Below, one piece after another: positions 1 to 64,000 of a stretch of 64,000 bases of DNA. Source of the DNA: Thermoproteota archaeon (GTDB lineage Archaea > Thermoproteota > Thermoprotei_A > Sulfolobales > Ignisphaeraceae). Numbering within the stretch: the first letter of the stretch is position 1; every line of letters starts with the position of its first letter. The stretch lies in contig JAUQPB010000003.1 in assembly GCA_030550585.1 (NCBI GenBank), forward strand, positions 196,333 to 260,332, written 5' to 3'. The notes beneath the pieces were generated by a model. That model made no database searches, had not been told where the DNA came from, and saw only the letters and a program-made list of their open reading frames with translations. The position numbers were made by a program, and so were the translations under genes.

Positions 1-5
1 AAAGT

Positions 6-1079
6 TTGAGGGAAGCCGGTGTGAATACAGTATATCTAAGCTTTGATGGTGTAACACCAGAGACAAACTCGAAAAACCACTGGGAAGTGCCATATACCAT
101 CGAAGTTTTTAGAAATAGTGGTATGACAAGTGTAGTATTCGTCCCAACAGTCATTAAAAACGTTAATGACAACGAGCTGGGCGACATAATCAAGGTGGCA
201 GCGTACAATATGGATGTTGTAAGAGCTGTCAACTTCCAGCCGGTTAGTCTTGTGGGCATGATGAGAAAACAGGATAGAAGTAGGTATAGAATCACTATTC
301 CAGAGGTTATAAAGAAGGTAGAAGAGCAATTGGATGGAGAAATAACAAAGAATGATTGGTTCCCTGTAGGTGCTGCCGTACCAATAGCTAGGTTTTTGGA
401 GCTATTGGATCCTTCAAAGAGAGCAGAGTTCACTACACATCCAGTCTGTGGTGCTGCTACATATGTGTATGTGAAGAAAGTAGACAACAATGTCGAATTC
501 ATACCCATAACGAGATTCATAGATGCTGAGGGACTATTGGATTATCTAGAGAAAAGATATGAGTCCATTAAGGAGAAACCAAAGTTCCTAACGAAAATTC
601 TAGGAGCCTCAACAATACTATCTATACTAAATAAATTTGTGATGTGGGATAAGGTACCAGATGAGATAAGAAAGGAGCTGAGGTCAATATTGTTGGACAT
701 TTTCATACATAGAAACTATGAGGCTCTAGGAAGATTCCACTACAAGTTCCTATTCTTAGGAATGATGCATTTCATGGATGAATGGAATTACGATGTAGAG
801 AGGGTTATGAGATGCGTTATTCATTATGCTTTGCCCGACGGGAGGATAGTGCCGTTCTGCGCCTTTAATATACTCAACGATATATATAGAGATACCCCAC
901 AGAAAACATATGGTGTTCCAGTCGATGAGTATATCAAAAAATATGGAGAGAAGGTATTCCAGGAGCAGAAATATGTGCGAACAAAAGATTTGATAGAAAA
1001 AATGGTTAAGGGGGAGCCATATAGAAGATTCTATGCACCTGTAATCGACAAACTGAAAGCATTTTATCCCGAGCTATAA
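6..1079 (+). CDS. tes: Radical SAM protein, MJ0619/Tes (GDGT-MAS, tetraether lipid synthase) family, 5'-truncated by window edge
   Basis: Motifs YLSFDG, VNFQPVS, HPVCGAATY and MHFMDxWNYDVERVxRCVIHYxxPDGRIVPFC; the N-terminal CxxxCxxC lies outside the window. Confidence 0.75.
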   Translation: MREAGVNTVYLSFDGVTPETNSKNHWEVPYTIEVFRNSGMTSVVFVPTVIKNVNDNELGDIIKVAAYNMDVVRAVNFQPVSLVGMMRKQDRSRYRITIPEVIKKVEEQLDGEITKNDWFPVGAAVPIARFLELLDPSKRAEFTTHPVCGAATYVYVKKVDNNVEFIPITRFIDAEGLLDYLEKRYESIKEKPKFLTKILGASTILSILNKFVMWDKVPDEIRKELRSILLDIFIHRNYEALGRFHYKFLFLGMMHFMDEWNYDVERVMRCVIHYALPDGRIVPFCAFNILNDIYRDTPQKTYGVPVDEYIKKYGEKVFQEQKYVRTKDLIEKMVKGEPYRRFYAPVIDKLKAFYPEL

Positions 1080-1188
1080 ACTGTAAAGCTCTGCCGCAAC
1101 TGACTGTTTAGACTGTTCTTGTAGCCTCATAATATCAAGTTTTAGGTCTTGCATTTAAAAGCTCTTCAACAAACAAGCATAGTTTGAG

Positions 1189-2646
1189 GTGCTGTTAGTA
1201 GTGAGTCATAATATTGAGCATATCAGGCTGGTGACCTTCACTCCTATCAAACTTAGCGAGTATAAGGTTGCTGTGTTAGAGACTACGCCGGTAAAGGCAA
1301 ATCTTAAGGTTGTGAGCTTAGCTAATATTATCTCAAAGAATTTGAGCAAGCCTATTAACGTTAACATCAAGCATGTGATAAAAAGCAAAAATTTCATGAA
1401 GTTAGGTGATGAGGAGCTAAGCTATGTTGTCTATTTAATGGCGGCTTCATCCGTTCCTCTGTATCTATATAACTTTGATCCTCAGTTGCAATGTATTATC
1501 TCCTACATTAGTCTACCAAAAGATGGTGTCCCAACGCTACATACAGTAGCATTAGTTACTAGAAAAAACTTTAAAAATATTGGCAAAAGACAGACGTTTT
1601 TCATAGTTATTGCAAAGACTATGGAGAAAAACATTAGCATGAATATGGTTAGACAGTTCTACAAGATGTCTTGGAATTTGATAGCATACAAGCTCCGTGG
1701 AATAGCTGGAAATGATGTGGATTCTGTACCACCACAAAGAGTGTATACCTTGCTTGTCCAGCTTACCTTAGAAAAAGAAAGCGATGTTGTTGAGGTTGCT
1801 ATTCCAGAATTCAACGAGGCTATAAAGGTTAGGATACCTATAAGAAAACCTGAATGGAGTTTAAATGATATGCCCCCAAAGCTCAGAAACGATATTGAAA
1901 CAATAATAGTTAAACCAATATTGAACAAAGCTTCTTATGCCCCTAGAGGGATACTGATTACAGGTCCTCCGGGGGTTGGAAAAACCGTTTCTGCAGAGGC
2001 TATATCAAGTGCATTAAAAACAAGAATAGTGGAGTTGCGTCCAAGTACATATCGTTCTATGTGGTATGGACTAACGGAGAAGATCTTAGAAGAAACGTTG
2101 CAAGCTGTGAAGCGCAAAAGCAATGTGACTGTGCTTCTAGACGATGTCGATTTTCTTGTTGGCAGACACATAGCTATTCATGAGACACACGTATCTGAGA
2201 TAACTATATTCCTAAGATTTTTACAAAGCGAACAAAGACCCCTAGTCATTTTAACTACAAATACACCTGAGCTTTTGGACCCAGCTTTGATACGTCCTGG
2301 TAGAATAGATGTTGTGATGCTTATGGGGTACCCAGATAGAGAATTTAGGAAATACATAGCTATTAAAAGTGCAAGAAGATATGGCTTAGAATTAAAAACA
2401 GAAGTCTTAGATATTATCGCAGATTCAACAAGATGGTTCACACACGCTGAAATAGATGCCCTAATCAGGCTTGCCGCCAGCAAATCTGAAGGAAATATAA
2501 ATGAAGATGCCGTCATGTGGGCTCGCCAAAGGTTTGCCATCAACGAGTCTATTAGAAAATCGATTCAAGATAGGCTAAGATGGTTTGGAGAGCAATTCCA
2601 AGGCATAACAATAAAGTATGTTCCAAATGACAATGAGATAATTTGA
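1189..2646 (+). CDS. AAA+ ATPase with uncharacterised N-terminal region
   Basis: Walker A GPPGVGKT, Walker B LLDDVD, SRH LDPALIRPGRID; start codon uncertain. Confidence 0.8.
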   Translation: MLLVVSHNIEHIRLVTFTPIKLSEYKVAVLETTPVKANLKVVSLANIISKNLSKPINVNIKHVIKSKNFMKLGDEELSYVVYLMAASSVPLYLYNFDPQLQCIISYISLPKDGVPTLHTVALVTRKNFKNIGKRQTFFIVIAKTMEKNISMNMVRQFYKMSWNLIAYKLRGIAGNDVDSVPPQRVYTLLVQLTLEKESDVVEVAIPEFNEAIKVRIPIRKPEWSLNDMPPKLRNDIETIIVKPILNKASYAPRGILITGPPGVGKTVSAEAISSALKTRIVELRPSTYRSMWYGLTEKILEETLQAVKRKSNVTVLLDDVDFLVGRHIAIHETHVSEITIFLRFLQSEQRPLVILTTNTPELLDPALIRPGRIDVVMLMGYPDREFRKYIAIKSARRYGLELKTEVLDIIADSTRWFTHAEIDALIRLAASKSEGNINEDAVMWARQRFAINESIRKSIQDRLRWFGEQFQGITIKYVPNDNEII

Positions 2647-2738
2647 TTCAAAGGTTACTTGGAATTATATAGCTAAAAAGCTAAAATCAAAGCCCTTCAA
2701 AAATTTTGCAGAGAGATCATTATGGTTATTTCTATTCC

Positions 2739-3869
2739 TTAGATGCATGATTTTAGACATTGTCTAAAGGCATTAGCAACGAAGTCTATATCTCTATCCA
2801 CTAATTTAGGATGAACAGGAAGGCTCAATTCTCTTTCTGCAAGCACAGATGCATTACTACAACACTCTTTATAGCCTAGCTTCTGGAATAGTGGTTGTTT
2901 GTGAAGAGGCAGAGGATAGTGTATAGCAGTTTCAACTCCTTTTGCACTCATACATTCAACAACACATTTTCTATTCACATTAGAAGACAGTTTTAATGCA
3001 TACACATGATATACGTGCTTTGCCCATGGCGCTTCGTAAGGAAGTTCAACATAATCCTTTAAATCGCTAAGTTTTGCAGTTAGCAAACCTGCGTTCTTCC
3101 TTCTGATCTCATTTAGCTTATCAAGTTTTTTTAATTGTGCTTCTCCTAGAGCAGCTTGGATTGATGTCATTCTGTAGTTTCCTCCAAGTTCTTCATGGAT
3201 ATATCTAGCTGTTTGACCATGATTTCTAAGCAATTTGACTTTTTCTATGACCCGCCTATCATCTGATAAAACAATTCCGCCCTCGCCTGTAGTCATATTT
3301 TTTGTTGCATAGAAACTAAATATTGCGGCATCCCCGAAACTGCCTACCTTTTTACCCCAGGCCTCTGCACCATGAGCTTGGGCAGCATCTTCTATAAGAA
3401 CTATCTTTTTATCGGATGCTATATCCTTTATAGTCTTAATATCTGCGGGATGTCCAAAAAGATGAACTACTATGATAGCCTTGGGATTAGTTTCAGAGAT
3501 TTTCTTCTGAAGATCATCCACATCCATATTAAATGTTTTGTAGTCAACGTCTACAAAGATTGGTGTGGCCCCAACCATTAGCACGCTGGTTGCTGTTGCT
3601 ATGAATGTGTAGTCAGGTACAAGAACTTTGTCACCATTTCCTATGCCTAGGGCTTTCAATGAAAGCATCAAAGCTACTGTTCCATTGCTTACCGCAGCAG
3701 CATATTTAACTCCTACATATTCTGCAAAATTCTTCTCAAAAGATTCCACAACAGGTCCGTGGGCAAGCCAACCAGATTTCAACACAGATACAACAGCATT
3801 TATATCCTCATCTTCTATAACAGGTTCAAACATTTTTATTCTGTAGCTAGACAACATTAAACACCACAA
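2739..3869 (-). CDS. DegT/DnrJ/EryC1/StrS PLP-dependent sugar aminotransferase
   Basis: SNGTVAL, IEDAAQAHGA, FSFYATKNMTTGEGG, GGNYRM; true start probably a few codons downstream. Confidence 0.92.
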   Translation of the reverse strand: MWCLMLSSYRIKMFEPVIEDEDINAVVSVLKSGWLAHGPVVESFEKNFAEYVGVKYAAAVSNGTVALMLSLKALGIGNGDKVLVPDYTFIATATSVLMVGATPIFVDVDYKTFNMDVDDLQKKISETNPKAIIVVHLFGHPADIKTIKDIASDKKIVLIEDAAQAHGAEAWGKKVGSFGDAAIFSFYATKNMTTGEGGIVLSDDRRVIEKVKLLRNHGQTARYIHEELGGNYRMTSIQAALGEAQLKKLDKLNEIRRKNAGLLTAKLSDLKDYVELPYEAPWAKHVYHVYALKLSSNVNRKCVVECMSAKGVETAIHYPLPLHKQPLFQKLGYKECCSNASVLAERELSLPVHPKLVDRDIDFVANAFRQCLKSCI

Positions 3870-5000
3870 CTATAGGTATATGACTCGTGGCAGGGAGGTT
3901 AAAATCTTTCCTCCAGATTCATTAATATATACATCCTCTTCTATTCTAACACCAAATTTGTTGTATATATATACCCCTGGTTCAACCGTAACGACATCAC
4001 CATGCATCAAAATGTCTGTGGAATTCGAAGAAAGTCTGGGCAACTCATGAACATCGACCCCAATGCCATGTCCGAGACCATGGATAAAGAATTGATCTAT
4101 GCCCTCTTTCTTCAGCAAGTCTCTTGCTATAGAATCTAAATAACTTGCTTTAGCACTAGGCCTCAAATCGCTTGTTACAGCATCTATAGCGTTGCATATC
4201 AATTCAATGTATTTGTATATTTCAGAGTACTCAGAAGGTAGATCCTTCTTTATGAAAATCCTTGTCACATCTGATACATATCCCCTAAATCTTACACCAA
4301 AGTCTATTAATATTGGCTCTGCACCATCAAATCGCTTATTTTGCGGCGAATGATGGGGTTTTGCAGTGTTCCTGCCTATCGCAACGATAGGTGAGTAGGC
4401 AATGCCGTCTGCACCATAGTTTAACGCTAGTTCTATCAGCTTCCCTGCTATCTCTTTTTCACTAATTCCGGGAGATATCAATACTGGAATTTCCTTAAGC
4501 ACCTTCTCAGTTATTTTAATGGCTTCCCCAATCATAGAAACCTCCACATCTGTTTTTATCCTTCTAACCAAGTCTACTATGGGTTTAACATTTACACACA
4601 ACCTTGATTCACAAGAAGACATATTATCTGATGCCACAACTTTAGCATCATTCATTACACTCTCAATAGATCTTCTCATATCTTCAAAGCTAACTACACT
4701 CACATTATCTGGCAACTTCAACGAACTAGAGAATACAGGTATAAACCTCGCTATAGAGGTGTTACCATAGTATTCAATGACGCGAAAGTAATCGAGCAAT
4801 GAAACATATGTGGTAACTTCTAATGTCCTTGCATTTATAATTACATACATAACTGATAATTCATTTGGTGGCGGATTATACATATCTGCAAAGAGATATG
4901 AAAGAGCATCAAAGCTTTTCAATGCAATGACATCAACATCAAAATATTTTTTGATCTCATTAACAATCTTCTCAATTCGCATCTTAAATAAGGTTTCCAA
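3870..5000 (-). CDS. M24 family Xaa-Pro aminopeptidase/prolidase
   Basis: DFGVRFRGYVSDVTR, HGLGHGIGVDVHE, TVEPGVY, GVRIEED. Confidence 0.9.
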   Translation of the reverse strand: METLFKMRIEKIVNEIKKYFDVDVIALKSFDALSYLFADMYNPPPNELSVMYVIINARTLEVTTYVSLLDYFRVIEYYGNTSIARFIPVFSSSLKLPDNVSVVSFEDMRRSIESVMNDAKVVASDNMSSCESRLCVNVKPIVDLVRRIKTDVEVSMIGEAIKITEKVLKEIPVLISPGISEKEIAGKLIELALNYGADGIAYSPIVAIGRNTAKPHHSPQNKRFDGAEPILIDFGVRFRGYVSDVTRIFIKKDLPSEYSEIYKYIELICNAIDAVTSDLRPSAKASYLDSIARDLLKKEGIDQFFIHGLGHGIGVDVHELPRLSSNSTDILMHGDVVTVEPGVYIYNKFGVRIEEDVYINESGGKILTSLPRVIYL

Positions 5001-5090
5001 AACAAACCGCCTTAAAGTGTCATAACAAGAGGTTAGACAAAAAATTTATGAACGGCTACAGTAATAAATTTTGATTATAGAGCTGGAGAC

Positions 5091-5354
5091 GTGAGGCTAC
5101 GGCGCCGAGACAACAAATTAGAAAGCATGAGGAGCAGTATAATGAGCATCACAAAAAGAAATCTGGTTATGTGTCCAAGGTGTGGAACATCATTGCAGAT
5201 GGCTGTAGAAAGTGAGCATAGAGGAAAGGAGGTGATAATTTCGTATAGCCATCTCTGTCCTGTATGCAGGTATAAGGAAATGGTTGAACAGATAAATATA
5301 AGATTGAATGGAGACAAGATCTATATAGTGAAACAGTATGAAAAATTTAAATAA
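5091..5354 (+). CDS. Small zinc-ribbon protein
   Basis: CPRC...CPVC pair; start probably at a downstream ATG. Confidence 0.6.
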   Translation: MRLRRRDNKLESMRSSIMSITKRNLVMCPRCGTSLQMAVESEHRGKEVIISYSHLCPVCRYKEMVEQINIRLNGDKIYIVKQYEKFK

Positions 5355-5414
5355 AAGGATTTTTTAACTATGGCATTAGAACTTGCGCATCTAAAAATTA
5401 TGTTCAATATCTAG

Positions 5415-6131
5415 GTGTTGCATTTAATGCCATTATCAAAAACGATGCTGTACACAACTGGGATAACAATTACCACAATAGTTGTTTTCTCATCTATTTC
5501 TACGTTCATACCATCAAATTACATTCCTATAGCTAATGTGGTGTATATAATAGCTTTTATGTTTATAGTCATGGCCATACCAAGAATTATGATGAGAAAA
5601 AAGAGTGTTGAGATCAGGGGGACAATCCTGCTTAAAGCCTCGCCTCAAGAGGTTATGAACTTAACGCTAAAAGATAGTGAATTAGAAAAAGAGTTGAGAC
5701 CTCAAATCATGGCAATGATTATGATGACTTTCATACCACTAATCCTTTGGTTTATACTTGCAGGATTTATATCAAGTGCTTTGTCTCCCATAACTACATC
5801 TAGTAATGTTTTACACAGATTTGTTGGGTATATCATATTTTATTCAGTGTTGCTTGGAATCATCAGAATTGTGACATATTTTATAACTCCTAAAAAGATG
5901 ATAATGCCTATTAACAGCTATGAGATAAGAAGTGATGGAATAAAGGCAAGTGGGCTTGTTCTAACATTTCCTATTGATATCAATAGATATCAGGTAAACA
6001 TTAACATGAAGAGAAACTTTTTTGAGATAATCGATAAATCAACGCGATATGCATACAGGTTTTATGTATCAGACATAAACAAAGCCAAAAACGTTTTAGA
6101 GAAGTATGGAGGGATAAAAAGTGGTACTTAA
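5415..6131 (+). CDS. Membrane protein, DUF2208-like
   Basis: Four hydrophobic segments plus a beta-rich C-terminal domain; resembles crenarchaeal DUF2208 proteins. Confidence 0.55.
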   Translation: MLHLMPLSKTMLYTTGITITTIVVFSSISTFIPSNYIPIANVVYIIAFMFIVMAIPRIMMRKKSVEIRGTILLKASPQEVMNLTLKDSELEKELRPQIMAMIMMTFIPLILWFILAGFISSALSPITTSSNVLHRFVGYIIFYSVLLGIIRIVTYFITPKKMIMPINSYEIRSDGIKASGLVLTFPIDINRYQVNINMKRNFFEIIDKSTRYAYRFYVSDINKAKNVLEKYGGIKSGT

Positions 6132-6324
6132 CATTGTGACTATAACCACCTACTGGAAAAGCAATGAGGTTGTAGACCACAATTCTGTATATGAAATGTT
6201 ATTTTTGCAACCCGCTTCAAAATATTTTGGTATAATCATCGGTATTGGCATGTTCTTTTTGGTATTAGGGCTTGTGATGAGATCCTCAAAAATTAAGATT
6301 CGGCCAAGATCCTCATCTACATAA
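6121..6324 (+). CDS. Small single-TM hypothetical protein
   Basis: Overlaps upstream stop; one hydrophobic helix followed by a basic tail. Confidence 0.35.
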   Translation: MVLNIVTITTYWKSNEVVDHNSVYEMLFLQPASKYFGIIIGIGMFFLVLGLVMRSSKIKIRPRSSST

Positions 6325-6347
6325 ATATATGCATTGCCGTAGTTGCC

Positions 6348-6899
6348 TTATAATGGTTCCACTGCTTCACCAATTCTAATGTTTTTAAAAACAGTTGCTC
6401 TAGCAACACTTACAGTTGCCACCATATACCATCTTCTCATGGGCACAGTTCTTATGTATACAACCCACTCAGGATTCTCTAAATCAACTTTTCTTTCAAT
6501 TCCCTCAGCAATTGTCTTTACAGCATCAATTGTATGCATCTTGACAAGCCTTCCACTTTCATCCACGGTGAATATTTTGCCATGCAATGTAATTCTATAA
6601 GAGGCGCTTGGAGGAATCCTAGCTAGTGCAAGGCTCCTCGCTTTTTCAGCAACCTTGTGTATCACAGGGTCGACTATATCATCTACTGGTATGATCCTAT
6701 GTATGGGCGTGTCTTTCCCTTGCAAACACTTCTTCATTTCAAACCAGAATCTATATGGCTCAGATACATTAAGTAAGATAAGCGACGATCTAACCTTAAC
6801 AACAATATATGAAGTCCCAACACAGCTATTCACTTGCGAAAATGCCCAATCAATATTCTCTCTGCTTGGATCTAAAGTTATTAAGACATTGAAACTCAT
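6348..6899 (-). CDS. THUMP-domain RNA-binding protein
   Basis: HRIIPVD, SYRITLHG, KVDLENPEWVVYI. Confidence 0.8.
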   Translation of the reverse strand: MSFNVLITLDPSRENIDWAFSQVNSCVGTSYIVVKVRSSLILLNVSEPYRFWFEMKKCLQGKDTPIHRIIPVDDIVDPVIHKVAEKARSLALARIPPSASYRITLHGKIFTVDESGRLVKMHTIDAVKTIAEGIERKVDLENPEWVVYIRTVPMRRWYMVATVSVARATVFKNIRIGEAVEPL

Positions 6900-6900
6900 T

Positions 6901-7323
6901 TTATAACCTCTTCAATATTTTAATATATGATATTACCCCTCGTGGGATTACATAAGCCTTATTTTGATGCAGCAAAGCAACTTCATTTCTAGATATCTTC
7001 ACAATCCTTCCATTCAAATCCTGGCCATTAACAAGCTTTATATCGGCATCGGATCCTATCAAATCCTCATCAAGAACATATTCCTTGTCGCAACACTCTC
7101 CATAGCCATGAACATCGCTTTGCCCTGTAACTACATACACTATAGCCTGTCTGGAAACAATGACAGCAGCATTTTCGACTAGCATTCCTATCTCATGATT
7201 TGTAACCTCGTCAACTAGACCCATCAACTTGCTGCCATCGATGGTATAAACCTCTATGCTTCTACCAACAAATCTTTCATCGATTATATAAAACCCTCTT
7301 CTCTTACCCTGATAATAGGACAC
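6901..7323 (-). CDS. Protein with two tandem Sm/Hfq-like domains
   Basis: Internal duplication: YIIDERFVGRSIEVYTIDGSKLMGLV...IVSRQAIVYV and YVLDEDLIGSDADIKLVNGQDLNGRI...VIPRGVISYI. Confidence 0.6.
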   Translation of the reverse strand: MSYYQGKRRGFYIIDERFVGRSIEVYTIDGSKLMGLVDEVTNHEIGMLVENAAVIVSRQAIVYVVTGQSDVHGYGECCDKEYVLDEDLIGSDADIKLVNGQDLNGRIVKISRNEVALLHQNKAYVIPRGVISYIKILKRL

Positions 7324-7482
7324 TCTGTTTGCACCAAGACCATTTTTACACTATAAACTTTTTAAGCTATTGACAAAGCCATTAATAAACTGAAACCACG
7401 GTTTTATACGCCATATATAATGTTTTTAAGAAAATCTTTTAATTCTAACAAACCACAAACACTGTTTTGGTGAAAAACTTTT

Positions 7483-8913
7483 GTGTCAATAAAAATATAT
7501 AATACATTAACAAGATCTGTAGAGCCTTTTCAGCCTCTATCACCACCAATAATAAAAGCATACTTTTGTGGACCAACAGTCTACGACCACACTCATTTAG
7601 GGCATGTAAGAGCCTATCTAGCCTTTGACTTTATAAAGAGATATCTCAAGCTTAGAGGGTACACCTTTATCCATGTTCAAAACATTACAGATATTGATGA
7701 CAAAATCATTAAAAGGGCAAATGACGAGGGTGTATCCTGGAGGGAGATAGTAGATAGATACACAAAAGAATATCTAGATGTGTTAACAAAACTTGGTATA
7801 GTTATTGATATTCATCCCAAGGTTACGGAACATATCAAAGAGATAATAGAATTCATCGAAAAACTCATTGAAAAAGGTCATGCTTATGTTGCGCCAAGCG
7901 GTTCTGTGTATTTCGATGTATCAACAGTTTCAGACTATGGCAAACTTTCAAAAAGGTTTAAGAGTGAGGAGTGGCGCCAAGAGGAAGAGTTTTTGGCCGA
8001 GAAAAGAAATCCATATGATTTTGCGTTATGGAAAGCGGCAAAGCCGGGAGAACCGTGGTGGGAGTCTCCATGGGGGCGCGGAAGACCTGGGTGGCATACA
8101 GAGTGCGCTGTAATGAGTAGTCGGTATCTTGGAACACAGTTTGATATACATGGTGGTGGACAGGATCTGATATTCCCCCATCATGAAAATGAAATTGCCA
8201 TGGCTGAGGCTGTCTATGGAGTAAAGCCATGGGTAAAATACTGGATTCATGTAGGCTATTTGACTATAAGAGGAGAAAAGATGAGTAAAAGTCTAGGCAA
8301 CGTGATAACGGCTAAAGAGGCTATAGAAAAATTCTCGCCAGAGGTTCTCCGTCTCTGGGTTTTCTCAGCACATTACAGAAAACAATTAGAATTTGATGAA
8401 AATATACTGCAAGAGTACAAAGTTTTGTACCAACGACTTGTAACAGCAATAGAAAATTTGAGGAACATAATAAAAAGTCCGAGAGTGTCACATTATTTAA
8501 CTGATGAAGATGTCTCAATTTTAAGTAAGCTGGAGGCTAATGAAATGATGTTCCATGATGCTATGTCAAACGATTTCAATACACCAAAAGCACTAGAAGC
8601 TGTAAATAATGTTCTTTCTATAGTATTTAAAGATGTTGTTAGAAGAGAAACATATGAACTGGCTCTAAGGGCCTACTCGATTCTTGCAAACTTTAACACT
8701 GTATTAGGTGTTTTAGACAAGTATCTAAAGGAGAAAATAACTATTGATTTAGAGTTCATAGAAAAACTTGTTGACATAATAATTAGAGTGAGAGCAGAGC
8801 TTAGAAAGAAGAAAGAATATGAGCTAAGTGATAGAATAAGGCAGGAACTCCTTGCATTAGGCATAAAAGTCTTCGATTATAAAGATGAGAGCAAATGGGT
8901 GTGGGAAAGATGA
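7483..8913 (+). CDS. cysS: Cysteine--tRNA ligase
   Basis: CGPTVYD, HLGH, GRPGWHTEC, DIHGGGQDLIFPHHENE, KMSKS. Confidence 0.97.
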   Translation: MSIKIYNTLTRSVEPFQPLSPPIIKAYFCGPTVYDHTHLGHVRAYLAFDFIKRYLKLRGYTFIHVQNITDIDDKIIKRANDEGVSWREIVDRYTKEYLDVLTKLGIVIDIHPKVTEHIKEIIEFIEKLIEKGHAYVAPSGSVYFDVSTVSDYGKLSKRFKSEEWRQEEEFLAEKRNPYDFALWKAAKPGEPWWESPWGRGRPGWHTECAVMSSRYLGTQFDIHGGGQDLIFPHHENEIAMAEAVYGVKPWVKYWIHVGYLTIRGEKMSKSLGNVITAKEAIEKFSPEVLRLWVFSAHYRKQLEFDENILQEYKVLYQRLVTAIENLRNIIKSPRVSHYLTDEDVSILSKLEANEMMFHDAMSNDFNTPKALEAVNNVLSIVFKDVVRRETYELALRAYSILANFNTVLGVLDKYLKEKITIDLEFIEKLVDIIIRVRAELRKKKEYELSDRIRQELLALGIKVFDYKDESKWVWER

Positions 8914-9230
8914 TTTGTAGTATAGCATCTGAGAATATTCCAGAAAAAGAACTGGAAAAGCTGTTAGACCTTACAGCACTAGAGACTAGGAGAAACAGAG
9001 GAAAATTCTTTATACTAATATTTACTGCATCATCAATAAAAAATGTTTTTAAATATCGAGACATTTTTACGAAGTATCTTGATCTTGGTGTAAGAGTCTA
9101 TATAGAAGATAGAAACGTCCAAAATAGCGAATTGCTAAACACATGTACAAAAATATTGTATTCTAAAAACGATCCTGGTATACAAAGTTTGATTAATAAC
9201 ATTGAAAGTGCAAATGCCACGGCAATCTAA
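8895..9230 (+). CDS. Hypothetical protein
   Basis: ORF coupled to the cysS stop (ATGA overlap at 8910). Confidence 0.5.
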   Translation: MGVGKMICSIASENIPEKELEKLLDLTALETRRNRGKFFILIFTASSIKNVFKYRDIFTKYLDLGVRVYIEDRNVQNSELLNTCTKILYSKNDPGIQSLINNIESANATAI

Positions 9231-9603
9231 GGAAAATTGTATGCGAGGTCCCCGTCGCTCCACCCAACATCACAAGTCAGAGATGCTCCTTAGGTCATCC
9301 CTCTACAAATCTTTGAATGCTAAAACGAAATTAAGCTTATACGCCGCAAAATGTGAGATTTGCAAAGATAGGTCAGCCAGATATGTGTGTACAATATGCA
9401 ATAGATATGTGTGTGAAGAACATTACGATGAAAAAAATAGAATGTGTACAATATGCGCCGAGACATTATGCGATATATGCAGAGGTTCTTTGTCTATAGG
9501 TAGATGCAGCAATTGTGGAAGAAAGGTATGCCATAATTGCTCTGTTGAAATAGATGAAGTGCATAGGTTATGCTACTTCTGTTTGATATCAAGGAAAATA
9601 TAA
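9202..9603 (+). CDS. Multi-zinc-finger (Cys/His-rich) protein
   Basis: Eight CxxC/CxxH pairs in two repeated modules; true start likely near 9313. Confidence 0.65.
   Translation: MKVQMPRQSKENCMRGPRRSTQHHKSEMLLRSSLYKSLNAKTKLSLYAAKCEICKDRSARYVCTICNRYVCEEHYDEKNRMCTICAETLCDICRGSLSIGRCSNCGRKVCHNCSVEIDEVHRLCYFCLISRKI
9250..9303 (-). ncRNA. Possible degenerate box C/D sRNA
   Basis: Minus strand GGGATGA-cctaaggagcatct-CTGA-ctt-GTGATGT-tgggtggagcga; no canonical terminal D box. Confidence 0.3.
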
Positions 9604-9769
9604 ATTTGCTTATTCAATTTCAATTTAGGTGTTAAAAACATTACGAACTCTTAATCAGATATGCTCTTGAATGTTTTCAAAGCTTTTAAACCTTTCACAA
9701 AAGTAAAATAAAGGTAGCTCTTCGCTATAAAGTATACATCAATTAAGAAAACGCTAGAGGATACAGGAT

Positions 9770-10288
9770 ATGAACATCTCCTATATGCTAAGATATGCCC
9801 AAACATTAGAAAAAGTATATGAAGACACATTGAAGAAAGCGACTTCAAGTAAGGCTGATAAAAGATATATTCAAGTTTTATCAGAGGTGGTATCCTTCAT
9901 AACATCAATCAGAGCTTTCTTGAGCAAAGCATCTACAATGGATAAAGCATTTAGCGATATAAAGAATGGTAGGATATGCTTCAAGTGGTTTTACGTGGAA
10001 GATGGCCCAATTGTATCGTTATCTAGAATCGATCCACAAATAAGCATTTCATATGATGGTGCATCTATTACTGCTTCCTATCATCAAAACTCGATATCAC
10101 TCAATGAAAGAGAGATAAAAATAAAGTACAATGAATTCAATGATACTATTTTAATAAGCGATGCTGACAATATTGTTACTAAAAGATCTGTTATTATGAG
10201 ATTGGTTGGCGAAGTCTCTACGGCGCTACTAAAATATGCAGATGAATTTAGCATTTGTGTCAAAGCTGCTAAGCCTTTGCCATCATAG
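9770..10288 (+). CDS. Hypothetical protein
   Basis: 172-aa ORF with typical codon usage. Confidence 0.55.
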   Translation: MNISYMLRYAQTLEKVYEDTLKKATSSKADKRYIQVLSEVVSFITSIRAFLSKASTMDKAFSDIKNGRICFKWFYVEDGPIVSLSRIDPQISISYDGASITASYHQNSISLNEREIKIKYNEFNDTILISDADNIVTKRSVIMRLVGEVSTALLKYADEFSICVKAAKPLPS

Positions 10289-10539
10289 CTAAGCCGGTCT
10301 ATTCCATTATCTTAAAGAATGACGTCTATTTAGCTTCATGCCGAACATTCAAAGGATGGAAGCAACCCTAACAACTATTAGTATTTGCGTGGCGTTAAAA
10401 AGGTATCAAGGTCATGAGGAAACCCATGCGGTAAAATACATATTCAGGATCTGCAGATAGTGTTCTGCCCCAGCTCTTGGTTAAAGTTAAAAATAGCAAA
10501 GTAATCATGTACGCAATTAGACATTGTATTGATATGTTG

Positions 10540-10602
10540 AGATCAGTTGGGGATTCTAACATCATTTTATTTTATCAGCTGAGGCATGGGCTTCATCACA
10601 TT
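10540..10602 (-). ncRNA. Box C/D guide sRNA
   Basis: Minus strand C GTGATGA - agcccatgcctcag - D' CTGA - C' ATGATGT - tagaatccccaa - D CTGA. Confidence 0.8.
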
Positions 10603-10617
10603 CCTAATTATATTAGA

Positions 10618-11331
10618 TTACACTAGTACCTGCCACTTCTTTAATGTTGTGTTGTATACAAGTAGTGCAGATTCCTTGAGTTTTTTGAAGAGCCGCAGGT
10701 CTATTGCATCTAAGATTTTTTGTAGTTCTTCATCATTATTAGTATTCAAGCTTTCTATTTTCTTAATAAATTCATTCCAATAAGCAGGTTCTACTGCTAT
10801 TCTCTCGTCCTTTCCTTCAATGATTTTTGCTCCTTCTCTTTCAAGCTTGCTGAAGAAACTATCTCTATCTCTTATTCTTGTTGCAATATCTCTTTCAAAT
10901 ATTACCTTTTGCTCACGGAGAATGTCTATAGCTGATTTCTTGCTTCCTCCCTTCTTCTCCTTACCCACAGATTTTTCAGAGGCTTGATAAGAGGAGACTA
11001 TTTTCTCTTCTAGGATCTTCACCCTTTCTTCCAATGCTTCTAGCCTCTCAATAAATTCACCGTACCTTCTATTGAGCTCGTCTATTTTTGATGTAAAAGG
11101 ATTGATTTTATCTTGTATTCTACGCTCAAGAAGCTGAACTATCTTATCAGCTGTTACAGTAGTTGATTTCTCTGTCTTTTCTGTCGTCTCTTTCGCTACG
11201 GGTTCCCTCCCTAGGCTTTTAGCTATTAGAGCTCTAGCATACTCGGAAACAGTTAGAAAACCTTCTGACTTAGCCCTAGCCAACAACTCTTCATATGTTT
11301 TCTCATCGACTCTTATTATAATGGTTTTCAT
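10618..11331 (-). CDS. CopG/ribbon-helix-helix protein with coiled coil and C-terminal domain
   Basis: N-terminal MKTIIIRVDEKTYEELLARAKSEGFLTVSEYARALI (RHH pattern); heptad region follows. Confidence 0.7.
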   Translation of the reverse strand: MKTIIIRVDEKTYEELLARAKSEGFLTVSEYARALIAKSLGREPVAKETTEKTEKSTTVTADKIVQLLERRIQDKINPFTSKIDELNRRYGEFIERLEALEERVKILEEKIVSSYQASEKSVGKEKKGGSKKSAIDILREQKVIFERDIATRIRDRDSFFSKLEREGAKIIEGKDERIAVEPAYWNEFIKKIESLNTNNDEELQKILDAIDLRLFKKLKESALLVYNTTLKKWQVLV

Positions 11332-11389
11332 TATTTAACCTACAGCCACTACTTAGTTATTTTATTGTATAAAAAGTGTTAAATTTTTA

Positions 11390-12583
11390 TCATATCTCAA
11401 CATATTTAAGTTGCTCTAATACATATTGCCTTATTTCATATGGTTTTGGAAGCTGAGACAATATTTTTCCATCTTCTAGCACCTTGCTAAGCATAGGCTT
11501 TGCTACTTCACCATTGCTACATACAATAGTTTTCCCTGGTACATCTACATAATCTTCAATAATTGGTTTACATCTATATAATTGCTTAAACCCTGGAAGC
11601 TTACCCCGTTTTGTAATAGGAATCCATCTTCCTTCTTTTTCGTCATATATTTCTACAATATCCATGCTCAAATCAACTGATGGTGGAAATGCTATTGATG
11701 TACCAACACCAAAAACATCTGCAACATCTCTCAATTTTTCTATATTATCTTCATCAAGCCCACCGCTTATAACTATCTTAACGTCTTCATATCCATGGAG
11801 TTTAAGAGTCCATTTAACCTCTTGAGCAATTAGATAGATGTCTCCTCTTCTACTTCTCGGAGTGTCGAGTCTAACTCCCCACAGTTTTTTTCCAAGAGCT
11901 TGCGCAGCAAGCAAACTTTCATAACGCTCATCATAGAATGTGTCAACAAGAGCTATGCGAGGAACATCTTCTGGCATTACATTGTCAAATGCTTTCCATG
12001 CTTTAACGGGATCTCCAAAAACTATTATTAGTGCATGTGGTATTGTCCCCCTTGGCTCAACACCAATGTATTCTTTGCTAAAGGCTCCGGAAACAGCATC
12101 ACAACCGCCTATATAAGCAGCTCTATCCAATGCAGGTGCCACTGCTGGATGTTGGGCCCTTAATCCAAAGAATATCACTTGTTTATCGCCAGCCTTCTTC
12201 TTTATTCTAGCTGCCTTTGTAGATACGCTACTATAAAATCTCAATATACCTAATAATGATGTTTCTATTTCTATTATATCACATATCCTACCTTCCAAAA
12301 CAGCTAGTGGCTGTAATGATGAAAACAATGTTCCTTCGGGCACAGAATAAAACGTTACACGCAAATTTTGCAATAGCGCTAAAGCCTCTTCTAGACCTGT
12401 GAAAACAGCCCATTTGTAATTATTTGGAAGACCATATGCATGAATCTCATATCTAACAATTTTGTCGCAAAGACCGTACCTTTTCAAAATCTCTTTACTT
12501 CTAACAAAGTATATGTCTGTAGCATACCCTTTTCTAATCTCCTCTTCACTAAGTATATAAAGTCTTGGATTAGAACCCGTCAT
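11390..12583 (-). CDS. pncB: Nicotinate phosphoribosyltransferase
   Basis: TDIYF, FGLRAQHP, GTIPHA, LVDTF, GVRLDTP, ISGGLDE, FGVGT. Confidence 0.92.
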   Translation of the reverse strand: MTGSNPRLYILSEEEIRKGYATDIYFVRSKEILKRYGLCDKIVRYEIHAYGLPNNYKWAVFTGLEEALALLQNLRVTFYSVPEGTLFSSLQPLAVLEGRICDIIEIETSLLGILRFYSSVSTKAARIKKKAGDKQVIFFGLRAQHPAVAPALDRAAYIGGCDAVSGAFSKEYIGVEPRGTIPHALIIVFGDPVKAWKAFDNVMPEDVPRIALVDTFYDERYESLLAAQALGKKLWGVRLDTPRSRRGDIYLIAQEVKWTLKLHGYEDVKIVISGGLDEDNIEKLRDVADVFGVGTSIAFPPSVDLSMDIVEIYDEKEGRWIPITKRGKLPGFKQLYRCKPIIEDYVDVPGKTIVCSNGEVAKPMLSKVLEDGKILSQLPKPYEIRQYVLEQLKYVEI

Positions 12584-12633
12584 TCAAGACTCCTTAAAAA
12601 TCTTGCGTATCGCTAAAGAAGTTTTATCTAAAT

Positions 12634-12897
12634 CTACTTTTCTTTGCTACCCTCTATTTTTACTCCTTTTTCTTCAGCTATTTTTCTAGGCATTATTGTA
12701 ATTATGCCTGTTTCTTCTTCCTTAATAACTACAAATTCCTTGCCATATTTATCCACAATATTTCTCGGTACATACAAGTTTAATGACAGTGTGTAGTAGT
12801 CATAACTATATGTTTTGTCTCTTATGTGCTTTTTGCCCACGATCCTTCGCGCCTCTACGAGCCTAGCCTTTGTTCTTCCTCCTATATTCAAACTCAT
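12634..12897 (-). CDS. Small basic DNA-binding protein (AbrB-like / possibly CC1 crenarchaeal chromatin protein family)
   Basis: YDYYTLSLNLYVPRNIVDKYGKEFVV...GIITIMP swapped-hairpin-like pattern; GGTGA RBS upstream. Confidence 0.5.
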   Translation of the reverse strand: MSLNIGGRTKARLVEARRIVGKKHIRDKTYSYDYYTLSLNLYVPRNIVDKYGKEFVVIKEEETGIITIMPRKIAEEKGVKIEGSKEK

Positions 12898-12967
12898 TGT
12901 TTCTCACCATAGGGTTTTCAGCTATTATTTTAACAAAAATAAGCTTTACTGAGATAAAAAAGCGTTA

Positions 12968-15886
12968 TTACTCAACGTATATACCAGGTCTTAGAGGTTG
13001 TGCTATTCTCTTCTTTGCTCCATAGTCTGGTGCTGCCGGGTCTTCCGCATCATATATCATAACCTTTGCGTTGATCTTCTTTTCGATATACATTTTTGTT
13101 ATCTTTAGAGCTTCTAGCTCATCAATATCACTTTCTATATAGAGTTTCCTAAGATCCTCCGGCACCGTTACTGCAATATCGTAAAGCGCTTTGATTACCT
13201 TTCCAAATTCTTTTTTGCTTAAATTCATTTCTTTAGAAACATTATCTATTATTTCATTCACTTTTAAACCAGTTGATAATGCTTTGAGCACATTCTTCAT
13301 GATCTTCTGCATGCTCTTTGAAGCAACATACACAATAACTAGATTGATACTAGGCTTTTTCAAGGCTTTCACTATATTACTAACATGATCTATTATCATA
13401 TCAGCATATCTAAGCGACATTAACATGTTTTTGTCGTAGCCCTTGGGCAGCTCTAGCACCTTTGCCGATATTCTACCCTCAGCAAAGGTTTTGCTCCATA
13501 TCTCCTCTGCTATATATGGTGTGTAAATGCTTATTAGACCAAGCCATATTCTAATCACATTTATAATCCTCCTTGAAGGTGTTTCAACAAGCTTTAGATA
13601 TGAATCTATCAACTCTTTTATTTCATAGAATATCTTGATCCCTGCCTCCCTTAATTTATACTCCTCTAATAGCTTCATTATTTCGTTAACAATGTAATCA
13701 AATTTTGCAAGAAACAGTTGATCGAGAGTTGTTTCCTCTGCTCTTAGCCTAGACGCATTATTATAGATTCGAATTATTGTATCATGTATTTCTAGTAACA
13801 GCTGAGGATATTCAGACTTGCCTAATTTGCTAAGCATATCCATGTCTATGTTTTCATCCTGATAAACCTCTGCATTCAGCGCCAGCAACAGCCTAACTAT
13901 ATCTGTCCCATATTCATCGATAAGATTCTTAAGCGGTATTATATTTCTTGCAGATTTGCTCATCTTCTGCTGTTTTATGAGAACCCATCCATTAGCTATT
14001 ATACCCCTAGGCCATAGGCTACTTGGAAACAAAGCTACATGGTTAAATATGAAGAATGTGAGGTGATTTGGAATCAAATCTTTACCGCTAACCCTCATAT
14101 CTAGGGGATACCAATACAAGAATTCTTTTCTTAAATAATCGACAACCTTGCTTTCAACATTAATTAACTTGGCCACATTTCCTACATCACCCCTACCCAG
14201 GAATACGTAATCCCAGAATTCCTTGGGCAATGCCTTGATTCCACGCAGAGCCTCTCTAATTCTGTGAACCACAGTATAAAAGGCCATGTATATAGTTGAG
14301 TCGCTAAGGCTTTCAATAATCCATTTTTCATCCCAAGGCAGAGGTGTTCCAAGCCCCCTAGTCCTTGCACATGCTCTTCTTTTAAGCCAATCTATTGTTG
14401 CTTCAAATTGTGCTCGAGCTTCTGGAGGCACTATCTTCATTTTCTCTAAAGCTTCTCTTGCAATGGTCTTCCAAGATTCGCTTCCATAATTTATGAACCA
14501 CTGGTCCTTCAATAGCTTCACAACAATTTCTGTGCCACATCTACAGTAGACAGGTTTGTTCAATATTTCATATATGATTGTGCCCAGATTGTTATTCACT
14601 ATAAGGCTCTCCATAGCTTCTCGAGCATTCTTGACAGGTCTACCACACACCTCCTTCTCTATATACTCTCTAAATCGATCCAAAACCTTGAGATCTTTGA
14701 CCATAAACCCTCTTTGATATTCCAGTGAATACACATATTTGGTTGCTTCATCAAGCTTCTCCCTCTCTGTTTGCGCCGAGATTTTGAATTGTTTTAATGC
14801 TTGATAAGCTGAGGCAACTCTTTCTCCATCGACCTCGATAATCACCTTTGGCGTTATGTTGCTAACAAGTTCTCTTAATTTATCACTACCTTTAATATCC
14901 TCCAAGGCGATAGCGTCATAGGGGGCGTGAGCAGGGACGCTCATAACAACACCTGTAGCGAATGACGTATCAACAAATGATGCAGGTAGTACGGGTACTC
15001 TTTCTCCTGTGATCGGATTTGTGACAAATACACCGATAAGAGAGCTACCTGGAAGTCTATCTACCACCTCGAAATCTAGCTGATATTTAAGTCTCGATGC
15101 AGCGTCTTCTCCCACGATCCACAAATCTCCATTACTTAACCTTATTTTCAAATAATATTTATCTGGGTTCACCCATATGTTGGTCACGCCAAATATGGTC
15201 TCAGGTCTCAATGTAGCTGTCGGATATGCTACACCATTATCATCCCTAAATAATATTGCCACAAATTCCCCTATCTCTGGCTCAACATCACCTTTAGTAT
15301 CATGCATACCTACAGGCATTTCATGTTTTGGACACCACCCCACTGGATGTGTGCCCCTCTCTATGTACCCCTTCTCGTAGAGTGTGAGAAATTGCCATTG
15401 TATAAATGATTTGTAGTCATCGTCTATGGTTGTGAACTCCCTTCTCCAATCAATTGAAAGTCCATAAAGTTTCATGACCTCCTTTGAAACATTGTGAAAA
15501 TATCTTGCCAAGTATAATGGATCTACCATTTTCTTGATATCCTCATCGACTACACCATAAACATTTTTGAACAAATAAAGCAGATCCTTATCCCCGTTTT
15601 CAATAGCCTCAGCCATTGTTATTATTGGTGTTCCTGTGTAATGGAACCCCATTGGAAACAATACATTGTATCCTTGTAGTCTTTTGAACCTAGCTATAAT
15701 ATCTGCTATTAGGTATGTTCTTCCATGTCCTATGTGAATAGGGCCATTGGGATACATATAAGCAGCAGTTATGAAAAACTTTGGTTTGGAGCTATCCGGA
15801 TCTGCTTGATATAGCTTTTCCTCATTTAGTATCTTACTCCATTTGTATGTTAGTTGAACGAAATATTCGTTAATATTATCAGCCAT
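12968..15886 (-). CDS. leuS: Leucine--tRNA ligase (archaeal type)
   Basis: YPNGPIHIGH, ATLRPETIFG, GVVMSVPAHAPYD, SLSDSTIY, GKDLIPNHL, KMSKS. Confidence 0.97.
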   Translation of the reverse strand: MADNINEYFVQLTYKWSKILNEEKLYQADPDSSKPKFFITAAYMYPNGPIHIGHGRTYLIADIIARFKRLQGYNVLFPMGFHYTGTPIITMAEAIENGDKDLLYLFKNVYGVVDEDIKKMVDPLYLARYFHNVSKEVMKLYGLSIDWRREFTTIDDDYKSFIQWQFLTLYEKGYIERGTHPVGWCPKHEMPVGMHDTKGDVEPEIGEFVAILFRDDNGVAYPTATLRPETIFGVTNIWVNPDKYYLKIRLSNGDLWIVGEDAASRLKYQLDFEVVDRLPGSSLIGVFVTNPITGERVPVLPASFVDTSFATGVVMSVPAHAPYDAIALEDIKGSDKLRELVSNITPKVIIEVDGERVASAYQALKQFKISAQTEREKLDEATKYVYSLEYQRGFMVKDLKVLDRFREYIEKEVCGRPVKNAREAMESLIVNNNLGTIIYEILNKPVYCRCGTEIVVKLLKDQWFINYGSESWKTIAREALEKMKIVPPEARAQFEATIDWLKRRACARTRGLGTPLPWDEKWIIESLSDSTIYMAFYTVVHRIREALRGIKALPKEFWDYVFLGRGDVGNVAKLINVESKVVDYLRKEFLYWYPLDMRVSGKDLIPNHLTFFIFNHVALFPSSLWPRGIIANGWVLIKQQKMSKSARNIIPLKNLIDEYGTDIVRLLLALNAEVYQDENIDMDMLSKLGKSEYPQLLLEIHDTIIRIYNNASRLRAEETTLDQLFLAKFDYIVNEIMKLLEEYKLREAGIKIFYEIKELIDSYLKLVETPSRRIINVIRIWLGLISIYTPYIAEEIWSKTFAEGRISAKVLELPKGYDKNMLMSLRYADMIIDHVSNIVKALKKPSINLVIVYVASKSMQKIMKNVLKALSTGLKVNEIIDNVSKEMNLSKKEFGKVIKALYDIAVTVPEDLRKLYIESDIDELEALKITKMYIEKKINAKVMIYDAEDPAAPDYGAKKRIAQPLRPGIYVE

Positions 15887-15976
15887 TTTGGACTACCCTT
15901 TATACATCACTTTAATCCTTTAATAATTTGCCAAAAATAATTTTAAATTTTAAATTAGAAGCTGGATTGGCTGAGA

Positions 15977-16198
15977 ATGTTGAGCAGGTGTACAACTGGA
16001 AGGGATATTGTAAAGGTTATTGTGTACTCAACCATATTCATAGTCCTAATAGACGTGATTATTCTACTTATTCTAAGTTTGATAACTATATTACGAAAGG
16101 CTCTCGGTGATGGACTTTCACTATCACTGTTGATTTTTATCGGTCTTCTTATAATCTATGGACTTTACACACTATTACGAAGAATTCTAAATTTGTGA
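15977..16198 (+). CDS. Small two-TM membrane protein
   Basis: Two hydrophobic helices; divergent from leuS. Confidence 0.5.
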   Translation: MLSRCTTGRDIVKVIVYSTIFIVLIDVIILLILSLITILRKALGDGLSLSLLIFIGLLIIYGLYTLLRRILNL

Positions 16199-16247
16199 TA
16201 CATTGATGCTTAAAACATATATTGCTGTGAGTAGAATTATAATGCGA

Positions 16248-16309
16248 TAGATGATGATCTTGGCCGTAACCGATGGATCTCTAATGAGGATTTTGGTAGC
16301 CTCTGAAAT
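16248..16309 (+). ncRNA. Box C/D guide sRNA
   Basis: C ATGATGA (16251) - tcttggccgtaa - D' CCGA - C' ATGAGGA - ttttggtagcct - D CTGA (16303); both guides 12 nt. Confidence 0.75.
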
Positions 16310-16322
16310 GGGATGACGAAAC

Positions 16323-17222
16323 TTGCCCCCTACAGATTTGATGAAGATATTATCGCGAACGGACCATATGATAAACAATTTCCTTATGTTCCTAAAGAAT
16401 ATGGGTTTTTCTAGTGGGCAAGGAAGCGAGTTTGTGAACCTCTTTCCCTATACATCTAATGTTATATGGGAAAAAGAGCCTCTTCTTTGCCTAGGAATGT
16501 CTGTATGCTATTCCGTTGGCGACAGGGTTGTTGAATACAATTCAAAGAGTTTTAATTATGATAATTTTTCCTTCGATTTTCCAGTTAAAAACAACATTTA
16601 CTGTTTTGATAATCTTTGTAAAATATGTGGCAACAATAATTACATTGCAATCTATTCTTCGCGCCAAATCGATGCACTACAAGTTGTTAGGGCTAAGCCT
16701 TTTGCATTAATAAAAACTGATTTAACAATAGTTAGCGAGTTATCATCGGTCATGGCTATTAATATAGTGGGAGAAAAAGGAGCGGGCTTGTCCGTAGCCT
16801 TTAAAAACCCAGCTAGGATTTCGTACTTGAGCCGCCATCACATCTTTATCGAATACTATGGAGATTGCATATATGTATCGAAGGAGCCTGTGATGATGGC
16901 TATTAGGAGATTGTTTATAGAGACATCCATGCACAGGTCTAACATAGTTATTGGTAGTTTGCACTACATACCTTTTATGGAGGTTGTTGATCCATATTCG
17001 GTTCTAGTTCCACAGAACTTCCATGACCGTTGCATAGAAATGTCCTTGTATAACATTACCGATAATGCCATTAACAGCATTATCAAAGTTTATGGTGGTA
17101 GGGTCGCAAAAATTCAGATAGATGATGTTGAATACGAATATAGACATAATGTTGTAAGAGTGGCTATGGCACCAACATCCAAGTCCCGACTGAGACTTTG
17201 TCTACAACCAAAAACAGTTTGA
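16323..17222 (+). CDS. Hypothetical protein
   Basis: Long ORF; start probably the ATG at 16368. Confidence 0.55.
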   Translation: MPPTDLMKILSRTDHMINNFLMFLKNMGFSSGQGSEFVNLFPYTSNVIWEKEPLLCLGMSVCYSVGDRVVEYNSKSFNYDNFSFDFPVKNNIYCFDNLCKICGNNNYIAIYSSRQIDALQVVRAKPFALIKTDLTIVSELSSVMAINIVGEKGAGLSVAFKNPARISYLSRHHIFIEYYGDCIYVSKEPVMMAIRRLFIETSMHRSNIVIGSLHYIPFMEVVDPYSVLVPQNFHDRCIEMSLYNITDNAINSIIKVYGGRVAKIQIDDVEYEYRHNVVRVAMAPTSKSRLRLCLQPKTV

Positions 17223-17227
17223 TCTTT

Positions 17228-17986
17228 CTACAATTCTAGTTGTGCCAATCTCTTCACTGCTTTAAGTAGCTGTGTCTCATAGGGTAGTCCAACGAATACA
17301 ACCCTACCATTTATCGCAATTGTAGGAACTGTTGTAACAGCATATTTGTCTGCTATATCTGGATTCTCATATGCTTCAACAACTACTGATTTTACATTGT
17401 TAGACCCATATAAACTGCTGGCATATGCAAACATATTTGCTAGCAAGACGGCATAGGGGCAGTAAGGACATGGAGGCGTTACAATAGTTTCTATCGTAGC
17501 TTTGCCTTCCAGCTTAGCCAATTCATTGACTGTTGCTGTAGAAAGTCCATGATCTCCTGTGCTTATTCTAATTATTGTTTCAACCAATGCTTTAATTTCT
17601 TCTCCTGCAGGCATTCCATAGTATGTTATAGCACCTTCAAGAAGCAGTATAGTTGGTACCCTACTAACATCGTATTTCTTAAACATATCATTGCTAGTCT
17701 CTAAATCATATTTTTCAATTACAATAGCCTTTTCAGAGCCTATTGGTGGGCTTGCCTCGATTAAAACATTTAGCAGTTTTTCTGTCTCTGAACATGAGAA
17801 GCATTGCCTATTATTACCAGATGTGAAAAGCTTTAGCTTGACTTGCGTCTTCATATCCCTTAGCGTTTCCTTAAGTGCTTCCATATCACTATCTGTGATG
17901 TCAAACTTAAACATTTCTTCAATATATGGTGGTAAACTGTACTCTGTTGTCATATCTGGTTCACCATACTTGAGACATTTTAACAT
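17228..17986 (-). CDS. Protein disulfide oxidoreductase (PDO, two thioredoxin folds)
   Basis: CFSC and CPYC active sites; RVPT and TVPT cis-Pro loops; GMPAGEE. Confidence 0.9.
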   Translation of the reverse strand: MLKCLKYGEPDMTTEYSLPPYIEEMFKFDITDSDMEALKETLRDMKTQVKLKLFTSGNNRQCFSCSETEKLLNVLIEASPPIGSEKAIVIEKYDLETSNDMFKKYDVSRVPTILLLEGAITYYGMPAGEEIKALVETIIRISTGDHGLSTATVNELAKLEGKATIETIVTPPCPYCPYAVLLANMFAYASSLYGSNNVKSVVVEAYENPDIADKYAVTTVPTIAINGRVVFVGLPYETQLLKAVKRLAQLEL

Positions 17987-18027
17987 CTTCTAATTCTACT
18001 TAAAAAGCATTTCTCATGTGAAAATCA

Positions 18028-18849
18028 CTATGAGTAATAATCTTTGTTGATGTATCTTTGAGCTAGCAACTTCACTCTTTCAACGTCGTTGCGTATTTTT
18101 TCATCTTTCAACTCCTCTAATCTCTTTTCATTCGACTGTAACACAAATTCGAATACCTTTGACGAATACACTGAGTTGAGTATCTTAGTGTTTGGAATAA
18201 GGCAGTGTCCCCCTATATAATCCGGGTAGTATATGGGTCTATCATGTAAAACTTCATGCACTTCGCCAACAAATTGTGCAATAGCTTCTATGTCTGCACC
18301 GAACCTCAGGGCTATTCTGTGTATTTCATGCCAAGAAGCTATCATTATAGCTCTGTAAACAGTTTCCCACAGTTTTGCTAGTTCTAGTGACTCTGGTTCG
18401 CCTCTATACTCTTTCACCTTGAATCCAGCAAGAAGATGGTGCAATACAAAAATTGATAGCTTTTCTAATGGAAGGCTTACGATCCATTTAGGCCAAAAGT
18501 ATAGATGTTTAACAATATTTGGATGCTTTCCTCTCACAGGTGAGAAGGCTGTTGGAACAAAGCTTGCATTGTAAACCTCTCTTGTGATCCCTGGAGCTAC
18601 CGTAGAATGTATCACAATATACTCAGGACTGAATTTAGCTACATACTGTTTTACAATATCAACGAATCTTGATGAATAAGGTATTGCTATATGCATGAAG
18701 TCAATGTTTCGAGGAATCTCTTCAAGCCTATTAATGGTTTTGTTGGGATCTATATCATATCCATAAACCTCAAACTTGCCACTATATTCAAATACCTTAT
18801 AAATCGCGCTACCGACCTCGCCAAGCCCAATTACAACTACCTTATCCAA
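18028..18849 (-). CDS. Short UDP-glucose/GDP-mannose dehydrogenase family protein
   Basis: IGLGEVG, HSTVAPG, SPVRG, ELAKLWET, IGGHCLIP; lacks the usual C-terminal UDP-binding domain. Confidence 0.8.
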   Translation of the reverse strand: MDKVVVIGLGEVGSAIYKVFEYSGKFEVYGYDIDPNKTINRLEEIPRNIDFMHIAIPYSSRFVDIVKQYVAKFSPEYIVIHSTVAPGITREVYNASFVPTAFSPVRGKHPNIVKHLYFWPKWIVSLPLEKLSIFVLHHLLAGFKVKEYRGEPESLELAKLWETVYRAIMIASWHEIHRIALRFGADIEAIAQFVGEVHEVLHDRPIYYPDYIGGHCLIPNTKILNSVYSSKVFEFVLQSNEKRLEELKDEKIRNDVERVKLLAQRYINKDYYS

Positions 18850-18989
18850 TCATAATCACCGTTCGTGGTTATACAAATTTTGCAACCTAGGCTTAAAAAT
18901 AGATAGATTCAAATGTTTAATACAAATGTCACTAGCATGAAACGTCTCTTCATAGAAATTGATAGGTATTCCAGCTCAAAGCTAAGTAC

Positions 18990-19050
18990 GCCTCAGTGCC
19001 GGAAATAGTTCATCATTATTTTACTCAGCCTAGGACGCCAACATCACAAT
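18990..19050 (-). ncRNA. Box C/D guide sRNA
   Basis: Minus strand C GTGATGT - tggcgtcctagg - D' CTGA - C' ATGATGA - actatttccggca - D CTGA. Confidence 0.75.
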
Positions 19051-19086
19051 CAATGTAGTGAAAGATTAAAAAACAATATGTGACGA

Positions 19087-19140
19087 GAATCAGAGTAGCT
19101 CAGCCACATCACATGTCAGTGCCTTTACCATCATCACAAA
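19087..19140 (-). ncRNA. Box C/D guide sRNA (D guide complementary to tRNA GUAGCUCAGCC)
   Basis: Minus strand C GTGATGA - tggtaaaggca - D' CTGA - C' GTGATGT - ggctgagctact - D CTGA. Confidence 0.85.
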
Positions 19141-19158
19141 TTATCACATTATTTATGA

Positions 19159-19560
19159 TTATGATCTTATTGCTTCGAAGCTGCTTCTATCTGCATAGTT
19201 TACTGTATAGTACTTTGGTTTTAAATTTCTTACAATGTATTCAAATGCTTTCCAGGGATCGCTTTTCTCGCCACAGGTATAAACATCGACTGTTGCATAT
19301 CTGTATTCTATCCAAGTATGGATAGCTATATGACTTTCGAGAACAAGTGCTATTACTGATACCCCTCCTTTTTTCCCTCCAAAGCTCCAACTCTTAACCT
19401 CATGCAAAGTCATATTAGCTATCTTAGCTGCTTCTATGACTATTTGCCTTAGCTTATCCTCATCTTTAGCTATATCTACATCGACTTCATATAGATTTCC
19501 ATACACATGCTTTCCTACTATTCTATCCATTTCAGTTTGATTATTATTGCCTTGATCCAT
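19159..19560 (-). CDS. Pyruvoyl-dependent SAM-decarboxylase-family proenzyme, likely the crenarchaeal arginine decarboxylase paralogue
   Basis: ESH self-cleavage site; [16 protein letters not shown] and DVYTCG; resembles the Sulfolobus SSO0536-type ArgDC as I recall it. Confidence 0.8.
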
Positions 19561-19689
19561 TTTTGTTTGACGCCTAGAGACGGGCTAGATATGAGTAACC
19601 GGCTTATAAGCTCTATGCTAAATAAATAGCCAAACCTTTTTGAAGTTTTATTCATTTAGTTAGTGGCATAGCTTTCATTTCTGCCTTTA

Positions 19690-20319
19690 TCATGATTGCG
19701 CTGTTTTCTTATTGGAACACAAAATTGCGTAGGGGCAATACGAGCACTCCCAACTGTATCTAGGAGCAGGTTTTAACGACAGAATACTTCGAATGAGATC
19801 TGCTACTTCGCCATCTGAAACAGGGTCTTCTATGAAATATTGCGATAACCTGTTTTGCGTGATATAGAGCAGTATGGCTTTTCTTAACCCCGTTAACCAG
19901 AGGTATAGCCTTGTCTGCAAAATGTGATGCTGATGTGGAATACTCAAATCTGATCTGCTTGACTTGATCTCTATTAACCAATCACCTATAACAGCATCTA
20001 CACGCCCTTTCACAATATATGTGGCACCATCAACCACCACCTCTTTTTCGTATTCTACTTCCAACCTCACATTGTCCTTGCCTAAGAGATCTTCAAGCAG
20101 TTTGCCAATGCCCAAATGAATTAGCTCTCCAGATATTGTAATAGGGTCAAACGCATTTGCTATTGCTATCTCTTTATACATCCTCTGGTAGTAGTATTTT
20201 AGTGGACAGTAAATTAGATCAGTAATGTAAATTTCATTCTCAAGCTTCTTTTCCAACCTTTTTCTAGCTTCCTCTATACGCCAACCATAAATCAGTTTAA
20301 CAATATCAAAATTCGACAT
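19690..20319 (-). CDS. cas4: Stand-alone Cas4-like PD-(D/E)XK Fe-S nuclease
   Basis: YCP, GELIH, GRVD, IEIKS, QTRLY, ECSYCPYAILC (four Fe-S cysteines). Confidence 0.85.
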   Translation of the reverse strand: MSNFDIVKLIYGWRIEEARKRLEKKLENEIYITDLIYCPLKYYYQRMYKEIAIANAFDPITISGELIHLGIGKLLEDLLGKDNVRLEVEYEKEVVVDGATYIVKGRVDAVIGDWLIEIKSSRSDLSIPHQHHILQTRLYLWLTGLRKAILLYITQNRLSQYFIEDPVSDGEVADLIRSILSLKPAPRYSWECSYCPYAILCSNKKTAQS

Positions 20320-20421
20320 GGTTTCCCCACTTACTTTACCTAGCTAATTAATAGAGTTGCTCAGTAACACGGGTTATCATCAAATCTTCAGAAACAGCCG
20401 TGATCATCATCCAATAGTTTT

Positions 20422-20676
20422 TTACTTTTTGACCCGTTTATATATTCTAATCAAAATCCTTGCAGCTAGCGTGAGTTTGTATCCACCGCCTTTGGTTCTT
20501 CTTATGAAGCCCTCTCTTCGCAACTTCCTCAGAATCGTCTTGGCTTTTTCTTTATCGATGCCCCACATTTCTGCTAGTTCATTAATTGTATATACATGTT
20601 CCTCATTTTTTCCCAGAGGATGGATATAGTCCATAAACTTTAGAAATTTCTGCATTAGGTCTGTATCTTGAGACAT
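20422..20676 (-). CDS. Small winged-helix DNA-binding protein
   Basis: YTINELAEMWGIDKEKAKTILRKLRREGFIRRTKGGGYKLT. Confidence 0.8.
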   Translation of the reverse strand: MSQDTDLMQKFLKFMDYIHPLGKNEEHVYTINELAEMWGIDKEKAKTILRKLRREGFIRRTKGGGYKLTLAARILIRIYKRVKK

Positions 20677-20706
20677 GATATTCCAACCCTTTATCCTAAG
20701 CTTAGT

Positions 20707-22083
20707 CTATTTAAGGAACTTGCTCTCCCATTTCTTTGCTATCTCAACGCTCTGTGAAACATCTATAAATAATTTGCATGCCTCTTCAACATCCTCTTCT
20801 TTTATTTCGTCTCTGCCCTTCCTCTCGGCAATGATTTTGGCTGGCTGCATTAATTGGATTGCATACCTCAAGCTTCTTTCACTTGCTATCTTAACTAAAT
20901 ACTCTATTGCATCCTTAGAGAGTTTTATCTCCTCCTCCTCGGCTCTGATCATTATTATTTCCCTTATCTCATCCGGGTTATATGGTCTTACACTTATGAT
21001 TAGAAGTCTATCCAAAAGATCGAGAGGCATTCCGTGAGGACCTTCATAATCAGTACCACGAATTCTTGTTATACCTCTGTTTGTAGCAAGTATAAGTATT
21101 GGCGAGAACTCGCTTTCCATCACCCTTGTTAGAAAGCTGAATGCCTCTATATCAAGCATATGTACATCGTCTATGAATAACACACCTGGGACAAGGGTTA
21201 CCTTGCCCTCACTCAACGCCTTTCTAACAGAATCGTCAACAGCTTTTCTGATCTCAGGATCTATTTCCCTCTCCTCGGATCCAACGCCAATCAATGATAT
21301 TACAGCCCTCTTCTGCGCCGCATATGCTTCATCCAAGTCATGTAGTGTAACAGTTCTCACAATTTCTTTTTCTTTGAATATCTTTCCCTTTGGCATATCC
21401 TCTAAAACCCTAGACGTTTCTATGTCATAGTATCTTGCCTTTTCTATTCCCTTCACCCTGCCCAACTTGAAAACTTCACCAGAATCGGCATCTATACTTA
21501 TCAGATCACCCCTCCTTATAGAGAGTTGCGCAAGTTGCATAGCTATCGACTGGTCCACCTCTAGCGTTTTCTCCTCATCTTTCGTGGTGAGGGTTATCCT
21601 AGCACCACGTGGCACTTTAACATATGGGTTAAAGGGGTGAGACGCTAAAGCAAACTTGATCTCCTTTACAACACCTTCGTAAACCCTTCTCAACTCCCTT
21701 ACTCTGATTCCAATAGCTCTTCTAACAGCCCTCATCAAAATTTCTGTCTTTTTAATTTCAGTTGAATAGAGCTCAGCACCATTTATCATTACGAAGGGTG
21801 TGTCCTCACCAAGCTCTCTCGCTATTGCGATTGCAAGTGCTGTTTTGCCTGAGCCCGGTGGGCCAACAAGCAATATTCCTCTTCCAGCAAGCTTACCCTC
21901 TTTAATCATCTTGACAACTATTCCAGCCGCTTTCCTCGCCTCTAGCTGCCCCACAAGACCGTCTGCAATGTATTTAGGCTCGCCTTTCTCATCTAAACCC
22001 AGCCCCCTTATGTGGCTATGTGCGCTAATCCTCTTCAACATCTCTCTTTTGGATTCTTCTTTCACCTCTCTAATCATGCTCAA
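20707..22083 (-). CDS. TIP49/RuvB-like AAA+ helicase
   Basis: ISAHSHIRGLGLD, GPPGSGKT, PGVLFIDDVHMLDIEAFSFL, ATNRG, PHGMPLDLLDRLLI, SLRYAIQL. Confidence 0.95.
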   Translation of the reverse strand: MSMIREVKEESKREMLKRISAHSHIRGLGLDEKGEPKYIADGLVGQLEARKAAGIVVKMIKEGKLAGRGILLVGPPGSGKTALAIAIARELGEDTPFVMINGAELYSTEIKKTEILMRAVRRAIGIRVRELRRVYEGVVKEIKFALASHPFNPYVKVPRGARITLTTKDEEKTLEVDQSIAMQLAQLSIRRGDLISIDADSGEVFKLGRVKGIEKARYYDIETSRVLEDMPKGKIFKEKEIVRTVTLHDLDEAYAAQKRAVISLIGVGSEEREIDPEIRKAVDDSVRKALSEGKVTLVPGVLFIDDVHMLDIEAFSFLTRVMESEFSPILILATNRGITRIRGTDYEGPHGMPLDLLDRLLIISVRPYNPDEIREIIMIRAEEEEIKLSKDAIEYLVKIASERSLRYAIQLMQPAKIIAERKGRDEIKEEDVEEACKLFIDVSQSVEIAKKWESKFLK

Positions 22084-22254
22084 TGAACATCACCTATTAT
22101 ATACATTAAGTTTATTTCTATACAATTCCAAGCTTATAACCTTTCATATTAAGTGAGCTTGCTACTATGACTTAATGAAAGTTCTTAAAAGAGCTTATAA
22201 AACAGAAATTTATATCCACATGCAGTCAATAAAAATAGGCAGCGGGTATGTATT

Positions 22255-23697
22255 GTGAAAAAACAGATTGATTATATTACTATAACTCTTTTGATTATTA
22301 TCACGGCTGTTCACATATATCTAACAACAATGCAAGCTCTAAACTTTGAAAGAGAAGAGCTGCAGAGATTCTATTCGGGTGCAAAGGGTTATGTATCTGA
22401 TGAAGTTTGGTATGTTGATGCTGCTAGAAATATTTTGAGAAAGGTATTTGGGCTAGAGCCTAAGCAGATAGGGGGATGTAATGCAACAATAGTGTATCCC
22501 ACTAAAGACGATGCTTTAAAGGCTGCATCAATTGCGCCGCAGTATGGAGTGTCCGTTGTTACAACATCTTTTAATAAGATAAACGCTATTTATGTTCATG
22601 CAAAAGATGGAGATACCATAAAGAGGTTTGCAGATGCCACTAGTGCAAGTGATGTTGTTTATGGATGGATACTAGGCGATGCTGAGGGTATAAACAATTA
22701 TCTTAATCTTGAGCACCCGCCAATGGCAAAATATATAATAGCTATTTTTATGGCTTTGCTAGGGGATAGACCAATTTACTGGCGAATTCCCTCAATTATA
22801 ATGGGTTCTCTAACAGTTATAATCTCTTTTCTAATTGTGAAAAAGCTCACAAAATCTAATGAACTTGGTCTCATAGTAGCTGCAGCAATAGCTGTTGATC
22901 CTATGATGAGAAATCTTGCATCTATTGCATTACTAGATATATATGTGGCTATGTCGACAGCGCTAGCAATTCTATTAGCCGTTAATGAAAGATATAAAGA
23001 ATCCATTATAGCACTGGGCTTTGCATCCACATTCAAATTCACGGCACTTCTAGCCTTTCTACCAATACTTTTGCTATATATAAACAGTCTTGTTAGAAAT
23101 GGTGAGAGAAGATTCATAAAAATATTTTCTAGATTCGTGGATCTCTTCATACTGATGCTATTATCCTTTATCTTCTTCCAATTGGTGGTGTCAATACCAA
23201 TAATATTCAAGTTTGGATTGAGTACATGGATTAATCAAAGTGTTTTAGGGGCTATCTCATGGCACCTTAGAGTTAAATGTGTTGGAAGTGGATGTCCTAT
23301 TGCATCTACTCCCTGGGAATGGTTCTTCGGACTAAATTCTTTCCCTCTCTACATATATCCAACAGGAGTGACAGTATATGCACAAGGATTTGTGCCAGCA
23401 TATGCTCTAAGCTTCATCTTACTGATACTCACAATAGCTTATAGAGGTTTTGACTCTGCAAGCAAAAAACCTTGGCTTATACTAACTGGATTTGTTCTAG
23501 CATATGTAATGCTTTGGCTTGCTGGATCTAGATCACAGTATAGCTTCTATGCTGTTCAAATAACACCGTATATCTACATCTACCTTCTCACACAGTTGTA
23601 TGAGTATGTATGGAGAGATGCTATAGCCAAAACCTTCGAAGCATGGAAAAAGGTCTTTGAGAATACATGGCACATAATCTTGGTTTTGCTAGGTTGA
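22255..23697 (+). CDS. PMT/GT39-like GT-C membrane glycosyltransferase
   Basis: YVSDEVWY, NLEHPPMAK, WRIPSI, LLDIY, STPWEW; multiple TM helices. Confidence 0.8.
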   Translation: MKKQIDYITITLLIIITAVHIYLTTMQALNFEREELQRFYSGAKGYVSDEVWYVDAARNILRKVFGLEPKQIGGCNATIVYPTKDDALKAASIAPQYGVSVVTTSFNKINAIYVHAKDGDTIKRFADATSASDVVYGWILGDAEGINNYLNLEHPPMAKYIIAIFMALLGDRPIYWRIPSIIMGSLTVIISFLIVKKLTKSNELGLIVAAAIAVDPMMRNLASIALLDIYVAMSTALAILLAVNERYKESIIALGFASTFKFTALLAFLPILLLYINSLVRNGERRFIKIFSRFVDLFILMLLSFIFFQLVVSIPIIFKFGLSTWINQSVLGAISWHLRVKCVGSGCPIASTPWEWFFGLNSFPLYIYPTGVTVYAQGFVPAYALSFILLILTIAYRGFDSASKKPWLILTGFVLAYVMLWLAGSRSQYSFYAVQITPYIYIYLLTQLYEYVWRDAIAKTFEAWKKVFENTWHIILVLLG

Positions 23698-23701
23698 GAA
23701 A

Positions 23702-24535
23702 ATGGTTATAGAAAAAGATCTTGGGAAAATGCTTAGCGAGCTATCCAAAACCCTTTCAAATCTAGGTCTCGATATGAATGATCTGAAAAGCTCTGTCCAC
23801 GGGCTTGAAAAAAGCCAGCAGTTCCTCATATCAATAAAATCGCTAAAAATCTTAGAGAAAATCTTTACAGGATTAACTGATCTTAAAGGGCTCTTAGAAA
23901 AAAGCGAGCTGAAAGACTTTTTGACCCAGGCAATCCCCATCATCAAAAGTATTTCAAATAGTGTAAAAGATCTGAGCATCGAATTCAATGCCTCTACGGC
24001 TAGATTAATCCCACTTCTTACAATAGCCATACTCACTTCAATGATATCCAGCGTCACAACATTAGCAATCTTATATCAATTTCAAATATTAGGTACACCG
24101 AGTTTCCTAGTCCTTACATTAATGGTATTGTTCGTGACAGTAATTGCACTACTTTCGCTATACCTCAAATTATTATTGGTGCTTACTTTAGCGCCTCTGG
24201 CTGCCCTTCCATCGCTAGTTGCATCCACAATAGGCCTAATTTTACATCGATCTATGAGCCCCGTAATTATTATTCTAATTGTGTTTAACATAATTCTATT
24301 AGTTGCATTGCTCAGATTCTTGATTCTACAGGCAAATGCATATAAGATTGCCATTAGCATTGTAGCGTCTATTTATCGTGTGATAGATGAGCTAAAGACA
24401 ATTGCTGAAAACAAGTTGAGAACAGCCCCAGCTAGTCAGCTCGCCACACCAAATGAAGTTCTGTTCACTAAGGTTTATGGTAATGAAGCTAGTGAGCTTA
24501 TTAAGTACGCTACAGATGTTAACAAAGTAAAGTAG
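23702..24535 (+). CDS. Membrane protein with N-terminal coiled coil
   Basis: Heptad-rich N-terminus followed by about four TM helices. Confidence 0.6.
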   Translation: MVIEKDLGKMLSELSKTLSNLGLDMNDLKSSVHGLEKSQQFLISIKSLKILEKIFTGLTDLKGLLEKSELKDFLTQAIPIIKSISNSVKDLSIEFNASTARLIPLLTIAILTSMISSVTTLAILYQFQILGTPSFLVLTLMVLFVTVIALLSLYLKLLLVLTLAPLAALPSLVASTIGLILHRSMSPVIIILIVFNIILLVALLRFLILQANAYKIAISIVASIYRVIDELKTIAENKLRTAPASQLATPNEVLFTKVYGNEASELIKYATDVNKVK

Positions 24536-24536
24536 T

Positions 24537-25028
24537 TTGCTTGGTGTTTTTAAAATGCCTGAGAAACAAGTGCAACAACAAAAAACTAAGGAACTTAAAA
24601 CATTTTCAACACAAGTCGTCACACTAGATACAATAAAAAACGATAAGAGAAAAATGACATTGCTACACATAATTAAGGTGCTAAATGCTGTAAGTGAAAA
24701 AGGGTTATCTTACCTAGTAACTGTGCTTCACGACGAGAAGAAAGTTGACCTAGGTTACACAATTGTTAGGTTGGGTAACAGAGTCATAGTGAAAGACTTG
24801 CTTGAGGATATAAAAGCCCTACTATATGTAGGTCTCATTGAATCTGATCCAAAAACTAAAAAACTTCAGCTAACTAGTAGAGGAAAGGAGTTTTTGGAAT
24901 CCTTACAAATTGCAGATACAAAATTGTCTGAGGTGCTCAGCTCAGTAGAAGAATTGAAGAGTAGGGTAATTGCGGTAGACGAGGAGGTTGCGGCGGCAAC
25001 GCAATTAGCAAAACAATCTAGGAAATGA
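24537..25028 (+). CDS. Winged-helix-like hypothetical protein
   Basis: LLYVGLIESDPKTKKLQLTSRGKEFL wing pattern; start probably ATG 24555. Confidence 0.6.
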   Translation: MLGVFKMPEKQVQQQKTKELKTFSTQVVTLDTIKNDKRKMTLLHIIKVLNAVSEKGLSYLVTVLHDEKKVDLGYTIVRLGNRVIVKDLLEDIKALLYVGLIESDPKTKKLQLTSRGKEFLESLQIADTKLSEVLSSVEELKSRVIAVDEEVAAATQLAKQSRK

Positions 25029-25123
25029 CTGTGAAGCAAATGAAATAATAAAAAGTGCCAAAAGGTATGCGAAAATAATGTCAAAAACGCGTTTAGGTAT
25101 TTTAGATAGTGAGTTGCTTGTCT

Positions 25124-25549
25124 TTAAATTGATAGTGATATGCCTTCGCGTTCTCCTCTTCTTCTTCTACCACTATCACTAAATAACTCTAGTAGAAGGG
25201 GGTTTAGCTTACCCTCTTTCTCTAACTTAGATATGTAGTCTCTAAACTCTGATGTGTGCTTAATGTCTAAATCTATTAATTGCTGTAGTATATTGTAAAC
25301 AGTGGTCCATACAAATTCGAGCTCTTCTTTAGGCATGTTACTAATTATGAATGGATCTTGTAGCCAGTTGTCAAAGGCTTTTAGCGTTCTGATCATGTGT
25401 TGAAAAGCCATTCTGGTGTAGAGTATTAGTTCGAGTCTGTCGCCTTTCTTGGCATTCTCATTAACATTGCCAAACCATTCCTTAACCTTTTTCTGCATTT
25501 CAATCCATTGTGTTAAGCTATCATACATTGAAGACATCTCATGTTGCAC
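25124..25549 (-). CDS. DUF2153-like crenarchaeal protein
   Basis: DRLELI..R.AFQHM.RTLKAFDNWLQDP, LDIKHTS. Confidence 0.7.
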   Translation of the reverse strand: MQHEMSSMYDSLTQWIEMQKKVKEWFGNVNENAKKGDRLELILYTRMAFQHMIRTLKAFDNWLQDPFIISNMPKEELEFVWTTVYNILQQLIDLDIKHTSEFRDYISKLEKEGKLNPLLLELFSDSGRRRRGEREGISLSI

Positions 25550-25597
25550 CTTATAACATTATTCATTTTCCTGTGTTTTACATTAGCATAAGTTGTG

Positions 25598-26011
25598 TTA
25601 TTTGCTTAATAAATTATATGGTTTCCCATGTAACTTAATCTCGTCTGGTATTTTATCTCTATACATGTTGAGAAATGCTGTGTCCTCCTCTTTTTTCCTG
25701 TAATTATCTGGCAACAGCCTAGGAATCTCATCTAATATGGGATACCATCTACCGCAGTTTTCACAATATAAAATACCTGTCTTCACCTCAATCTTTATGC
25801 ATTCATCGCATGGCACTTCCTCACCCTTCTCGCTAAGATCCTTAATATAAGTGTTTTTGAATGAGCAATACAAATCGCAAAGAGGTTTTTGAATATTCTG
25901 CGGAATCCTTCTATGATCATATATCACAGTTTCTATTACAAATAACCTTAGAGGAAAACCCTTGTCTTTGCAGTAAGGACATGCCAAGTAATTTAGGAGT
26001 CTATACTTCAT
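25598..26011 (-). CDS. trm112: Trm112-family methyltransferase activator
   Basis: LLNYLACPYCK...GILYCENCGRWYPILDEIPRLLP. Confidence 0.85.
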   Translation of the reverse strand: MKYRLLNYLACPYCKDKGFPLRLFVIETVIYDHRRIPQNIQKPLCDLYCSFKNTYIKDLSEKGEEVPCDECIKIEVKTGILYCENCGRWYPILDEIPRLLPDNYRKKEEDTAFLNMYRDKIPDEIKLHGKPYNLLSK

Positions 26012-27444
26012 CTTCCTAACCTTTTCCTGATTTCCTCTATTTTGTCTAGCAGTTCAGATAATATCCTCTTCGATACTGCTTCATCCCACGATTCCACAGT
26101 TATCCTCATCAATGGCTCAGTACCGCTTGGTCTAACAAGAAATGCTGCATTATCCATGACAACCTTTATCCCATCTATATCAATTATTTTATACGAGCTA
26201 TAATATTTCTTTAGAGCCTCTACAATAGCAAGTCCCTCTTCCCTATTGTTAATCGGTATTTTCGTTCTTAATATAGCTGGTTTTTGAATGGAGTCTACAA
26301 TATAGGAGAGTTTGAAGTCTCTTTCCACAAGCATGTCAGCCATCAAGGCAGCTGAAGCCGTTCCATCTCTAACTAGTTGGTGAGGAACATAAGCAAATCC
26401 TCCATTGTCCTCAAATCCGGAAAGGGCTCCTCCGAGTTCAACAATTTTTCTTGCTATATTCAAGAACCCAACTCTTGTCCATACAACCTCTATGCCATTT
26501 TTGATCAGATACTTGTCTGATAGAATATGACTTGTAGATATAGCTGTAACAACCCTTCTTGGCAGACCAGGATTCTTCTCAGATACATAGTTAGTTAATA
26601 TTATTGCAGATATTGTCCCGTCTACAAACCTACCTTGATCATCAACAAAAATGGCTCTGTCACCATCTCCATCATGTGCTACGCCAAAATCAGCGTTAAC
26701 AGCTTTAACAACCTGCATTAGGTCTGCTAAGGTTTCAGCTGTTGGCTCATATGGTCTATAGGGCAAGCCTATGTCTGCATTTATTGTTAGAACCTTTAAA
26801 CCAAGTTCTTTTAGTACTCTGGGTGTCGTTAAAGCCGAGACACTATTAGCACAGTCTACAACAACTCTCATCTCTTTTCTTTTAAATTTATTGCCATCAA
26901 AATGTTTCTTAACGCCATTTACATAATAATCTATTGCTGAATCGAATCTCTCAACAGGTTTTAGATCATGCCAAGACACTCTCCTAAATTTTGTTTCAAA
27001 TAATATCGATTCTATTTCAGCATCAACCTCAGGTGGGGCCTCTATACCGTCACTCAAAACAACCTTTATTCCCACCCACTCAGGAGGGTTGTGACTTGCT
27101 GTGACAACAACACCGTAATCAAAACCGCATTCTTTAACACAGTATTGTAAGGCTGGCGTGGGTATGAAGCCAGCATCATAAACCTTTGTACCTGCTGAGA
27201 CCAACCCTGCTACGACCAGATTGTAAACTAGGTTGTTGCCTATTCTCGCATCCTTACCTACTAAGGCTCTAGATCCTGTGGGAAAGTAGCTTGCAATGGC
27301 CATAGCTAATCTCAAGGGAAATGATGCATCCTCTTTATCTACAACCCACCTAACACCATCAGTTCCAAACAGTTTTCTTTCAACTGTTTTCTGCATTAGC
27401 TTCACCCAGTTAGTGCTTGTTCTTCTTCTGTGAAGAGCAATCAC
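26008..27444 (-). CDS. Phosphohexomutase (PMM/PGM / phosphoglucosamine mutase)
   Basis: LFGTDGVR, TASHNP, DGDGDR, RPSGTEP; start probably ATG 27396. Confidence 0.93.
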   Translation of the reverse strand: MIALHRRRTSTNWVKLMQKTVERKLFGTDGVRWVVDKEDASFPLRLAMAIASYFPTGSRALVGKDARIGNNLVYNLVVAGLVSAGTKVYDAGFIPTPALQYCVKECGFDYGVVVTASHNPPEWVGIKVVLSDGIEAPPEVDAEIESILFETKFRRVSWHDLKPVERFDSAIDYYVNGVKKHFDGNKFKRKEMRVVVDCANSVSALTTPRVLKELGLKVLTINADIGLPYRPYEPTAETLADLMQVVKAVNADFGVAHDGDGDRAIFVDDQGRFVDGTISAIILTNYVSEKNPGLPRRVVTAISTSHILSDKYLIKNGIEVVWTRVGFLNIARKIVELGGALSGFEDNGGFAYVPHQLVRDGTASAALMADMLVERDFKLSYIVDSIQKPAILRTKIPINNREEGLAIVEALKKYYSSYKIIDIDGIKVVMDNAAFLVRPSGTEPLMRITVESWDEAVSKRILSELLDKIEEIRKRLGR

Positions 27445-27494
27445 CTTATAAATTTGTTTAAAAGTTTATCTATACGATAATGTGGTAGAAAAAA

Positions 27495-28568
27495 TTGATG
27501 ACAATATGGCTAGATGTTTTAACGCCAAAGCAGGCAAAGCTTTTTGGCCATATCTATCTAAGCCTAAGAGAAAATGGCTACAAGGTTATTCTAACTGCAA
27601 GGAACTATGAATATACACTCTCTGTCTTAAGGAGCATTGGCGTAGAATACAAAGCTGTTGGACAATATGTTGAGGGTTTAAAAGAAAAGGTCGTTGAAGA
27701 GGCGAAAAGGATGCTGTCTCTTCTTGAGATTTTAGAGAATTTCGATGTTTTGATAGCCTTTCCCAACCCAGTTGCATCTAGAATAGCCTTTGGCTTAGGA
27801 AAACCATACATAGCATTTACTGACAGCCCTCATAGCAAGGCTCCATCAAGACTTTCCCTACCTCTTTCAACTGCCGTCATATTTTCTTCGTGTATTCCTA
27901 GAGAAGAGATTGAAAAATATATATACAGAGAAGGAACTATCATTAGACAATTCCACGGCGTAGATGAGGTAGAGTGGCTAAAAGAATTCAATCCAGACCC
28001 TCACTACATAAGTAAATGGGGTTTAGAACCATACGAATATGTTGTGATTAGACCGCCAGAGACAAAGGCCTCATATTACACAATGCAGGGACATAACATT
28101 GTTGCACTACTTGAAAAGATTATCGCAGAATCCATAGCAAAAGGATACAAGGTTTTTTACATACCAAGATATAAAGACGATCCTCTAATGCATAAACATG
28201 AAGGGAATCCAAATGTCATTATACCAAGTAATACTGAAGATGTAGACGCTTCGAAGATCAGCTACTATGCAAAACTTGTTATTACCGGTGGGGGAACTAT
28301 GGCAAGAGAAGCAGCACTACTTGGAACACCAGGACTGTGCCTATTTCCAACTAGGCTTTATGTAAATGAGTGTGTATCTGAATGGGGATTTCCACTATTC
28401 CATGTACCAGAAGTGCAAAAAGCATATGAAACATTTAGACATTTAATAGATACGCCGGCCAACCAATTAGAGCAGTATAAAGTGCTCGCAAAAGAGAGAA
28501 TCCGCCTTCTCGAAACACCATCACAAGCACTCAAAAACGTCTTAAAAGAGATAGAAAAGGGGATTTAA
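27495..28568 (+). CDS. DUF354 family GT-B-like protein
   Basis: IWLDVLTPKQ, VIRPPETKASYY, GGGTMAREAALLGTP. Confidence 0.8.
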   Translation: MMTIWLDVLTPKQAKLFGHIYLSLRENGYKVILTARNYEYTLSVLRSIGVEYKAVGQYVEGLKEKVVEEAKRMLSLLEILENFDVLIAFPNPVASRIAFGLGKPYIAFTDSPHSKAPSRLSLPLSTAVIFSSCIPREEIEKYIYREGTIIRQFHGVDEVEWLKEFNPDPHYISKWGLEPYEYVVIRPPETKASYYTMQGHNIVALLEKIIAESIAKGYKVFYIPRYKDDPLMHKHEGNPNVIIPSNTEDVDASKISYYAKLVITGGGTMAREAALLGTPGLCLFPTRLYVNECVSEWGFPLFHVPEVQKAYETFRHLIDTPANQLEQYKVLAKERIRLLETPSQALKNVLKEIEKGI

Positions 28569-28793
28569 ACCCCATACTCCATGTAATTTTTATGATGCCA
28601 CAATATTTTCTTATATTTGTCCTCACCAGACTGCCATAATTTCAGGATGGTTTAAAATATTCATCTCCAATAAGAGCCCAAGCTATTGTTTGATACAATC
28701 CGGAAATATATTTTGTTTTTAATATTTTAAACCCTAATCCAAGATTTTGATTCTAGGATGCTAGTATGTCAGAAGCTGTGTTGAGGTAGTAAT

Positions 28794-29477
28794 ATGCGCA
28801 CAAAGATTTTAGCTGGCATTGATGAAGCTGGAAGAGGGCCAGTTATAGGCGATATGTTCATAGCCTTGGTCGCTGTAGAAAGTAGATATCTACCAGTGCT
28901 ACAAGTAGCTGGGGTAAAAGACAGTAAAAAGCTGTCTAAAGCGAAAAGAGAGCAGTTGCTTCCCATAATATTTTCCCTTTCATCTCTGGTTATTGTAAGC
29001 AGAATTCAACCTAATCAAATAGATGAATACAATATCAACGTCTTAGAGATGAACACTATTTTAGACTTGGTTAGAAGGGCCCGAAGGTTGGTAAACCTAG
29101 AGGAGGTTTATATAGATGCTTTCACAGATCCAGGTAAAATCGTAGAAAAGGTGAGATTGGTAGACAACGACTTAAAGATTTTCGCAGAATTTAAAGCAGA
29201 TTCCAAGTATGTGGTTGTTGGGGCAGCAAGCATAGTAGCAAAGGTTCTACGTGACAAGCATATAGATGGTCTCAAAGCTATCTACGGCGATTTTGGTAGT
29301 GGCTACCCGAGTGATGGGAAAACGATAGAATGGTTGAAAAACTATTATAGACTTCATAAAGAGATTCCCCCAATTGTTAGAAGATCTTGGGCCACAGTAA
29401 AAAAGTTGCTATACGAAGAGGTTGGAAGAAGCAAAACACTATTCGACTACACTTACAACAGAGAAGCGTCTAAATAG
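28794..29477 (+). CDS. rnhB: Ribonuclease HII
   Basis: GIDEAGRGPVIG, VKDSKKL, AASIVAKV, GSGYPSD. Confidence 0.96.
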   Translation: MRTKILAGIDEAGRGPVIGDMFIALVAVESRYLPVLQVAGVKDSKKLSKAKREQLLPIIFSLSSLVIVSRIQPNQIDEYNINVLEMNTILDLVRRARRLVNLEEVYIDAFTDPGKIVEKVRLVDNDLKIFAEFKADSKYVVVGAASIVAKVLRDKHIDGLKAIYGDFGSGYPSDGKTIEWLKNYYRLHKEIPPIVRRSWATVKKLLYEEVGRSKTLFDYTYNREASK

Positions 29478-29529
29478 CTTATAATCAAGAATAGGCAACA
29501 CAGATTTTGCATAAAAAGAGGAAGAGCTA

Positions 29530-30096
29530 ATGCCAAGTTATCCAAGGTTTGTAGTAGATTCAATGCTTGGTCATGTGGCTAGATGGCTAAGGCTTTTAGG
29601 CTATGATACACTATACTATAGGAAAATAGATGATTGGAAACTTCTGAGAATAGCAAAGAACGAGGATAGAATACTTTTGACTAGGGATCAGGGGCTCTAC
29701 AATAGGGCAAAAAAGCTGCGTATAAGAGCCTTTTTTGTTGAGGATCCTGACATAAGTTCTGTTTTAGCCGAGCTTTCTACTAGGTTTAACATACAGCTAG
29801 AGTTTAATAAGAATGATACGAGGTGCCCAAACTGTAACACTCCTCTTCGCTACACAACGTCAGTTGCTGAAGTTGCGCACAAGGTCTCCAAAAACATCGC
29901 GTTGAAGTATAGGGAATTTTGGATATGCCCTTCATGCAAAAAGGTCTACTGGCAGGGCACCCACTGGAAGACGATAAATGATATTCTAGAAAATTCTAAG
30001 ATTAAAAAAGCTAGTAGGCTAGGAAACATAGCTATTAATATGAGGAGAGTTGGTGTAGAAGATAGTGGTATAGGTGCTGGAAATGAGTCAAGATGA
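29530..30096 (+). CDS. Mut7-C RNase domain protein (DUF82)
   Basis: DSMLGHVARWLRLLGYDT, RILLTRD, RCPNCN, CPSCKKVYWQGTH. Confidence 0.9.
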   Translation: MPSYPRFVVDSMLGHVARWLRLLGYDTLYYRKIDDWKLLRIAKNEDRILLTRDQGLYNRAKKLRIRAFFVEDPDISSVLAELSTRFNIQLEFNKNDTRCPNCNTPLRYTTSVAEVAHKVSKNIALKYREFWICPSCKKVYWQGTHWKTINDILENSKIKKASRLGNIAINMRRVGVEDSGIGAGNESR

Positions 30097-30736
30097 CATC
30101 ATTTTACCTAGCGAATTGACGCTTGAGGATGGAGTTTACCTAGTGAAATTGGCTAGAAGAGCCATAGAGGAATATATAAAGAAAGGTATTAAGTTGGAGC
30201 CCGATAGAGATGCAAATAAAAAGTTTTTAAAACGTGGAATGAGCTTTGTAACCATAGAAAGAATTGTTGGCTCCAATGAGAAAGAGCTTAGGGGTTGCAT
30301 AGGATTTCTACAGCCAATCTCATCGTTGGCGAGAGTAGTAATAGAATCGGCAATCGCTGCTGCTACCGAAGACCCGAGATTCCCGCCGCTGAGAGAAGAG
30401 GAGCTAAATGAAATTGTTATAGAGGTTTCTATACTATCGCCTCCAAAACCTGTGAAAAACCCACTAAATGAAATTGTAATTGGTAGGCATGGAATAATAG
30501 TTTCGAGGGGGTGGAACTCCGGAACACTTCTACCGCAAGTTCCAATAGACTACTGTTGGGATGTAGAAACATTTCTTGCAGAAGGGTGTTTGAAGGCTGG
30601 GCTAGAGCCAGACTGTTGGTATGATCCTAAGACCAAGATATTTGTTTACGAAAGCAAGGTATTCTACGAAGAGAAGCCGTATGGCAATGTGAAAGAGCGC
30701 GATCTTAACATGGAGTATGCTACAAAATGTCAATAA
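30074..30736 (+). CDS. AMMECR1-domain protein
   Basis: LRGCIG, DPRFPP, EVSILS, LLPQV, CLKAG. Confidence 0.92.
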   Translation: MLEMSQDDIILPSELTLEDGVYLVKLARRAIEEYIKKGIKLEPDRDANKKFLKRGMSFVTIERIVGSNEKELRGCIGFLQPISSLARVVIESAIAAATEDPRFPPLREEELNEIVIEVSILSPPKPVKNPLNEIVIGRHGIIVSRGWNSGTLLPQVPIDYCWDVETFLAEGCLKAGLEPDCWYDPKTKIFVYESKVFYEEKPYGNVKERDLNMEYATKCQ

Positions 30737-30827
30737 GGATTTGGAGTCAAATCCAATACTACTTTTAAATTTTATATACGATATTTAGGGTATTGATGCG
30801 ACAAAACCTTGTCTAGGTGTATATTTT

Positions 30828-31358
30828 GTGATACTATCAGATTTTGATTTAATCAATTATATAAAAAGCGGAAGACTTGTAATAGAGCCTTTTTCAGATG
30901 AGATAGTTAGAGAGAATGGTCTAGACCTTAGAATTGGAGACGAAGTATGTATTTTAAACGAGGTAAACACAGTTTTAGACCCATACGACGCCAATGTCGA
31001 TATAAACACCTTTTATAACTGCTTTAAAATAGATGAAATTGTCTTCGAACCGAGGAAAATCTATTTAGCTACAACAGTTGAGTATATAAAGGTCCCTCCA
31101 GAGCTCATGGCCTTTGTAGAGCTCAGATCAACATTTGCAAGAATGGGTTTATCGATACCTCCAACAATAATCGATGGCGGATTCGAAGGTCAAATAACAA
31201 TAGAGATTCATACATCAACTTTTCCAATAAAAATCAGAAAGAACACTAGGTTTCTCCACATAGTGTTCTCAAAAGTTTCTACACCTATTCAGAAACCATA
31301 TACTGGTAGATACCAGGGGCAAAGAGGTGTTAGGCCACCGAAACTTCCAATCCAATGA
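30828..31358 (+). CDS. dcd: dCTP deaminase
   Basis: ENGLDLR, LRSTFARMG, IDGGFEGQITIE, YQGQRGV. Confidence 0.92.
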   Translation: MILSDFDLINYIKSGRLVIEPFSDEIVRENGLDLRIGDEVCILNEVNTVLDPYDANVDINTFYNCFKIDEIVFEPRKIYLATTVEYIKVPPELMAFVELRSTFARMGLSIPPTIIDGGFEGQITIEIHTSTFPIKIRKNTRFLHIVFSKVSTPIQKPYTGRYQGQRGVRPPKLPIQ

Positions 31359-31495
31359 AAAATAGAATCGAGTGATTTTAATTCAAGTTCTACTCTATTT
31401 CCTATGGTTTAGCTATGTTCTGAAGTTGTATGGCTATGGATGATTAAACATAATATCCTAGTTAAGCCAGATTTTTTAACGAGGAGTGCTAGCTG

Positions 31496-31849
31496 GTGAT
31501 CGAAATGTATTTCTGTCCGAAATGTGGTGCTGTTATGATTGTAAAAAATGTAGAGGGCATTTCAACGCTTATCTGTGTCAAATGTGGTTATAAAAAGGTT
31601 TTGGAAGGAAGCCTTTCTTTGGGCATGAAAAAGACCACTGTATTTACAAAATATGTTGAGAGAAGAGAGGGGGTAATGTTCGATATCCCGCCTATGGCAA
31701 TATTTGACGAGTCTATTTCATGTCCCCACTGCGGTAAGAGGGGTGTTTATTACTGGAGAAAACAAGTTTCTTCTGCTGAGAGCTCTGACTCTATAATTAA
31801 AACCTTTAAATGCTCGAACTGTGGCTATACATGGATTGAGACCGAATAG
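31496..31849 (+). CDS. TFS/RpoM-like two-zinc-ribbon protein lacking the catalytic DE dyad
   Basis: FCPKC..CVKCGY and CPHCG..CSNCGYTW; loop QVSSAESSDS instead of QTRxADE. Confidence 0.8.
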   Translation: MIEMYFCPKCGAVMIVKNVEGISTLICVKCGYKKVLEGSLSLGMKKTTVFTKYVERREGVMFDIPPMAIFDESISCPHCGKRGVYYWRKQVSSAESSDSIIKTFKCSNCGYTWIETE

Positions 31850-31873
31850 TTAGAAACGACTTTGCTAAGAGAC

Positions 31874-32794
31874 CTAGGCTTTTGCTATTATAGCCTCAAT
31901 TACTCTAAGATTTTCCACAGCATCATATAGGCTCGGTCTGTAATCAGCTGGTTTTTGCTTTACGGTATTTATGAACCACTCTAATTCTCTTTTTAGCGGT
32001 TCGCGATACTCTACATGAATTATCCTTTCTTTTTCACCTGTATTTAACGAGCTTTGATAAAGAATTTGATTCTTAGTGGTGTCAGCCCTTATGAAATACC
32101 TTTCTGTTGCAATATCAATTTCACGAACTTTGTGAGGAGAAACACCGTCTACATGTATAATGCAATGGATATTGCTTACAGTTTTTAAAAATGCAAATAA
32201 AATCTCATCATATGTCAACCTGATTCTTTGCACCTTGATAACCTCACTTATTTCACTATCTGTCAGATACCTACATAGATCTATATCATGTACACCAAGA
32301 TCCAATAATATGGGATAAGCAAGCATATGGGAAGGTCTTCTAGACAGTCTTTTAAATATGATATAAAATATGTCTTCATTTTTCAAGAGCTCCTTAAGCT
32401 TATTTATGGTGCTGTCAAAGCGCATTATCATGCCAGGAGCCGCTATAACGTTATTCGATTGGGCTATTCTCCAGAGTTTTATAGCGTCATTTACATTTGT
32501 TGCAACAGGCTTCTCTATGAGTGCATGCACACCCTCAGTTAAAGCATCTTCTGCAACCTTGGATAGAGAGTCTATAGATGTTGAAATAACTACAGCATCT
32601 ACATATTGAAGAATCTCCCTATGATCGGTTTTCGCCATCGGTATTTTGAATTCGTCTCTAATACTTGATAATACATCGTCTCTAACATCACACACAGCCT
32701 CCAGCCTCACCTTACCCTCTGCTTCCAATTCTTTCAGCACCCTTACATGGTTTCTACCCCATCTACCAACACCTATTACACCAATTCTTAGCAT
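31874..32794 (-). CDS. Gfo/Idh/MocA oxidoreductase (WbpB/WlbA-like)
   Basis: IGVGRWGRNH, LIEKP, DLGVHDID. Confidence 0.88.
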   Translation of the reverse strand: MLRIGVIGVGRWGRNHVRVLKELEAEGKVRLEAVCDVRDDVLSSIRDEFKIPMAKTDHREILQYVDAVVISTSIDSLSKVAEDALTEGVHALIEKPVATNVNDAIKLWRIAQSNNVIAAPGMIMRFDSTINKLKELLKNEDIFYIIFKRLSRRPSHMLAYPILLDLGVHDIDLCRYLTDSEISEVIKVQRIRLTYDEILFAFLKTVSNIHCIIHVDGVSPHKVREIDIATERYFIRADTTKNQILYQSSLNTGEKERIIHVEYREPLKRELEWFINTVKQKPADYRPSLYDAVENLRVIEAIIAKA

Positions 32795-34209
32795 AGCGTC
32801 TCGCCATACAAAGATCTAAAATGTATGATAAGCAACAACATTAAAAGCATTTGCATAACTATAACAAGAGATACGAGAATAATCTTCTTGAAGCTAATCA
32901 ACGATGCCATGTATATAATGGAATCTAGAACATCGCTTGGAGTGAGTATCCTAATAGGTGATAGTGAATATTGCTGAATTATGCTAATAGCATAGATAAT
33001 ATAGTAGTTGATCGACTGCATAAGCAATGCGCGAGCATCCCAATAACCGATGTCCTCGGCTATGAATGTTGGTTTTTCGCTTATGGCAGGTGCTAAGTAA
33101 AGAAATATGGCACTCATTGGTATAGAAACTAGCAACACTATTAAGGATGTTATGATATAGAATTTCTTTAGATTTGCGCATCCAAATGCCATTAACGATG
33201 TCGGCACAAACCAAACCACGTAGTTGATGTTTCCAATCTTACTAAATGTAATAGTTAGTATAAGTGATATTGAGGTTGATACAGCTAAGAACCCTAGTGA
33301 AAAACTAGGCTTTTGTTTCAATATTGTGAAGAGACCTAAAAATGTTGATAGATATGCTATTAGAAATGGTATCATCCAGAGCTTGTTTAGGAGACTATTA
33401 TACATGTTGATGCCAGATTCCAGCACAAATGTTGCTATAGCCCATGGCGATGCATCTTGTGGAGGCCTCGATGCATGAAAGCTTATAACATTCTCTATGA
33501 AGCTATTGCCAGATGCAAATAGAAATGGTGCTGTAATAGCCATTCCAACTGCCACTGCTATAGCAACATATTCAAGCGCTTTTTTTGCCCCATTCTTCTT
33601 ATATATGAAAATTAGGTGTAGCGGTGCAATAACAGCAGCTACTGGTTTTATTAGTGTTGCTATAGCTGTTGATATTGCTGCTTTGCGGTATTCCCCGTGC
33701 CATGTGTAGATAGTTGAAAGAAGTATGAAGAGGGCTAGAAGAACATCGAATTGAAGTGCAAATAAAATTTGGAGAAACGGTAAGCTCAGTAGCCAGAGCA
33801 TAGCTATTTCAGATCCTCTATACCTCTTGATAATCCTGAATATTATGTAAGCTGGTATGACAACAAGCACAAGCTTTAGTATAATGTATCTAACTTGATA
33901 TGGTGCCAACATAGCCAGAGCATAGACAGAAACAAAGGTTATCACAGCTATGGGTGGGTAGGGAGCTTTGCATGAAGGTGCTTCACATAGTTTGTATATG
34001 GAGAATATTGACTGAGGCCCATGTTTCTCCACGATTCTGTACCAGGAGACCCACCACATTATATCGTAGTAGTTCCAGCCGATGACCAGAGAGGCGGCTA
34101 GAAGTGCTATTATTAAGGCTACCACATATTTTCTCTGCTTGTTGTAGAGACTAGGAAACTCCTTGTAACATCTTTCTCTATCATACGAAAGCTCTTTTGC
34201 AGATATCAT
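32788..34209 (-). CDS. GT-C-type multi-pass membrane glycosyltransferase (GT87-like)
   Basis: YDIMWW, PYPP, QFD, LIKP motifs; more than 10 TM segments. Confidence 0.65.
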   Translation of the reverse strand: MISAKELSYDRERCYKEFPSLYNKQRKYVVALIIALLAASLVIGWNYYDIMWWVSWYRIVEKHGPQSIFSIYKLCEAPSCKAPYPPIAVITFVSVYALAMLAPYQVRYIILKLVLVVIPAYIIFRIIKRYRGSEIAMLWLLSLPFLQILFALQFDVLLALFILLSTIYTWHGEYRKAAISTAIATLIKPVAAVIAPLHLIFIYKKNGAKKALEYVAIAVAVGMAITAPFLFASGNSFIENVISFHASRPPQDASPWAIATFVLESGINMYNSLLNKLWMIPFLIAYLSTFLGLFTILKQKPSFSLGFLAVSTSISLILTITFSKIGNINYVVWFVPTSLMAFGCANLKKFYIITSLIVLLVSIPMSAIFLYLAPAISEKPTFIAEDIGYWDARALLMQSINYYIIYAISIIQQYSLSPIRILTPSDVLDSIIYMASLISFKKIILVSLVIVMQMLLMLLLIIHFRSLYGETLC

Positions 34210-34280
34210 ATATAAGACCGGTGAGCCTAAGCCTAACCAAAAGGTTTCGAGAAGTATTTAAATAGTTTTTGGATGCTATC

Positions 34281-34682
34281 CTACGAGCACTTGAGTATCT
34301 CTAGGGCTATCTCTGTAAATGTTTTGCCTTTTTCATTCTCAAGCTTCTTAATTTTTTGATAGAGCTCTATATGAGCCTTATCTTTCTGCCTAACGAAATA
34401 TGTTATATGATTAACAAGATGCCTTGCATCAGTAAAGGTCTTGCCACATGCTTCGCAGCGCCAGCAAGGACCTTCAGCAATCCTCTTTTCACCTGCAGAA
34501 GCTGCAGCTGGGGTAGCGGTGGTTGCTGTAATAGGCTTGCCCAGGATCTCGTACCAAAGCTTGTAAGGGTCTTCGTTGCATATTCTGGCAATTGATCTCA
34601 CAACCTCTATAGTGAATGGTGCTCCCGAGCTCCTAGCAATATCGATGAGATTTTTGCTACAGTCTTTCAAGTTTTCCGCCAA
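34281..34682 (-). CDS. C2H2-type zinc-finger protein
   Basis: CEACGKTFTDARHLVNH. Confidence 0.65.
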   Translation of the reverse strand: MAENLKDCSKNLIDIARSSGAPFTIEVVRSIARICNEDPYKLWYEILGKPITATTATPAAASAGEKRIAEGPCWRCEACGKTFTDARHLVNHITYFVRQKDKAHIELYQKIKKLENEKGKTFTEIALEILKCS

Positions 34683-34739
34683 GAAAAAGTCTGTTTTTAA
34701 GATGCGCCTAAATTAGGTTTACTACAAATAGCATTATGT

Positions 34740-34799
34740 AGCATGATGAATGTGGTGGCCTTGCTGAATAGATATGATGATGCTTAGAAGGGCTGAGAA
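34740..34799 (+). ncRNA. Box C/D guide sRNA (D guide matches tRNA-Arg(UCU) anticodon loop)
   Basis: C ATGATGA (34743) - atgtggtggccttg - D' CTGA - C' ATGATGA - tgcttagaaggg - D CTGA (34793). Confidence 0.85.
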
Positions 34800-34862
34800 G
34801 CGGTTAACCTATCGCGATATTTATCTAAGGCTTATAAAGTCTTATCAAATAAACTATCCTAG

Positions 34863-34954
34863 GCCGCCGTAGCTCAGCCCGGTAGAGCGCCGGACTCATA
34901 TGCTAAATGGGTTGGGAGATCCGGTGGTCGCGGGTTCAAGTCCCGCCGGCGGCA
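34863..34954 (+). tRNA. tRNA-Met(CAT), elongator, with 18-nt intron at 37/38 (34901-34918)
   Basis: Acceptor GCCGCCG/CGGCGGC-A, anticodon stem CCGGA/TCCGG with CT-CAT-A|intron|A, T loop GTTCAAG; TATA box TTATAAA about 30 nt upstream. Confidence 0.93.
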
Positions 34955-35025
34955 CTAATCAATTCTAATATTGGGTTCCAACCTAATAAATATGTTATTC
35001 GAGTGATAATATCTTTGGTGCGTTT

Positions 35026-35499
35026 ATGTTGCCTTATCCAACTTTTAGACTAGATGATGTAGAAATATGTGTTTATACAATAGACGATGAGAGAGAAGAT
35101 AGCTGTGTTCCAGAAGCGCTACAAGCACTATACGAAATATCATCGTTTTTAGGCGTGAAAATAAGATATTCAACACTATCATCATTTGCAAACTATGTGA
35201 GAACCCTAACCACGTTGACAGATTTTGAAAAAGAGCAACTAATAGACTTGCTAAAGTCATTGGTAACAAGCTACAGAAGATACGATTATGAAGAGTCGAA
35301 GAGAGCAGCACAAAAAATATTCAAAATAGTTATCGGAGCACAAATCGACTTCAAATCAGCAAAAGACGCAATTGAAATAGCGTTGAACGCTGTATACGCA
35401 TCAATAGCAACCTCCATAGACTCATCAAACTACGAACCAATAGAAAAGGAAATAGCAATAGACCTTATAAAGCTGCAAGAAGTAAACACCGTGGCTTAA
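35026..35499 (+). CDS. Hypothetical helical protein between two tRNA genes
   Basis: 157-aa ORF with GGTG RBS. Confidence 0.55.
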   Translation: MLPYPTFRLDDVEICVYTIDDEREDSCVPEALQALYEISSFLGVKIRYSTLSSFANYVRTLTTLTDFEKEQLIDLLKSLVTSYRRYDYEESKRAAQKIFKIVIGAQIDFKSAKDAIEIALNAVYASIATSIDSSNYEPIEKEIAIDLIKLQEVNTVA

Positions 35500-35567
35500 C
35501 ATTTTCAAAACAAATAACCCATTTAAACACAACAGTTTAAAACCCTTAGACTATTGAAAAGGTAATA

Positions 35568-35641
35568 GGGGCCGTAGTTTAGCTTGGTAGAATGCGGGGC
35601 TTGGGCCCCCGTGGTCCGGGGTTCAAATCCCCGCGGCCCCA
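35568..35641 (+). tRNA. tRNA-Pro(TGG)
   Basis: GGGGCCG/CGGCCCC-A acceptor, CGGGG-CTTGGGC-CCCCG anticodon arm, GTTCAAAT. Confidence 0.95.
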
Positions 35642-35931
35642 TCAAACCAATGTTAGAGCCGTTACTTAATGTTTGTAACAACTATGTGGCTATGTCTATC
35701 GATTGTGAACATAATTGTACTTCCGATGTCTAGGTTGTCGAATGATATCATGCACAGAGGCCGTGGAAGAAGGTATCCTTACTGTTTCACCTCTCTTAAC
35801 ACCGTTCACAGTATCGTCTACGGAGAGTCTCACATTAACCACGCAGTAGAAATCGTCATAGCTATGAATAATCTTCAAAGAAACTCTCATCATGCTTAGA
35901 TTCAAGCTGATCTGGTTTCATAGTATTTCGC

Positions 35932-37134
35932 TCAAGCCTTGAATTCTTTCTTATGTGAGAATAGAAATCTTAACTTGAGATATTCAAAAGAGGCTCTTAT
36001 TACACCATAACTCACAGCCTCTTCAAGGCTCCTATCAGAATTATTTATTTTGTACTTTAGAGCCCAAAGAAGAACCCAAGTTCTAGAATCCTTAGGTATA
36101 AGACCCTTAGGCAACTTCTTCCTCTTAATTCTTTTCTTAATTATTATCCATAAGCTATCGACTATAGAAAATGCTAAATGTTTACGCTTAAAAACAAAAC
36201 CTATAAGACCGTAAATGAGTAGCCTTAAAAGATATCTAAAAGGCCCTAAGTACTCATAGGTTAGGAGAAGCATGTTCTTGGAGAAGTGATAGGGGATGTT
36301 CATAAAGATGGTGGTTTCTTGTTGCTTAGAGGCTCTAAAAGACTGTTTCTGAGTACCTCCACGAACATGCCATACCATGAAATCTCTAAAAACGTATACA
36401 GGAATGCCTTTGCTCCACAATCTTAGACAAAACTCTGTATCTTCAAAATATATTACATAATCGTTACGAAGAAACCCAAACTCTTCAATAATCTCTCCTT
36501 TTATTGCAACAGCAGCAAATAGAGCGTAATGTATTGTGTAAATCAGAGGAAGTCTTTTAATAAGACTTTTGATAGTATCTGTCATTTTTACATGACATAA
36601 TATGTCTTGAGGATTACCGAGGAAATCTATAAATGCTCCCAAACTGTCAATAACAACCTCCTCTTTTTCTCCGGAAATAGTAGCTACTCCAACAACAGGA
36701 AGAATGCCAGCTAACATTTCCACCTTACTAAAGAAATTCTTATCGATAATATATGTATCGGGATTTAGAAGCAGAAGTATTTTATTTCTCAGCTCCCCTA
36801 AAATGTTCTTAGCTAAGGCTAGTCCCACGTTATTGGCAGGTGCAAAACCTAAATTATCGCTAAGCCTCACAGCAATAAAGTTAGCTTTTCTCTTTGACGA
36901 TAACCTCTCTAGAAGCAATAGAATTTCGTCATATGTATTATCCTTAGAAGCATTGTCTACTACTATCAGTAATAGCTTTGATAAGTCATAGTCCTGAGAG
37001 AATATAGAGTCTATCAGTCTATCTATGAATGCTCTAGAGTTATAGGTTACTATCAATACTACGATCTTTATCTTAGAAACATTGTAGACATGCATTCTAA
37101 GGTTTCTCACGTTATTCACCATAGTCCTTAACAA
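35932..37134 (-). CDS. Glycosyltransferase family 2
   Basis: LIVTYN, VVDNASKD, NLGFAPANN, LLNPD, YFEDTEFCLR, WHVRG. Confidence 0.9.
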   Translation of the reverse strand: MLRTMVNNVRNLRMHVYNVSKIKIVVLIVTYNSRAFIDRLIDSIFSQDYDLSKLLLIVVDNASKDNTYDEILLLLERLSSKRKANFIAVRLSDNLGFAPANNVGLALAKNILGELRNKILLLLNPDTYIIDKNFFSKVEMLAGILPVVGVATISGEKEEVVIDSLGAFIDFLGNPQDILCHVKMTDTIKSLIKRLPLIYTIHYALFAAVAIKGEIIEEFGFLRNDYVIYFEDTEFCLRLWSKGIPVYVFRDFMVWHVRGGTQKQSFRASKQQETTIFMNIPYHFSKNMLLLTYEYLGPFRYLLRLLIYGLIGFVFKRKHLAFSIVDSLWIIIKKRIKRKKLPKGLIPKDSRTWVLLWALKYKINNSDRSLEEAVSYGVIRASFEYLKLRFLFSHKKEFKA

Positions 37135-38227
37135 GATCTATAAGCTTTAACATAAAGTCCTTTGGATTTGAAGCTATTATGACATTGCCATGTCTCTCAA
37201 CTATAGGTTCTAAACCTTCAACGGCTTCCCTAGAGGCTACTATAATCTTGTCTTTGAACCTCAGATAATTAAGCATCTTAGTACTAACACCACTCATGGT
37301 GAACATTGGTGCAAGCAACACATCTGCCTCATTACATAGGAGATCATCTATATCCTCAACATAGCCCAGCATCTCAACTTCTTTCTTTATTCCAAGCTTT
37401 TCAACTAGATCGTTGAGAAGATGGCTAGCCTTTTCTCCTACCCGCCCCACAATTAATAACTTGATATTCTTTTTTGCGACCTTCTTTAGCAGGGGCAGCA
37501 TCCTTATAATGAAAGTTGCCGCCTCTAAGTTATGTTGCATTTCTAAGTCTCCTACAAATGCTAAAGTTATGGCCCTCTCCCTAGATCTAGCTCTACAGTA
37601 GCTTATTGTGCCAAGCCTGCTAGGTAGTGCATGCGGAACCACGAATATTTTCTCTTTAGGATACTCGAATTTTTGCATAATGCTCTTCGCCATATCCTCG
37701 GAAATAGCTATTACCATAGAGCTTTTAGTGAAGAAGAGCTTTTCGAGAACAAAGGTTATGTAGCTCAGAAACTTGTTTCCTCTACGCTCCTCTCTCTCTG
37801 AGAGCAGCATCTGAGGGTCAGCAATAAGCAGAGAGTTTTTATTGATAAGTCTGAGAAGTAGCAAAGAAGGTGCAAAGAGTTCGCCACCAATAATGATTAG
37901 CTTGAGCTTTTTCATCATATCTCTGAGCTTTATAGTGTTTATCAGCTGATACAGAAGAAATCTTACATAGCCTAGGATTCTCGGACTTCTCATTTCATTT
38001 CCAGGGACTTGAATTTTAAAGGCGTTTTTCATGCCAAAACTTTTTATAGAGTATCTTTCGCTACTTCTAAGACCCTCTGTATACTCGATTAAAATTACCT
38101 TGGCATCCAGTTTACTGACTATATGTTCGATTAGCGAGTACATCCTTACAAAGTGTCCATTGCTAAGTTTTTCAATGGGACCCCATCCAATCACTCCTAT
38201 GAGTCCAATACCCTTTTTACTGCTCAA
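37112..38227 (-). CDS. Glycosyltransferase family 4 (GT-B)
   Basis: VIAISE, FVGDL...HN, LGYVED, ADVLLAP, GVSTKM. Confidence 0.85.
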   Translation of the reverse strand: MSSKKGIGLIGVIGWGPIEKLSNGHFVRMYSLIEHIVSKLDAKVILIEYTEGLRSSERYSIKSFGMKNAFKIQVPGNEMRSPRILGYVRFLLYQLINTIKLRDMMKKLKLIIIGGELFAPSLLLLRLINKNSLLIADPQMLLSEREERRGNKFLSYITFVLEKLFFTKSSMVIAISEDMAKSIMQKFEYPKEKIFVVPHALPSRLGTISYCRARSRERAITLAFVGDLEMQHNLEAATFIIRMLPLLKKVAKKNIKLLIVGRVGEKASHLLNDLVEKLGIKKEVEMLGYVEDIDDLLCNEADVLLAPMFTMSGVSTKMLNYLRFKDKIIVASREAVEGLEPIVERHGNVIIASNPKDFMLKLIDLVKDYGE

Positions 38228-39623
38228 CCTTTGGAGACCCCCTAAGGTATAATATGAAGCTTAATAGGAAGAGGAGAAGCGGGATCAAATTGAAGATTAA
38301 GATACTGACGTAGAGCATTTTAAACTTTTCAGTATAAGATACTATTACGGTGAGGTTACTGTAACCGTTTGGATCTATATAATAGCCTCTAAGTCCTCTA
38401 TAACTGATGGGTTCAACTTCTAAAGGTTTGCCATTAGCATACACCTCTATTTTTACAGGATTAGGTAGGGAGCTACTATACAGTAGTGGAACTACCATTA
38501 AGGCCTTCCCACCATCTTCTTGCATGGTTATCCTAGCCTTTATGAAACTCGATTTGCATTCTAATATCTCCATCTTTGCATTACTAGGTTCTACTATCTT
38601 TATTGGAGACGTGTTCACGGGAGTTCTATATACGCTCAGCACCTCCCCATCGTATATGGTCTTAAAGTTCTCCCTTAGTATTTGATCTACGATTTCCCAG
38701 AACTTATTATAGGTATTTAGCGATCTATCTACTATTATGTACTTCACATTTAATAAGCTAAGCATGTCTAAGTAAGTTTCTGAAAGTATGGCCCTATTGC
38801 CAACCTCTACCCTCAGAAGTATTTTAACGTATAACCTTGAATTATTTATCTTTTGTAGACCATAAATTCTCAGCATAAATCCTGTAATGTGATTGGGGTC
38901 GTAGATTGAGTCTGGCCACGGCTTATCTGAAACCCCAACGGCATAGACCCTCGAAACACTACCTGGCAGGGTTATGGTATCTAAAATGTGGGCACCAGCA
39001 AAATTATCACTATATATGAAAAGCCAGGGGGTCAGCGTAACATTCTCTTCTCCACTAATACTTAGGTCTATCTCCAATAGCTTGTACATGGAGATGTTTA
39101 AGGGTCTAGTGAAAGGAAGTATTATGTCTGCGTAATCCCACCCAGACTTATGCAGAACCACATCTAGAAGTAACGATCCATTTTCAAGCAATCTTGCATA
39201 GAGGAGCTCCCCTTGCCCACCCCAAACATATGCCTTCTCAACATTAACCTGCGAAGTTAAGGAAACCCCATCAACAACCTTTAACTGAGGTCTTGTTAAC
39301 ATACCATAAACTTCCTCCCAGCTTGTGTATTCAGAATAAGGTGCAAACGTGTAGGAAAGTATTGCACCATTAAGCATATGATACCATCCAATAGAGCCTT
39401 GCCACCCCCAGGACGTTGAGACATATGTTGATGTTGCAGGCAACAATAAGATGTGCTCGTAAGGTTTAGCTTCTAGATCCATAACTATTCTATAGTCTTT
39501 AGGTATGACAAACCCTTTAATGCTTTCGTCGTAATATTGTCCAAATACCTGGCCAGAGAAAATAGGTAAAGAGGTGAGGAGCAACAATACCAGTAAGACT
39601 ATGATGAAAGCCTTAGCAAACAA
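38217..39623 (-). CDS. C-terminal half of a YfhO/AftD-like GT-C membrane protein (probably 5'-truncated)
   Basis: HILLLPATSTY..TSWG and LSLLNVKYIIVD motifs plus a C-terminal TM; the multi-TM N-terminal domain is missing and a pseudogene abuts upstream. Confidence 0.55.
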   Translation of the reverse strand: MFAKAFIIVLLVLLLLTSLPIFSGQVFGQYYDESIKGFVIPKDYRIVMDLEAKPYEHILLLPATSTYVSTSWGWQGSIGWYHMLNGAILSYTFAPYSEYTSWEEVYGMLTRPQLKVVDGVSLTSQVNVEKAYVWGGQGELLYARLLENGSLLLDVVLHKSGWDYADIILPFTRPLNISMYKLLEIDLSISGEENVTLTPWLFIYSDNFAGAHILDTITLPGSVSRVYAVGVSDKPWPDSIYDPNHITGFMLRIYGLQKINNSRLYVKILLRVEVGNRAILSETYLDMLSLLNVKYIIVDRSLNTYNKFWEIVDQILRENFKTIYDGEVLSVYRTPVNTSPIKIVEPSNAKMEILECKSSFIKARITMQEDGGKALMVVPLLYSSSLPNPVKIEVYANGKPLEVEPISYRGLRGYYIDPNGYSNLTVIVSYTEKFKMLYVSILIFNLIPLLLFLLSFILYLRGSPKVEQ

Positions 39624-39703
39624 TTTTCCAAGCAGAAATCTCCTAGCATTGGAACGGTGTTTTCTTAGATCGACGACTGAGACTAGATTTAAGAATTTAA
39701 GAA

Positions 39704-40491
39704 CTAGGCCTTAGGATCACCGTGTACTTTGAGCTCTGGTAGCTCTGGCAGGTTCGGTAGCTCAATTCTGCTCGAACCAAGCTTCTCGGCGAAGATGTTA
39801 TAAGCTGCTACAAGGGTCTTGGGACAAGGTGGTTTTACAAGGAGCTCTACTGGGGTCTCACGAGTATTGCTATGTACGCTTTCCACGGGTTGGGGGTCTT
39901 GATGTACTCTGTCACGAGCTCTAATTCCTCTAACCTTATGTTGAGGCCCACCAACATGGCTTTCATCAGCAATCTGCCTTTGAATAAACACGAGAACTCG
40001 AGCATGTCATCTAGTACTCGACTGAGAGATAGCTCGTGATGAGGTCTGTTAATTTTCTTCTACATCTACTCACCCACAGCATTCACCTTTACTGAAACGA
40101 TACCAGCACTAAGCAAGCTCTCCCTAGCCTCCTCAACATACAGCAGAGAGTCGTTGGATAGCCAGCTACGGGCTTATCATCAACCTCCTTAATGTCTGCT
40201 ATTAGTAAATCTGCTCTCTCGTCGAGGAGGGGTTCATCATCCGACACTAGCATGATGCAATCGACATCGCTGCTCCATTTCATGAGAAAGTCGCGCACCT
40301 CATCAACTATTTCACGGGGGTCATAAAATGCTGTTCTCTTGACTATGTAATTGATCGTTCTACCTAACTGGTAATACACAAGAGCACGTACAGGTCTTGT
40401 AGGGAACATGATTGATGCCTAGGCTCCTGCCCAACCTCCTAGACCTCACAAGGCCGAAGACATACCTGTATCGTTGCTTATCGTGCTCCAA
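39704..40491 (-). pseudogene. Frameshifted radical SAM (COG0731-like Fe-S oxidoreductase) pseudogene
   Basis: [30 protein letters not shown] in one frame, then YQLGRT...DEPLLD and ...LVKPP in other frames; CxxxCxxC motif broken. Confidence 0.8.
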
Positions 40492-40515
40492 AATCTACTA
40501 CCATTTTATGATGCC

Positions 40516-40658
40516 TTACCTTATTAAGGTAGGAGACTTAATGAAAACCCAGTAGAGCGGAACTATATCCCTATTCTCTTCAAACCCGCAACTGAGACAT
40601 TTCATGGTTCTCACATGTTTCTTTCTTCTTTTGAGCACTAGCTTCCCTCCGTATTTAG
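40516..40658 (-). pseudogene. 3' remnant of a TnpB-like zinc-ribbon gene (different family from 55125-56321)
   Basis: Reads (P)KYGGKLVLKRRKKHVRTMKCLSCGFEENRDIVPLYW...stop. Confidence 0.65.
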
Positions 40659-40868
40659 GGGTTCACCTCTTTGCATATTTGTATATGTATGTTTTTGTAT
40701 GATGTGTCATCGGCTCATCTTTTGAGGTCTACTCTTCGATCTGGCTTCACACTTCAATGTAGAGGCATTTTAGAGAGGTTCGGGACTCACATACGCCTGC
40801 AAAGCTTCATTGCACATCCTTAGGCATCAGTCTCGCCAAGCAGATAAACCCCTTCATTGGAAACCACA
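40659..40868 (-). mobile_element. Miniature non-autonomous derivative of the TnpB element (left leader + omegaRNA-like 3' region, tnpB deleted)
   Basis: Minus strand tgtggtttccaatgaaggggtttatc...gatgcctaagg matches 55081-55134; ...atgagccgatgac...aaagaggtgaaccc matches 56278-56333. Confidence 0.85.
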
Positions 40869-40959
40869 TAAATAGCTGTTAGCACACAGACCTAGAATTT
40901 TTGTGCTCAATAATAGAGAAAAGCGATTAAAAGTATTTAGATGTAATTAAGAACAAACA

Positions 40960-41210
40960 AAAATCAGTTACGGCCTCCATATGCACATCTTGTAGATGCC
41001 TATAATGGTAAATCTACCACCATACTAAAGCGCAGGATCCGATGTTGTTGTCTGAAGACATCAACACAATCTCAGTTCTATTGGGTTCATGCACAAGGTA
41101 GTAAACAGAATAGCAATGCAGCGACAAAGAATCCTCCTCACAGAGACCTACCAACACGTTCAAGGGTCACTGTCTAGATGCAATCTCCGTGCTCTTAAGC
41201 TTAAACACTG
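40960..41210 (-). pseudogene. Degraded gene fragment, possibly GNAT-family N-terminus
   Basis: Stop-interrupted frame ...LHCYSVYYLVHEPNRTEIVL...GSCALVWW. Confidence 0.3.
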
Positions 41211-41982
41211 TACTCCTAATCCAAGTACACCCTTTATTCTTTCTAGTCCATATACATTGGTAATATCAGCTGAAAAATCTTGATAGTTGAAGAGCCTTTC
41301 ATGATATTGTTGCGTTAGTAATCTCGTAAAATAAATACTGTATACGAGTTACCGACTATGTTAAAGTGACTTGTAAGAGCAGTCTTGTAAGCTATAGGAT
41401 CGTGTTTGAGCATAATGGATGAAATTCAAGCCTTAATCCTCCATGATGTGTCGGAGTTCTGCGAAGTCTTTTCTCCATAGCTAAGAAACCGAGAGGCATC
41501 GCCCCAGAGAATTACAGCAAAATGCCAAAGATAATTCAAGGACAGCTATAAATAATACTATACTAAATCTCGGCAAAGCCAATGTTTAATTAGCAAACTA
41601 ATTATGTAATGTCAACATGCATTTTCTTATATTACTCAACCAATTATAGCATCATCATGCCATAATTAATTCTACGCTTAAGCAAGTCTCTCATGTATTA
41701 GCAGTAAATATGTTTTGAGAATAAGCAACCATGAGATTATTTGCAGTAGAATTTGTCTATATAGTTGCACCTGAAAATAGCTGAGATCTTAAGGACATGC
41801 AGAACAGTATAAGGGTATAATGCCATATTCCGATATAAAGATGATGTAACTAGACGGGTTACAGAATCTAGAGGGATAATATATTATAGCTAGAAGCCCT
41901 AATTGTATTGAAATATTGAAACCCTAAGGAGTTCATCATAATTATCGATAGCTTATTTAAGGCTAATTACAGTAATATAGGT

Positions 41983-42204
41983 GTGGGAATAGAGATTATG
42001 GCTAGAGTTGTCCGTGTTCGGTATGAAAATGGTGTTTTAAAGCCTCTTGAAAAACTCGATCTTAGCGAAGGCGAGGAAGTCGAGGTTGTTATACGTAGAA
42101 GACATGATCATGCCTTCGGCGCTCTTCTTCGTAGAAGACCTGATCTAAAACCTGAAGATGTTAATAAGGTTATTGAGGAAATTGAAAGTGAGGGTATTCT
42201 TTGA
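41983..42204 (+). CDS. vapB: Antitoxin, AF2212/DUF104 family
   Basis: VRVRYENGVLKPLEKLDLSEGEEVEVVI; overlaps the PIN gene. Confidence 0.9.
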   Translation: MGIEIMARVVRVRYENGVLKPLEKLDLSEGEEVEVVIRRRHDHAFGALLRRRPDLKPEDVNKVIEEIESEGIL

Positions 42205-42625
42205 CTCCAATGTTTTCCTCAAGTATCTTGCTGGTGTTGAAGAAGCCAAGAAACTCCTAGATAAGGTTGAATACGGTGAATGGAAAGGTTATGTGAATGA
42301 TGTTGTAATAAGTGAGGTTGTCTATGGGTATCTAAGGTTAGCTCTTAACATATCTAGGTATAGGCTTAGAGAGTATGTAGTCAACTATGTGGATAGGGTT
42401 GGGGAATTGCTAGAGCAAGATGTATATCCATTGTTTGTAAACTTCGAGCATCTACCAACCAGCACAGGCATAGACACATTGTTGGAATACGTAGTTAGGT
42501 ATAAATTGTTGCCGAATGATGCCCTAATAGCAACTACATGTAAAGTCTACGACATAAAGGACATCGCTACATTCGACGAAGACTTTGCCAGAGTTCCATG
42601 GCTAAGGATATGGAAGGAGGTGTAA
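42158..42625 (+). CDS. vapC: VapC PIN-domain toxin
   Basis: FFDSNV, VISEV, LLPNDALIA, IATFDEDF; start probably GTG 42188. Confidence 0.92.
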   Translation: MLIRLLRKLKVRVFFDSNVFLKYLAGVEEAKKLLDKVEYGEWKGYVNDVVISEVVYGYLRLALNISRYRLREYVVNYVDRVGELLEQDVYPLFVNFEHLPTSTGIDTLLEYVVRYKLLPNDALIATTCKVYDIKDIATFDEDFARVPWLRIWKEV

Positions 42626-42845
42626 GAAATAATGCAATGAGATAAGCTCCTTGAGAAACTATTTGGCTATTGCGCCCATATATTCCCACAATGCCACTAA
42701 TGTAACACCTCTTAATACAGCACTTGTTTATTATGGCATATCGCATTCCAATTGATGACTGTCTTGATAGCTTTAATTGAATGTCAGTCACGTCTATTTG
42801 GCATATCGGCTATATGCTAACTGAATTGTCTCTGACATATCCCTA

Positions 42846-42878
42846 GGATCCCCGGTTTCAAATTTCCCTGCCCCACCA
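42846..42878 (+). repeat. Degenerate tRNA 3'-end copy (possible att remnant of tRNA-Pro)
   Basis: ggatccccggtttcaaatttccctgccccacca(aac) vs tRNA-Pro ggtccggggttcaaatccccgcggccccatc(aaac). Confidence 0.5.
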
Positions 42879-42948
42879 AACAAACATATGTATTTGCTTT
42901 TCCATACTTCTAATATTTCAAATATGCCGAAAAATTTTGAGAATGCTG

Positions 42949-45570
42949 CTAAGTCTTCAGCTGAGATGTTGATCTTCTTTTTAATGAATTAATGCATATG
43001 TATGACAATGCTATAGATGTTGAGATCGCAGTGATTTTGTATCCAATACTGACATATGGAGGATTCCATACTATGCGAATTAGTGATGTGTTGTTGGAGG
43101 GTGCTACTACTAAGAATCCTGTTGCAGATCTCCATATTTGTGTGTTAGTTATCCAGTGAGATGTGTACGCTATTTTAACTAGACATGCAGTATCTTTGTA
43201 TGGTTCAACGTATAGTTCTGGGGGATTAAATTTAATGGAAGCATTACATGGTTTTATAGCTATATTTGTATATCTTGCTATGAAATCCCATAGTTTGGAT
43301 GCTTCATCGACAATATCAGCCAATTCATCATGAGATATACTTCTATCCCACTTTAGATAAGTCCATGGATTTCCAGGGTCATAAGGGAGGATTTGTGTGC
43401 CTAGTAAAGTGGTGTCAACCTGTGCGAAATTGGTATCTATCTTGTTTATCGAGAATTTGCTTCCCTTTGTAAGTAGTATTGTTCTATACCCTTCCTTTAG
43501 GTATTCAGCCGCTTTCTCTGGATCGTCAGTTACTATACCCGCTATCAACTCTTTCGGAATATTCTGCATGCCTTCAACTATTATAGCTTTATTGCCGTTG
43601 TCCGCCATTAAGTTGAGCAGCTTTGGGTTGAATTCTTTGGTGTCGAATACAATTATCTTTGAGCATATTGCTGGGGAAGGGTTGCCGTTATATTCGTAGA
43701 GATTGAATCTGTATCCTCGATATTCATAAGTGGCTACTTTCCGCAAATTCAGAGCACCAAGTTCTATACCTAGTACATCGTTGTTATTTTGCATATATAG
43801 CTTGATTCCGTGCACATTATACCTACATCTATTTTGACAGTGAGGTTGTAAAACAAATGAGGTTTTTACTGGATTAACTATTTTCTCGATAGGCTCTAGC
43901 TCGATTTCTGAACCATTTGTGAGTATGGCTGATGCTCTCACAAAATTCGAGGAATAATTTGTTAGCTCAATCTTTATGCCACTAAATTCGTTGAATTCTA
44001 TAATGCTATCGAATACACATTCTAATACTTCTGAGTTGTTCTGGTTTTTGCTGTGTCTACAGCTATAAGAAGTTGCATTGATATGTACTAGCTCTACAGG
44101 TATATTTAGATCCGTGAATATGTACTTTGATTGGCTAAGCTCAATTGTATTACTTAGTGTGACTGGATTGGTTAAGAGGCTATTCATCCACTCGTAGTAC
44201 ACTGTTAGGTCAAAGAATGTGGGATCTCCTTGGTTGTATGATCCTGTAGATGTGGTGTAGTTGTATAGAATAGAGAATGTGACAGGGCTATTAGGTAATA
44301 CTAATGGTGTACCTACAACTAGAACTCTACTACCTTTCACTATATTGGTGAACCCGGGAAAAGCCTCATCGATAGGTTTTTCATAGGGTGCAACAGTACT
44401 GGTAACAACGATGCTTGCGATAGTCCCCACAATTAGTAGGCTTGTGATAAAGATTAGCATATTGGGTTTGCGCGCCGATATAGAAGCCATGTATTTGCTG
44501 TTCCCTATGTACATAGATATGAATGTGGCGTTGTTTATAAGGAGAAACCTCCAAGGCATTATAAATGATGTTACTTCTCTGATTAGCACCGGTTCAGAGA
44601 GCTTAATGTTGTTTAGCATAATTAGTAGTAGGGCAATGGATGTGTACAGAAATAGCCCCCAGAACACCACGAAATTGCCTCTGCGCGTGTCGCTGGAGAT
44701 CAGCATGTGTATCAAAACAGCTAGACTCGCAACCAACGTTGCTAGCACTATAATGTCTATGCCTAGAGATTCTATGTATAGCCCCGGCACCCAGGCAAGT
44801 GGCGATACTTCATGAAGCGGCGAGGAATCTTTGTATGTGATAAGCACTGATAAGAGGTACCCAGAGGAGATGCTAAGGGCGATCGCCATATAGGCAAGAG
44901 CTAGTAAAATACTTTTCCTCCAGCTTCTTCTAGCCGTAGTAATCAGCAGTAATGTCACAGGAAAAACAATGTTTACTAGACCGTACGAGTGTGAGAGAAT
45001 GGATAGACCTCCGGCAACAGCTGATAAAACCATGTACTCAGTACGCTGACTAGAGCTATACGATAAAATCAGGGCTGCGGAGATGACTGTAAAGCTCCAC
45101 GAGAGTATGTAGGGAAAAGCACCTTTGTAATACGCGATCCAAAGCGTTGGAAAGAATGTTGCAACTGGTATTAGAGGCAGTAATCTTCTTCTATCGATTC
45201 CTGATTTCGCTGCGAGAAGCAACAGAGATGCTGTATAAAGTGCCAGGGTCAGTGCTCTGCATATGTTGTAGGAGTGGATAGGGCCAACCAAATACGAAAA
45301 AAGTTGGGCCACAGCGTAAAATAGGGGTGCGTAATTCAGTAGGATCATCCCGTTGTACTGCCTAAGGCTAAACCCCATATTCAAAACGTATTCGCTTAAA
45401 AAACCCGATATTCTGTAGATATGGGCTCTCGAATCATCTCCTGGAGGGACATCCAGCGACTTAGCTAACTCGAATAAATTTAATGCAATAAAGACACAGA
45501 GTATAACAACAATTGCATACAAATACACCCCCAAACGGATCCTCATCATTCCCCTAACCATGTAATTCAC
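42949..45570 (-). CDS. Large GT-C-type membrane protein (PTPS-related/YfhO-like)
   Basis: GDDSRAH, YAPLF, LSHSY, PWRF motifs; about 12 TM segments, large soluble domain, C-terminal TM. Confidence 0.7.
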   Translation of the reverse strand: MNYMVRGMMRIRLGVYLYAIVVILCVFIALNLFELAKSLDVPPGDDSRAHIYRISGFLSEYVLNMGFSLRQYNGMILLNYAPLFYAVAQLFSYLVGPIHSYNICRALTLALYTASLLLLAAKSGIDRRRLLPLIPVATFFPTLWIAYYKGAFPYILSWSFTVISAALILSYSSSQRTEYMVLSAVAGGLSILSHSYGLVNIVFPVTLLLITTARRSWRKSILLALAYMAIALSISSGYLLSVLITYKDSSPLHEVSPLAWVPGLYIESLGIDIIVLATLVASLAVLIHMLISSDTRRGNFVVFWGLFLYTSIALLLIMLNNIKLSEPVLIREVTSFIMPWRFLLINNATFISMYIGNSKYMASISARKPNMLIFITSLLIVGTIASIVVTSTVAPYEKPIDEAFPGFTNIVKGSRVLVVGTPLVLPNSPVTFSILYNYTTSTGSYNQGDPTFFDLTVYYEWMNSLLTNPVTLSNTIELSQSKYIFTDLNIPVELVHINATSYSCRHSKNQNNSEVLECVFDSIIEFNEFSGIKIELTNYSSNFVRASAILTNGSEIELEPIEKIVNPVKTSFVLQPHCQNRCRYNVHGIKLYMQNNNDVLGIELGALNLRKVATYEYRGYRFNLYEYNGNPSPAICSKIIVFDTKEFNPKLLNLMADNGNKAIIVEGMQNIPKELIAGIVTDDPEKAAEYLKEGYRTILLTKGSKFSINKIDTNFAQVDTTLLGTQILPYDPGNPWTYLKWDRSISHDELADIVDEASKLWDFIARYTNIAIKPCNASIKFNPPELYVEPYKDTACLVKIAYTSHWITNTQIWRSATGFLVVAPSNNTSLIRIVWNPPYVSIGYKITAISTSIALSYICINSLKRRSTSQLKT

Positions 45571-45916
45571 ACTCCATCAAACAATATTAGACATTTCATT
45601 TAAAACACATTTTTAAAATTTAAAGGGTGCTAACACAATGCATTATCAAAGCAAATAGCATTCGCAGAACTGATGTTTTTGAAGAACTCTCTATACCTTC
45701 TCAGACAAGGAATGTGTTAATTTTGCACCTTTTTCAAACACAATCTTAGCAACTATTGGAAGCCTTAGCTTGATTGACTATCGTCGTATTCAATGAAGTT
45801 GTACATACCATCACGCCCTCAAAACAGAGTCAATCTAGTGTATGTCTATTTCATAACTCTAGGACTATATGTTCTTGATTTGCTTTAGTTACCATTTTAT
45901 TGTATGATCAAATGGC

Positions 45917-47509
45917 TTGGCCCCAAGATCGTGCTATGAATTGTACATAATTTTTATTATCTCGTTTGTAGCATTTGTCTGCAATAAGGTGGGCTCCTTG
46001 GAAAACGCTAAGCATGTCTATATTACCACACCAATATACTATCCTAATGACAGACCTCATTTGGGGCACGCATATACAACTGTTTTGGCTGATATTGTCA
46101 GTAGGTGGTATAGTCTTCTAGGATACAATGTCTTCTTTTTAACGGGCACCGACGAGCATGGGGCTAAGTTGCAGAGAGAGGCTGAGAAGAGGGGGGTAAC
46201 ACCAAAGGCTTTTGTCGATGAGATGTCAGCTATTTTTAAAGAGTATTGGAGTAAACTGGGTGTAGGCTATAGCAGGTTTATCAGAACGACTGACGAGGAC
46301 CACGAATCTCTTGTGCGTAATGTGCTGAATTTGTTGAATGAGAAGGGGTATGTGTACCGCGGTGTGTATAAGGGTTGGTATTGCACCGCTTGTGAGAGGT
46401 ACTATAGCGAGAAGGAATATGTTGTCGAGAATAATATTCCCTACTGCCCCATTCATAGAAGACCCTTGGAATTTGTTGAAGAAGAGACATATTTTTTGAG
46501 GCTATCCCAGTTCAGGGACAGGGTGTTGAAGATATTGAGGGAAGGGGAGGTTGTATACCCAAGACAATACGCAGAAGAGGTTGCATCTAAGATAGAGTTA
46601 GAGGGTTTGCAGGATCTGTCAATTGCTAGACCTAAGGAGAGGGTTAGCTGGGGTATAACATTGCCGTTTGACAACCGGTTCACAGTATATGTGTGGATAG
46701 ATGCTCTTCTCAACTATCTAACGGGAGCAGGTTTCAACAAGGATAAAAAACACTTCGAGACTCTGTGGAAAAACTCTATACAGTTCATAGGCAAGGACAT
46801 TCTATGGTTCCACACAGCAGTTTGGTTCTCACTACTATCGATGCTAGATTTGCCGCCGCCAAAGAAGCTTGTTGTCCACGGTTTCTTAACCGTTAAAGGA
46901 ATGAAGATGGGCAAGTCTACAGGTAATGTAACATCAATTGATGATATGATTAAAAGGTATGGGAGTTCAGATGCCGTTAGATTTATAATAGCTAGAATAG
47001 CTAACTACGAAAAAGACTCTGAGGTTTCTTGGGAAATATACGACTCGATCTACAACGGAGATTTGGTAAACAACTATGGCAATCTCGTTAGAAGGGTTAC
47101 AAGCCTAGCCATAAAACTGTTCGATGGTGTTGTAAGGATTGCCATAGACCACGAACATGCCAAGAAGGTTGAAGAGCTTGTTCAAAAAGCGATAGAATAT
47201 TATAACAGAATAGATATAGCAGAGGCAGTGAAAACAGCTCTCGACATAGCACATGAGACAAATGCTTATCTAAATAGAAAAGAGCCTTGGAAACAGGAAA
47301 ACCCCCAGCCAACAATATACACAGCACTCGAGTCTATAAGGCTGGTCACACTGCTTCTACACCCGGTAATGCCGAACATAACGCAAAACATCATGAATTC
47401 TCTGAACATCGCCATAGAGAGGGGCCTAGACCAGTTCAAAGTGGGTTATATAAGCGAGTACAAAGTAAAGGAATCTCCAATACCATTCAAAAAACTGGCA
47501 ACAAGCTGA
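45917..47509 (+). CDS. metG: Methionine--tRNA ligase (short form without C-terminal tRNA-binding domain)
   Basis: YITTPIYYPN, HLGH, TGTDEHG, YVWIDAL, GKDILWFH, KMGKS; start probably TTG 45998. Confidence 0.95.
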   Translation: MAPRSCYELYIIFIISFVAFVCNKVGSLENAKHVYITTPIYYPNDRPHLGHAYTTVLADIVSRWYSLLGYNVFFLTGTDEHGAKLQREAEKRGVTPKAFVDEMSAIFKEYWSKLGVGYSRFIRTTDEDHESLVRNVLNLLNEKGYVYRGVYKGWYCTACERYYSEKEYVVENNIPYCPIHRRPLEFVEEETYFLRLSQFRDRVLKILREGEVVYPRQYAEEVASKIELEGLQDLSIARPKERVSWGITLPFDNRFTVYVWIDALLNYLTGAGFNKDKKHFETLWKNSIQFIGKDILWFHTAVWFSLLSMLDLPPPKKLVVHGFLTVKGMKMGKSTGNVTSIDDMIKRYGSSDAVRFIIARIANYEKDSEVSWEIYDSIYNGDLVNNYGNLVRRVTSLAIKLFDGVVRIAIDHEHAKKVEELVQKAIEYYNRIDIAEAVKTALDIAHETNAYLNRKEPWKQENPQPTIYTALESIRLVTLLLHPVMPNITQNIMNSLNIAIERGLDQFKVGYISEYKVKESPIPFKKLATS

Positions 47510-47555
47510 TATAAGCAAACAATTTAAACCACACCACAAAACAAACAGTTTTGGA

Positions 47556-47632
47556 GCCGCCGTAGCTCAGCTCGGTAGAGCGCCGGCCTCGTAAGCCGGT
47601 GGCCGCGGGTTCAAATCCCGCCGGCGGCTCCA
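47556..47632 (+). tRNA. tRNA-Thr(CGT), CCA encoded
   Basis: GCCGCCG/CGGCGGC-T-CCA, CCGGC-CTCGTAA-GCCGG, GTTCAAAT. Confidence 0.95.
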
Positions 47633-47739
47633 CACCTAAAACAACATTGTGATCCGAATTGCAACGTAGTTTGCCAGCTCATCACTAAGGTGAGGAGAAA
47701 CCACCTACTTTGTGTTTTAAATCGAGCAAATTAGACGTT

Positions 47740-48807
47740 TTATACTCCGAAGAACCTAAGCCTTCTAGCTCTAGGTCTTAGAGCCATCACTGTCCAGTTC
47801 CAATCATCTTTTGTTACCACTTGTGTTAGTGCTACGTATAGTTTTTCGTTGTCTGAATCCATAGATCCTAAAAATGATGTGAGGATTTGCGGCCCTCTAG
47901 ATAGCCTCACTGAATCTACTACAGATAGTCTGTCACTTGATAGCATATATGCATCGTTATCGGATACCACAACTATGTTTGGGCCTATGGGTGTAGAGGG
48001 GTTCTGGGTTGAGTAGACCTTCACCCCGGGAATCGATGTTATGGTTGTTAGCACCTCTCCTTCCCTGCTCAGTTTTGCTATTGCACTTCTACTAACAGCA
48101 TAGATGTTGCCTTCTGGGTTTATGGCCAAGCCTGTTATCGAGCCCTTGATATTGGTTCTAACGATTTTTATGAGCTCTAGATCTCTATTTAAAAATATTA
48201 GGAGCCAGTTCATAGCACCTTCGCTCTTGTCGAAGCCTCCAACAACAAATCTGTTGGTGTTTCTGTTGAATGCTATTGTGTATGCCCCTGCCTCTCTCCC
48301 CTCTCTACCCATCGAAAAGCTCTTATAAACTGAAAGCGTGTCGGGCAACACCATAGCTATGTATGCAGCTGTGGAGCCTTGGGGTGTGAGGGTGGTTCCA
48401 GCAATGTATATGTATCTATCGATTGCTATAGCTGAGAAAGGCACTAGATAGGGCTTGTCTATATCGGTTCTTCTAACTAGGTTCAAGTTTCTATCGAATT
48501 CGAGTATGCTCCAAAAACTGTCGGAGACGCCGAAAGCGTATATATGGCCTCCTAAAGAGGTGCAGGAGATTAGAGATGCTATGTTGTAGCTCTTTTCATC
48601 TGCCCACCTAGCGAGGGGGGTTCCATCTATAGCGTTGTAAGATTCTATTCTATACCTTTTCTTTCCATAGCCGTGGAGCTCATCAAATCCAACAGCATAC
48701 ACATTACCCTCGGCAAAACACACACTGTGAACACCATCTCTATAGCCACTAGCACTACTCATTCTACTCCACACAATATCCAAAAGCAACACCAATAACC
48801 AAAACAA
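47740..48807 (-). CDS. Beta-propeller-like protein
   Basis: Repeated beta blades (VYAVG, IYAFG, IYIAG, FVVGG, IYAVS, LYVAL). Confidence 0.6.
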   Translation of the reverse strand: MFWLLVLLLDIVWSRMSSASGYRDGVHSVCFAEGNVYAVGFDELHGYGKKRYRIESYNAIDGTPLARWADEKSYNIASLISCTSLGGHIYAFGVSDSFWSILEFDRNLNLVRRTDIDKPYLVPFSAIAIDRYIYIAGTTLTPQGSTAAYIAMVLPDTLSVYKSFSMGREGREAGAYTIAFNRNTNRFVVGGFDKSEGAMNWLLIFLNRDLELIKIVRTNIKGSITGLAINPEGNIYAVSRSAIAKLSREGEVLTTITSIPGVKVYSTQNPSTPIGPNIVVVSDNDAYMLSSDRLSVVDSVRLSRGPQILTSFLGSMDSDNEKLYVALTQVVTKDDWNWTVMALRPRARRLRFFGV

Positions 48808-48847
48808 GGTTCCAGCTAATATGCTTTTAGAATTATATTCAGCTATT

Positions 48848-50041
48848 TTATCTAATAAAAACGACTTTAAATGGGATAAGATTGAATACCGTTGCCAAAA
48901 AGACAGAAGCTTGTATCAAAGCTAAGACAATGGCTACAAACCTGAATCTGCGACCAGATAACCCTTGCAGTGCGAGGCATAGGTTTAGGTATAGATATGG
49001 GAGAACATTGATGTAGTACCAGTCGAGGGGCCCAGCAACAATATTCAGTAGCGAGAGCCAAGACATTAGAACAACAGTATATAGAAACTTGCTACTGTTG
49101 CTACCCATTAAAACTTTGTATGTGTTGTATAGCAGAGCTGGGAACAGCAAATACCAAAGCACTGATCCACCACCTACAAAAACATCTATGTAGAGCCCTC
49201 TTTCAGGCAAGAAGACGTTGCTTATGGGAACCACACTGCTCCCCACTATAGACACAATCAAGTTGATGCTCCCAAGCTGCCTCCACACCTCGACCCTGGC
49301 AAGAAGCTTCATAAAACCTATCACAGCTATTGCAGGCGAGAAGCCGTGCCTCCAAGACATATACCTATACATCTCAATATGGTGGACTATAATGGTGCTC
49401 CAGCCAAGCCGAAGATCAGCAACATATGTAGATAGATAGACAGCCAATGCAATAAGCAGGTATCTAACAGCCTCCCTCCACCTCCTCTCAAAAACAAGCA
49501 GAGCCAACACCCCGAGAAGAACCGGAGCAGAGCTAAACTTGCTGGCAACAGCCAAACCCATGAAAACAGCTGATAAACCGAGTCGCCCACAAGCATAGAG
49601 ATAGAGAGCCGAGACAGCCATAAAAACGGCTATGGGATCCAACAACAAAAACCTGTGGGTATTGAAATAGATTGTGTCGAAAACGAGAAGAAGACCGGCG
49701 ATAAAACCGGGAAGGGAATAGCCGTAGACCCTGGCAAACAAGTAGATGAGAAAACCAGTGAAAACACCAAGCAAAAGAAAGGCATGGCGCCCAACACCAA
49801 ACAAACTCAGAAAACCAATCAAATACTTAGCAAAAGGAGGGTGCTCAAAATTACACTGAATAGGAGCAACACCACCAACATACTCCAAACCACAAGAAAT
49901 GTAAACCTCCTCATCCAAGTACCTAGCAAAATTCGAAGAAGCCGAAGAAACATAGTAAGCAACAAAATAGAGAATGCAAGAAAGCACAAAGGTTATGAGA
50001 CTAGATGAAGACTGAGAAAAAAAAATATTCGTTTTCCTCAA
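48848..50041 (-). CDS. PMT/GT39-like GT-C glycosyltransferase
   Basis: YLDEEVY, NFEHPPFAK, LLDP, ASKF, WYY; multi-TM. Confidence 0.8.
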   Translation of the reverse strand: MRKTNIFFSQSSSSLITFVLSCILYFVAYYVSSASSNFARYLDEEVYISCGLEYVGGVAPIQCNFEHPPFAKYLIGFLSLFGVGRHAFLLLGVFTGFLIYLFARVYGYSLPGFIAGLLLVFDTIYFNTHRFLLLDPIAVFMAVSALYLYACGRLGLSAVFMGLAVASKFSSAPVLLGVLALLVFERRWREAVRYLLIALAVYLSTYVADLRLGWSTIIVHHIEMYRYMSWRHGFSPAIAVIGFMKLLARVEVWRQLGSINLIVSIVGSSVVPISNVFLPERGLYIDVFVGGGSVLWYLLFPALLYNTYKVLMGSNSSKFLYTVVLMSWLSLLNIVAGPLDWYYINVLPYLYLNLCLALQGLSGRRFRFVAIVLALIQASVFLATVFNLIPFKVVFIR

Positions 50042-50073
50042 GCTTGATAACCCTACTATAGATAGGAGCTACC

Positions 50074-50493
50074 CTACTTAGCCTGGACAGTGGCAGATAT
50101 CACATTGCCTGCTTTGGTGTATACCTTTACCTGGTAGTTGGTGCCAGCAACAACATTAGCATTAAATGATAGGGTCAGTGTTGTTTCTTGTCCTGGCGTA
50201 ATAGTTGTTTCAGTAGTAGCAGCTCCAAATGTTGTTATTGTAGTGACACCGACTATCTCTACCTTGTATATTACCGCTGATGCAGATCCCTCGTTCTTAA
50301 CATGGAGATATAACACCTTATTACTAGCATTTATGTAGCTGTCTGGGTACACCCTAACAGACTCTGTTGCTCCCATTGTGCCCCACCAGCCCATTATCCA
50401 CCCTATCACTCCAATGGCTATCACTAGTGTTACTGCTACCAATATTACTACTGCTATTATTGGCTCAATACCTTTGTACAGCCTGCTTTTCAT
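50074..50493 (-). CDS. Archaeal type IV pilin (major-pilin-like)
   Basis: Class III signal peptide YKG|IEPIIAVVILVAVTLVIAI; Thr-rich Ig-like domain; own TATA boxes upstream. Confidence 0.92.
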   Translation of the reverse strand: MKSRLYKGIEPIIAVVILVAVTLVIAIGVIGWIMGWWGTMGATESVRVYPDSYINASNKVLYLHVKNEGSASAVIYKVEIVGVTTITTFGAATTETTITPGQETTLTLSFNANVVAGTNYQVKVYTKAGNVISATVQAK

Positions 50494-50605
50494 GGGTTTC
50501 CAGCACCTACAAATTTCTACTATTTAAAGGTATATAAAGTTTTTTGTTACACAATTAAATAAAACTTTAACATAATTTTTTGTGGCTATAGCTTTTCATA
50601 TCCGT

Positions 50606-51004
50606 TTATACTTTGACTATTTTCTCTATTACTGGGTATACTGTTCCTGATTTTAGGTATAGCCTTATGGTATAGGCTGTTCCAGAGCTGTACTGTTTGC
50701 TTAGCTTTATGGTTATCTCTTTTTGTTCTCCTGGTTTTATGGTTATTGCTGGGCTACAGCCTATGGTCTCTATTCCATGTATCTCCACTTTGTATATTTC
50801 TGCTGTTTCCTCTCCCTCGTTTATAGCTACTATTTTCAGCCACCAGCTGCTGTTTTCGTCTTGGTATATGCTTGCCTCTGTTATTCTAAGTATTTCTGGT
50901 TTCCACGTCATTGAGTTGTATGTTGTTATAATCCATGTTGTAGCTGTAGCTGCTAGGGTTATTGCCACGGCGAGGAGTATTATTATGGCGAAAAATCTGT
51001 TCAT
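50606..51004 (-). CDS. Pilin-like protein (minor pilin)
   Basis: N-terminal hydrophobic helix; IYKVEI..TIKPGE..YTIRLYLKSG paralogous to the adjacent pilin; canonical KG cleavage site absent. Confidence 0.75.
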   Translation of the reverse strand: MNRFFAIIILLAVAITLAATATTWIITTYNSMTWKPEILRITEASIYQDENSSWWLKIVAINEGEETAEIYKVEIHGIETIGCSPAITIKPGEQKEITIKLSKQYSSGTAYTIRLYLKSGTVYPVIEKIVKV

Positions 51005-51005
51005 G

Positions 51006-52841
51006 TCACATACCTATATAGGCAAAGGTTGTTGCCAAGGCTGCGAGTGATACGGCTGTGAGTGCTGCTGCGTGTATGAATCCTGCTGCTGTGGTTGATT
51101 GCGATGCTTTTCCGGCTATCAATCCCATTATGAATGAGTTCACCATGCTCCCCATGGACAGGACTAGTATGAGTGGTGTTGCTGTGGCTATCGGTATTTT
51201 GGCTATGGACAGCAACATGTATAGAATTATCATAGGTATAGATGCTAGAAGTATGGCTCCGAAGTAGGGTAGGAACAGCTGTGATCTCATCCTCCTTCTT
51301 GTCTCCTCCTCCAACTCGCCTAGAGTCTGGGTAAACCTAGCCAAAGCGTCTATAACCTCGGGCGAGCCCCCACCAACAATTGTTGAGTCCACCAAGAACC
51401 TCAGAGATGCTATGACAAACCACTCCTTGACTCCTCTAAGCGCCTTTCTAATAGCCTCCTCAAGACTAAAACCTATGCTGAGTGCCGCTGCCGCTCTCTC
51501 CACAACAGGTGTCAAATTCCTGTAGTTCCTAGACGATACAAGCACTATACACTTCTCTGGGCTTAGACCAGTCTTCCTAATCTCGCTAATATCCCTCAGA
51601 AAATCTGCTGTGGATCTAACCAAACCCTTATGCGTCTTAACCACAGACCTATATTTTATGGCGGGGGGTATAGACACTGTTAGAAATGCTGCTGCAGTAG
51701 CGTAGACAAGAGATTTAACCCCTTGGGGGTCTATCACACCACCCAACACACTGATCCCGCCGGTGACGATAAGAACCAGTACAAATGCTGCAATCGATAT
51801 TGGTAGCCATGCCAATAGTGTTAGATACACCTCGTTATACCTGATAGGGGTTCTAGGCTGGTTCACATGTATAGCCCACATTATAGCAAAGCCCATGAGG
51901 GGCAAAACAAAGAAGTTGTAGAGTGCTGGAACAGTAACATCTATATTCATAGATGTTAACCCCTCTGGCGTTCTAGCTGCTTGTGCAGCTGATATAGCTG
52001 TATTAACTACGAAGAAGATGAACAGCGTTATGGAGACAACTATGCCAAATATGATGTATAGCTCTAGAAATGTTGCCAATCTATTGAGAATATTCCTAAC
52101 CTCGTTCATTCTCGATTCAATTAATTCCCTTGTTCTAATCTCTAGATAGTGTAGAACATCTCCACCACTTCTCAAAGTGGTTGTATAGCCAAGCATTATG
52201 TCTCTGAATCTCGTGCTCGGATGGTCCGATGCCACCTTCTCCAACGCTGTTATCGGGTCATCGCCAAACATCTTAATTCTTGTGATAACCATTTGGGCCT
52301 CTCTTCTAATAGCTTTGAAAACCCTCAACTGGCTAACCCTCTCAACAACCTTTTCAAGACCATAGCCTCCTCTGACCATTGTTGCCACATAAGCCATGAA
52401 GAAGGGCAGTTCATTCTCTGTCTCCACTTTTCTCATAGTCATAGCTACATAGGGATGTGCGAGTCTAACGACAAACACCATTATTGGTATTGTAACGCAT
52501 ATCACAATCCCTATTATCATCTGTACAACGCTTAGTCTAATGGTAAACATAGTAACAATGAATCCTATAACAACAAAAACAGCTGATAGAACTAACATTG
52601 CCATGGTCTCTGCTCCATACTTTATTGGGTGGATATGCAAACCAGCTCTAGAGAATAGCCTATCAAACTCAAATGTTTTAGCTAGAGCCCTACCCGGGGA
52701 CTCGAAGAATGATAAAGAAAAAGCTGTGAAAACATCTCTAACTGTTACCACAGGGCGTTGAGCAGTTTTTAGAGGTCTTGTAGATGTTGCTGCTTTCTTC
52801 TCTTTCTCCTCTTTCTTTCTCTTAAAGAATCCCAATCTCAT
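51006..52841 (-). CDS. Type IV pilus membrane platform protein (TadC/AapF/ArlJ-like)
   Basis: Two GspF-like repeats (ELPFFMAY..., DFLRDISE...); start re-set to the ATG at 52841 with GGAGG RBS, overlapping the ATPase stop. Confidence 0.9.
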   Translation of the reverse strand: MRLGFFKRKKEEKEKKAATSTRPLKTAQRPVVTVRDVFTAFSLSFFESPGRALAKTFEFDRLFSRAGLHIHPIKYGAETMAMLVLSAVFVVIGFIVTMFTIRLSVVQMIIGIVICVTIPIMVFVVRLAHPYVAMTMRKVETENELPFFMAYVATMVRGGYGLEKVVERVSQLRVFKAIRREAQMVITRIKMFGDDPITALEKVASDHPSTRFRDIMLGYTTTLRSGGDVLHYLEIRTRELIESRMNEVRNILNRLATFLELYIIFGIVVSITLFIFFVVNTAISAAQAARTPEGLTSMNIDVTVPALYNFFVLPLMGFAIMWAIHVNQPRTPIRYNEVYLTLLAWLPISIAAFVLVLIVTGGISVLGGVIDPQGVKSLVYATAAAFLTVSIPPAIKYRSVVKTHKGLVRSTADFLRDISEIRKTGLSPEKCIVLVSSRNYRNLTPVVERAAAALSIGFSLEEAIRKALRGVKEWFVIASLRFLVDSTIVGGGSPEVIDALARFTQTLGELEEETRRRMRSQLFLPYFGAILLASIPMIILYMLLSIAKIPIATATPLILVLSMGSMVNSFIMGLIAGKASQSTTAAGFIHAAALTAVSLAALATTFAYIGM

Positions 52842-54481
52842 GCCAGTCCAACCTCCTTTAGAACAGACTTGGGCTCCACATAGTATCTGTAGACATAGGT
52901 TGAAACTGATCTGTAATCGCTTAAACCTCTTTTTGCTAGCCACAGCAACACTTGTTTTCTCCTCTCCACCTCTTCTATTAGTTCGTTCTTTGATATTCCG
53001 GTCAACTCTCTTATCTTGTCTATTACAATGCTTTTACTGAGATCTATAGCAAATGTGTCTTCGGCTGGGTTCCACCTCGCTATCTCTACATAGTTTTCAT
53101 AGTCTTTCACCTCCCACAAATTCGTTATTCTTCTAGCTGGTCTTGGCCTACCCTTCTCATCTCTTATCTGAACCCTTCTTATCACCATGGCTATATTCAC
53201 TAGCGGTATGTATGAGGGTGGTATATTCATTGGTGGTGAGGTAAGCCTCTTTACAGCAGCATCTATGTTCTCAGCGTGGAGCGTTGTCATACCGCTGTGT
53301 CCAGTTGCAATGGCTTGGAAAAGAACATATGCCTCTTCGCCTCTAACCTCGCCTACAACAATGACATCTGGCCTATATCTAAGCGATAGCTTCACCAAGT
53401 GGAACAAAGACACCTCTCCAACACCGCTACCAATATATGATGGTCTTGAGACAAGCTGAACCCAGTTCTCGTGGGGTAGTCTAAGCTCTGGTGTATCCTC
53501 TATGGTCACTATCTTGTAGGTGGGTCTGAGGAGCGTTGCTAGGGCATTCAACGTCGATGTTTTGCCTGCACCAGTCACACCAAGAATTAGCGTCGTCATT
53601 TTGTAGTCCATGGCAAGCCAGAAATAGGCTGCCATGTCAGGGGAGATCGTTTTGAAGTTTATCATATCAACTATCGTTATAGGCGATTCGCTGAACTTTC
53701 TTATAGTGAAGGTCGAGCCTGCTGTCGACACCTCTTTCCTGAATGTAGCCGCAAGTCTGTGCCCCCCAGGGAGTATAGCATCTAGAATTGGATATGCAAC
53801 AGATATGTGTTTACCAGCCATATGAGCAAGCTTAAGTATGTATTCGTCGAGTTCCCCCTCTGATGCAAACTCTATGTTTGTTGGTAGAGACTCGTATTTT
53901 CTGTGCCAAACATACACAGGTTTCTTCGGGCCATTACACGATATATCCTCTATGTATCTATCCCTGAATATAGGGTCTAAAATGCCATAGCCAACAATAT
54001 CCCTGTCAACATAGTACATGATCTTGCTCCACGAAAGCCCAGGTGTTCTCGTGAACTTTATTTGAAACTCCTTTATAATCCTCCTAGCTATCCTCCTTAT
54101 CTCGCTAGCAACATCAACATCCAACTTTGCAATAGGTTTCAACTCCCACACTATGTGATCTCTTATCTCCTTGTATATCTTCTCCTCTTCAGGTGTTAGC
54201 GAAACCTCCTGCACCTCATATATGAGCTTCCCCTCTGGGTCTTCAACAATGTTTATATATGCATAGGGCTCGTATATAGGATATGTATCGACAACCTTGT
54301 AACCGGGTCTAATACTATATAGTGTATGCGAATATCGCGATTCTGATTTAGGTAGCTCCCTAGTCTCTTCAGCGCTCTCCAAACGCTCCTCCTCTACTTT
54401 GCTTTCTTTTTTAGACTTGCCAAAAATTCCGCTGAAGCTCCATAAGCGTTTTGATTCCCTGTTTCTACTTATTATTATCAC
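52838..54481 (-). CDS. Type IV pilus assembly ATPase (AapE/ArlI-like)
   Basis: IEDISCNG, FTIRKF, GVTGAGKT, TIEDTPEL, LRYRPD, GEVRG, TGHSGMTTLHA. Confidence 0.95.
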   Translation of the reverse strand: MIIISRNRESKRLWSFSGIFGKSKKESKVEEERLESAEETRELPKSESRYSHTLYSIRPGYKVVDTYPIYEPYAYINIVEDPEGKLIYEVQEVSLTPEEEKIYKEIRDHIVWELKPIAKLDVDVASEIRRIARRIIKEFQIKFTRTPGLSWSKIMYYVDRDIVGYGILDPIFRDRYIEDISCNGPKKPVYVWHRKYESLPTNIEFASEGELDEYILKLAHMAGKHISVAYPILDAILPGGHRLAATFRKEVSTAGSTFTIRKFSESPITIVDMINFKTISPDMAAYFWLAMDYKMTTLILGVTGAGKTSTLNALATLLRPTYKIVTIEDTPELRLPHENWVQLVSRPSYIGSGVGEVSLFHLVKLSLRYRPDVIVVGEVRGEEAYVLFQAIATGHSGMTTLHAENIDAAVKRLTSPPMNIPPSYIPLVNIAMVIRRVQIRDEKGRPRPARRITNLWEVKDYENYVEIARWNPAEDTFAIDLSKSIVIDKIRELTGISKNELIEEVERRKQVLLWLAKRGLSDYRSVSTYVYRYYVEPKSVLKEVGLA

Positions 54482-54872
54482 TTCTCTCTACCTAACACTA
54501 AAACTTGTAAATAAAGATTTAAATAATTTTGAGAAACCATCACCAAGTGGTAGTTAAGATTCGGGGGTATAGTTTCTAGACAGTTCTGTAATTAGATGTG
54601 CCAAAGATAGTTCACATAGCTAGAATTGCTTAACCAAAAAGCTGTGCGGAGATAATTAAAGTAATGGCTATTCCAGCTACCTATTGCTAAGAGTTGTTGA
54701 TAGCGCAACAATGGCAAAAGAAATAGAATTTGCAGAGATGGAGGTTAGCAAGTGTGTTATGCAGATCTGGGCTACAGTATTTGAGCCTGCTATAGCCGTA
54801 GCAAAATTTATATGACTGCATATAAAAGCATATGCTCTTCGTGGCTTAGCTTATGTCTCCATTTGATTGTTT

Positions 54873-55019
54873 TTAATCGCTTTCTTCTATTACCACTACC
54901 TTAACCTTCTTTCCGTGTAGTTTTGATAGCTTTTCTTGGTATTCTTTTGGTGGGTATATCAGGTATTTCCTCATGGTTTTAACAATCTTTGCTTCAAACA
55001 CATATATAGAGACCATCAC
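54873..55019 (-). CDS. Small AbrB-like/DUF2080-like transposon-associated protein
   Basis: VFEAKIVKTMRKYLIYPPKEYQEKL..LHGKKVKVVV; divergent from tnpB; exact start uncertain. Confidence 0.55.
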   Translation of the reverse strand: MMVSIYVFEAKIVKTMRKYLIYPPKEYQEKLSKLHGKKVKVVVIEESD

Positions 55020-55080
55020 TTTCACCATATAGGTAATAGAGTGTAAAAACTTATAAATTTGCACTCTGAATAACTAATGT

Positions 55081-56333
55081 TGTGAGTTCCGATGAAGGCG
55101 TTTATCCACCTAGGCTGTAGGTGGATGCCTGAGGGTGCATACTACAAAGCCTTTAAGGCTGAGGCAGAGGTTGTCGAAGGGAATGCTAGCGACTTGCTGT
55201 GGGATTTAACGATATATAGGTATGCTTTGCAAAAGGTTGTAGACGCTCTATGGGATTTAGATGGGCTTCCGAAGAAGAGTCAGCTACACCAAATGTTCTA
55301 CCCAGTGCTCAGAGAATATGGCTTTAGAGCGCATGTGGCTAGAAATATCTACAGCTATGCACTAGCCTTGGTCAAAGCCGCTAAAAACAGCAATGGCGAC
55401 AAGCCAAAGATTAAAAGATTGTCTGCTAGACTAGACCACCAGGATGCAAGAGTTGAGCTAGACAAAGGAGTTGTCAAAGTTGTTTTGAGAAACAAGCAAT
55501 ATACTCTTAGATTAAAGCATAGGAGAGAGTACATCGAGAGGTTTAGGAATTTAAAGTGGAAAGAGGTTCACGTAAAGTACGAGAATAAGAAAGTCTTTGT
55601 TAGCATAGTCTTCGAGGTTAGGTACAATCCATATGTTCCAAAAGGCTTAACAGCAGTTGATGTGAATCTGAGAACTGTTACAACATTCGACGGCTCTGAA
55701 ACTAGAAGATATAGAACAAGATTTGTCGAGGCATTGAGCAAGAAGGCTAGAGCTGAAGAGATACAGAAGAGATATTCTAAGAGGTGGAGATACAATGAGA
55801 AGACTCTGAATAGAGTCAGAGCTCTACATAGAAAAGCTAGAAACATCATAACCGATTTCTGCTGGAAACTAGCAAAGGAGGTTGTAGCTAAAGCGTATAG
55901 ACAAAAGCATGCTATTGCCTTGGAAGACCTAGAGTACTTGAGGAACTCTATTAATGGCAAAAGCAGCGGTGTTAGGTGGAGGCTAACACTATTTGCCTAT
56001 AGAAAGCTTCAACATACTATTATAGCCAAGTCAATTGAGTACAACGTCCCAGTAGTTGTTGTAGACCCAAGAAACACGTCATCGATTTGCCCAAGATGCG
56101 GCTCTAAGCTAATCTACGTGAGCAGGCTAGCAATCTGCAGGAAATGCGAGTTCAAAAGAGACAGGGATTTTGTTGGAGCAATAAACATCTACTTACGGGG
56201 GATGTGGGGAAGCATCGGGTCTTCCCCAAACGGGGGTGGAATGAAGAATGAAACCCGACAAACCACCCCAAACAGAAATGAGCCGATGACCACTTATATA
56301 AAATCATATACAAGCATATAAAGAGGTGAACCC
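55081..56333 (+). mobile_element. IS200/IS605-superfamily solo-TnpB element (no tnpA)
   Basis: Boundaries inferred from homology with the miniature copy at 40659-40868; hairpin CCACCTA-ggctg-TAGGTGG at 55106-55124. Confidence 0.75.
55125..56321 (+). CDS. tnpB: RNA-guided endonuclease TnpB
   Basis: RuvC-I AVDVN, RuvC-II ALEDL, zinc ribbon CPRC/CRKC, RuvC-III RDRDFVGAINI; start moved to the ATG at 55125 (GGTGG RBS). Confidence 0.92.
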   Translation: MPEGAYYKAFKAEAEVVEGNASDLLWDLTIYRYALQKVVDALWDLDGLPKKSQLHQMFYPVLREYGFRAHVARNIYSYALALVKAAKNSNGDKPKIKRLSARLDHQDARVELDKGVVKVVLRNKQYTLRLKHRREYIERFRNLKWKEVHVKYENKKVFVSIVFEVRYNPYVPKGLTAVDVNLRTVTTFDGSETRRYRTRFVEALSKKARAEEIQKRYSKRWRYNEKTLNRVRALHRKARNIITDFCWKLAKEVVAKAYRQKHAIALEDLEYLRNSINGKSSGVRWRLTLFAYRKLQHTIIAKSIEYNVPVVVVDPRNTSSICPRCGSKLIYVSRLAICRKCEFKRDRDFVGAINIYLRGMWGSIGSSPNGGGMKNETRQTTPNRNEPMTTYIKSYTSI

Positions 56334-56498
56334 AAGCTGGTGCCTAGGTTTTTCTATCCACAATTTTGTTAGATTATGTATTAAATGGTTATGCACATGT
56401 TTTATGAGAGAACTATTGCTATTAATGAGGTTTGTGAGGAGAGGGATTACCCTTGTATATTGAATTAAAAAATTGATTTGCTTCTTTTATCTCTATCA

Positions 56499-56912
56499 CT
56501 ATGATAATTTGAGCACAATTGTTCTTGGAACATCATCTACATATACAACTGTAATCTTTGCCCCAACATCTAATCCGCTCAGAATTTCAAGCTCTTTTCT
56601 AACTGTTGTCAACAACGTTATCTTACTATTTATTGCCTCAACAGCTGATTCTAAGGCTGATAGCTCTTGTGATGGAGAGGGGTTGACTATTATCTTAACA
56701 TTTTTTAGTTCTACCTCATTCGAGGGCGTTGCCTCAGAAATGCCAAGTTTGCCTAAGAGGCTCTTCAACTTCTTCTCTTGCTCGCTTTTAACTCTGAGCT
56801 CCTCTAATCGTCTAAGCATTTCGCCAAGTCTCTTCCTATACTCCGCTAATGTATCGTCAACACTCTTCATAAATTCATTCAAATTATTGAACTCCCGAAT
56901 AACTGCCGCCAT
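56499..56912 (-). CDS. Coiled-coil hypothetical protein
   Basis: Two heptad helices separated by a beta segment; C-terminal VVYVDDVP. Confidence 0.65.
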   Translation of the reverse strand: MAAVIREFNNLNEFMKSVDDTLAEYRKRLGEMLRRLEELRVKSEQEKKLKSLLGKLGISEATPSNEVELKNVKIIVNPSPSQELSALESAVEAINSKITLLTTVRKELEILSGLDVGAKITVVYVDDVPRTIVLKLS

Positions 56913-57104
56913 ATAGACACCGCTCTGCTTCTCTATTTTCTGATACCAAACACTCAGAATTAAAATATTTTTTGAGATATCACGTTGTTAAATAGCTCTT
57001 AACATTATTTTGCCAATCCAACAACTTGATATAGATCTTTTGTGAAAACTTGCAAAAATCTGGAAAAAGACTGTTTTATTAACTTCATAAATACATAAAT
57101 ATCT

Positions 57105-58067
57105 TTGTTCGAAACAATCTATCTGGGCTTACCTAGGGTGTGGCAAATGTTCTTGGGTAGTGGCACAATAGTAGAGGTTGCTGAGGCGAGGGTAAAGAGT
57201 TTAGGACGTATTCTAAAAGACTATGTTGCTAAGAATTTTAGTGGGTATGTAATTTTCCGAAATGATGTACGAGGGGTATACATATTCATAGCTCTAGTCG
57301 AAGGGCGTCTCGCGGCATGTAGATCCATAGAAGCTGGTAGAGTATACGAGGGTGCAGAATGTAGCGAAACGGCGATGAAATATTTGTATGAGCCTGAAGG
57401 CGTTATAGAGGTTCAAAATGCCCCCCACAACCTACTAATCTTGGATGCAACTATATTTCCGTTGTCGAAGATAGAGAGGCCAACATCTCTATCCTCACTA
57501 TTGGGAGCTGAGGTGGGTGTGCAAAGGGTTGTTGCTGCTCCCCCTAGTCCTTCCATCACTGTGCCTCCTCCACCAGCACAGCCTGTTACAACACCTGCAA
57601 CACAGCCTATGCCTAAAGAGGTTGCTGTAGCAAAAGAAGTTACTCCAGAAAAGCCGGTAAAGGAACTGCCTCCACAGCCACAGCCTGTACCACCCCCACC
57701 TCCTCCAGCTCTACCTAAAATAGAGAAGCCAACCGAGGCTGAGATTACCGTATCTAGTGAGTGCATAGATCCGCTAGCCTTGTACATGGTGATAAAATCT
57801 GGGCAACTCCTAGAAGCACTGACAAGCCCTTCACCATATAGAGAGCTACTAGAGAAGATAAGAAATATTGTGAAGGAAAGAAAGCCCAGCTATATCTACA
57901 TAAGTGGCGAGCTTGAGGGAGCCACATTAAAGATTTTGTATGATTCGCAAAGCTCAAGCATAAGCATAACTATTGAGAGAGAAGGAGCCTCGATATGTGG
58001 TAATGAAGCTAGAAAAGAGCTAGAGGGCAAATCTATATCAAATGTAAAGATATGGCATGTCGCATAA
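57105..58067 (+). CDS. DUF2226/PATAN-like domain protein with Pro-rich linker
   Basis: FSGYVIF...IALVEGRLAAC...YEG...GVIEV; poly-Pro linker; second related domain at the C-terminus; start probably ATG 57147. Confidence 0.6.
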   Translation: MFETIYLGLPRVWQMFLGSGTIVEVAEARVKSLGRILKDYVAKNFSGYVIFRNDVRGVYIFIALVEGRLAACRSIEAGRVYEGAECSETAMKYLYEPEGVIEVQNAPHNLLILDATIFPLSKIERPTSLSSLLGAEVGVQRVVAAPPSPSITVPPPPAQPVTTPATQPMPKEVAVAKEVTPEKPVKELPPQPQPVPPPPPPALPKIEKPTEAEITVSSECIDPLALYMVIKSGQLLEALTSPSPYRELLEKIRNIVKERKPSYIYISGELEGATLKILYDSQSSSISITIEREGASICGNEARKELEGKSISNVKIWHVA

Positions 58068-58284
58068 AGATTGGGCAAAGCATATGCCTTTGGATTTGAC
58101 AGAATATGTTTAACTGCAACACTATCTCACAATAAGGTTAGCTTTTAATGGGCTAACATCTCCACGTTTCTTACAGTTTGCCGAATCCAATCACACAATT
58201 TAGTATCTATGGAATTGCCACTACACCTATAGAGGTGCCTCGATGTAATAATAGAATTGCCGCGCAGATACCCCACTAAAAATA

Positions 58285-58341
58285 TGTTCAGCACTCAAGA
58301 CCCCTATCATCTTGTCAACCCCGCTAAACGCTCATCATCTC
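58285..58341 (-). ncRNA. Box C/D guide sRNA (D guide matches tRNA-Leu(CAA) anticodon arm)
   Basis: Minus strand C ATGATGA - gcgtttagcgggg - D' TTGA - C' ATGATAG - gggtcttgagtg - D CTGA. Confidence 0.75.
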
Positions 58342-58426
58342 TTTTTCAAGCAATTTATTTTCAACAAAACACTAAAGTTACGTTACTAATTATAGTTGTT
58401 ACTGGTAAATATAGGTTTGGATTAAC

Positions 58427-59233
58427 ATGAGGCTTTTGAGAAATTCTGAAGTAGATGCCATTGTATCTAGATCAGATGTTGTTATAGAGGTTGTCGAGGC
58501 TAGGAATCCTTTAGAGACTAAAAGCAGAGTTATAGAAAGTATAGCTAGGAAAAAAGATAGAAGGTATATTCTAGTATTGAATAAATGTGATCTTGTGCCA
58601 AGACATGTCTGTAGGGAGTGGGTAGGCTATTTCAAGGAGATTGAAACTAATGCACTTTGTGTGTCATCCATCAAAAGAATTGGCGTAAAAGAGCTGAGGC
58701 GCATGCTCATAGATTTTGCTGAGAATAAGAAGCCTATTAATGTATCTCTATTTGGCTTGCCAAAAGTTGGCAAGTCGTCTTTAATAAATGCTTTGAAAGG
58801 CAGGGACTCAGCACCGACAAGCCCATATCCAGGATCCTGGGGGTATACAAAAGGCATAACTTTATACAATATCATGCCAGGTATATACCTGGTTGATACC
58901 CCTGGCTTTGTCCCACCGGATGTGAAAGGATTCGAGGTGTTGATAAGAAGTAGACCTATAGACCTCGTGCCAAATCCTATAGCAATAGCAAAAGAGATTA
59001 TAGTTAGGATAATGCGTTTTAACCCTATTTCCATTGAGAGAGCCTATGGATTAGCAACAACAGATTACTTAAAGCTGTTAGAGCATATAGCCATCAAAAG
59101 AGGGTGGTTCTATAAAACAACAAAAGAGCCTAATATCGACGAAGCTGCAAAGGCTGTAATAAGAGATTATCTGAATGGCAAACTCACATTCTATTTAAAT
59201 CCCCCTACAAGAAGCTCTATCGACTCTCGCTAA
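58427..59233 (+). CDS. Circularly permuted RbgA/YlqF-family GTPase
   Basis: G4 NKCD precedes G1 GLPKVGKSS and G3 DTPG. Confidence 0.92.
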   Translation: MRLLRNSEVDAIVSRSDVVIEVVEARNPLETKSRVIESIARKKDRRYILVLNKCDLVPRHVCREWVGYFKEIETNALCVSSIKRIGVKELRRMLIDFAENKKPINVSLFGLPKVGKSSLINALKGRDSAPTSPYPGSWGYTKGITLYNIMPGIYLVDTPGFVPPDVKGFEVLIRSRPIDLVPNPIAIAKEIIVRIMRFNPISIERAYGLATTDYLKLLEHIAIKRGWFYKTTKEPNIDEAAKAVIRDYLNGKLTFYLNPPTRSSIDSR

Positions 59234-60229
59234 AACCCTCTTATAGTATCTCTCATCTAATTGAAGTTCCTTCATAAGCCTTTTAATCATATCCTCTAGA
59301 GCCTCATTCCCTCTACACATTTTTGAAACCTCGTAGACCACCCTATAGATCTTATCATCAACCCCCATAGCATCTTTGATAGCCTCATCCATGGTTTTGC
59401 CAGCAAATCTAACATCCAAGACTATCTCTATAACCTTGTTTATCTCTTTTGGAACGCCTATAACACTACCCCTATATGTTATCGACTTTCTCTCTGCATT
59501 CAATCCTCTTACCATATTTGCTCCATATGTGGCAAATGGTCTTGGAAACATATCGTCTACCAATAGCTCAACCAAAAACACATCGCCATTCATTACATCG
59601 TTTTCAGTAAGTCTATCCGATGCATAGGGATCTAGTACTATGACTCTATGGTTTTTCAGAAGATCGTAAGGAAACTTGTGGAGTACCTTAATAGAGTTCT
59701 TAAATGAGTTTAGCAATGCCATTATCTCATGGGATGGGAAGACAAGTAAAACATTTAAATCAGTCAAATATTGCCTAACAATGTTTATAGATACCAACAA
59801 CTGCTTCAAAGCCTTCTTCTTTTCATATTCATGGTGAAGCTCCCAGAAAAGCGCATCAAATACTATGATAGGCCTTCTTGGATAGATCTCAGCAAATATG
59901 CTCAAAAAATGGTTTGTGAAATCATCGCCGAGGCAAGGGCTCTTAGCATCCTTTACAACAAGGTTAAAAGTATTTGATTCCCTTGTTATTCTAGCTATTG
60001 AAACGCCTTTGTAGAAACCTATGATTTTGCCGGAGACGTTTTCCCTACATAGTTTTGCTTTGCCAATAATTATGTTATTCGCTATCTCATTTAGAATTTC
60101 ATAGCTGTGTATAATTCTACCACGGTATCTCTCAGTTATTTTTCCATATAACAACGAGTCTATAACAAGACCATCGGCATTAAGACTGGCAACAACTTGT
60201 GTAACCACATCAGCTACTATCTGCATCAT
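59195..60229 (-). CDS. trm10: Archaeal Trm10 tRNA m1R9 methyltransferase (SPOUT)
   Basis: HHEYEKKK..KQL, IVLDPYA, LLVDD, ITYRGSVIGVP.EIN. Confidence 0.75.
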   Translation of the reverse strand: MMQIVADVVTQVVASLNADGLVIDSLLYGKITERYRGRIIHSYEILNEIANNIIIGKAKLCRENVSGKIIGFYKGVSIARITRESNTFNLVVKDAKSPCLGDDFTNHFLSIFAEIYPRRPIIVFDALFWELHHEYEKKKALKQLLVSINIVRQYLTDLNVLLVFPSHEIMALLNSFKNSIKVLHKFPYDLLKNHRVIVLDPYASDRLTENDVMNGDVFLVELLVDDMFPRPFATYGANMVRGLNAERKSITYRGSVIGVPKEINKVIEIVLDVRFAGKTMDEAIKDAMGVDDKIYRVVYEVSKMCRGNEALEDMIKRLMKELQLDERYYKRVLARVDRASCRGI

Positions 60230-60275
60230 TAGTCTAATTCAAGACCCAGACTAAAAGTTCTTTATCCTAATTGTT

Positions 60276-60689
60276 CTAAGCTGTAGTTGCTACACCTGCT
60301 TCTGCGGAACTGCTTGTGGTTGCAATATTCTCAGCGTTTATCGCTGGATTTGAGTCTGATCCATCTGCAGTTGCAAAGGTGAATTTCTTATTGGTTAGAA
60401 GAATGTCTAGAAGTTTCTTCCCTGTTTCAGAAAGTCTATAGATTTTGTAGTTGCCTCTAGTATAAACAACCTCGACTATGCTTAGAGCCTCCAAAACATG
60501 GAATGCCGCCAAAACCTCGTATCTAGGCAAGCCAGTCACAGCTATCACATCACTTGGCGATGCGATCCTATCCTTCAATGCGTTTAGTATCGTCAACAGC
60601 TTTTCCCGGGGAGTCAAAAACAATTCACCGATATCCTCATTATTTAGCAAAGGGTTATTATAAGGAGGCAGACTAATCACAATGTACAT
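60276..60689 (-). CDS. Winged-helix transcriptional regulator
   Basis: SPSDVIAVTGLPRYEVLAAFHVLEAL...YRLSETG; start uncertain. Confidence 0.75.
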   Translation of the reverse strand: MYIVISLPPYNNPLLNNEDIGELFLTPREKLLTILNALKDRIASPSDVIAVTGLPRYEVLAAFHVLEALSIVEVVYTRGNYKIYRLSETGKKLLDILLTNKKFTFATADGSDSNPAINAENIATTSSSAEAGVATTA

Positions 60690-60720
60690 TACTTTAACTT
60701 CTCATATTAGATAGGGGTTT

Positions 60721-63003
60721 ATGAAACAGGCTACTATTATAGAGCTTGGCGAGCCCGCTATAACTAGTTCATGCAAACTCACTTTATACTCTCATAAATG
60801 GAGTTTGGTTAGAGTATTCGACCAAAACCTGATCGCGCATCCACATATCATGCTTTACTCAGACCTTCTTCTCTTCTCAAATGCACCATTTATACGAAGA
60901 TACGGCGACAAAGCCAGGGCTTATAGCATTGTGTTAGACAAAAGAGGTGAGAGATTTCAACTGGATTTGAAGAGCTACACCAGTATCTCGACATATACAG
61001 AGGATAGCAGCATCTTATTGCCACTCCGTGGAGACATGGCTAGAGTTCTCCAGTTTCGAATTGATGGAACGGTGAATGAATATGATGTCGAAAAACCCCA
61101 TTACATCTTGCCGCAAGGAGATCACAGCTATGTTGTAAAAAGCCGAAATATTCTCGCTATCGCTAGAAGCCCTACAACAATAGACGAGATAACACAGTGC
61201 AAAAACGTGTTTTACCGCGACTACAACGGTTACAAGATGCTACAATGCGTGTCAAATGATGAGAATATTCTTGTTGTTAGCGATGGATTATACGGGTACT
61301 CGCTTCAGCATAGAAAACGTGGATTTACCGTAGAAAGCGCTAGCATGGGTTTGAACACTGTAGTATTCAGCTCTCAGAGGATGTCACTACTAGTTCACTT
61401 CTCTAGAAGAGGAGAAGACGTCTATGAAATCCCATTTAAATTAGATGATACAGTATTTATTGATGATAATACTTGTCTTGGTAGAATCAACAATAAGCTT
61501 GTTCTTTATAGCCCCAACAACGATTCGCTAAAAATTTTGAAGAATGTTGATAGAGGAACTAGTATACACCATGATGCTTTACATGGTTATATAGCTTTGA
61601 AAAACGACAATGAAATAGAGCTAATCGACGTAGACAACAATTTGCTGTTATCTATAAAGATGCCTGCAAAAGATGTTGTGTTGGTAGATTCTAAGCTGAT
61701 TTTGCTAAATAGGAATAGAATCATTGTATACAGCATAGAGACAAATGATAAAAGGATTCGCTTAGAGAAGCTTCGCGACGCCCCAACAACTCTCGTACAC
61801 TGCATTGCAGCTGATTCTCACAACATTTTGTGTATAGATTTGCTGGGCAGGCTCCTTAAATTAGATGTTAGAAGCCTTGTCAATTCTATTCCAAAAATGC
61901 AAGTTCTCCGCAGCGACAAAGGCATTGTAGCGCTGTTGAAGCTTTTTTCGCCTGGCTACCCCATAAAGTTTTGGCCTTCAGACAATCTCAACCTCGAATT
62001 GAAAAAACTTGATGCATACTCTACAATGGTGTCGATCAAAGACGGTTTAAGGAATAAAGCCATTCTCACAGTAAGAGCAAATGGAGTTTTAGATTCCTTG
62101 GAAAAAACCTTGAAAGCCTTTTGGGAAACACATGAAGTGGAGATAGAGAAGCCCTTGGTTTTCGATCTTATAACAGCCTTGAATGGAACTCCACTTGCCT
62201 GCAACGAGAGCTTGCGCAAAAGTCTCATGAAATGCCTCAACAAAGCACCAGCTCAGGAAAACCATAAAAACAGTATATTGACGTGTTTTGTTGATGTTAC
62301 CCAAGCAGAGGATTCTGTGAAGCGCCACCAGATGGTGTTTATCAATAAAGTTAGGTATATTAATATAAACCCTGAGATAAGAGCCGAAACAAATTCTTTG
62401 TGTCTAGCCAATGCCCAGATACCTGATTTAAAGGGTGTTGATATTGGCATAGAGGTTCTATGCGACGACAAGCTCTATACCCTTAACAGCGGCTGTGTAA
62501 AGATAGATGGATGCAACTACATCAAAATGCTCGTCTATGCTAAACTTACGAAAGATGGCTGTGTTGTTGAGGTGCCAATAAGCTATGATGCTGAGATCCA
62601 TACAAATTTCTATGATGGCTCATCTATTGTGGTAAGGCGTGGACTTGGATACCATATACTAATTCCCGTAAGATGCTACAGTATCGAATCGTCGAGGATC
62701 GTGTACAAGGATGGTCTAAAGCTAGAGGTTGTAGCTAGAAACAGGTGCAGGGACACTGCATTGACTATAGCTCTATCCGATAGACGTATAATAATCCCAC
62801 CAGAAACCGAAATTGCTGTGGAAACCCCTCTTGATATAGACGATATTATCAGGAGCTACAAGGAACTTGTAGTTATTGAGCCCTCCGGCCCCAAATTGAT
62901 TGTGTTTCCCCTAGAACTTGGTTCCCTACTTGGCGTTGCTCACAAAATCACTTTAAAAGTCTCTGCTTTAACTGGGCTGAGAAGATGGTTAGAAAAACCT
63001 TAG
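60721..63003 (+). CDS. Large beta-rich hypothetical protein (possible beta-propeller plus Ig-like domains)
   Basis: 760-aa ORF with short beta-strand periodicity; no catalytic motif recognised. Confidence 0.55.
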   Translation: MKQATIIELGEPAITSSCKLTLYSHKWSLVRVFDQNLIAHPHIMLYSDLLLFSNAPFIRRYGDKARAYSIVLDKRGERFQLDLKSYTSISTYTEDSSILLPLRGDMARVLQFRIDGTVNEYDVEKPHYILPQGDHSYVVKSRNILAIARSPTTIDEITQCKNVFYRDYNGYKMLQCVSNDENILVVSDGLYGYSLQHRKRGFTVESASMGLNTVVFSSQRMSLLVHFSRRGEDVYEIPFKLDDTVFIDDNTCLGRINNKLVLYSPNNDSLKILKNVDRGTSIHHDALHGYIALKNDNEIELIDVDNNLLLSIKMPAKDVVLVDSKLILLNRNRIIVYSIETNDKRIRLEKLRDAPTTLVHCIAADSHNILCIDLLGRLLKLDVRSLVNSIPKMQVLRSDKGIVALLKLFSPGYPIKFWPSDNLNLELKKLDAYSTMVSIKDGLRNKAILTVRANGVLDSLEKTLKAFWETHEVEIEKPLVFDLITALNGTPLACNESLRKSLMKCLNKAPAQENHKNSILTCFVDVTQAEDSVKRHQMVFINKVRYININPEIRAETNSLCLANAQIPDLKGVDIGIEVLCDDKLYTLNSGCVKIDGCNYIKMLVYAKLTKDGCVVEVPISYDAEIHTNFYDGSSIVVRRGLGYHILIPVRCYSIESSRIVYKDGLKLEVVARNRCRDTALTIALSDRRIIIPPETEIAVETPLDIDDIIRSYKELVVIEPSGPKLIVFPLELGSLLGVAHKITLKVSALTGLRRWLEKP

Positions 63004-63623
63004 CAAGTTTCTTCAACCGGATAAAACTTTTAGAAAATGCTATCGAAAATCTCTATACAATCCCAAGACTATTCTCGAAGAGAATCTATGGAAAGGATTT
63101 TAGATGCGAAGAGATTAGAAGAGGTGTTTATAGATGCTATAGCCGTTCAGAAGCGAGGCTAGTTGCATTGTACAGCCTAGAAGATTCATTTGCTAGAATA
63201 GAGGAGATGGAGTACATCGATTTTCTCACCCATCTAAAGAGATATATCAGCACCTTGGCACCGCCAGGCTGCTCACTAGTATCAATATCTAGTGTGACTC
63301 CCTTAAACCCTGATAGCTATTTGTCGAAGATAAATAGCAAACTTCAGATGAAACTTGTTGAGTTGGAGAGCGACAAAGCAAATACCAGACTTAGAAGCCT
63401 GGTTGAGCGGCTCATGGAAATTAGGAAACGTGTTCTAGGCGGGGTGATACCCATAGAGACCTCTGTCCTTGCAGCAGTCATATGCCGAGACACCAAAGCA
63501 CATGAAGATATGCTTGCAAACATGCCTCAAGTGAGCAAGCAGATTTTGGGTATCTCGCTAAAGAGTGTTAGAGACTTTGAGAAAATAAGTCAGCTAATCA
63601 ATTTTCGTCAATGGCAAGCATAA
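62985..63623 (+). CDS. Putative N-terminal domain of a VirB4/HerA-like ATPase
   Basis: Beta-alpha-beta plus coiled hairpin; ends ...LINFRQWQA, overlapping the +1 frame of the ATPase. Confidence 0.55.
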   Translation: MVRKTLASFFNRIKLLENAIENLYTIPRLFSKRIYGKDFRCEEIRRGVYRCYSRSEARLVALYSLEDSFARIEEMEYIDFLTHLKRYISTLAPPGCSLVSISSVTPLNPDSYLSKINSKLQMKLVELESDKANTRLRSLVERLMEIRKRVLGGVIPIETSVLAAVICRDTKAHEDMLANMPQVSKQILGISLKSVRDFEKISQLINFRQWQA

Positions 63624-64000
63624 AACAAGTTTGCTAGACTCATTCGCTTACCTAATGCCACTCACCTTACCGCCTTCACAAACCATGGGCTCTGAGAACA
63701 GCGCTAACGATGTGTATATAGGCGTGGATCTGGTTTTTGGCAGGAGGGTGTCTTGGAATGTAGAGACATCTCCATCCCAACACATATTGGTTGTTGGACC
63801 AACAGGTTCAGGGAAAAGCATAGCTGTTTCAGTACTGGCATCAAGACTTGGCAGAAGATTTGATGCCCCGATAACAATATTCGATATTAAGAATGAGTAT
63901 GGGGATTACATGAGGCTTTTTCTAGGTAGACCCTTCAATGTGTGGAACGTTATGCATACCCCCATACCCCTATGTACCTGTGGTGACGATGAGAACTCCC
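63604..64000 (+). CDS. HerA/VirB4 (DUF87/CedB-like) ATPase, partial; missing from the ORF track
   Basis: Frame open from 63598: FVNGKHKTSLLDSFAYLMPL...VYIGVD...HILVVGPTGSGKS...IFDIKNEY; first ATG at 63655. Confidence 0.85.

What the first reader, a model, noticed from the sequence alone, without database searches (positions are those of the whole stretch)
40516..40868. Protein-less miniature TnpB element (leader + omegaRNA-like region) whose predicted guide is a fragment of another tnpB
Seen: on the minus strand, 40868-40659 aligns by eye to both ends of the intact TnpB element 14 kb away. The 5' part tgtggtttccaatgaaggggtttatc...gATGCCTaagg matches tgtgagttccgatgaaggcgtttatc...gATGCCTgagg. 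The ~140-nt 3' part ...tgaagtgtgaagccaga...atgagccgatgac...aaagaggtgaaccc matches ...tgaagaatgaaacccga...atgagccgatgac...aaagaggtgaaccc. The coding region is deleted after the first codons, leaving the segment that in IS200/IS605 elements encodes the omegaRNA/reRNA. Directly after the shared end lies ctaaatacggagggaagctag..., which encodes the zinc-ribbon/RuvC-III tail of a different TnpB-like family. Known: TnpB takes its guide from the DNA flanking the element's right end. Inference: this could be a stand-alone, trans-acting omegaRNA that programs the intact TnpB against a second transposon family (inter-element conflict, or a one-spacer proto-CRISPR), or simply a MITE-like passenger.
Basis: partly seen in the sequence, partly recalled or inferred. 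Interest (0 to 1): 0.85.

Follow-up and report, generated by a model that had tools for sequence, protein, structure and literature searches.

The report
Decayed protein-less TnpB mini-transposon (PATE)
This is a real but worn-out, gene-less miniature copy of a nearby TnpB transposon, of a kind already described, and its supposed guide against another transposon is most simply the scar of an old insertion rather than a working weapon.

Summary
On the minus strand, window 40971-40659 (313 bp) is an internal-deletion derivative of the TnpB-only IS200/IS605-type element at 54798-56333. It keeps a short left end, the tnpB leader and first codons, and the last ~145 nt, which in this family form a covarying omegaRNA-like module. 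The matched 5' part is the tnpB leader, not the transposon's left end, which lies ~285 bp further left. A mini with the same deletion junction sits at another locus in a congeneric genome. Two well-preserved minis of a second lineage occur in other families of the order. So this is a PATE/MITE-like class, and print already says such elements carry omegaRNAs used in trans (Meers 2023; Dyall-Smith 2011).

The window copy looks dead:
- It is a single copy.
- It has lost the first hairpin and an otherwise invariant GGGU loop.
- Its TATA-like box is altered.
- No Y1 TnpA is in the genome.
- Its two flanks come from different genes: a GNAT pseudogene on the left and the tail of a second TnpB-like family on the right. 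Each junction lies next to the family's GCC target motif.

The guide matches nothing else in the genome. No RNA data exist. Verdict: an ordinary decayed member of a known kind, with conflict or proto-CRISPR readings unsupported.

The parts
40659..40971 (-). Protein-less mini-element (PATE/MITE-like), 313 bp: short diverged left end, tnpB leader plus about 20 first codons, then the omegaRNA-like module and the right end (...AAAGAGGTGAACCC ends at 40659)
   Evidence: Colinear blocks to the full element. Alignment to the G007 mini. Covariance-model hit at 40659-40803, 63.8 bits. Left boundary where GNAT homology stops.
40659..40803 (-). omegaRNA-like module of the mini, degenerate. Stem 2 keeps 5 of 7 pairs and stem 3 keeps 3 of 3. 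Hairpin 1 is reduced to 3 outer pairs around a 30-nt insert. The GGGU loop is lost. There is a 4-nt insertion in the A/T-rich terminal part.
40972..40974 (-). GCC immediately 5' of the mini's left end, in the position of the family's target-adjacent motif (TAM); it belongs to the GNAT pseudogene
40972..41232 (-). N-terminal ~90 codons of a GNAT-acetyltransferase pseudogene (frameshifted). Homology stops exactly at the mini's left end and no remainder of the gene lies downstream.
40509..40658 (-). Last ~150 bp (second half of the zinc ribbon, RuvC-III, stop, right end) of a second, divergent TnpB-like element. Its first ~20 nt would be the 'guide' of the mini.
54798..56333 (+). Full TnpB-only IS200/IS605-type element (1,536 bp), preceded by GCC at 54795-54797. 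Parent family of the mini, though not its direct parent.
55092..56321 (+). tnpB, 409 aa. Matches NF040570 guided_TnpB (119.7 bits, cut-off 100) and PF07282. The RuvC-II Glu and RuvC-III Asp align to a solved Cas12f.
56202..56333 (+). omegaRNA-like module of the full element (90.5 bits). Contains hairpin 1 with a GGGU loop, stem 2 around ATGAnnnATGAAACCnGA, a long-range GCC/GGY stem, and the terminal ...GAACCC.
54873..55016 (-). Conserved 47-aa accessory ORF inside the full element (63 aa if read from GTG at 55064). Deleted in the mini except for its last codons.

Best explanation
Window 40971-40659 (minus strand) is a decayed, now immobile, protein-less internal-deletion derivative of an archaeal TnpB-only IS200/IS605-type element. 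Such derivatives are known as PATEs (MITE-like).

Inferred history:
1. In an ancestor related to the element at 54798-56333, a deletion of about 1 kb joined codon ~20 of tnpB to the start of the 3' omegaRNA-like module. A second loss removed the small accessory ORF.
2. The resulting mini spread as a non-autonomous element. It inserted 3' of the family's GCC motif without target duplication, presumably moved by a Y1 TnpA supplied in trans.
3. One copy landed in a GNAT gene and one in the zinc-finger codons of a second TnpB-like element.
4. Recombination between copies, or an adjacent deletion, left one chimeric copy. Its left flank is GNAT and its right flank is the other element's tail.

When such a mini is intact, its RNA would be transcribed from the leader, fold into the scaffold and take the ~16-20 nt after ...GAACCC as guide. 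It would borrow TnpB from a full copy to cut the vacated GCC+flank site, so that the mini is restored by recombination.

In this copy that circuit is most likely broken. Hairpin 1 and the invariant GGGU loop are lost, the TATA-like box is altered, the left-end palindrome is missing, the genome has no TnpA, and there is no target for the guide.

Shown: homology, boundaries, structure conservation in the family, loss of features in the mini, absence of targets. Inferred: the order of events, trans use of TnpA and TnpB, and loss of function.
For: Derivation:
- Three colinear blocks match the full element.
- The deletion junction (...TTGCAGGC|GTATGTG...) is shared with the G007 mini, which lies between unrelated genes.
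- A larger internal-deletion copy at C7:213957-214950 shows that deletions are ongoing.

Family boundaries and target motif:
- 12 of 13 distinct left ends are preceded by GCC; the other has ACC.
- Two empty sites in G000, corresponding to occupied sites in G007, keep a single GCC and show no duplication.
- 27 of 27 right ends end in AAAGAGGYGAACCC (one reads GCAAACCC) and are followed by unrelated flanks.

Mini junctions:
- The left junction is GGCC|GT, where the GNAT paralogue in C2 has AGCC|TA.
- The right flank starts exactly after a GCC in 3 of 4 homologues of the second TnpB-like family.
- No GNAT remainder lies downstream.

Structured RNA in the family, on 21 modules adjoining tnpB coding sequence:
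- 98.3% of 410 pair cells are paired, against 72.7 +/- 1.6 in shuffles (0 of 500 reach it) and at most 58.8% when slid.
- 13 of 13 pairs of hairpin 1 and stem 2 show changes on both sides.

Decay of the mini:
- It scores 63.8 bits, against 82.3-163.9 for those 21 modules and 145.8 for its closest right-end relative, L007.
- Hairpin 1 is reduced to 3 pairs around a 30-nt insert.
- GGGU is present in 21 of 21 modules and in the 4 other modules without an adjoining full tnpB, but not here.
- Its terminal module has the lowest mean identity of the full-length modules: 0.808, against 0.825-0.912 for 20 tnpB-linked ones.
- TTATAAAT, present in 3 of 3 G000 copies, reads TC-TAGGT here.

No machinery or target:
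- No PF01797 match in a 99.9%-complete genome.
- The covariance model finds 4 modules genome-wide: the 3 larger copies plus this one.
- The guide has no second match at up to 3 mismatches in 16 nt next to a GCC.

Precedent:
- PMC3119063 (passages read) describes PATEs as core-deleted IS605-type elements in archaea and counts frequent insertion of mobile elements into other mobile elements.
- PMC10055086 (passages read) states that PATEs often encode omegaRNAs that must be used in trans by TnpB.
Against: - The mini is still recognisable to the model (E about 1e-13). It keeps stem 3, 5 of 7 pairs of stem 2 and the exact terminal AAAGAGGTGAACCC.
- Two apparently intact tnpB genes (C3 and C4, 409 aa each) are available in trans.
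- The A/T-rich terminal part tolerates indels. The well-preserved mini L059 lacks 11 nt there, so the 4-nt insertion need not matter.
- The mini's terminal-module identity lies only just below the tnpB-linked range.
- For other TnpBs, 5' parts of the omegaRNA are reported to be dispensable (recalled, not checked here), so loss of hairpin 1 may not abolish loading.
- The pseudoknot reading of GGGU/ACCC rests on invariance only, with no covariation.
- Read-through from the GNAT pseudogene's promoter could still transcribe the mini.
- The TATA argument is by eye against a recalled archaeal consensus.
- No RNA data bear on the question either way.
- The pair counts were made on an alignment fitted to the model's structure, so they lean towards it.
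Confidence: 0.72

Rival explanations
1. The mini still produces a working trans-acting omegaRNA. TnpB from the full copies loads it and cuts GCC-flanked DNA matching CTAAATACGGAGGG... This would either maintain the mini (homing) or exclude re-invading elements of the second TnpB-like family (inter-transposon conflict, a one-guide immunity).
For: - Stem 2 (5 of 7 pairs), stem 3 and the terminal 14 nt are kept, and the model E-value is about 1e-13.
- Intact tnpB genes are present.
- The flank begins exactly after a GCC in 3 of 4 homologues of the second family. It lies in conserved Cys-Pro-x-Cys codons, so it would be a sensible target.
- No intact member of that family remains in the genome, which exclusion would also predict.
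- Minis of a second lineage keep a fully intact module (134.9 and 121.5 bits). This suggests selection on the RNA part in this class.
Against: - Hairpin 1 and the GGGU loop, invariant in 21 of 21 tnpB-adjoining modules, are lost.
- The TATA-like box is altered.
- The guide has no target in the genome, none in viral contigs and only 3 unrelated bacterial hits in 596 Gb.
- The homologues found elsewhere differ from the guide at 7 of 20 positions (my count).
- The flank is itself a decaying pseudogene fragment.
- Absence of a family from one 1.76-Mb genome is weak evidence of exclusion.
- A guide from the flank is automatic for any copy.
Confidence: 0.12
2. The mini never transposed as a mini. 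A full-length element sat here and was whittled down in place by deletions, together with its neighbours. On this reading the locus is a junkyard of fragments, and the resemblance to the G007 mini reflects parallel decay.
For: - Deletion derivatives and solo right-end pieces of many lengths occur: the C7 copy, a 30-nt piece in C1, 52-58-nt pieces in L052 and L055, and the 5'-truncated L007.
- The flanks are not contiguous.
- A related strain loses colinearity at 41477, so the region is variable.
Against: - The junction sequence TTGCAGGCGTATGT is identical (14 of 14) in the window mini and the G007 mini, while the rest is ~71% identical. The two lie between unrelated genes. That points to one deletion event followed by movement.
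- Both mini junctions sit next to GCC, as expected for insertion rather than random breakage.
Confidence: 0.1
3. The locus is a nascent CRISPR-like array or a domesticated guide RNA gene (as with TldR-type TnpB relatives) that regulates or targets host DNA.
For: Only the general resemblance of scaffold plus adjacent guide.
Against: - There is no second scaffold or repeat after the guide. The model finds 4 hits genome-wide and none is adjacent. Only short two-copy repeats occur in 39800-41800.
- The guide has no partner site in the genome.
- No nuclease-dead TnpB is nearby; the TnpB keeps its catalytic Glu and Asp.
- The locus is not conserved in 39 of 40 relatives searched.
Confidence: 0.02

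Closest known systems
PATEs (palindrome-associated transposable elements) of haloarchaea, derived from IS605/IS1341-type elements (Dyall-Smith et al. 2011, PMC3119063; passages read)
   Same: [quoted passage not shown] Derived from TnpB-only IS605-type elements by deletion of the core. No terminal inverted repeats and no target duplication. Insertion next to a short oligonucleotide. Often found inside other mobile elements. Mobile although Y1 transposase genes are scarce or broken in the genome.
   Different: The host is a hot-spring archaeon rather than a halophile. This copy keeps the tnpB leader and the whole 3' RNA module rather than only the two palindromic tips. Its left-end palindrome is missing. 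It is a single copy here, whereas PATEs in Haloquadratum number in the hundreds.
PATE-like elements with omegaRNAs in Geobacillus stearothermophilus (Meers et al. 2023, PMC10055086; introduction, results, discussion and methods passages read)
   Same: Protein-less IS200/IS605-type elements that carry an omegaRNA and would need TnpB from another element in trans. The logic of TAM at the left flank and guide from the right flank is the same.
   Different: That work has small-RNA-seq and functional assays; here there are none. The host is bacterial, with an identified TnpA. The present copy is degenerate and no TnpA is found.
TnpB/omegaRNA of IS200/IS605 elements such as ISDra2 (Karvelis 2021, PMC8612924, and cryo-EM PMC10097598; search listing and abstracts only)
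   Same: An RNA scaffold overlaps the 3' end of tnpB and the right end, with the guide read from the flank. There is a short target-adjacent motif 5' of the target. The nuclease has a RuvC domain and a zinc ribbon.
   Different: The motif here is GCC, from empty-site comparison and not from a cleavage assay. The scaffold sequence is unrelated. The pseudoknot proposed here (GGGU with ACCC) is inferred from invariance only.
CRISPR arrays and type V (Cas12) systems
   Same: A guide lies next to a structured scaffold and is used by a RuvC nuclease of the same superfamily.
   Different: There is no repeat-spacer-repeat unit, no acquisition genes, one 'guide' fixed by insertion history, and no match to an invader.

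Membership tests
IS200/IS605 family, TnpB-only (IS1341-type) elements - the full element at 54798-56333 | Encodes TnpB (RuvC nuclease with zinc ribbon) | tested here: met
   NF040570 at 119.7 bits (cut-off 100). PF07282 at 61.1 bits (cut-off 26.3). Matches solved Cas12f/TnpB-type chains with the Glu and Asp aligned.
IS200/IS605 family, TnpB-only (IS1341-type) elements - the full element at 54798-56333 | Inserts 3' of a short conserved motif, with no terminal inverted repeats and no target duplication | tested here: met
   12 of 13 left ends are preceded by GCC. Two empty sites keep one GCC and show no duplication. 27 right ends end in ...GAACCC with unrelated flanks.
IS200/IS605 family, TnpB-only (IS1341-type) elements - the full element at 54798-56333 | Subterminal palindromes at both ends | tested here: inconclusive
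   The left end has TATATGACTGCATATA and the right end has TATATAAAATCATATA, both seen by eye. No DNA-fold test was run.
IS200/IS605 family, TnpB-only (IS1341-type) elements - the full element at 54798-56333 | Mobilised by a Y1 (HUH) TnpA | tested here: not met
   No PF01797 match in G000. Of 5 other genomes carrying the family, 1 has a match (G210), and that gene is not flanked by these ends. TnpA in trans from elsewhere or in the past cannot be excluded.
PATE / MITE-like derivative of an IS605-type element - the mini at 40659-40971 | Too short to encode a protein, with ends homologous to an IS605-type element | tested here: met
   The mini is 313 bp. The right end and the RNA module are homologous. 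The left part is homologous in two blocks. The extreme left end begins GT after GCC like the family, but otherwise resembles only the G007 mini.
PATE / MITE-like derivative of an IS605-type element - the mini at 40659-40971 | Near-terminal palindromes retained | tested here: not met
   The left-end palindrome of the full element is absent from the window mini and from the G007 mini. It is present in the minis L059 and L071.
PATE / MITE-like derivative of an IS605-type element - the mini at 40659-40971 | Evidence of mobilisation as a mini (copies at different loci) | tested here: met
   The same deletion junction occurs in G007 L002 between unrelated genes. There is only one copy in G000, and the left part was found in 1 of 40 other genomes.
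TnpB omegaRNA | Conserved structured RNA overlapping the 3' end of tnpB and ending at the right end | tested here: met
   Met for the family. The terminal 56 nt are 83-91% identical on average across TnpBs that are only 44-55% identical in protein. Covariation is strong in hairpin 1 and stem 2. No Rfam family matched in the window at gathering scores.
TnpB omegaRNA | The mini keeps that structure | tested here: not met
   Hairpin 1 and the GGGU loop are lost, stem 2 keeps 5 of 7 pairs, stem 3 is kept. The mini scores 63.8 bits against 82-164.
TnpB omegaRNA | Transcribed, processed and bound by TnpB, and directs cleavage next to a TAM | not testable with these tools
   No run on record as RNA holds the locus.
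CRISPR-like array (proto-CRISPR) | A guide flanked by repeated scaffold or repeat units, and a guide matching foreign DNA | tested here: not met
   No second module is adjacent. There are no meaningful repeats in 39800-41800. The guide has no viral match and no archaeal match.

The most novel reading that the evidence does not exclude
The mini's RNA is still made, perhaps by read-through from the GNAT pseudogene, and still loads into the TnpB of the full copies despite the lost first hairpin. Its guide copies the conserved Cys-Pro-x-Cys zinc-finger codons of a rival TnpB-like family right after a GCC motif. The mini would therefore act as a heritable one-guide immunity that cuts incoming elements of that family. 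This would be transposon-against-transposon interference, a plausible stepping stone from homing guides to defence guides. The absence of any intact member of the rival family from this genome would then be its footprint.
Probability: 0.05. Interest if true: 0.75.

Novelty: new member of a known kind. Interest (0 to 1): 0.28.

Why it matters
As it stands, this is an annotation result. It shows a decayed PATE in a hot-spring archaeal MAG, and it shows that a 'guide aimed at another transposon' can arise trivially from nested insertion.

The by-products are modestly useful:
- a cleanly delimited archaeal TnpB element family, with GCC as its insertion motif taken from empty-site pairs;
- a 132-nt omegaRNA-like module with strong covariation and a candidate pseudoknot;
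- two lineages of leader-plus-RNA minis spread over four genomes in three taxonomic families;
- a conserved 47-aa accessory ORF.

Together they give a natural test set for which RNA parts TnpB needs in trans. If the low-probability reading were true, it would bear on how transposon homing guides could be turned into defence.

Tried and rejected
- RNAalifold on the plain MAFFT alignment of 19 right ends gave only 10 pairs, because the stems of different subfamilies were out of register. I replaced it with a hand-drawn structure on one subfamily (A5), a covariance model (R1) and model-guided alignments. Those alignments lean towards the structure.
- Rfam at gathering scores found only 3 tRNAs in the window and nothing at either element.
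- Expression: the look-up of sequencing runs listed no RNA holder, so nothing can be said on transcription.
- Laying DNA contigs of 4 runs showed the locus unchanged in X1 and X2. In X3 there were only short low-depth contigs, one of which ends at 40660. A related strain's contig leaves colinearity at 41477. No empty site for the mini was seen, and parts without cover prove nothing.
- Guide search: there is no second site in the genome. The exact 18-mer gave 3 hits in unrelated bacteria in 596 Gb, fewer than the roughly 17 I estimate by chance, and 0 in viral contigs.
- In-genome search for the second TnpB-like family using the 48-aa fragment found only weak zinc-ribbon look-alikes. The family was identified only through relatives.
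- I looked for the rest of the GNAT gene downstream of the mini and found none, so a simple single insertion into GNAT is rejected.
- I looked for a TnpA that could move the family. There is none in G000. One truncated gene in G210 lacks these ends.
- Terminal-module identity separates the mini from tnpB-linked copies only marginally, so I do not lean on it.
- Fold search for the 47-aa ORF gave no match at E <= 0.001. The best were RIFT-fold dimers at E 0.6 and VapB/MazE chains at E 6-10, so the AbrB-like idea stays a guess.
- The sigma-70 promoter and terminator scanner was not used, because the genome is archaeal (full-length archaeal SSU model match, 1491 bits).
- Supplementary files of the papers were not opened. 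The PATE tables of PMC3119063 (Tables S6, S8, S9) and Extended Data Fig. 2e of Meers et al. may show closer precedents for leader-plus-omegaRNA minis.
Full report
**Setting.** The window is C3:196333-260332 of a 1.76-Mb, 7-contig genome of about 41% G+C. It has a full-length match to the archaeal SSU rRNA model (1491 bits). Its DNA is held by hot-spring metagenome runs.

**Checking the observation.**
- A sensitive pairwise BLAST gives three colinear blocks:
  - 40932-40911 with 54871-54892 (22 nt, 91%);
  - 40868-40843 with 55081-55106 (26 nt, 85%);
  - 40718-40659 with 56278-56333 (60 nt, 77%, E 8e-8).
- Genome-wide, the 3' block hits all three larger copies of the element.
- The 5' blocks are short. 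Homology is secured through a second mini in the congeneric genome G007 (locus L002). It aligns with the window mini over 202 nt (71%, E 1e-22) and with the full element's leader over 123 nt (72%, E 1e-10).

- Extending the comparison shows that the three copies share sequence from about 54795 to 56333. The other two copies are C4:312049-313588 (88.6% over 1,540 nt) and C7:213957-214950 (an internal-deletion copy).
- The element holds a small ORF on the opposite strand (54873-55064) as well as tnpB (55092-56321, 409 aa). TnpB matches NF040570 at 119.7 bits and PF07282 at 61.1 bits, and its RuvC-II Glu and RuvC-III Asp align to a solved Cas12f.

**Boundaries and target motif of the family.**
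- Among 13 distinct left ends collected from this and other genomes, 12 read GCC|GT(A/G)GCAA... and one reads ACC.
- Two copies in G007 have their empty sites in G000. The occupied ...GAGA|GCCGTAGC...GAACCC|AATAGAG... corresponds to the empty ...GAGAGCCAATAGAG... The occupied ...CACA|GCCGTAGC...GAACCC|GAGAAC... corresponds to the empty ...CACAGCCGACAAC....
- The element proper therefore runs from GT (54798) to ...GAACCC (56333). It inserts 3' of GCC and makes no target duplication (for coordinates).
- All 27 right ends examined end in AAAGAGGYGAACCC, apart from one copy that reads GCAAACCC, and are followed by unrelated sequence.
- These are the hallmarks of IS200/IS605 'peel and paste' elements.
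- No Y1 TnpA (PF01797) is found in this 99.9%-complete genome. Only 1 of 5 other carrier genomes has one, and it is not linked to these ends.

**A structured RNA module at the right end.**
- The last 204 nt of the element find matches in 21 of 251 genomes of the order.
- The terminal 56 nt (ATGAGCCGATGACC...AAAGAGGYGAACCC) stay 83-91% identical on average across elements whose TnpB proteins are only 44-55% identical to the window's.
- By eye, two stems change sequence between subfamilies while keeping complementarity. For example GGGGAAG/CTTCCCC, CCCCACG/CGTGGGG and CTCCCCT/GAGGGAG.
- Plain RNAalifold failed on the unregistered alignment. It did point to pairing of an invariant GGGU loop with the terminal ACCC, and of GCC with GGY.
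- I drew the structure on one subfamily (A5) and built a 132-position model (R1). I then aligned to it the 21 modules that adjoin tnpB coding sequence.
- On that alignment, 98.3% of 410 pair cells form standard pairs. Shuffles give 72.7 +/- 1.6 (0 of 500 reach the observed value) and slid partners give at most 58.8%. All 13 pairs of hairpin 1 and stem 2 show changes on both sides.
- The four GGGU/ACCC pairs never vary, so the pseudoknot is a proposal, not a demonstrated pairing. The alignment is fitted to the model and so leans towards it.
- No Rfam family covers this RNA.
- Its position, overlapping the 3' end of tnpB and ending at the right end, is that of a TnpB omegaRNA.

**Anatomy of the mini.**
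- Homology of the left flank to a GNAT-acetyltransferase gene stops at 40972. The evidence is a paralogous pseudogene at C2:1087-1345 and intact 252-295-aa homologues in 7 related genomes. One of these passes Pfam FR47 and Acetyltransf_1.
- The junction reads ...TGGAGGCC|GTAACTG..., where the C2 paralogue has ...TGGAAGCC|TATCAG.... The mini therefore starts with GT right after a GCC, like the family.
- It ends at 40659 with AAAGAGGTGAACCC, so the mini is 313 bp (40971-40659).
- From left to right it holds:
  - about 40 nt of diverged left end without the family's TATATG...CATATA palindrome;
  - the last codons of the small ORF;
  - the intergenic promoter region;
  - the tnpB start and about 20 codons (to ...AAGGC);
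  - directly after that, the RNA module from just before hairpin 1 to the right end.
- The junction string TTGCAGGCGTATGT is identical in the window mini and the G007 mini, while the rest is ~71% identical. The G007 copy lies between unrelated genes.
- One deletion event followed by spread is the simplest reading.

**Other minis.**
- Among right-end-bearing loci without a TnpB match, two are complete minis of another lineage: L071:1501-1810 (G050, 310 bp) and L059:1501-1834 (G132, 334 bp).
- Each has GCC|GTAGCAA..., the left-end palindrome, a leader with a hairpin, and an intact RNA module (134.9 and 121.5 bits).
- Others are solo right-end pieces of 30-190 nt.
- Protein-less leader-plus-RNA derivatives are thus recurrent in this order: four copies in four genomes of three taxonomic families, in two lineages.

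**State of the window copy.**
- R1 scores it at 63.8 bits. The 21 tnpB-adjoining modules score 82.3-163.9 and its nearest right-end relative, L007, scores 145.8.
- The model alignment shows hairpin 1 replaced by three outer pairs around a 30-nt insert. Stem 2 has 2 of 7 pairs broken. Stem 3 is intact. There is a 4-nt insertion in the A/T-rich part.
- The GGGU loop is present in 21 of 21 tnpB-adjoining modules and in L007, L071, L059 and L002, but it is absent here.
- The box TTATAAAT upstream of tnpB, identical in the three G000 copies and CTATAAGA in the G007 mini, reads TC-TAGGT here. That it is the TATA box is my reading against the archaeal consensus, which I recall and did not test.
- Terminal-module identity is the lowest of the full-length modules (0.808 against 0.825-0.912), but only just. 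The preserved mini L059 lacks 11 nt there, so I give this little weight.
- The G007 mini has decayed differently: hairpin 1 is kept and the terminal part is lost (34.5 bits).

**The 'guide' and the right flank.**
- The 48 codons after the right end (open to 40516) match PF07282 only weakly (E 1e-3, below the cut-off). That is on a par with unrelated zinc-ribbon ORFs in the genome.
- Relatives settle the identification. The fragment is 45-55% identical (E 5e-12 to 8e-10) to the C-termini of open frames in G006 (two places), G001, G138 and G154. The frames are 384-403 aa in G006 and G001, and 243 and 336 aa in G138 and G154, where contig ends cut them. One of them passes PF07282 (33.4 bits against 26.3) and weakly matches guided_TnpB.
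- Their nucleotide alignment shows that the family's homology ends about 150 bp after the mini (about 40509). What lies here is therefore only the last ~150 bp of such an element.
- The flank begins exactly after the GCC of the Cys-Pro codons (TGC CCn) in 3 of the 4 homologues.
- Both junctions of the mini thus look like bona fide GCC-directed insertions, but into two different genes. No GNAT remainder lies downstream.
- I infer two insertions followed by recombination between copies or an adjacent deletion. The order of events cannot be recovered.
- The guide (CTAAATACGGAGGGAAGC...) has no other site in the genome. The only perfect match is itself, preceded by CCC rather than GCC. The 3 sites with 3 mismatches in 16 nt are not preceded by GCC.
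- The guide has no viral match and 3 matches in unrelated bacteria.
- The homologous stretch in G001 differs at 7 of 20 positions (my count).
- No intact member of the second family is in the genome.

**Population and expression data.**
- No run on record as RNA holds the locus.
- DNA contigs from two runs carry the locus unchanged. A related strain's contig departs at 41477.

**Comparison with what is known.**
- Dyall-Smith et al. 2011 (PMC3119063; passages read) defined PATEs in an archaeon as transposase-free elements with IS605-type ends. Some arose by core deletion of TnpB-only elements.
[quoted passage not shown] It reports mobility despite broken Y1 genes, and it counts 192 insertions of mobile elements into other mobile elements.
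- Meers et al. 2023 (PMC10055086; passages read) found PATE-like elements without genes. [quoted passage not shown]
- My two literature searches turned up no report of a PATE guide serving as defence against another IS. I did not search exhaustively and could not open supplements.

**Verdict.**
- The interpretation as a MITE-like passenger holds. The conflict and proto-CRISPR readings are unsupported, though not formally excluded.
- Best explanation (about 0.7): a decayed, chimeric, single-copy PATE whose 'guide' is an insertion scar.
- Interest is low to moderate. It comes mainly from the by-products: the GCC motif from empty sites, the covarying RNA module with a candidate pseudoknot, the recurrent minis, and a conserved 47-aa accessory ORF.

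Noticed in passing
window 54873-55016 (-) (63 aa if read from GTG at 55064): A 47-aa ORF lies inside the TnpB element, divergent from tnpB. tblastn finds it in 13 of 20 loci searched, including elements whose TnpB is only ~45-55% identical (consensus MVxVYVFEAxIVKxGxKYLIYPPKEYQEKL.KLHGKKVKV..V.E.D). It has no Pfam or NCBIfam match. The AlphaFold model has pLDDT 89.5 (two strands plus a helix). The best fold matches are weak: RIFT-fold dimers at E 0.6 and VapB/MazE chains at E 6-10. It may be a small DNA-binding regulator, analogous in role to the Arc repressor reported for bacterial IS605 elements (bioRxiv 10.64898/2026.09.24.754181, abstract read).
   Followed up: partly
window 55039-55066: An inverted repeat, GAGTGT ... 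GCACTC, brackets the TATA-like box TTATAAAT (55051-55058) upstream of tnpB. The mini has a different inverted repeat (AGCACA ... TGTGCT) at the same place. It could be an operator for the small ORF's product. Seen by eye only.
   Followed up: no
window 55104-55126; mini 40846-40823 approx.: A hairpin lies in the tnpB leader and first codons (ATCCACCT aggctgt AGGTGGAT). The G007 mini has compensatory changes (CCGCCT/AGGCGG), and the minis L059 and L071 have a different hairpin at the same place (CCACCC.../GGGTGG...). In the window mini it has 2 mismatches in 8. All four minis keep this region. Its function is unknown.
   Followed up: no
G000 C1:~88812-88814 and C4:~91307-91309 (outside the window): These are empty insertion sites in this genome for two element copies present in congeneric genome G007. 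Each shows a single GCC and no duplication, which defines the family's insertion motif.
   Followed up: yes
G000 C7:213957-214950 (outside the window): A third copy of the element has an internal deletion of about 560 bp in tnpB. It keeps the left end, the small ORF, about 93 N-terminal codons, the C-terminal third and an intact RNA module (89.3 bits). It is an intermediate on the way to a mini.
   Followed up: partly
L071:1501-1810 (G050) and L059:1501-1834 (G132): Two well-preserved protein-less minis (310 and 334 bp) of a second lineage. Each has the left-end palindrome, the leader hairpin and a complete RNA module (134.9 and 121.5 bits). They occur in genomes of two other taxonomic families of the order.
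   Followed up: partly
window 40933-40940 and 40651-40658 (-); G000 C4:753504-753527: The 8-mer CTAAATAC occurs in the mini's left part and again as the first 8 nt of the right flank. A 24-nt stretch of the mini's left part (CTAAATACTTTTAATCGCTT...) has a 96% match at C4:753504-753527 with no other element features around it. Probably chance, and unexplained.
   Followed up: partly
window 41477: Contigs of a related strain in two metagenome runs (X2, X4; 95-99% alike to the right of this point) leave colinearity at 41477. The block holding the GNAT pseudogene, the mini and the second-family tail therefore lies in a variable region.
   Followed up: no
window 34863-34954 (+): Rfam calls a tRNA of 92 nt here (64.4 bits) that ARAGORN did not report. 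This is consistent with an intron-containing archaeal tRNA.
   Followed up: no
window 41983-42625 (+): Two overlapping small ORFs (73 aa and 155 aa) just beyond the GNAT pseudogene look by eye like an antitoxin/PIN-toxin pair. This was not tested with any tool.
   Followed up: no

Follow-up and report, generated by a model that had tools for sequence, protein, structure and literature searches.

A conserved TTT-YGN frame junction in split archaeal cedB genes suggests a programmed +1 ribosomal frameshift

The split gene and its identity

The window (the whole stretch of 64,000 nucleotides of DNA that was analysed) comes from a Thermoproteota archaeon of the family Ignisphaeraceae and ends inside the second of two overlapping reading frames, which is displaced by +1 relative to the first (Table 1). 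A TAA codon in the +1 frame sets the opening of that frame at position 63598, and possible starts in it are TTG at 63631 and ATG at 63655. The frame (4631..5713 of locus L001) runs past the end of the window by 710 nt to a stop at the window-equivalent positions 64711-64713, and it holds all of the segments VYIGVD, HILVVGPTGSGKS and IFDIKNEY. At the junction, AAT, TTT and CGT would be the E-, P- and A-site codons, with TTT-C at 63603-63606 as the slip tetranucleotide; the predicted product of a slip at TTT has 207 + 368 = 575 aa. An earlier in-frame TTT-C is also present within the N-terminal half. The preliminary description of this DNA had located both ORFs, the junction and the two possible starts, and every one of its coordinates proved accurate to the base; the P-loop ATPase motifs that it had read in the +1 frame are likewise all there.

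The 760-aa ORF upstream, a likely operon partner, gave no significant match to any Pfam or NCBIfam family. By tblastn it lies directly 5' of the N-terminal half in 19 loci of the set L002-L021 (20 loci, the genome of the window among them), and in a second set of 11 loci it was also matched at L023.

Table 1. Features of the candidate cedB locus (window coordinates)
Feature	Position	Strand	Remarks
Upstream ORF, likely operon partner	60721..63003	+	760 aa; overlaps the start of the candidate cedB N-half by 19 nt
Candidate cedB, 0-frame ORF	62985..63623	+	212 aa; product of standard decoding; VirB4/TraC-like N-terminal domain; start ATG 62985
+1-frame TAA stop	63595..63597	+	upstream edge of the 23-nt interval for any productive shift
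Putative shift site AAT-TTT-CGT	63600..63608	+	AAT 63600-63602, TTT 63603-63605, CGT 63606-63608
Candidate cedB, +1-frame part	63607..64000	+	linker and HerA/VirB4-type ATPase domain; 368 codons, continuing past the window
0-frame TAA stop	63621..63623	+	ends the short product, five codons past the A-site codon

To identify the encoded protein, external profile and structure searches were run with the two halves separately or with natural fused orthologues. The ATPase half matches the NCBIfam CedB profile (NF041017) at 135.8-137.5 bits over model positions 224/235-587 of 590, and nothing else in the genome matches CedB well, the second-best match reaching 40.9 bits as opposed to 137.5. With the halves scored separately, the N-half gives no match and the ATPase half stays below the whole-protein cut-off of 700 bits; among the orthologues, the profile scores 828.8 bits in family f13 and 324.4 bits for a fused protein of family f4. 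Pfam matches on the ATPase half are DUF87 and AAA_10, and the protein groups in a clade with the f13 CedB sequences (SH-aLRT 99). Residues about 17-209 of the N-half align to the N-terminal domains of VirB4, TraC and CagE at TM 0.51-0.58 (ESM Atlas structure search), and the best match to the predicted model of a fused orthologue is TrwK/VirB4 of R388 (E 1.4e-18), so that a VirB4-like N-domain and a HerA/VirB4 P-loop ATPase domain are present across the two halves. The earlier assignment to VirB4/HerA-like ATPases was correct, and the profile and structure matches sharpen it: taken jointly with the +1 shift considered below, the two ORFs very probably form one gene, cedB, which would encode the VirB4/HerA-like ATPase that serves DNA import in the Ced system of crenarchaea. 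The same genome contains an intact CedD-like ORF of 549 aa (224 bits, below its cut-off of 600), and no in-frame TTT-YGN was found in this paralogue.

Conservation of the frame junction

Split loci were compared from 39 genomes in nine genera, 26 of the family of the window (f1, with the genome of the window included) and 13 of a second family (f6); these genomes are kin and do not represent 39 independent trials. The ATPase half is in the +1 frame relative to the N-half in every locus, and every junction reads an in-frame TTT followed by YGN, which is CGN in 33 loci (CGT 13, CGG 9, CGC 7, CGA 4), TGT in 3 and TGA in 3. The base after TTT is accordingly always a pyrimidine (C in 33 loci, T in 6), and the codon before TTT is AAT in 24 loci, TTT in 14 and AAA in 1. 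T-TTT-YG are the only bases conserved at the nucleotide level around the junction, with an information content of 1.4-2.0 bits versus about 0.1-0.5 bits in the flanks. The shared +1 offset and the TTT-YGN junction exceed chance. The preliminary description had anticipated that relatives would keep TTT-CG(N) with the same offset and that natural in-frame fusions would exist elsewhere; the first holds in the slightly wider form TTT-YGN, and the fusions occur as single-ORF orthologues in at least five further families of this order. The contrary outcome that it had named, close relatives with one uninterrupted ORF, was found in no close relative.

The interval in which a shift could be productive is short. 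The +1 frame is open just two codons before the site in 17 of the 39 loci, placing the +1-frame stop three codons before the TTY codon read after the slip, and in L009-L011 only 8 nt separate the +1-frame stop from the TGA after TTT. On the other side, the 0 frame of the 39 loci reaches a stop after 3.4 codons on average, with the A-site codon taken as the first, versus a mean of 10.1 codons for the same off-frame within the ATPase ORFs; a value as low as 3.4 was reached in 0 of 5000 resamples.

A P-loop pattern search of the genome contigs, using a 9-row alignment, returned three loci, one of them relevant. A fourteenth f6 genome (G047, 63% complete) gave a weak match in a 580-aa frame, which at 104 bits was read as a paralogue rather than cedB.

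Seen in one genome alone, the split would look just like a decaying pseudogene or an assembly error at the frame break. However, both halves are intact in 39 genomes of nine genera, with dN/dS of 0.05-0.16 in each half (10 pairs), indicating purifying selection, and no second cedB is present in the genome. Even between the closest pairs dS is 0.4-2.3, with synonymous sites near saturation, and alignment A1 has an invariant Walker A motif and an invariant D-E-x-W block, which we read as the probable Walker B motif. An assembly indel, raised earlier as a possible cause of the break, was absent from the independent metagenome contigs of four runs: those from three runs (two studies) span the site at 104x, 206x and 180x, and that of the fourth run (third study) crosses it at 3x. 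Decay or misassembly thus retains a negligible probability and appears refuted, as far as comparative data allow.

Candidate frameshift mechanism and alternative explanations

The CGN codons are the four rarest sense codons in the genome of the window (0.8-1.8 per 1000; 9% of Arg), which bears out the initial impression that CGT, at 1.8 per 1000 codons, is rare; TGT is the eighth rarest. For the other genomes, codon usage was taken within cedB genes only, where CGN makes up 17-21% of Arg. The genome of the window has a single tRNA-Phe(GAA) gene, and re-pairing of this tRNA requires a pyrimidine at the fourth base, as observed. Sequences flanking the site in the 39 loci had no excess folding energy (mean z -0.38 upstream and likewise downstream), Rfam returned 0 matches at E up to 1 (L001, 3500-5800), and the 39 split loci contain no conserved upstream bases beyond codon-level signals and no Shine-Dalgarno-like stimulator. 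Among RNA runs, none was listed as covering the locus.

The pair TTT-CGN is not depleted genome-wide (58 observed versus 59.3 expected in 1530 crude ORFs), and three further in-frame copies occur inside the split cedB genes, indicating either that the pair alone is not strongly shift-prone or that the efficiency is low. A genome-wide scan for TTT-YG at ORF junctions of this geometry gave 6 positions, distributed over 4 loci, and control motifs gave 1-7. The three loci other than cedB were attributed to chance geometry: one lies in an amidohydrolase gene that has its own ATG, one in a membrane-protein gene adjoining an antisense ORF, and the third in a repeat array.

The junction combines sequence features of the UUU_CGN class of sites, namely a +1 overlap, a P-site codon that can re-pair, a rare or stop A-site codon and conservation beyond the needs of the protein. 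On this comparative evidence we consider it highly likely that production of full-length CedB depends on a programmed +1 ribosomal frameshift at TTT-CGN. Standard decoding would yield the VirB4-like N-domain protein of 212 aa, ending five codons after the site. In the proposed shift, tRNA-Phe (anticodon GAA) would occupy UUU (63603-63605) in the P site while the A site awaits a very rare Arg codon, here CGU; relatives may have one of the other CGN codons, UGU or the stop codon UGA in its place. Moving forward by one base, the tRNA would then pair with UUC, or with UUU if U comes next, and decoding would resume at GUC to continue through the linker and the ATPase domain, giving the 575-aa protein. 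Neither RNA structure nor a Shine-Dalgarno-like stimulator would be needed. We infer the slip itself from the sequences compared, as well as its efficiency and any role of the short product; recoding could, as the preliminary description proposed, set the ratio of the short N-domain protein to the full-length protein.

Alternatively, the gene could have undergone fission, with the N-domain and the ATPase made separately and the ATPase translated from its own start, from a near-cognate start or by termination-reinitiation. A canonical start does precede the Y-I-G-x-D strand in the ATPase frame of 33 of the 39 loci, and the +1 frame reads ATT, a possible weak start, over the site in most f1 loci. 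However, neither ATG, GTG nor TTG occurs before this first conserved strand in the other 6 loci, or before Walker A in 4 of the 39, including the single-contig genome G015; for the 33 loci taken alone, this test does not speak against independent initiation. The opposite outcome considered in the preliminary description, orthologues that are independent genes with their own starts and lack a conserved slippery site, did not occur. Where starts exist, their positions are scattered between codons -23 and +98 relative to the site, the ATT is missing in f6, G019 and L021, and in L003 a conserved L-L-D-S-x-A-Y lies upstream of the first start. Free-standing genes, moreover, would not keep the +1 offset in 39 of 39 loci, nor would they conserve T-TTT-YG despite saturated dS. 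We therefore regard fission as quite improbable.

The frame might also be restored at the RNA level, by RNA polymerase slipping on the T run, by editing, or by removal of a short archaeal mRNA intron. A T run is indeed found at the site; it measures T6 in all 13 f6 loci and in G019, and T4-T5 in the remaining 25 f1 loci. Homopolymer runs prone to transcriptional slippage comprise about 7-9 or more A or T, and T4 is far below this length; polymerase slippage would also leave the invariant Y-G and the rare or stop A-site codon unexplained. Pre-mRNA splicing is known in crenarchaea for cbf5 (PMC2738675), but no conserved helix for a bulge-helix-bulge intron was found in the 39 loci, and fused orthologues are collinear with the split genes across the junction, the latter carrying no extra segment. 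Restoration at the RNA level is accordingly judged very improbable.

Single-ORF orthologues and comparison with known systems

In other families the orthologues are single ORFs of 564-637 aa. An in-frame TTT-TTT-CGN stands at the aligned position in 26 of 51 fused orthologues (25 in family f3 and one in f4), and wherever the fused protein reads F-F-R there, the codons are always TTT-TTT-CGN, a uniformity that in-gene codon usage predicts in about 4% of cases. F-F-R is dispensable to the protein, since other f3 genera are entirely without it. In the predicted model of a fused orthologue, the site falls at the exact end of the last N-domain helix and is followed by a low-confidence linker. A +1 slip in the fused genes would terminate after 2-16 codons and leave an N-domain-only protein. 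It is conceivable, if rather doubtful, that the UUU_CGN site is an old two-way recoding switch at the CedB domain boundary. The split and fused layouts could then yield an identical pair of products and differ in which is the default, and a small indel could carry a lineage from one layout to the other. The product ratio could vary with how much Arg-tRNA(CGN) is available or how tRNA-Phe is modified, tying DNA import to physiology. An AU test of one versus two origins of the split gave p 0.17 (38 representative rows, LG+G4).

In the literature searched, no description of cedB as split or frameshifted was found, the distribution tables of PMC11868833 (Figure 4B and supplements) aside, nor of any cellular gene of archaea with a conserved +1 frameshift. 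According to a 2021 review (PMC8211752), the -1 shift in fucA1 of one Saccharolobus strain is the sole programmed frameshift demonstrated in a cellular gene of archaea, and archaeal +1 frameshifting has been no more than suggested, for a haloarchaeal virus. If the proposed shift is real, it would constitute phylogenetically deep +1 recoding in Archaea, with 39 genomes of two families sharing it, and it would suggest that the minimal UUU_CGN signal common to influenza PA-X and the amalgaviruses functions on ribosomes of archaea and eukaryotes alike. It would also offer a simple natural cassette for studies of frame maintenance in archaea, and, with the motif in frame in fused orthologues, the supply of an N-domain protein and the full motor from one gene would become testable. 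Gene callers would in that case list cedB as truncated or absent, distorting surveys of DNA-exchanging archaea.

Several known recoding systems share parts of this arrangement. The yeast Ty1 site CUU_AGG_C is a hungry-codon +1 site in a retrotransposon and resembles the cedB junction in a P-site slip at a rare Arg codon without RNA structure, although its setting is a eukaryotic element. Escherichia coli dnaX produces tau and gamma, a full-length and a truncated protein with a common N-terminus, as proposed for cedB, but by a -1 shift whose shifted product is the short one. Bacterial prfB (RF2) has an upstream Shine-Dalgarno-like stimulator and is autoregulated by RF2, whereas the 39 cedB loci have no conserved upstream element and no evident feedback logic. 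[quoted passage not shown]

The closest parallel in sequence is the PA-X site of influenza A virus, UCC_UUU_CGU, which shifts at about 1% in eukaryotic systems (PMC3498833); that UUU-CGU is the core of a +1 site there, as noted at the outset for this locus, agrees with that paper, which also predicted that UUU_C sites form a class in which the A- and E-site codons are limited in choice. In PA-X, as proposed for cedB, UUU re-pairs to UUC in the P site with a rare CGU/CGN codon in the A site; the PA-X site, too, has no downstream RNA structure, and there is a hint of an E-site codon effect. The two differ in that PA-X is a minor accessory protein of a eukaryotic virus made on eukaryotic ribosomes, whereas cedB is a cellular archaeal gene in which the shifted product would be the sole route to the full-length enzyme, and UGU or UGA can stand in for CGN. 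In plant amalgaviruses, the +1 motif UUU_CGN fuses two ORFs and is conserved across many species, as in cedB, but these are dsRNA viruses of plants, with a capsid-polymerase-type fusion and a non-archaeal host (PMC5052127).

Among archaea, fucA1 of Saccharolobus solfataricus is likewise a chromosomal gene of two ORFs subject to programmed frameshifting (PMC8211752, PMC1616953), with single-ORF homologues in other species (PMC8211752). Its shift, however, is -1 on A-AAA-AAT in one species or strain lineage (PMC8211752), whereas that proposed for cedB is +1 and its site is conserved in two families. Finally, the CedB of Sulfolobales (NF041017) has the same architecture as the product predicted here, a VirB4-like N-domain with a HerA/VirB4 ATPase, but the characterised genes, as described in PMC11868833 and PMC9905601, are single ORFs, unlike the split cedB of the present locus.

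The split cedB locus and its predicted product

The preliminary description had proposed that a short ORF and an overlapping +1-frame ORF are joined at AAT-TTT-CGT into a VirB4/HerA-like ATPase, and its coordinates for the ORF, the site, the opening of the +1 frame and the ATPase motifs all match the sequence. The +1 frame carries VYIGVD, HILVVGPTGSGKS and IFDIKNEY, and in the contig the ATPase ORF continues past the window edge and terminates 713 nt further on. A slip at TTT is predicted to yield a product of 575 aa (207+368).

Features of the cedB region and of other loci in the same genome, G000 (window coordinates unless a contig is named)
Feature	Position	Strand	Remarks
Window	G000:C3:196333-260332		
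Upstream ORF	60721-63003	+	760 aa; overlaps cedB N-half start by 19 nt
cedB N-half ORF	62985 (ATG) to 63621-23 (TAA)	+	212 aa
+1-frame stop TAA	63595-97	+	+1 frame open from 63598
Near-terminal N-half codons	AAT 63600-02, TTT 63603-05, CGT 63606-08	+	read from sequence
'tRNA-Arg(CCG)', intron-mode call	62248-63658 (G000:C3:258580-259990)		1334-nt intron; taken as false positive
tRNA-Arg(CCG) gene	C3:242797-242874		normal gene
Adjoining tRNA-Cys(GCA) and tRNA-Phe(GAA) genes	G000:C4:446215-446543		introns predicted in both (ARAGORN)
Repeat locus L100	G000:C7:59300-60400		outside window

The ATPase half matches the Pfam families DUF87 (HerA central domain) and AAA_10, and its top NCBIfam match, by far, is the equivalog 'DNA import protein CedB' (NF041017; 135.8-137.5 bits, model positions 224/235-587 of 590), which bears out the earlier ATPase assignment. 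The second-best place for NF041017 in the genome scores 40.9 bits, and a CedD-like ORF elsewhere is intact (549 aa, 224 bits). CedB is described as the VirB4/HerA-like ATPase powering DNA import in the Ced system, and its N-domain is reported to share homology with a portion of that of VirB4 (PMC9905601, PMC11868833). The N-half has no match in Pfam or NCBIfam; residues about 17-209 of its ESM Atlas model align to the N-domains of VirB4, TraC and CagE (TM 0.51-0.58), and its ESM Atlas feature score of 0.87 counts as a lead only.

The 760-aa upstream ORF, which has no family in Pfam or NCBIfam, lies directly 5' of cedB across the window's family (f1), with tblastn matches at 19 of the 20 loci L002-L021 (one of them from the window's own genome) and at L023, at identities down to about 22%. 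Its product may act with the Ced system as a partner specific to this lineage. On the 3' side lie ribosomal protein L15e-like and GTPase-like genes, judged from translations alone, and with these neighbours the setting of cedB looks chromosomal.

Split and fused orthologues

Of 41 related genomes searched with the N-half, 30 have a match, among them every one of the 24 other f1 genomes sampled, where the open frames span only 189-233 aa; three non-f1 genomes have open frames of 587-602 aa around the match. A profile of the ATPase half was searched over 325 genomes of the order, and 234 matched at E up to 1e-15. All full-length f1 matches lie in open frames of 346-405 aa, two others, both from G024, being truncated by contig ends. 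Frames of this size also surround the match in 13 of the 14 genomes from another family, f6; the fourteenth (63% complete) gave a weak, paralogue-level match only. The frames span 564-637 aa in f3, f4, f7, f12 and f13.

All 39 split loci dissected (26 f1, the window's own included, and 13 f6) place the ATPase half +1 to the N-half, and in each an in-frame TTT precedes YGN within the overlap. The following codon is CGT (13), CGG (9), CGC (7), CGA (4), TGT (3) or TGA (3), and the preceding one AAT (24), TTT (14) or AAA (1). The conserved TTT-CG(N) with a constant +1 offset expected at orthologous loci was therefore found, as CGN in 33. Aligned at the site, the split loci have an information content of 2.0 bits at G and at all three T of TTT, 1.83 bits at the preceding T and 1.38 bits at Y, compared with about 0.1-0.5 bits almost everywhere else from -45 to +75. 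Since the most distant split loci retain 23-30% N-half identity with the window's protein and dS is 0.4-2.3 even between the closest pairs, inheritance alone does not explain the conserved bases. The 0 frame closes 0-9 codons past the site, counting the A-site codon (mean 3.4), against an average of 10.1 for the same off-frame within ATPase ORFs (0/5000 resamples as low as 3.4). These short tails are not conserved; the residues encoded by the +1 frame immediately after the site are.

Natural in-frame fusions, also foreseen, occur as 51 single-ORF orthologues (f3 38, f13 6, f7 3, and one each in f4, f12, f10 and f2), which align collinearly with the split genes over the junction. Phe-Phe-Arg (F-F-R) stands at the aligned position in 26 of these (25 f3 and the f4 one), encoded in all 26 by TTT-TTT-CGN and never with TTC or AGR; elsewhere in the same genes TTT makes up 44% of Phe and CGN 21% of Arg codons, so that about 4% would be expected from within-gene usage. 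F-F-R is absent from 13 of the 38 f3 genes (L073-L076, L078, L080-L086 and L088, of genera g64, g65, g72 and part of g69, likewise without TTT-TTT-CGN) and from all 12 of f13, f7, f12, f10 and f2; the protein thus does not depend on the motif, which has been lost repeatedly. One fused orthologue of 587 aa was modelled with AlphaFold2 from a 26-row alignment (mean pLDDT 81): a low-confidence linker at residues about 196-240 connects two domains predicted with confidence, and F-F-R (195-197) closes the last helix of the N-domain. The top Foldseek matches of the model are TrwK/VirB4 of plasmid R388 (E 1.4e-18) and other VirB4 and HerA structures.

Probable frameshifting and its alternatives

A pseudogene is argued against by dN/dS of 0.05-0.16 for both halves (10 pairs) and by the invariance of Walker A and of the D-E-x-W block. 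An assembly artefact is argued against by Logan contigs from four hot-spring metagenome runs (three studies), none with the indel that the preliminary description had wished checked; contigs of three runs (two studies) span the site, with depths of 104x, 206x and 180x. Strain variants with 8-16 substitutions have none of these between 63531 and 63644, although Logan contigs can mask rare variants. Independent initiation of the ATPase half is conceivable in the 33 of 39 loci holding ATG, GTG or TTG before the Y-I-G-x-D strand, but these codons scatter from -23 to +38 codons, six loci have none upstream of that strand, and four have none even upstream of Walker A (L017, the locus of single-contig genome G015, and L022, L023 and L045). 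Correction at the RNA level is disfavoured by a T run of just T4-T5 in 25 of 26 f1 loci, the absence of a conserved helix around the site in the 39 split loci, and the lack of an insert in split relative to fused genes.

These lineages thus very probably rely on programmed +1 ribosomal frameshifting at UUU_YGN to make full-length CedB, and the comparative evidence from the 39 split loci supports this interpretation of AAT-TTT-CGT. A one-tRNA P-site slip fits the site anatomy: tRNA-Phe would move from UUU, read by wobble, to UUC, read by Watson-Crick pairing, while a rare Arg or Cys tRNA, or a release factor, would be slow to enter the A site; we infer both the slip and its efficiency. The first +1 codon after the site starts with G in all split loci. 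CGT had been thought rare, and in this genome (41.3% G+C) CGG, CGC, CGA and CGT are indeed the four rarest sense codons (0.8-1.8 per 1000; 9% of Arg codons together), with TGC fifth and TGT eighth. ARAGORN finds one intron-containing tRNA-Phe(GAA) gene and one gene each for tRNA-Arg anticodons CCG, UCG and GCG. As caveats to the mechanism, the TTT-CGN pair shows no genome-wide avoidance (58 observed vs 59.3 expected), and the split cedB genes contain three additional in-frame TTT-CGN within 21,941 codons. No Shine-Dalgarno-like or structural stimulator was seen at the site in the 39-locus alignment or with Rfam, and a genome scan for the same geometry outside cedB gave nothing convincing.

The adjoining tRNA genes read the P-site codon (tRNA-Phe) and the TGT A-site codon of three relatives (tRNA-Cys). 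The rejected tRNA-Arg(CCG) call covers the entire N-half and ends about 50 nt past the shift site; a comparable call on another contig, with a 1362-nt intron, was also taken as a false positive. At L100, ORF translations on both strands repeat the peptide L-S-T-P-F-W-E-F at even intervals, the pattern that marks a direct-repeat array, probably a CRISPR one.

Origin of the site and comparison with known recoding

In a quick-search tree of the ATPase half (88 rows, truncated loci L021 and L025 left out), 23 f1 rows fall beside f3, and f6 with one f1 genome (G019) beside f4 and f13, with deep-node support of just 81-92. Forcing all split forms together cost 12.6 log-likelihood units and was not rejected (p-AU 0.17, 38 representative rows), so one and two origins of the split are indistinguishable. 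The support-99 clade holding f1, f3, f4, f6 and f13 probably descends from a motif-bearing ancestor. The G019 locus (L027, genus g4) has the f6/f3-type junction TTT-TTT-CGA and its ATPase half groups with f6 (support 91), which could reflect gene transfer between families, a retained older site form or a long-branch effect. In fused genes the +1 frame meets a stop 2-16 codons past the site. The f6 junction in genus g11, TTT-TTT-CGG-NTT-TAA/TAG, looks like the fused TTT-TTT-CGN-GGN-TTY minus two bases. We hypothesize that a slippery, slow site is older than the split, and that a later indel would have made the slip obligatory for the full-length protein.

The three TTT-TGA cedB loci resemble prfB, and the rare-Arg logic of the site resembles that of yeast Ty1. 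The core UUU-CGU, as had been noted, is that of influenza A PA-X, described as a +1 frameshift at UCC_UUU_CGU with about 1% efficiency, for which the same wobble-to-Watson-Crick argument for tRNA-Phe was made (PMC3498833); UUU_CGN is also reported as the +1 motif of plant amalgaviruses (PMC5052127). For Archaea, a 2021 review describes one -1 case in a cellular gene, fucA1, and cites two that have been suggested, one in Mg-chelatase and one of the +1 type in a virus of haloarchaea (PMC8211752). HerA and conjugal-transfer clusters go unmentioned in the main text of the GeneTack survey (PMC3711429). No report of a split cedB was found in the article texts searched on CedB, the Ced system and archaeal frameshifting. 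The cedB site would be a variant of an established type of recoding, new in its domain of life and in its gene family, and the added feature, as read from the aligned genes, is that the same motif is kept in frame in fused orthologues.
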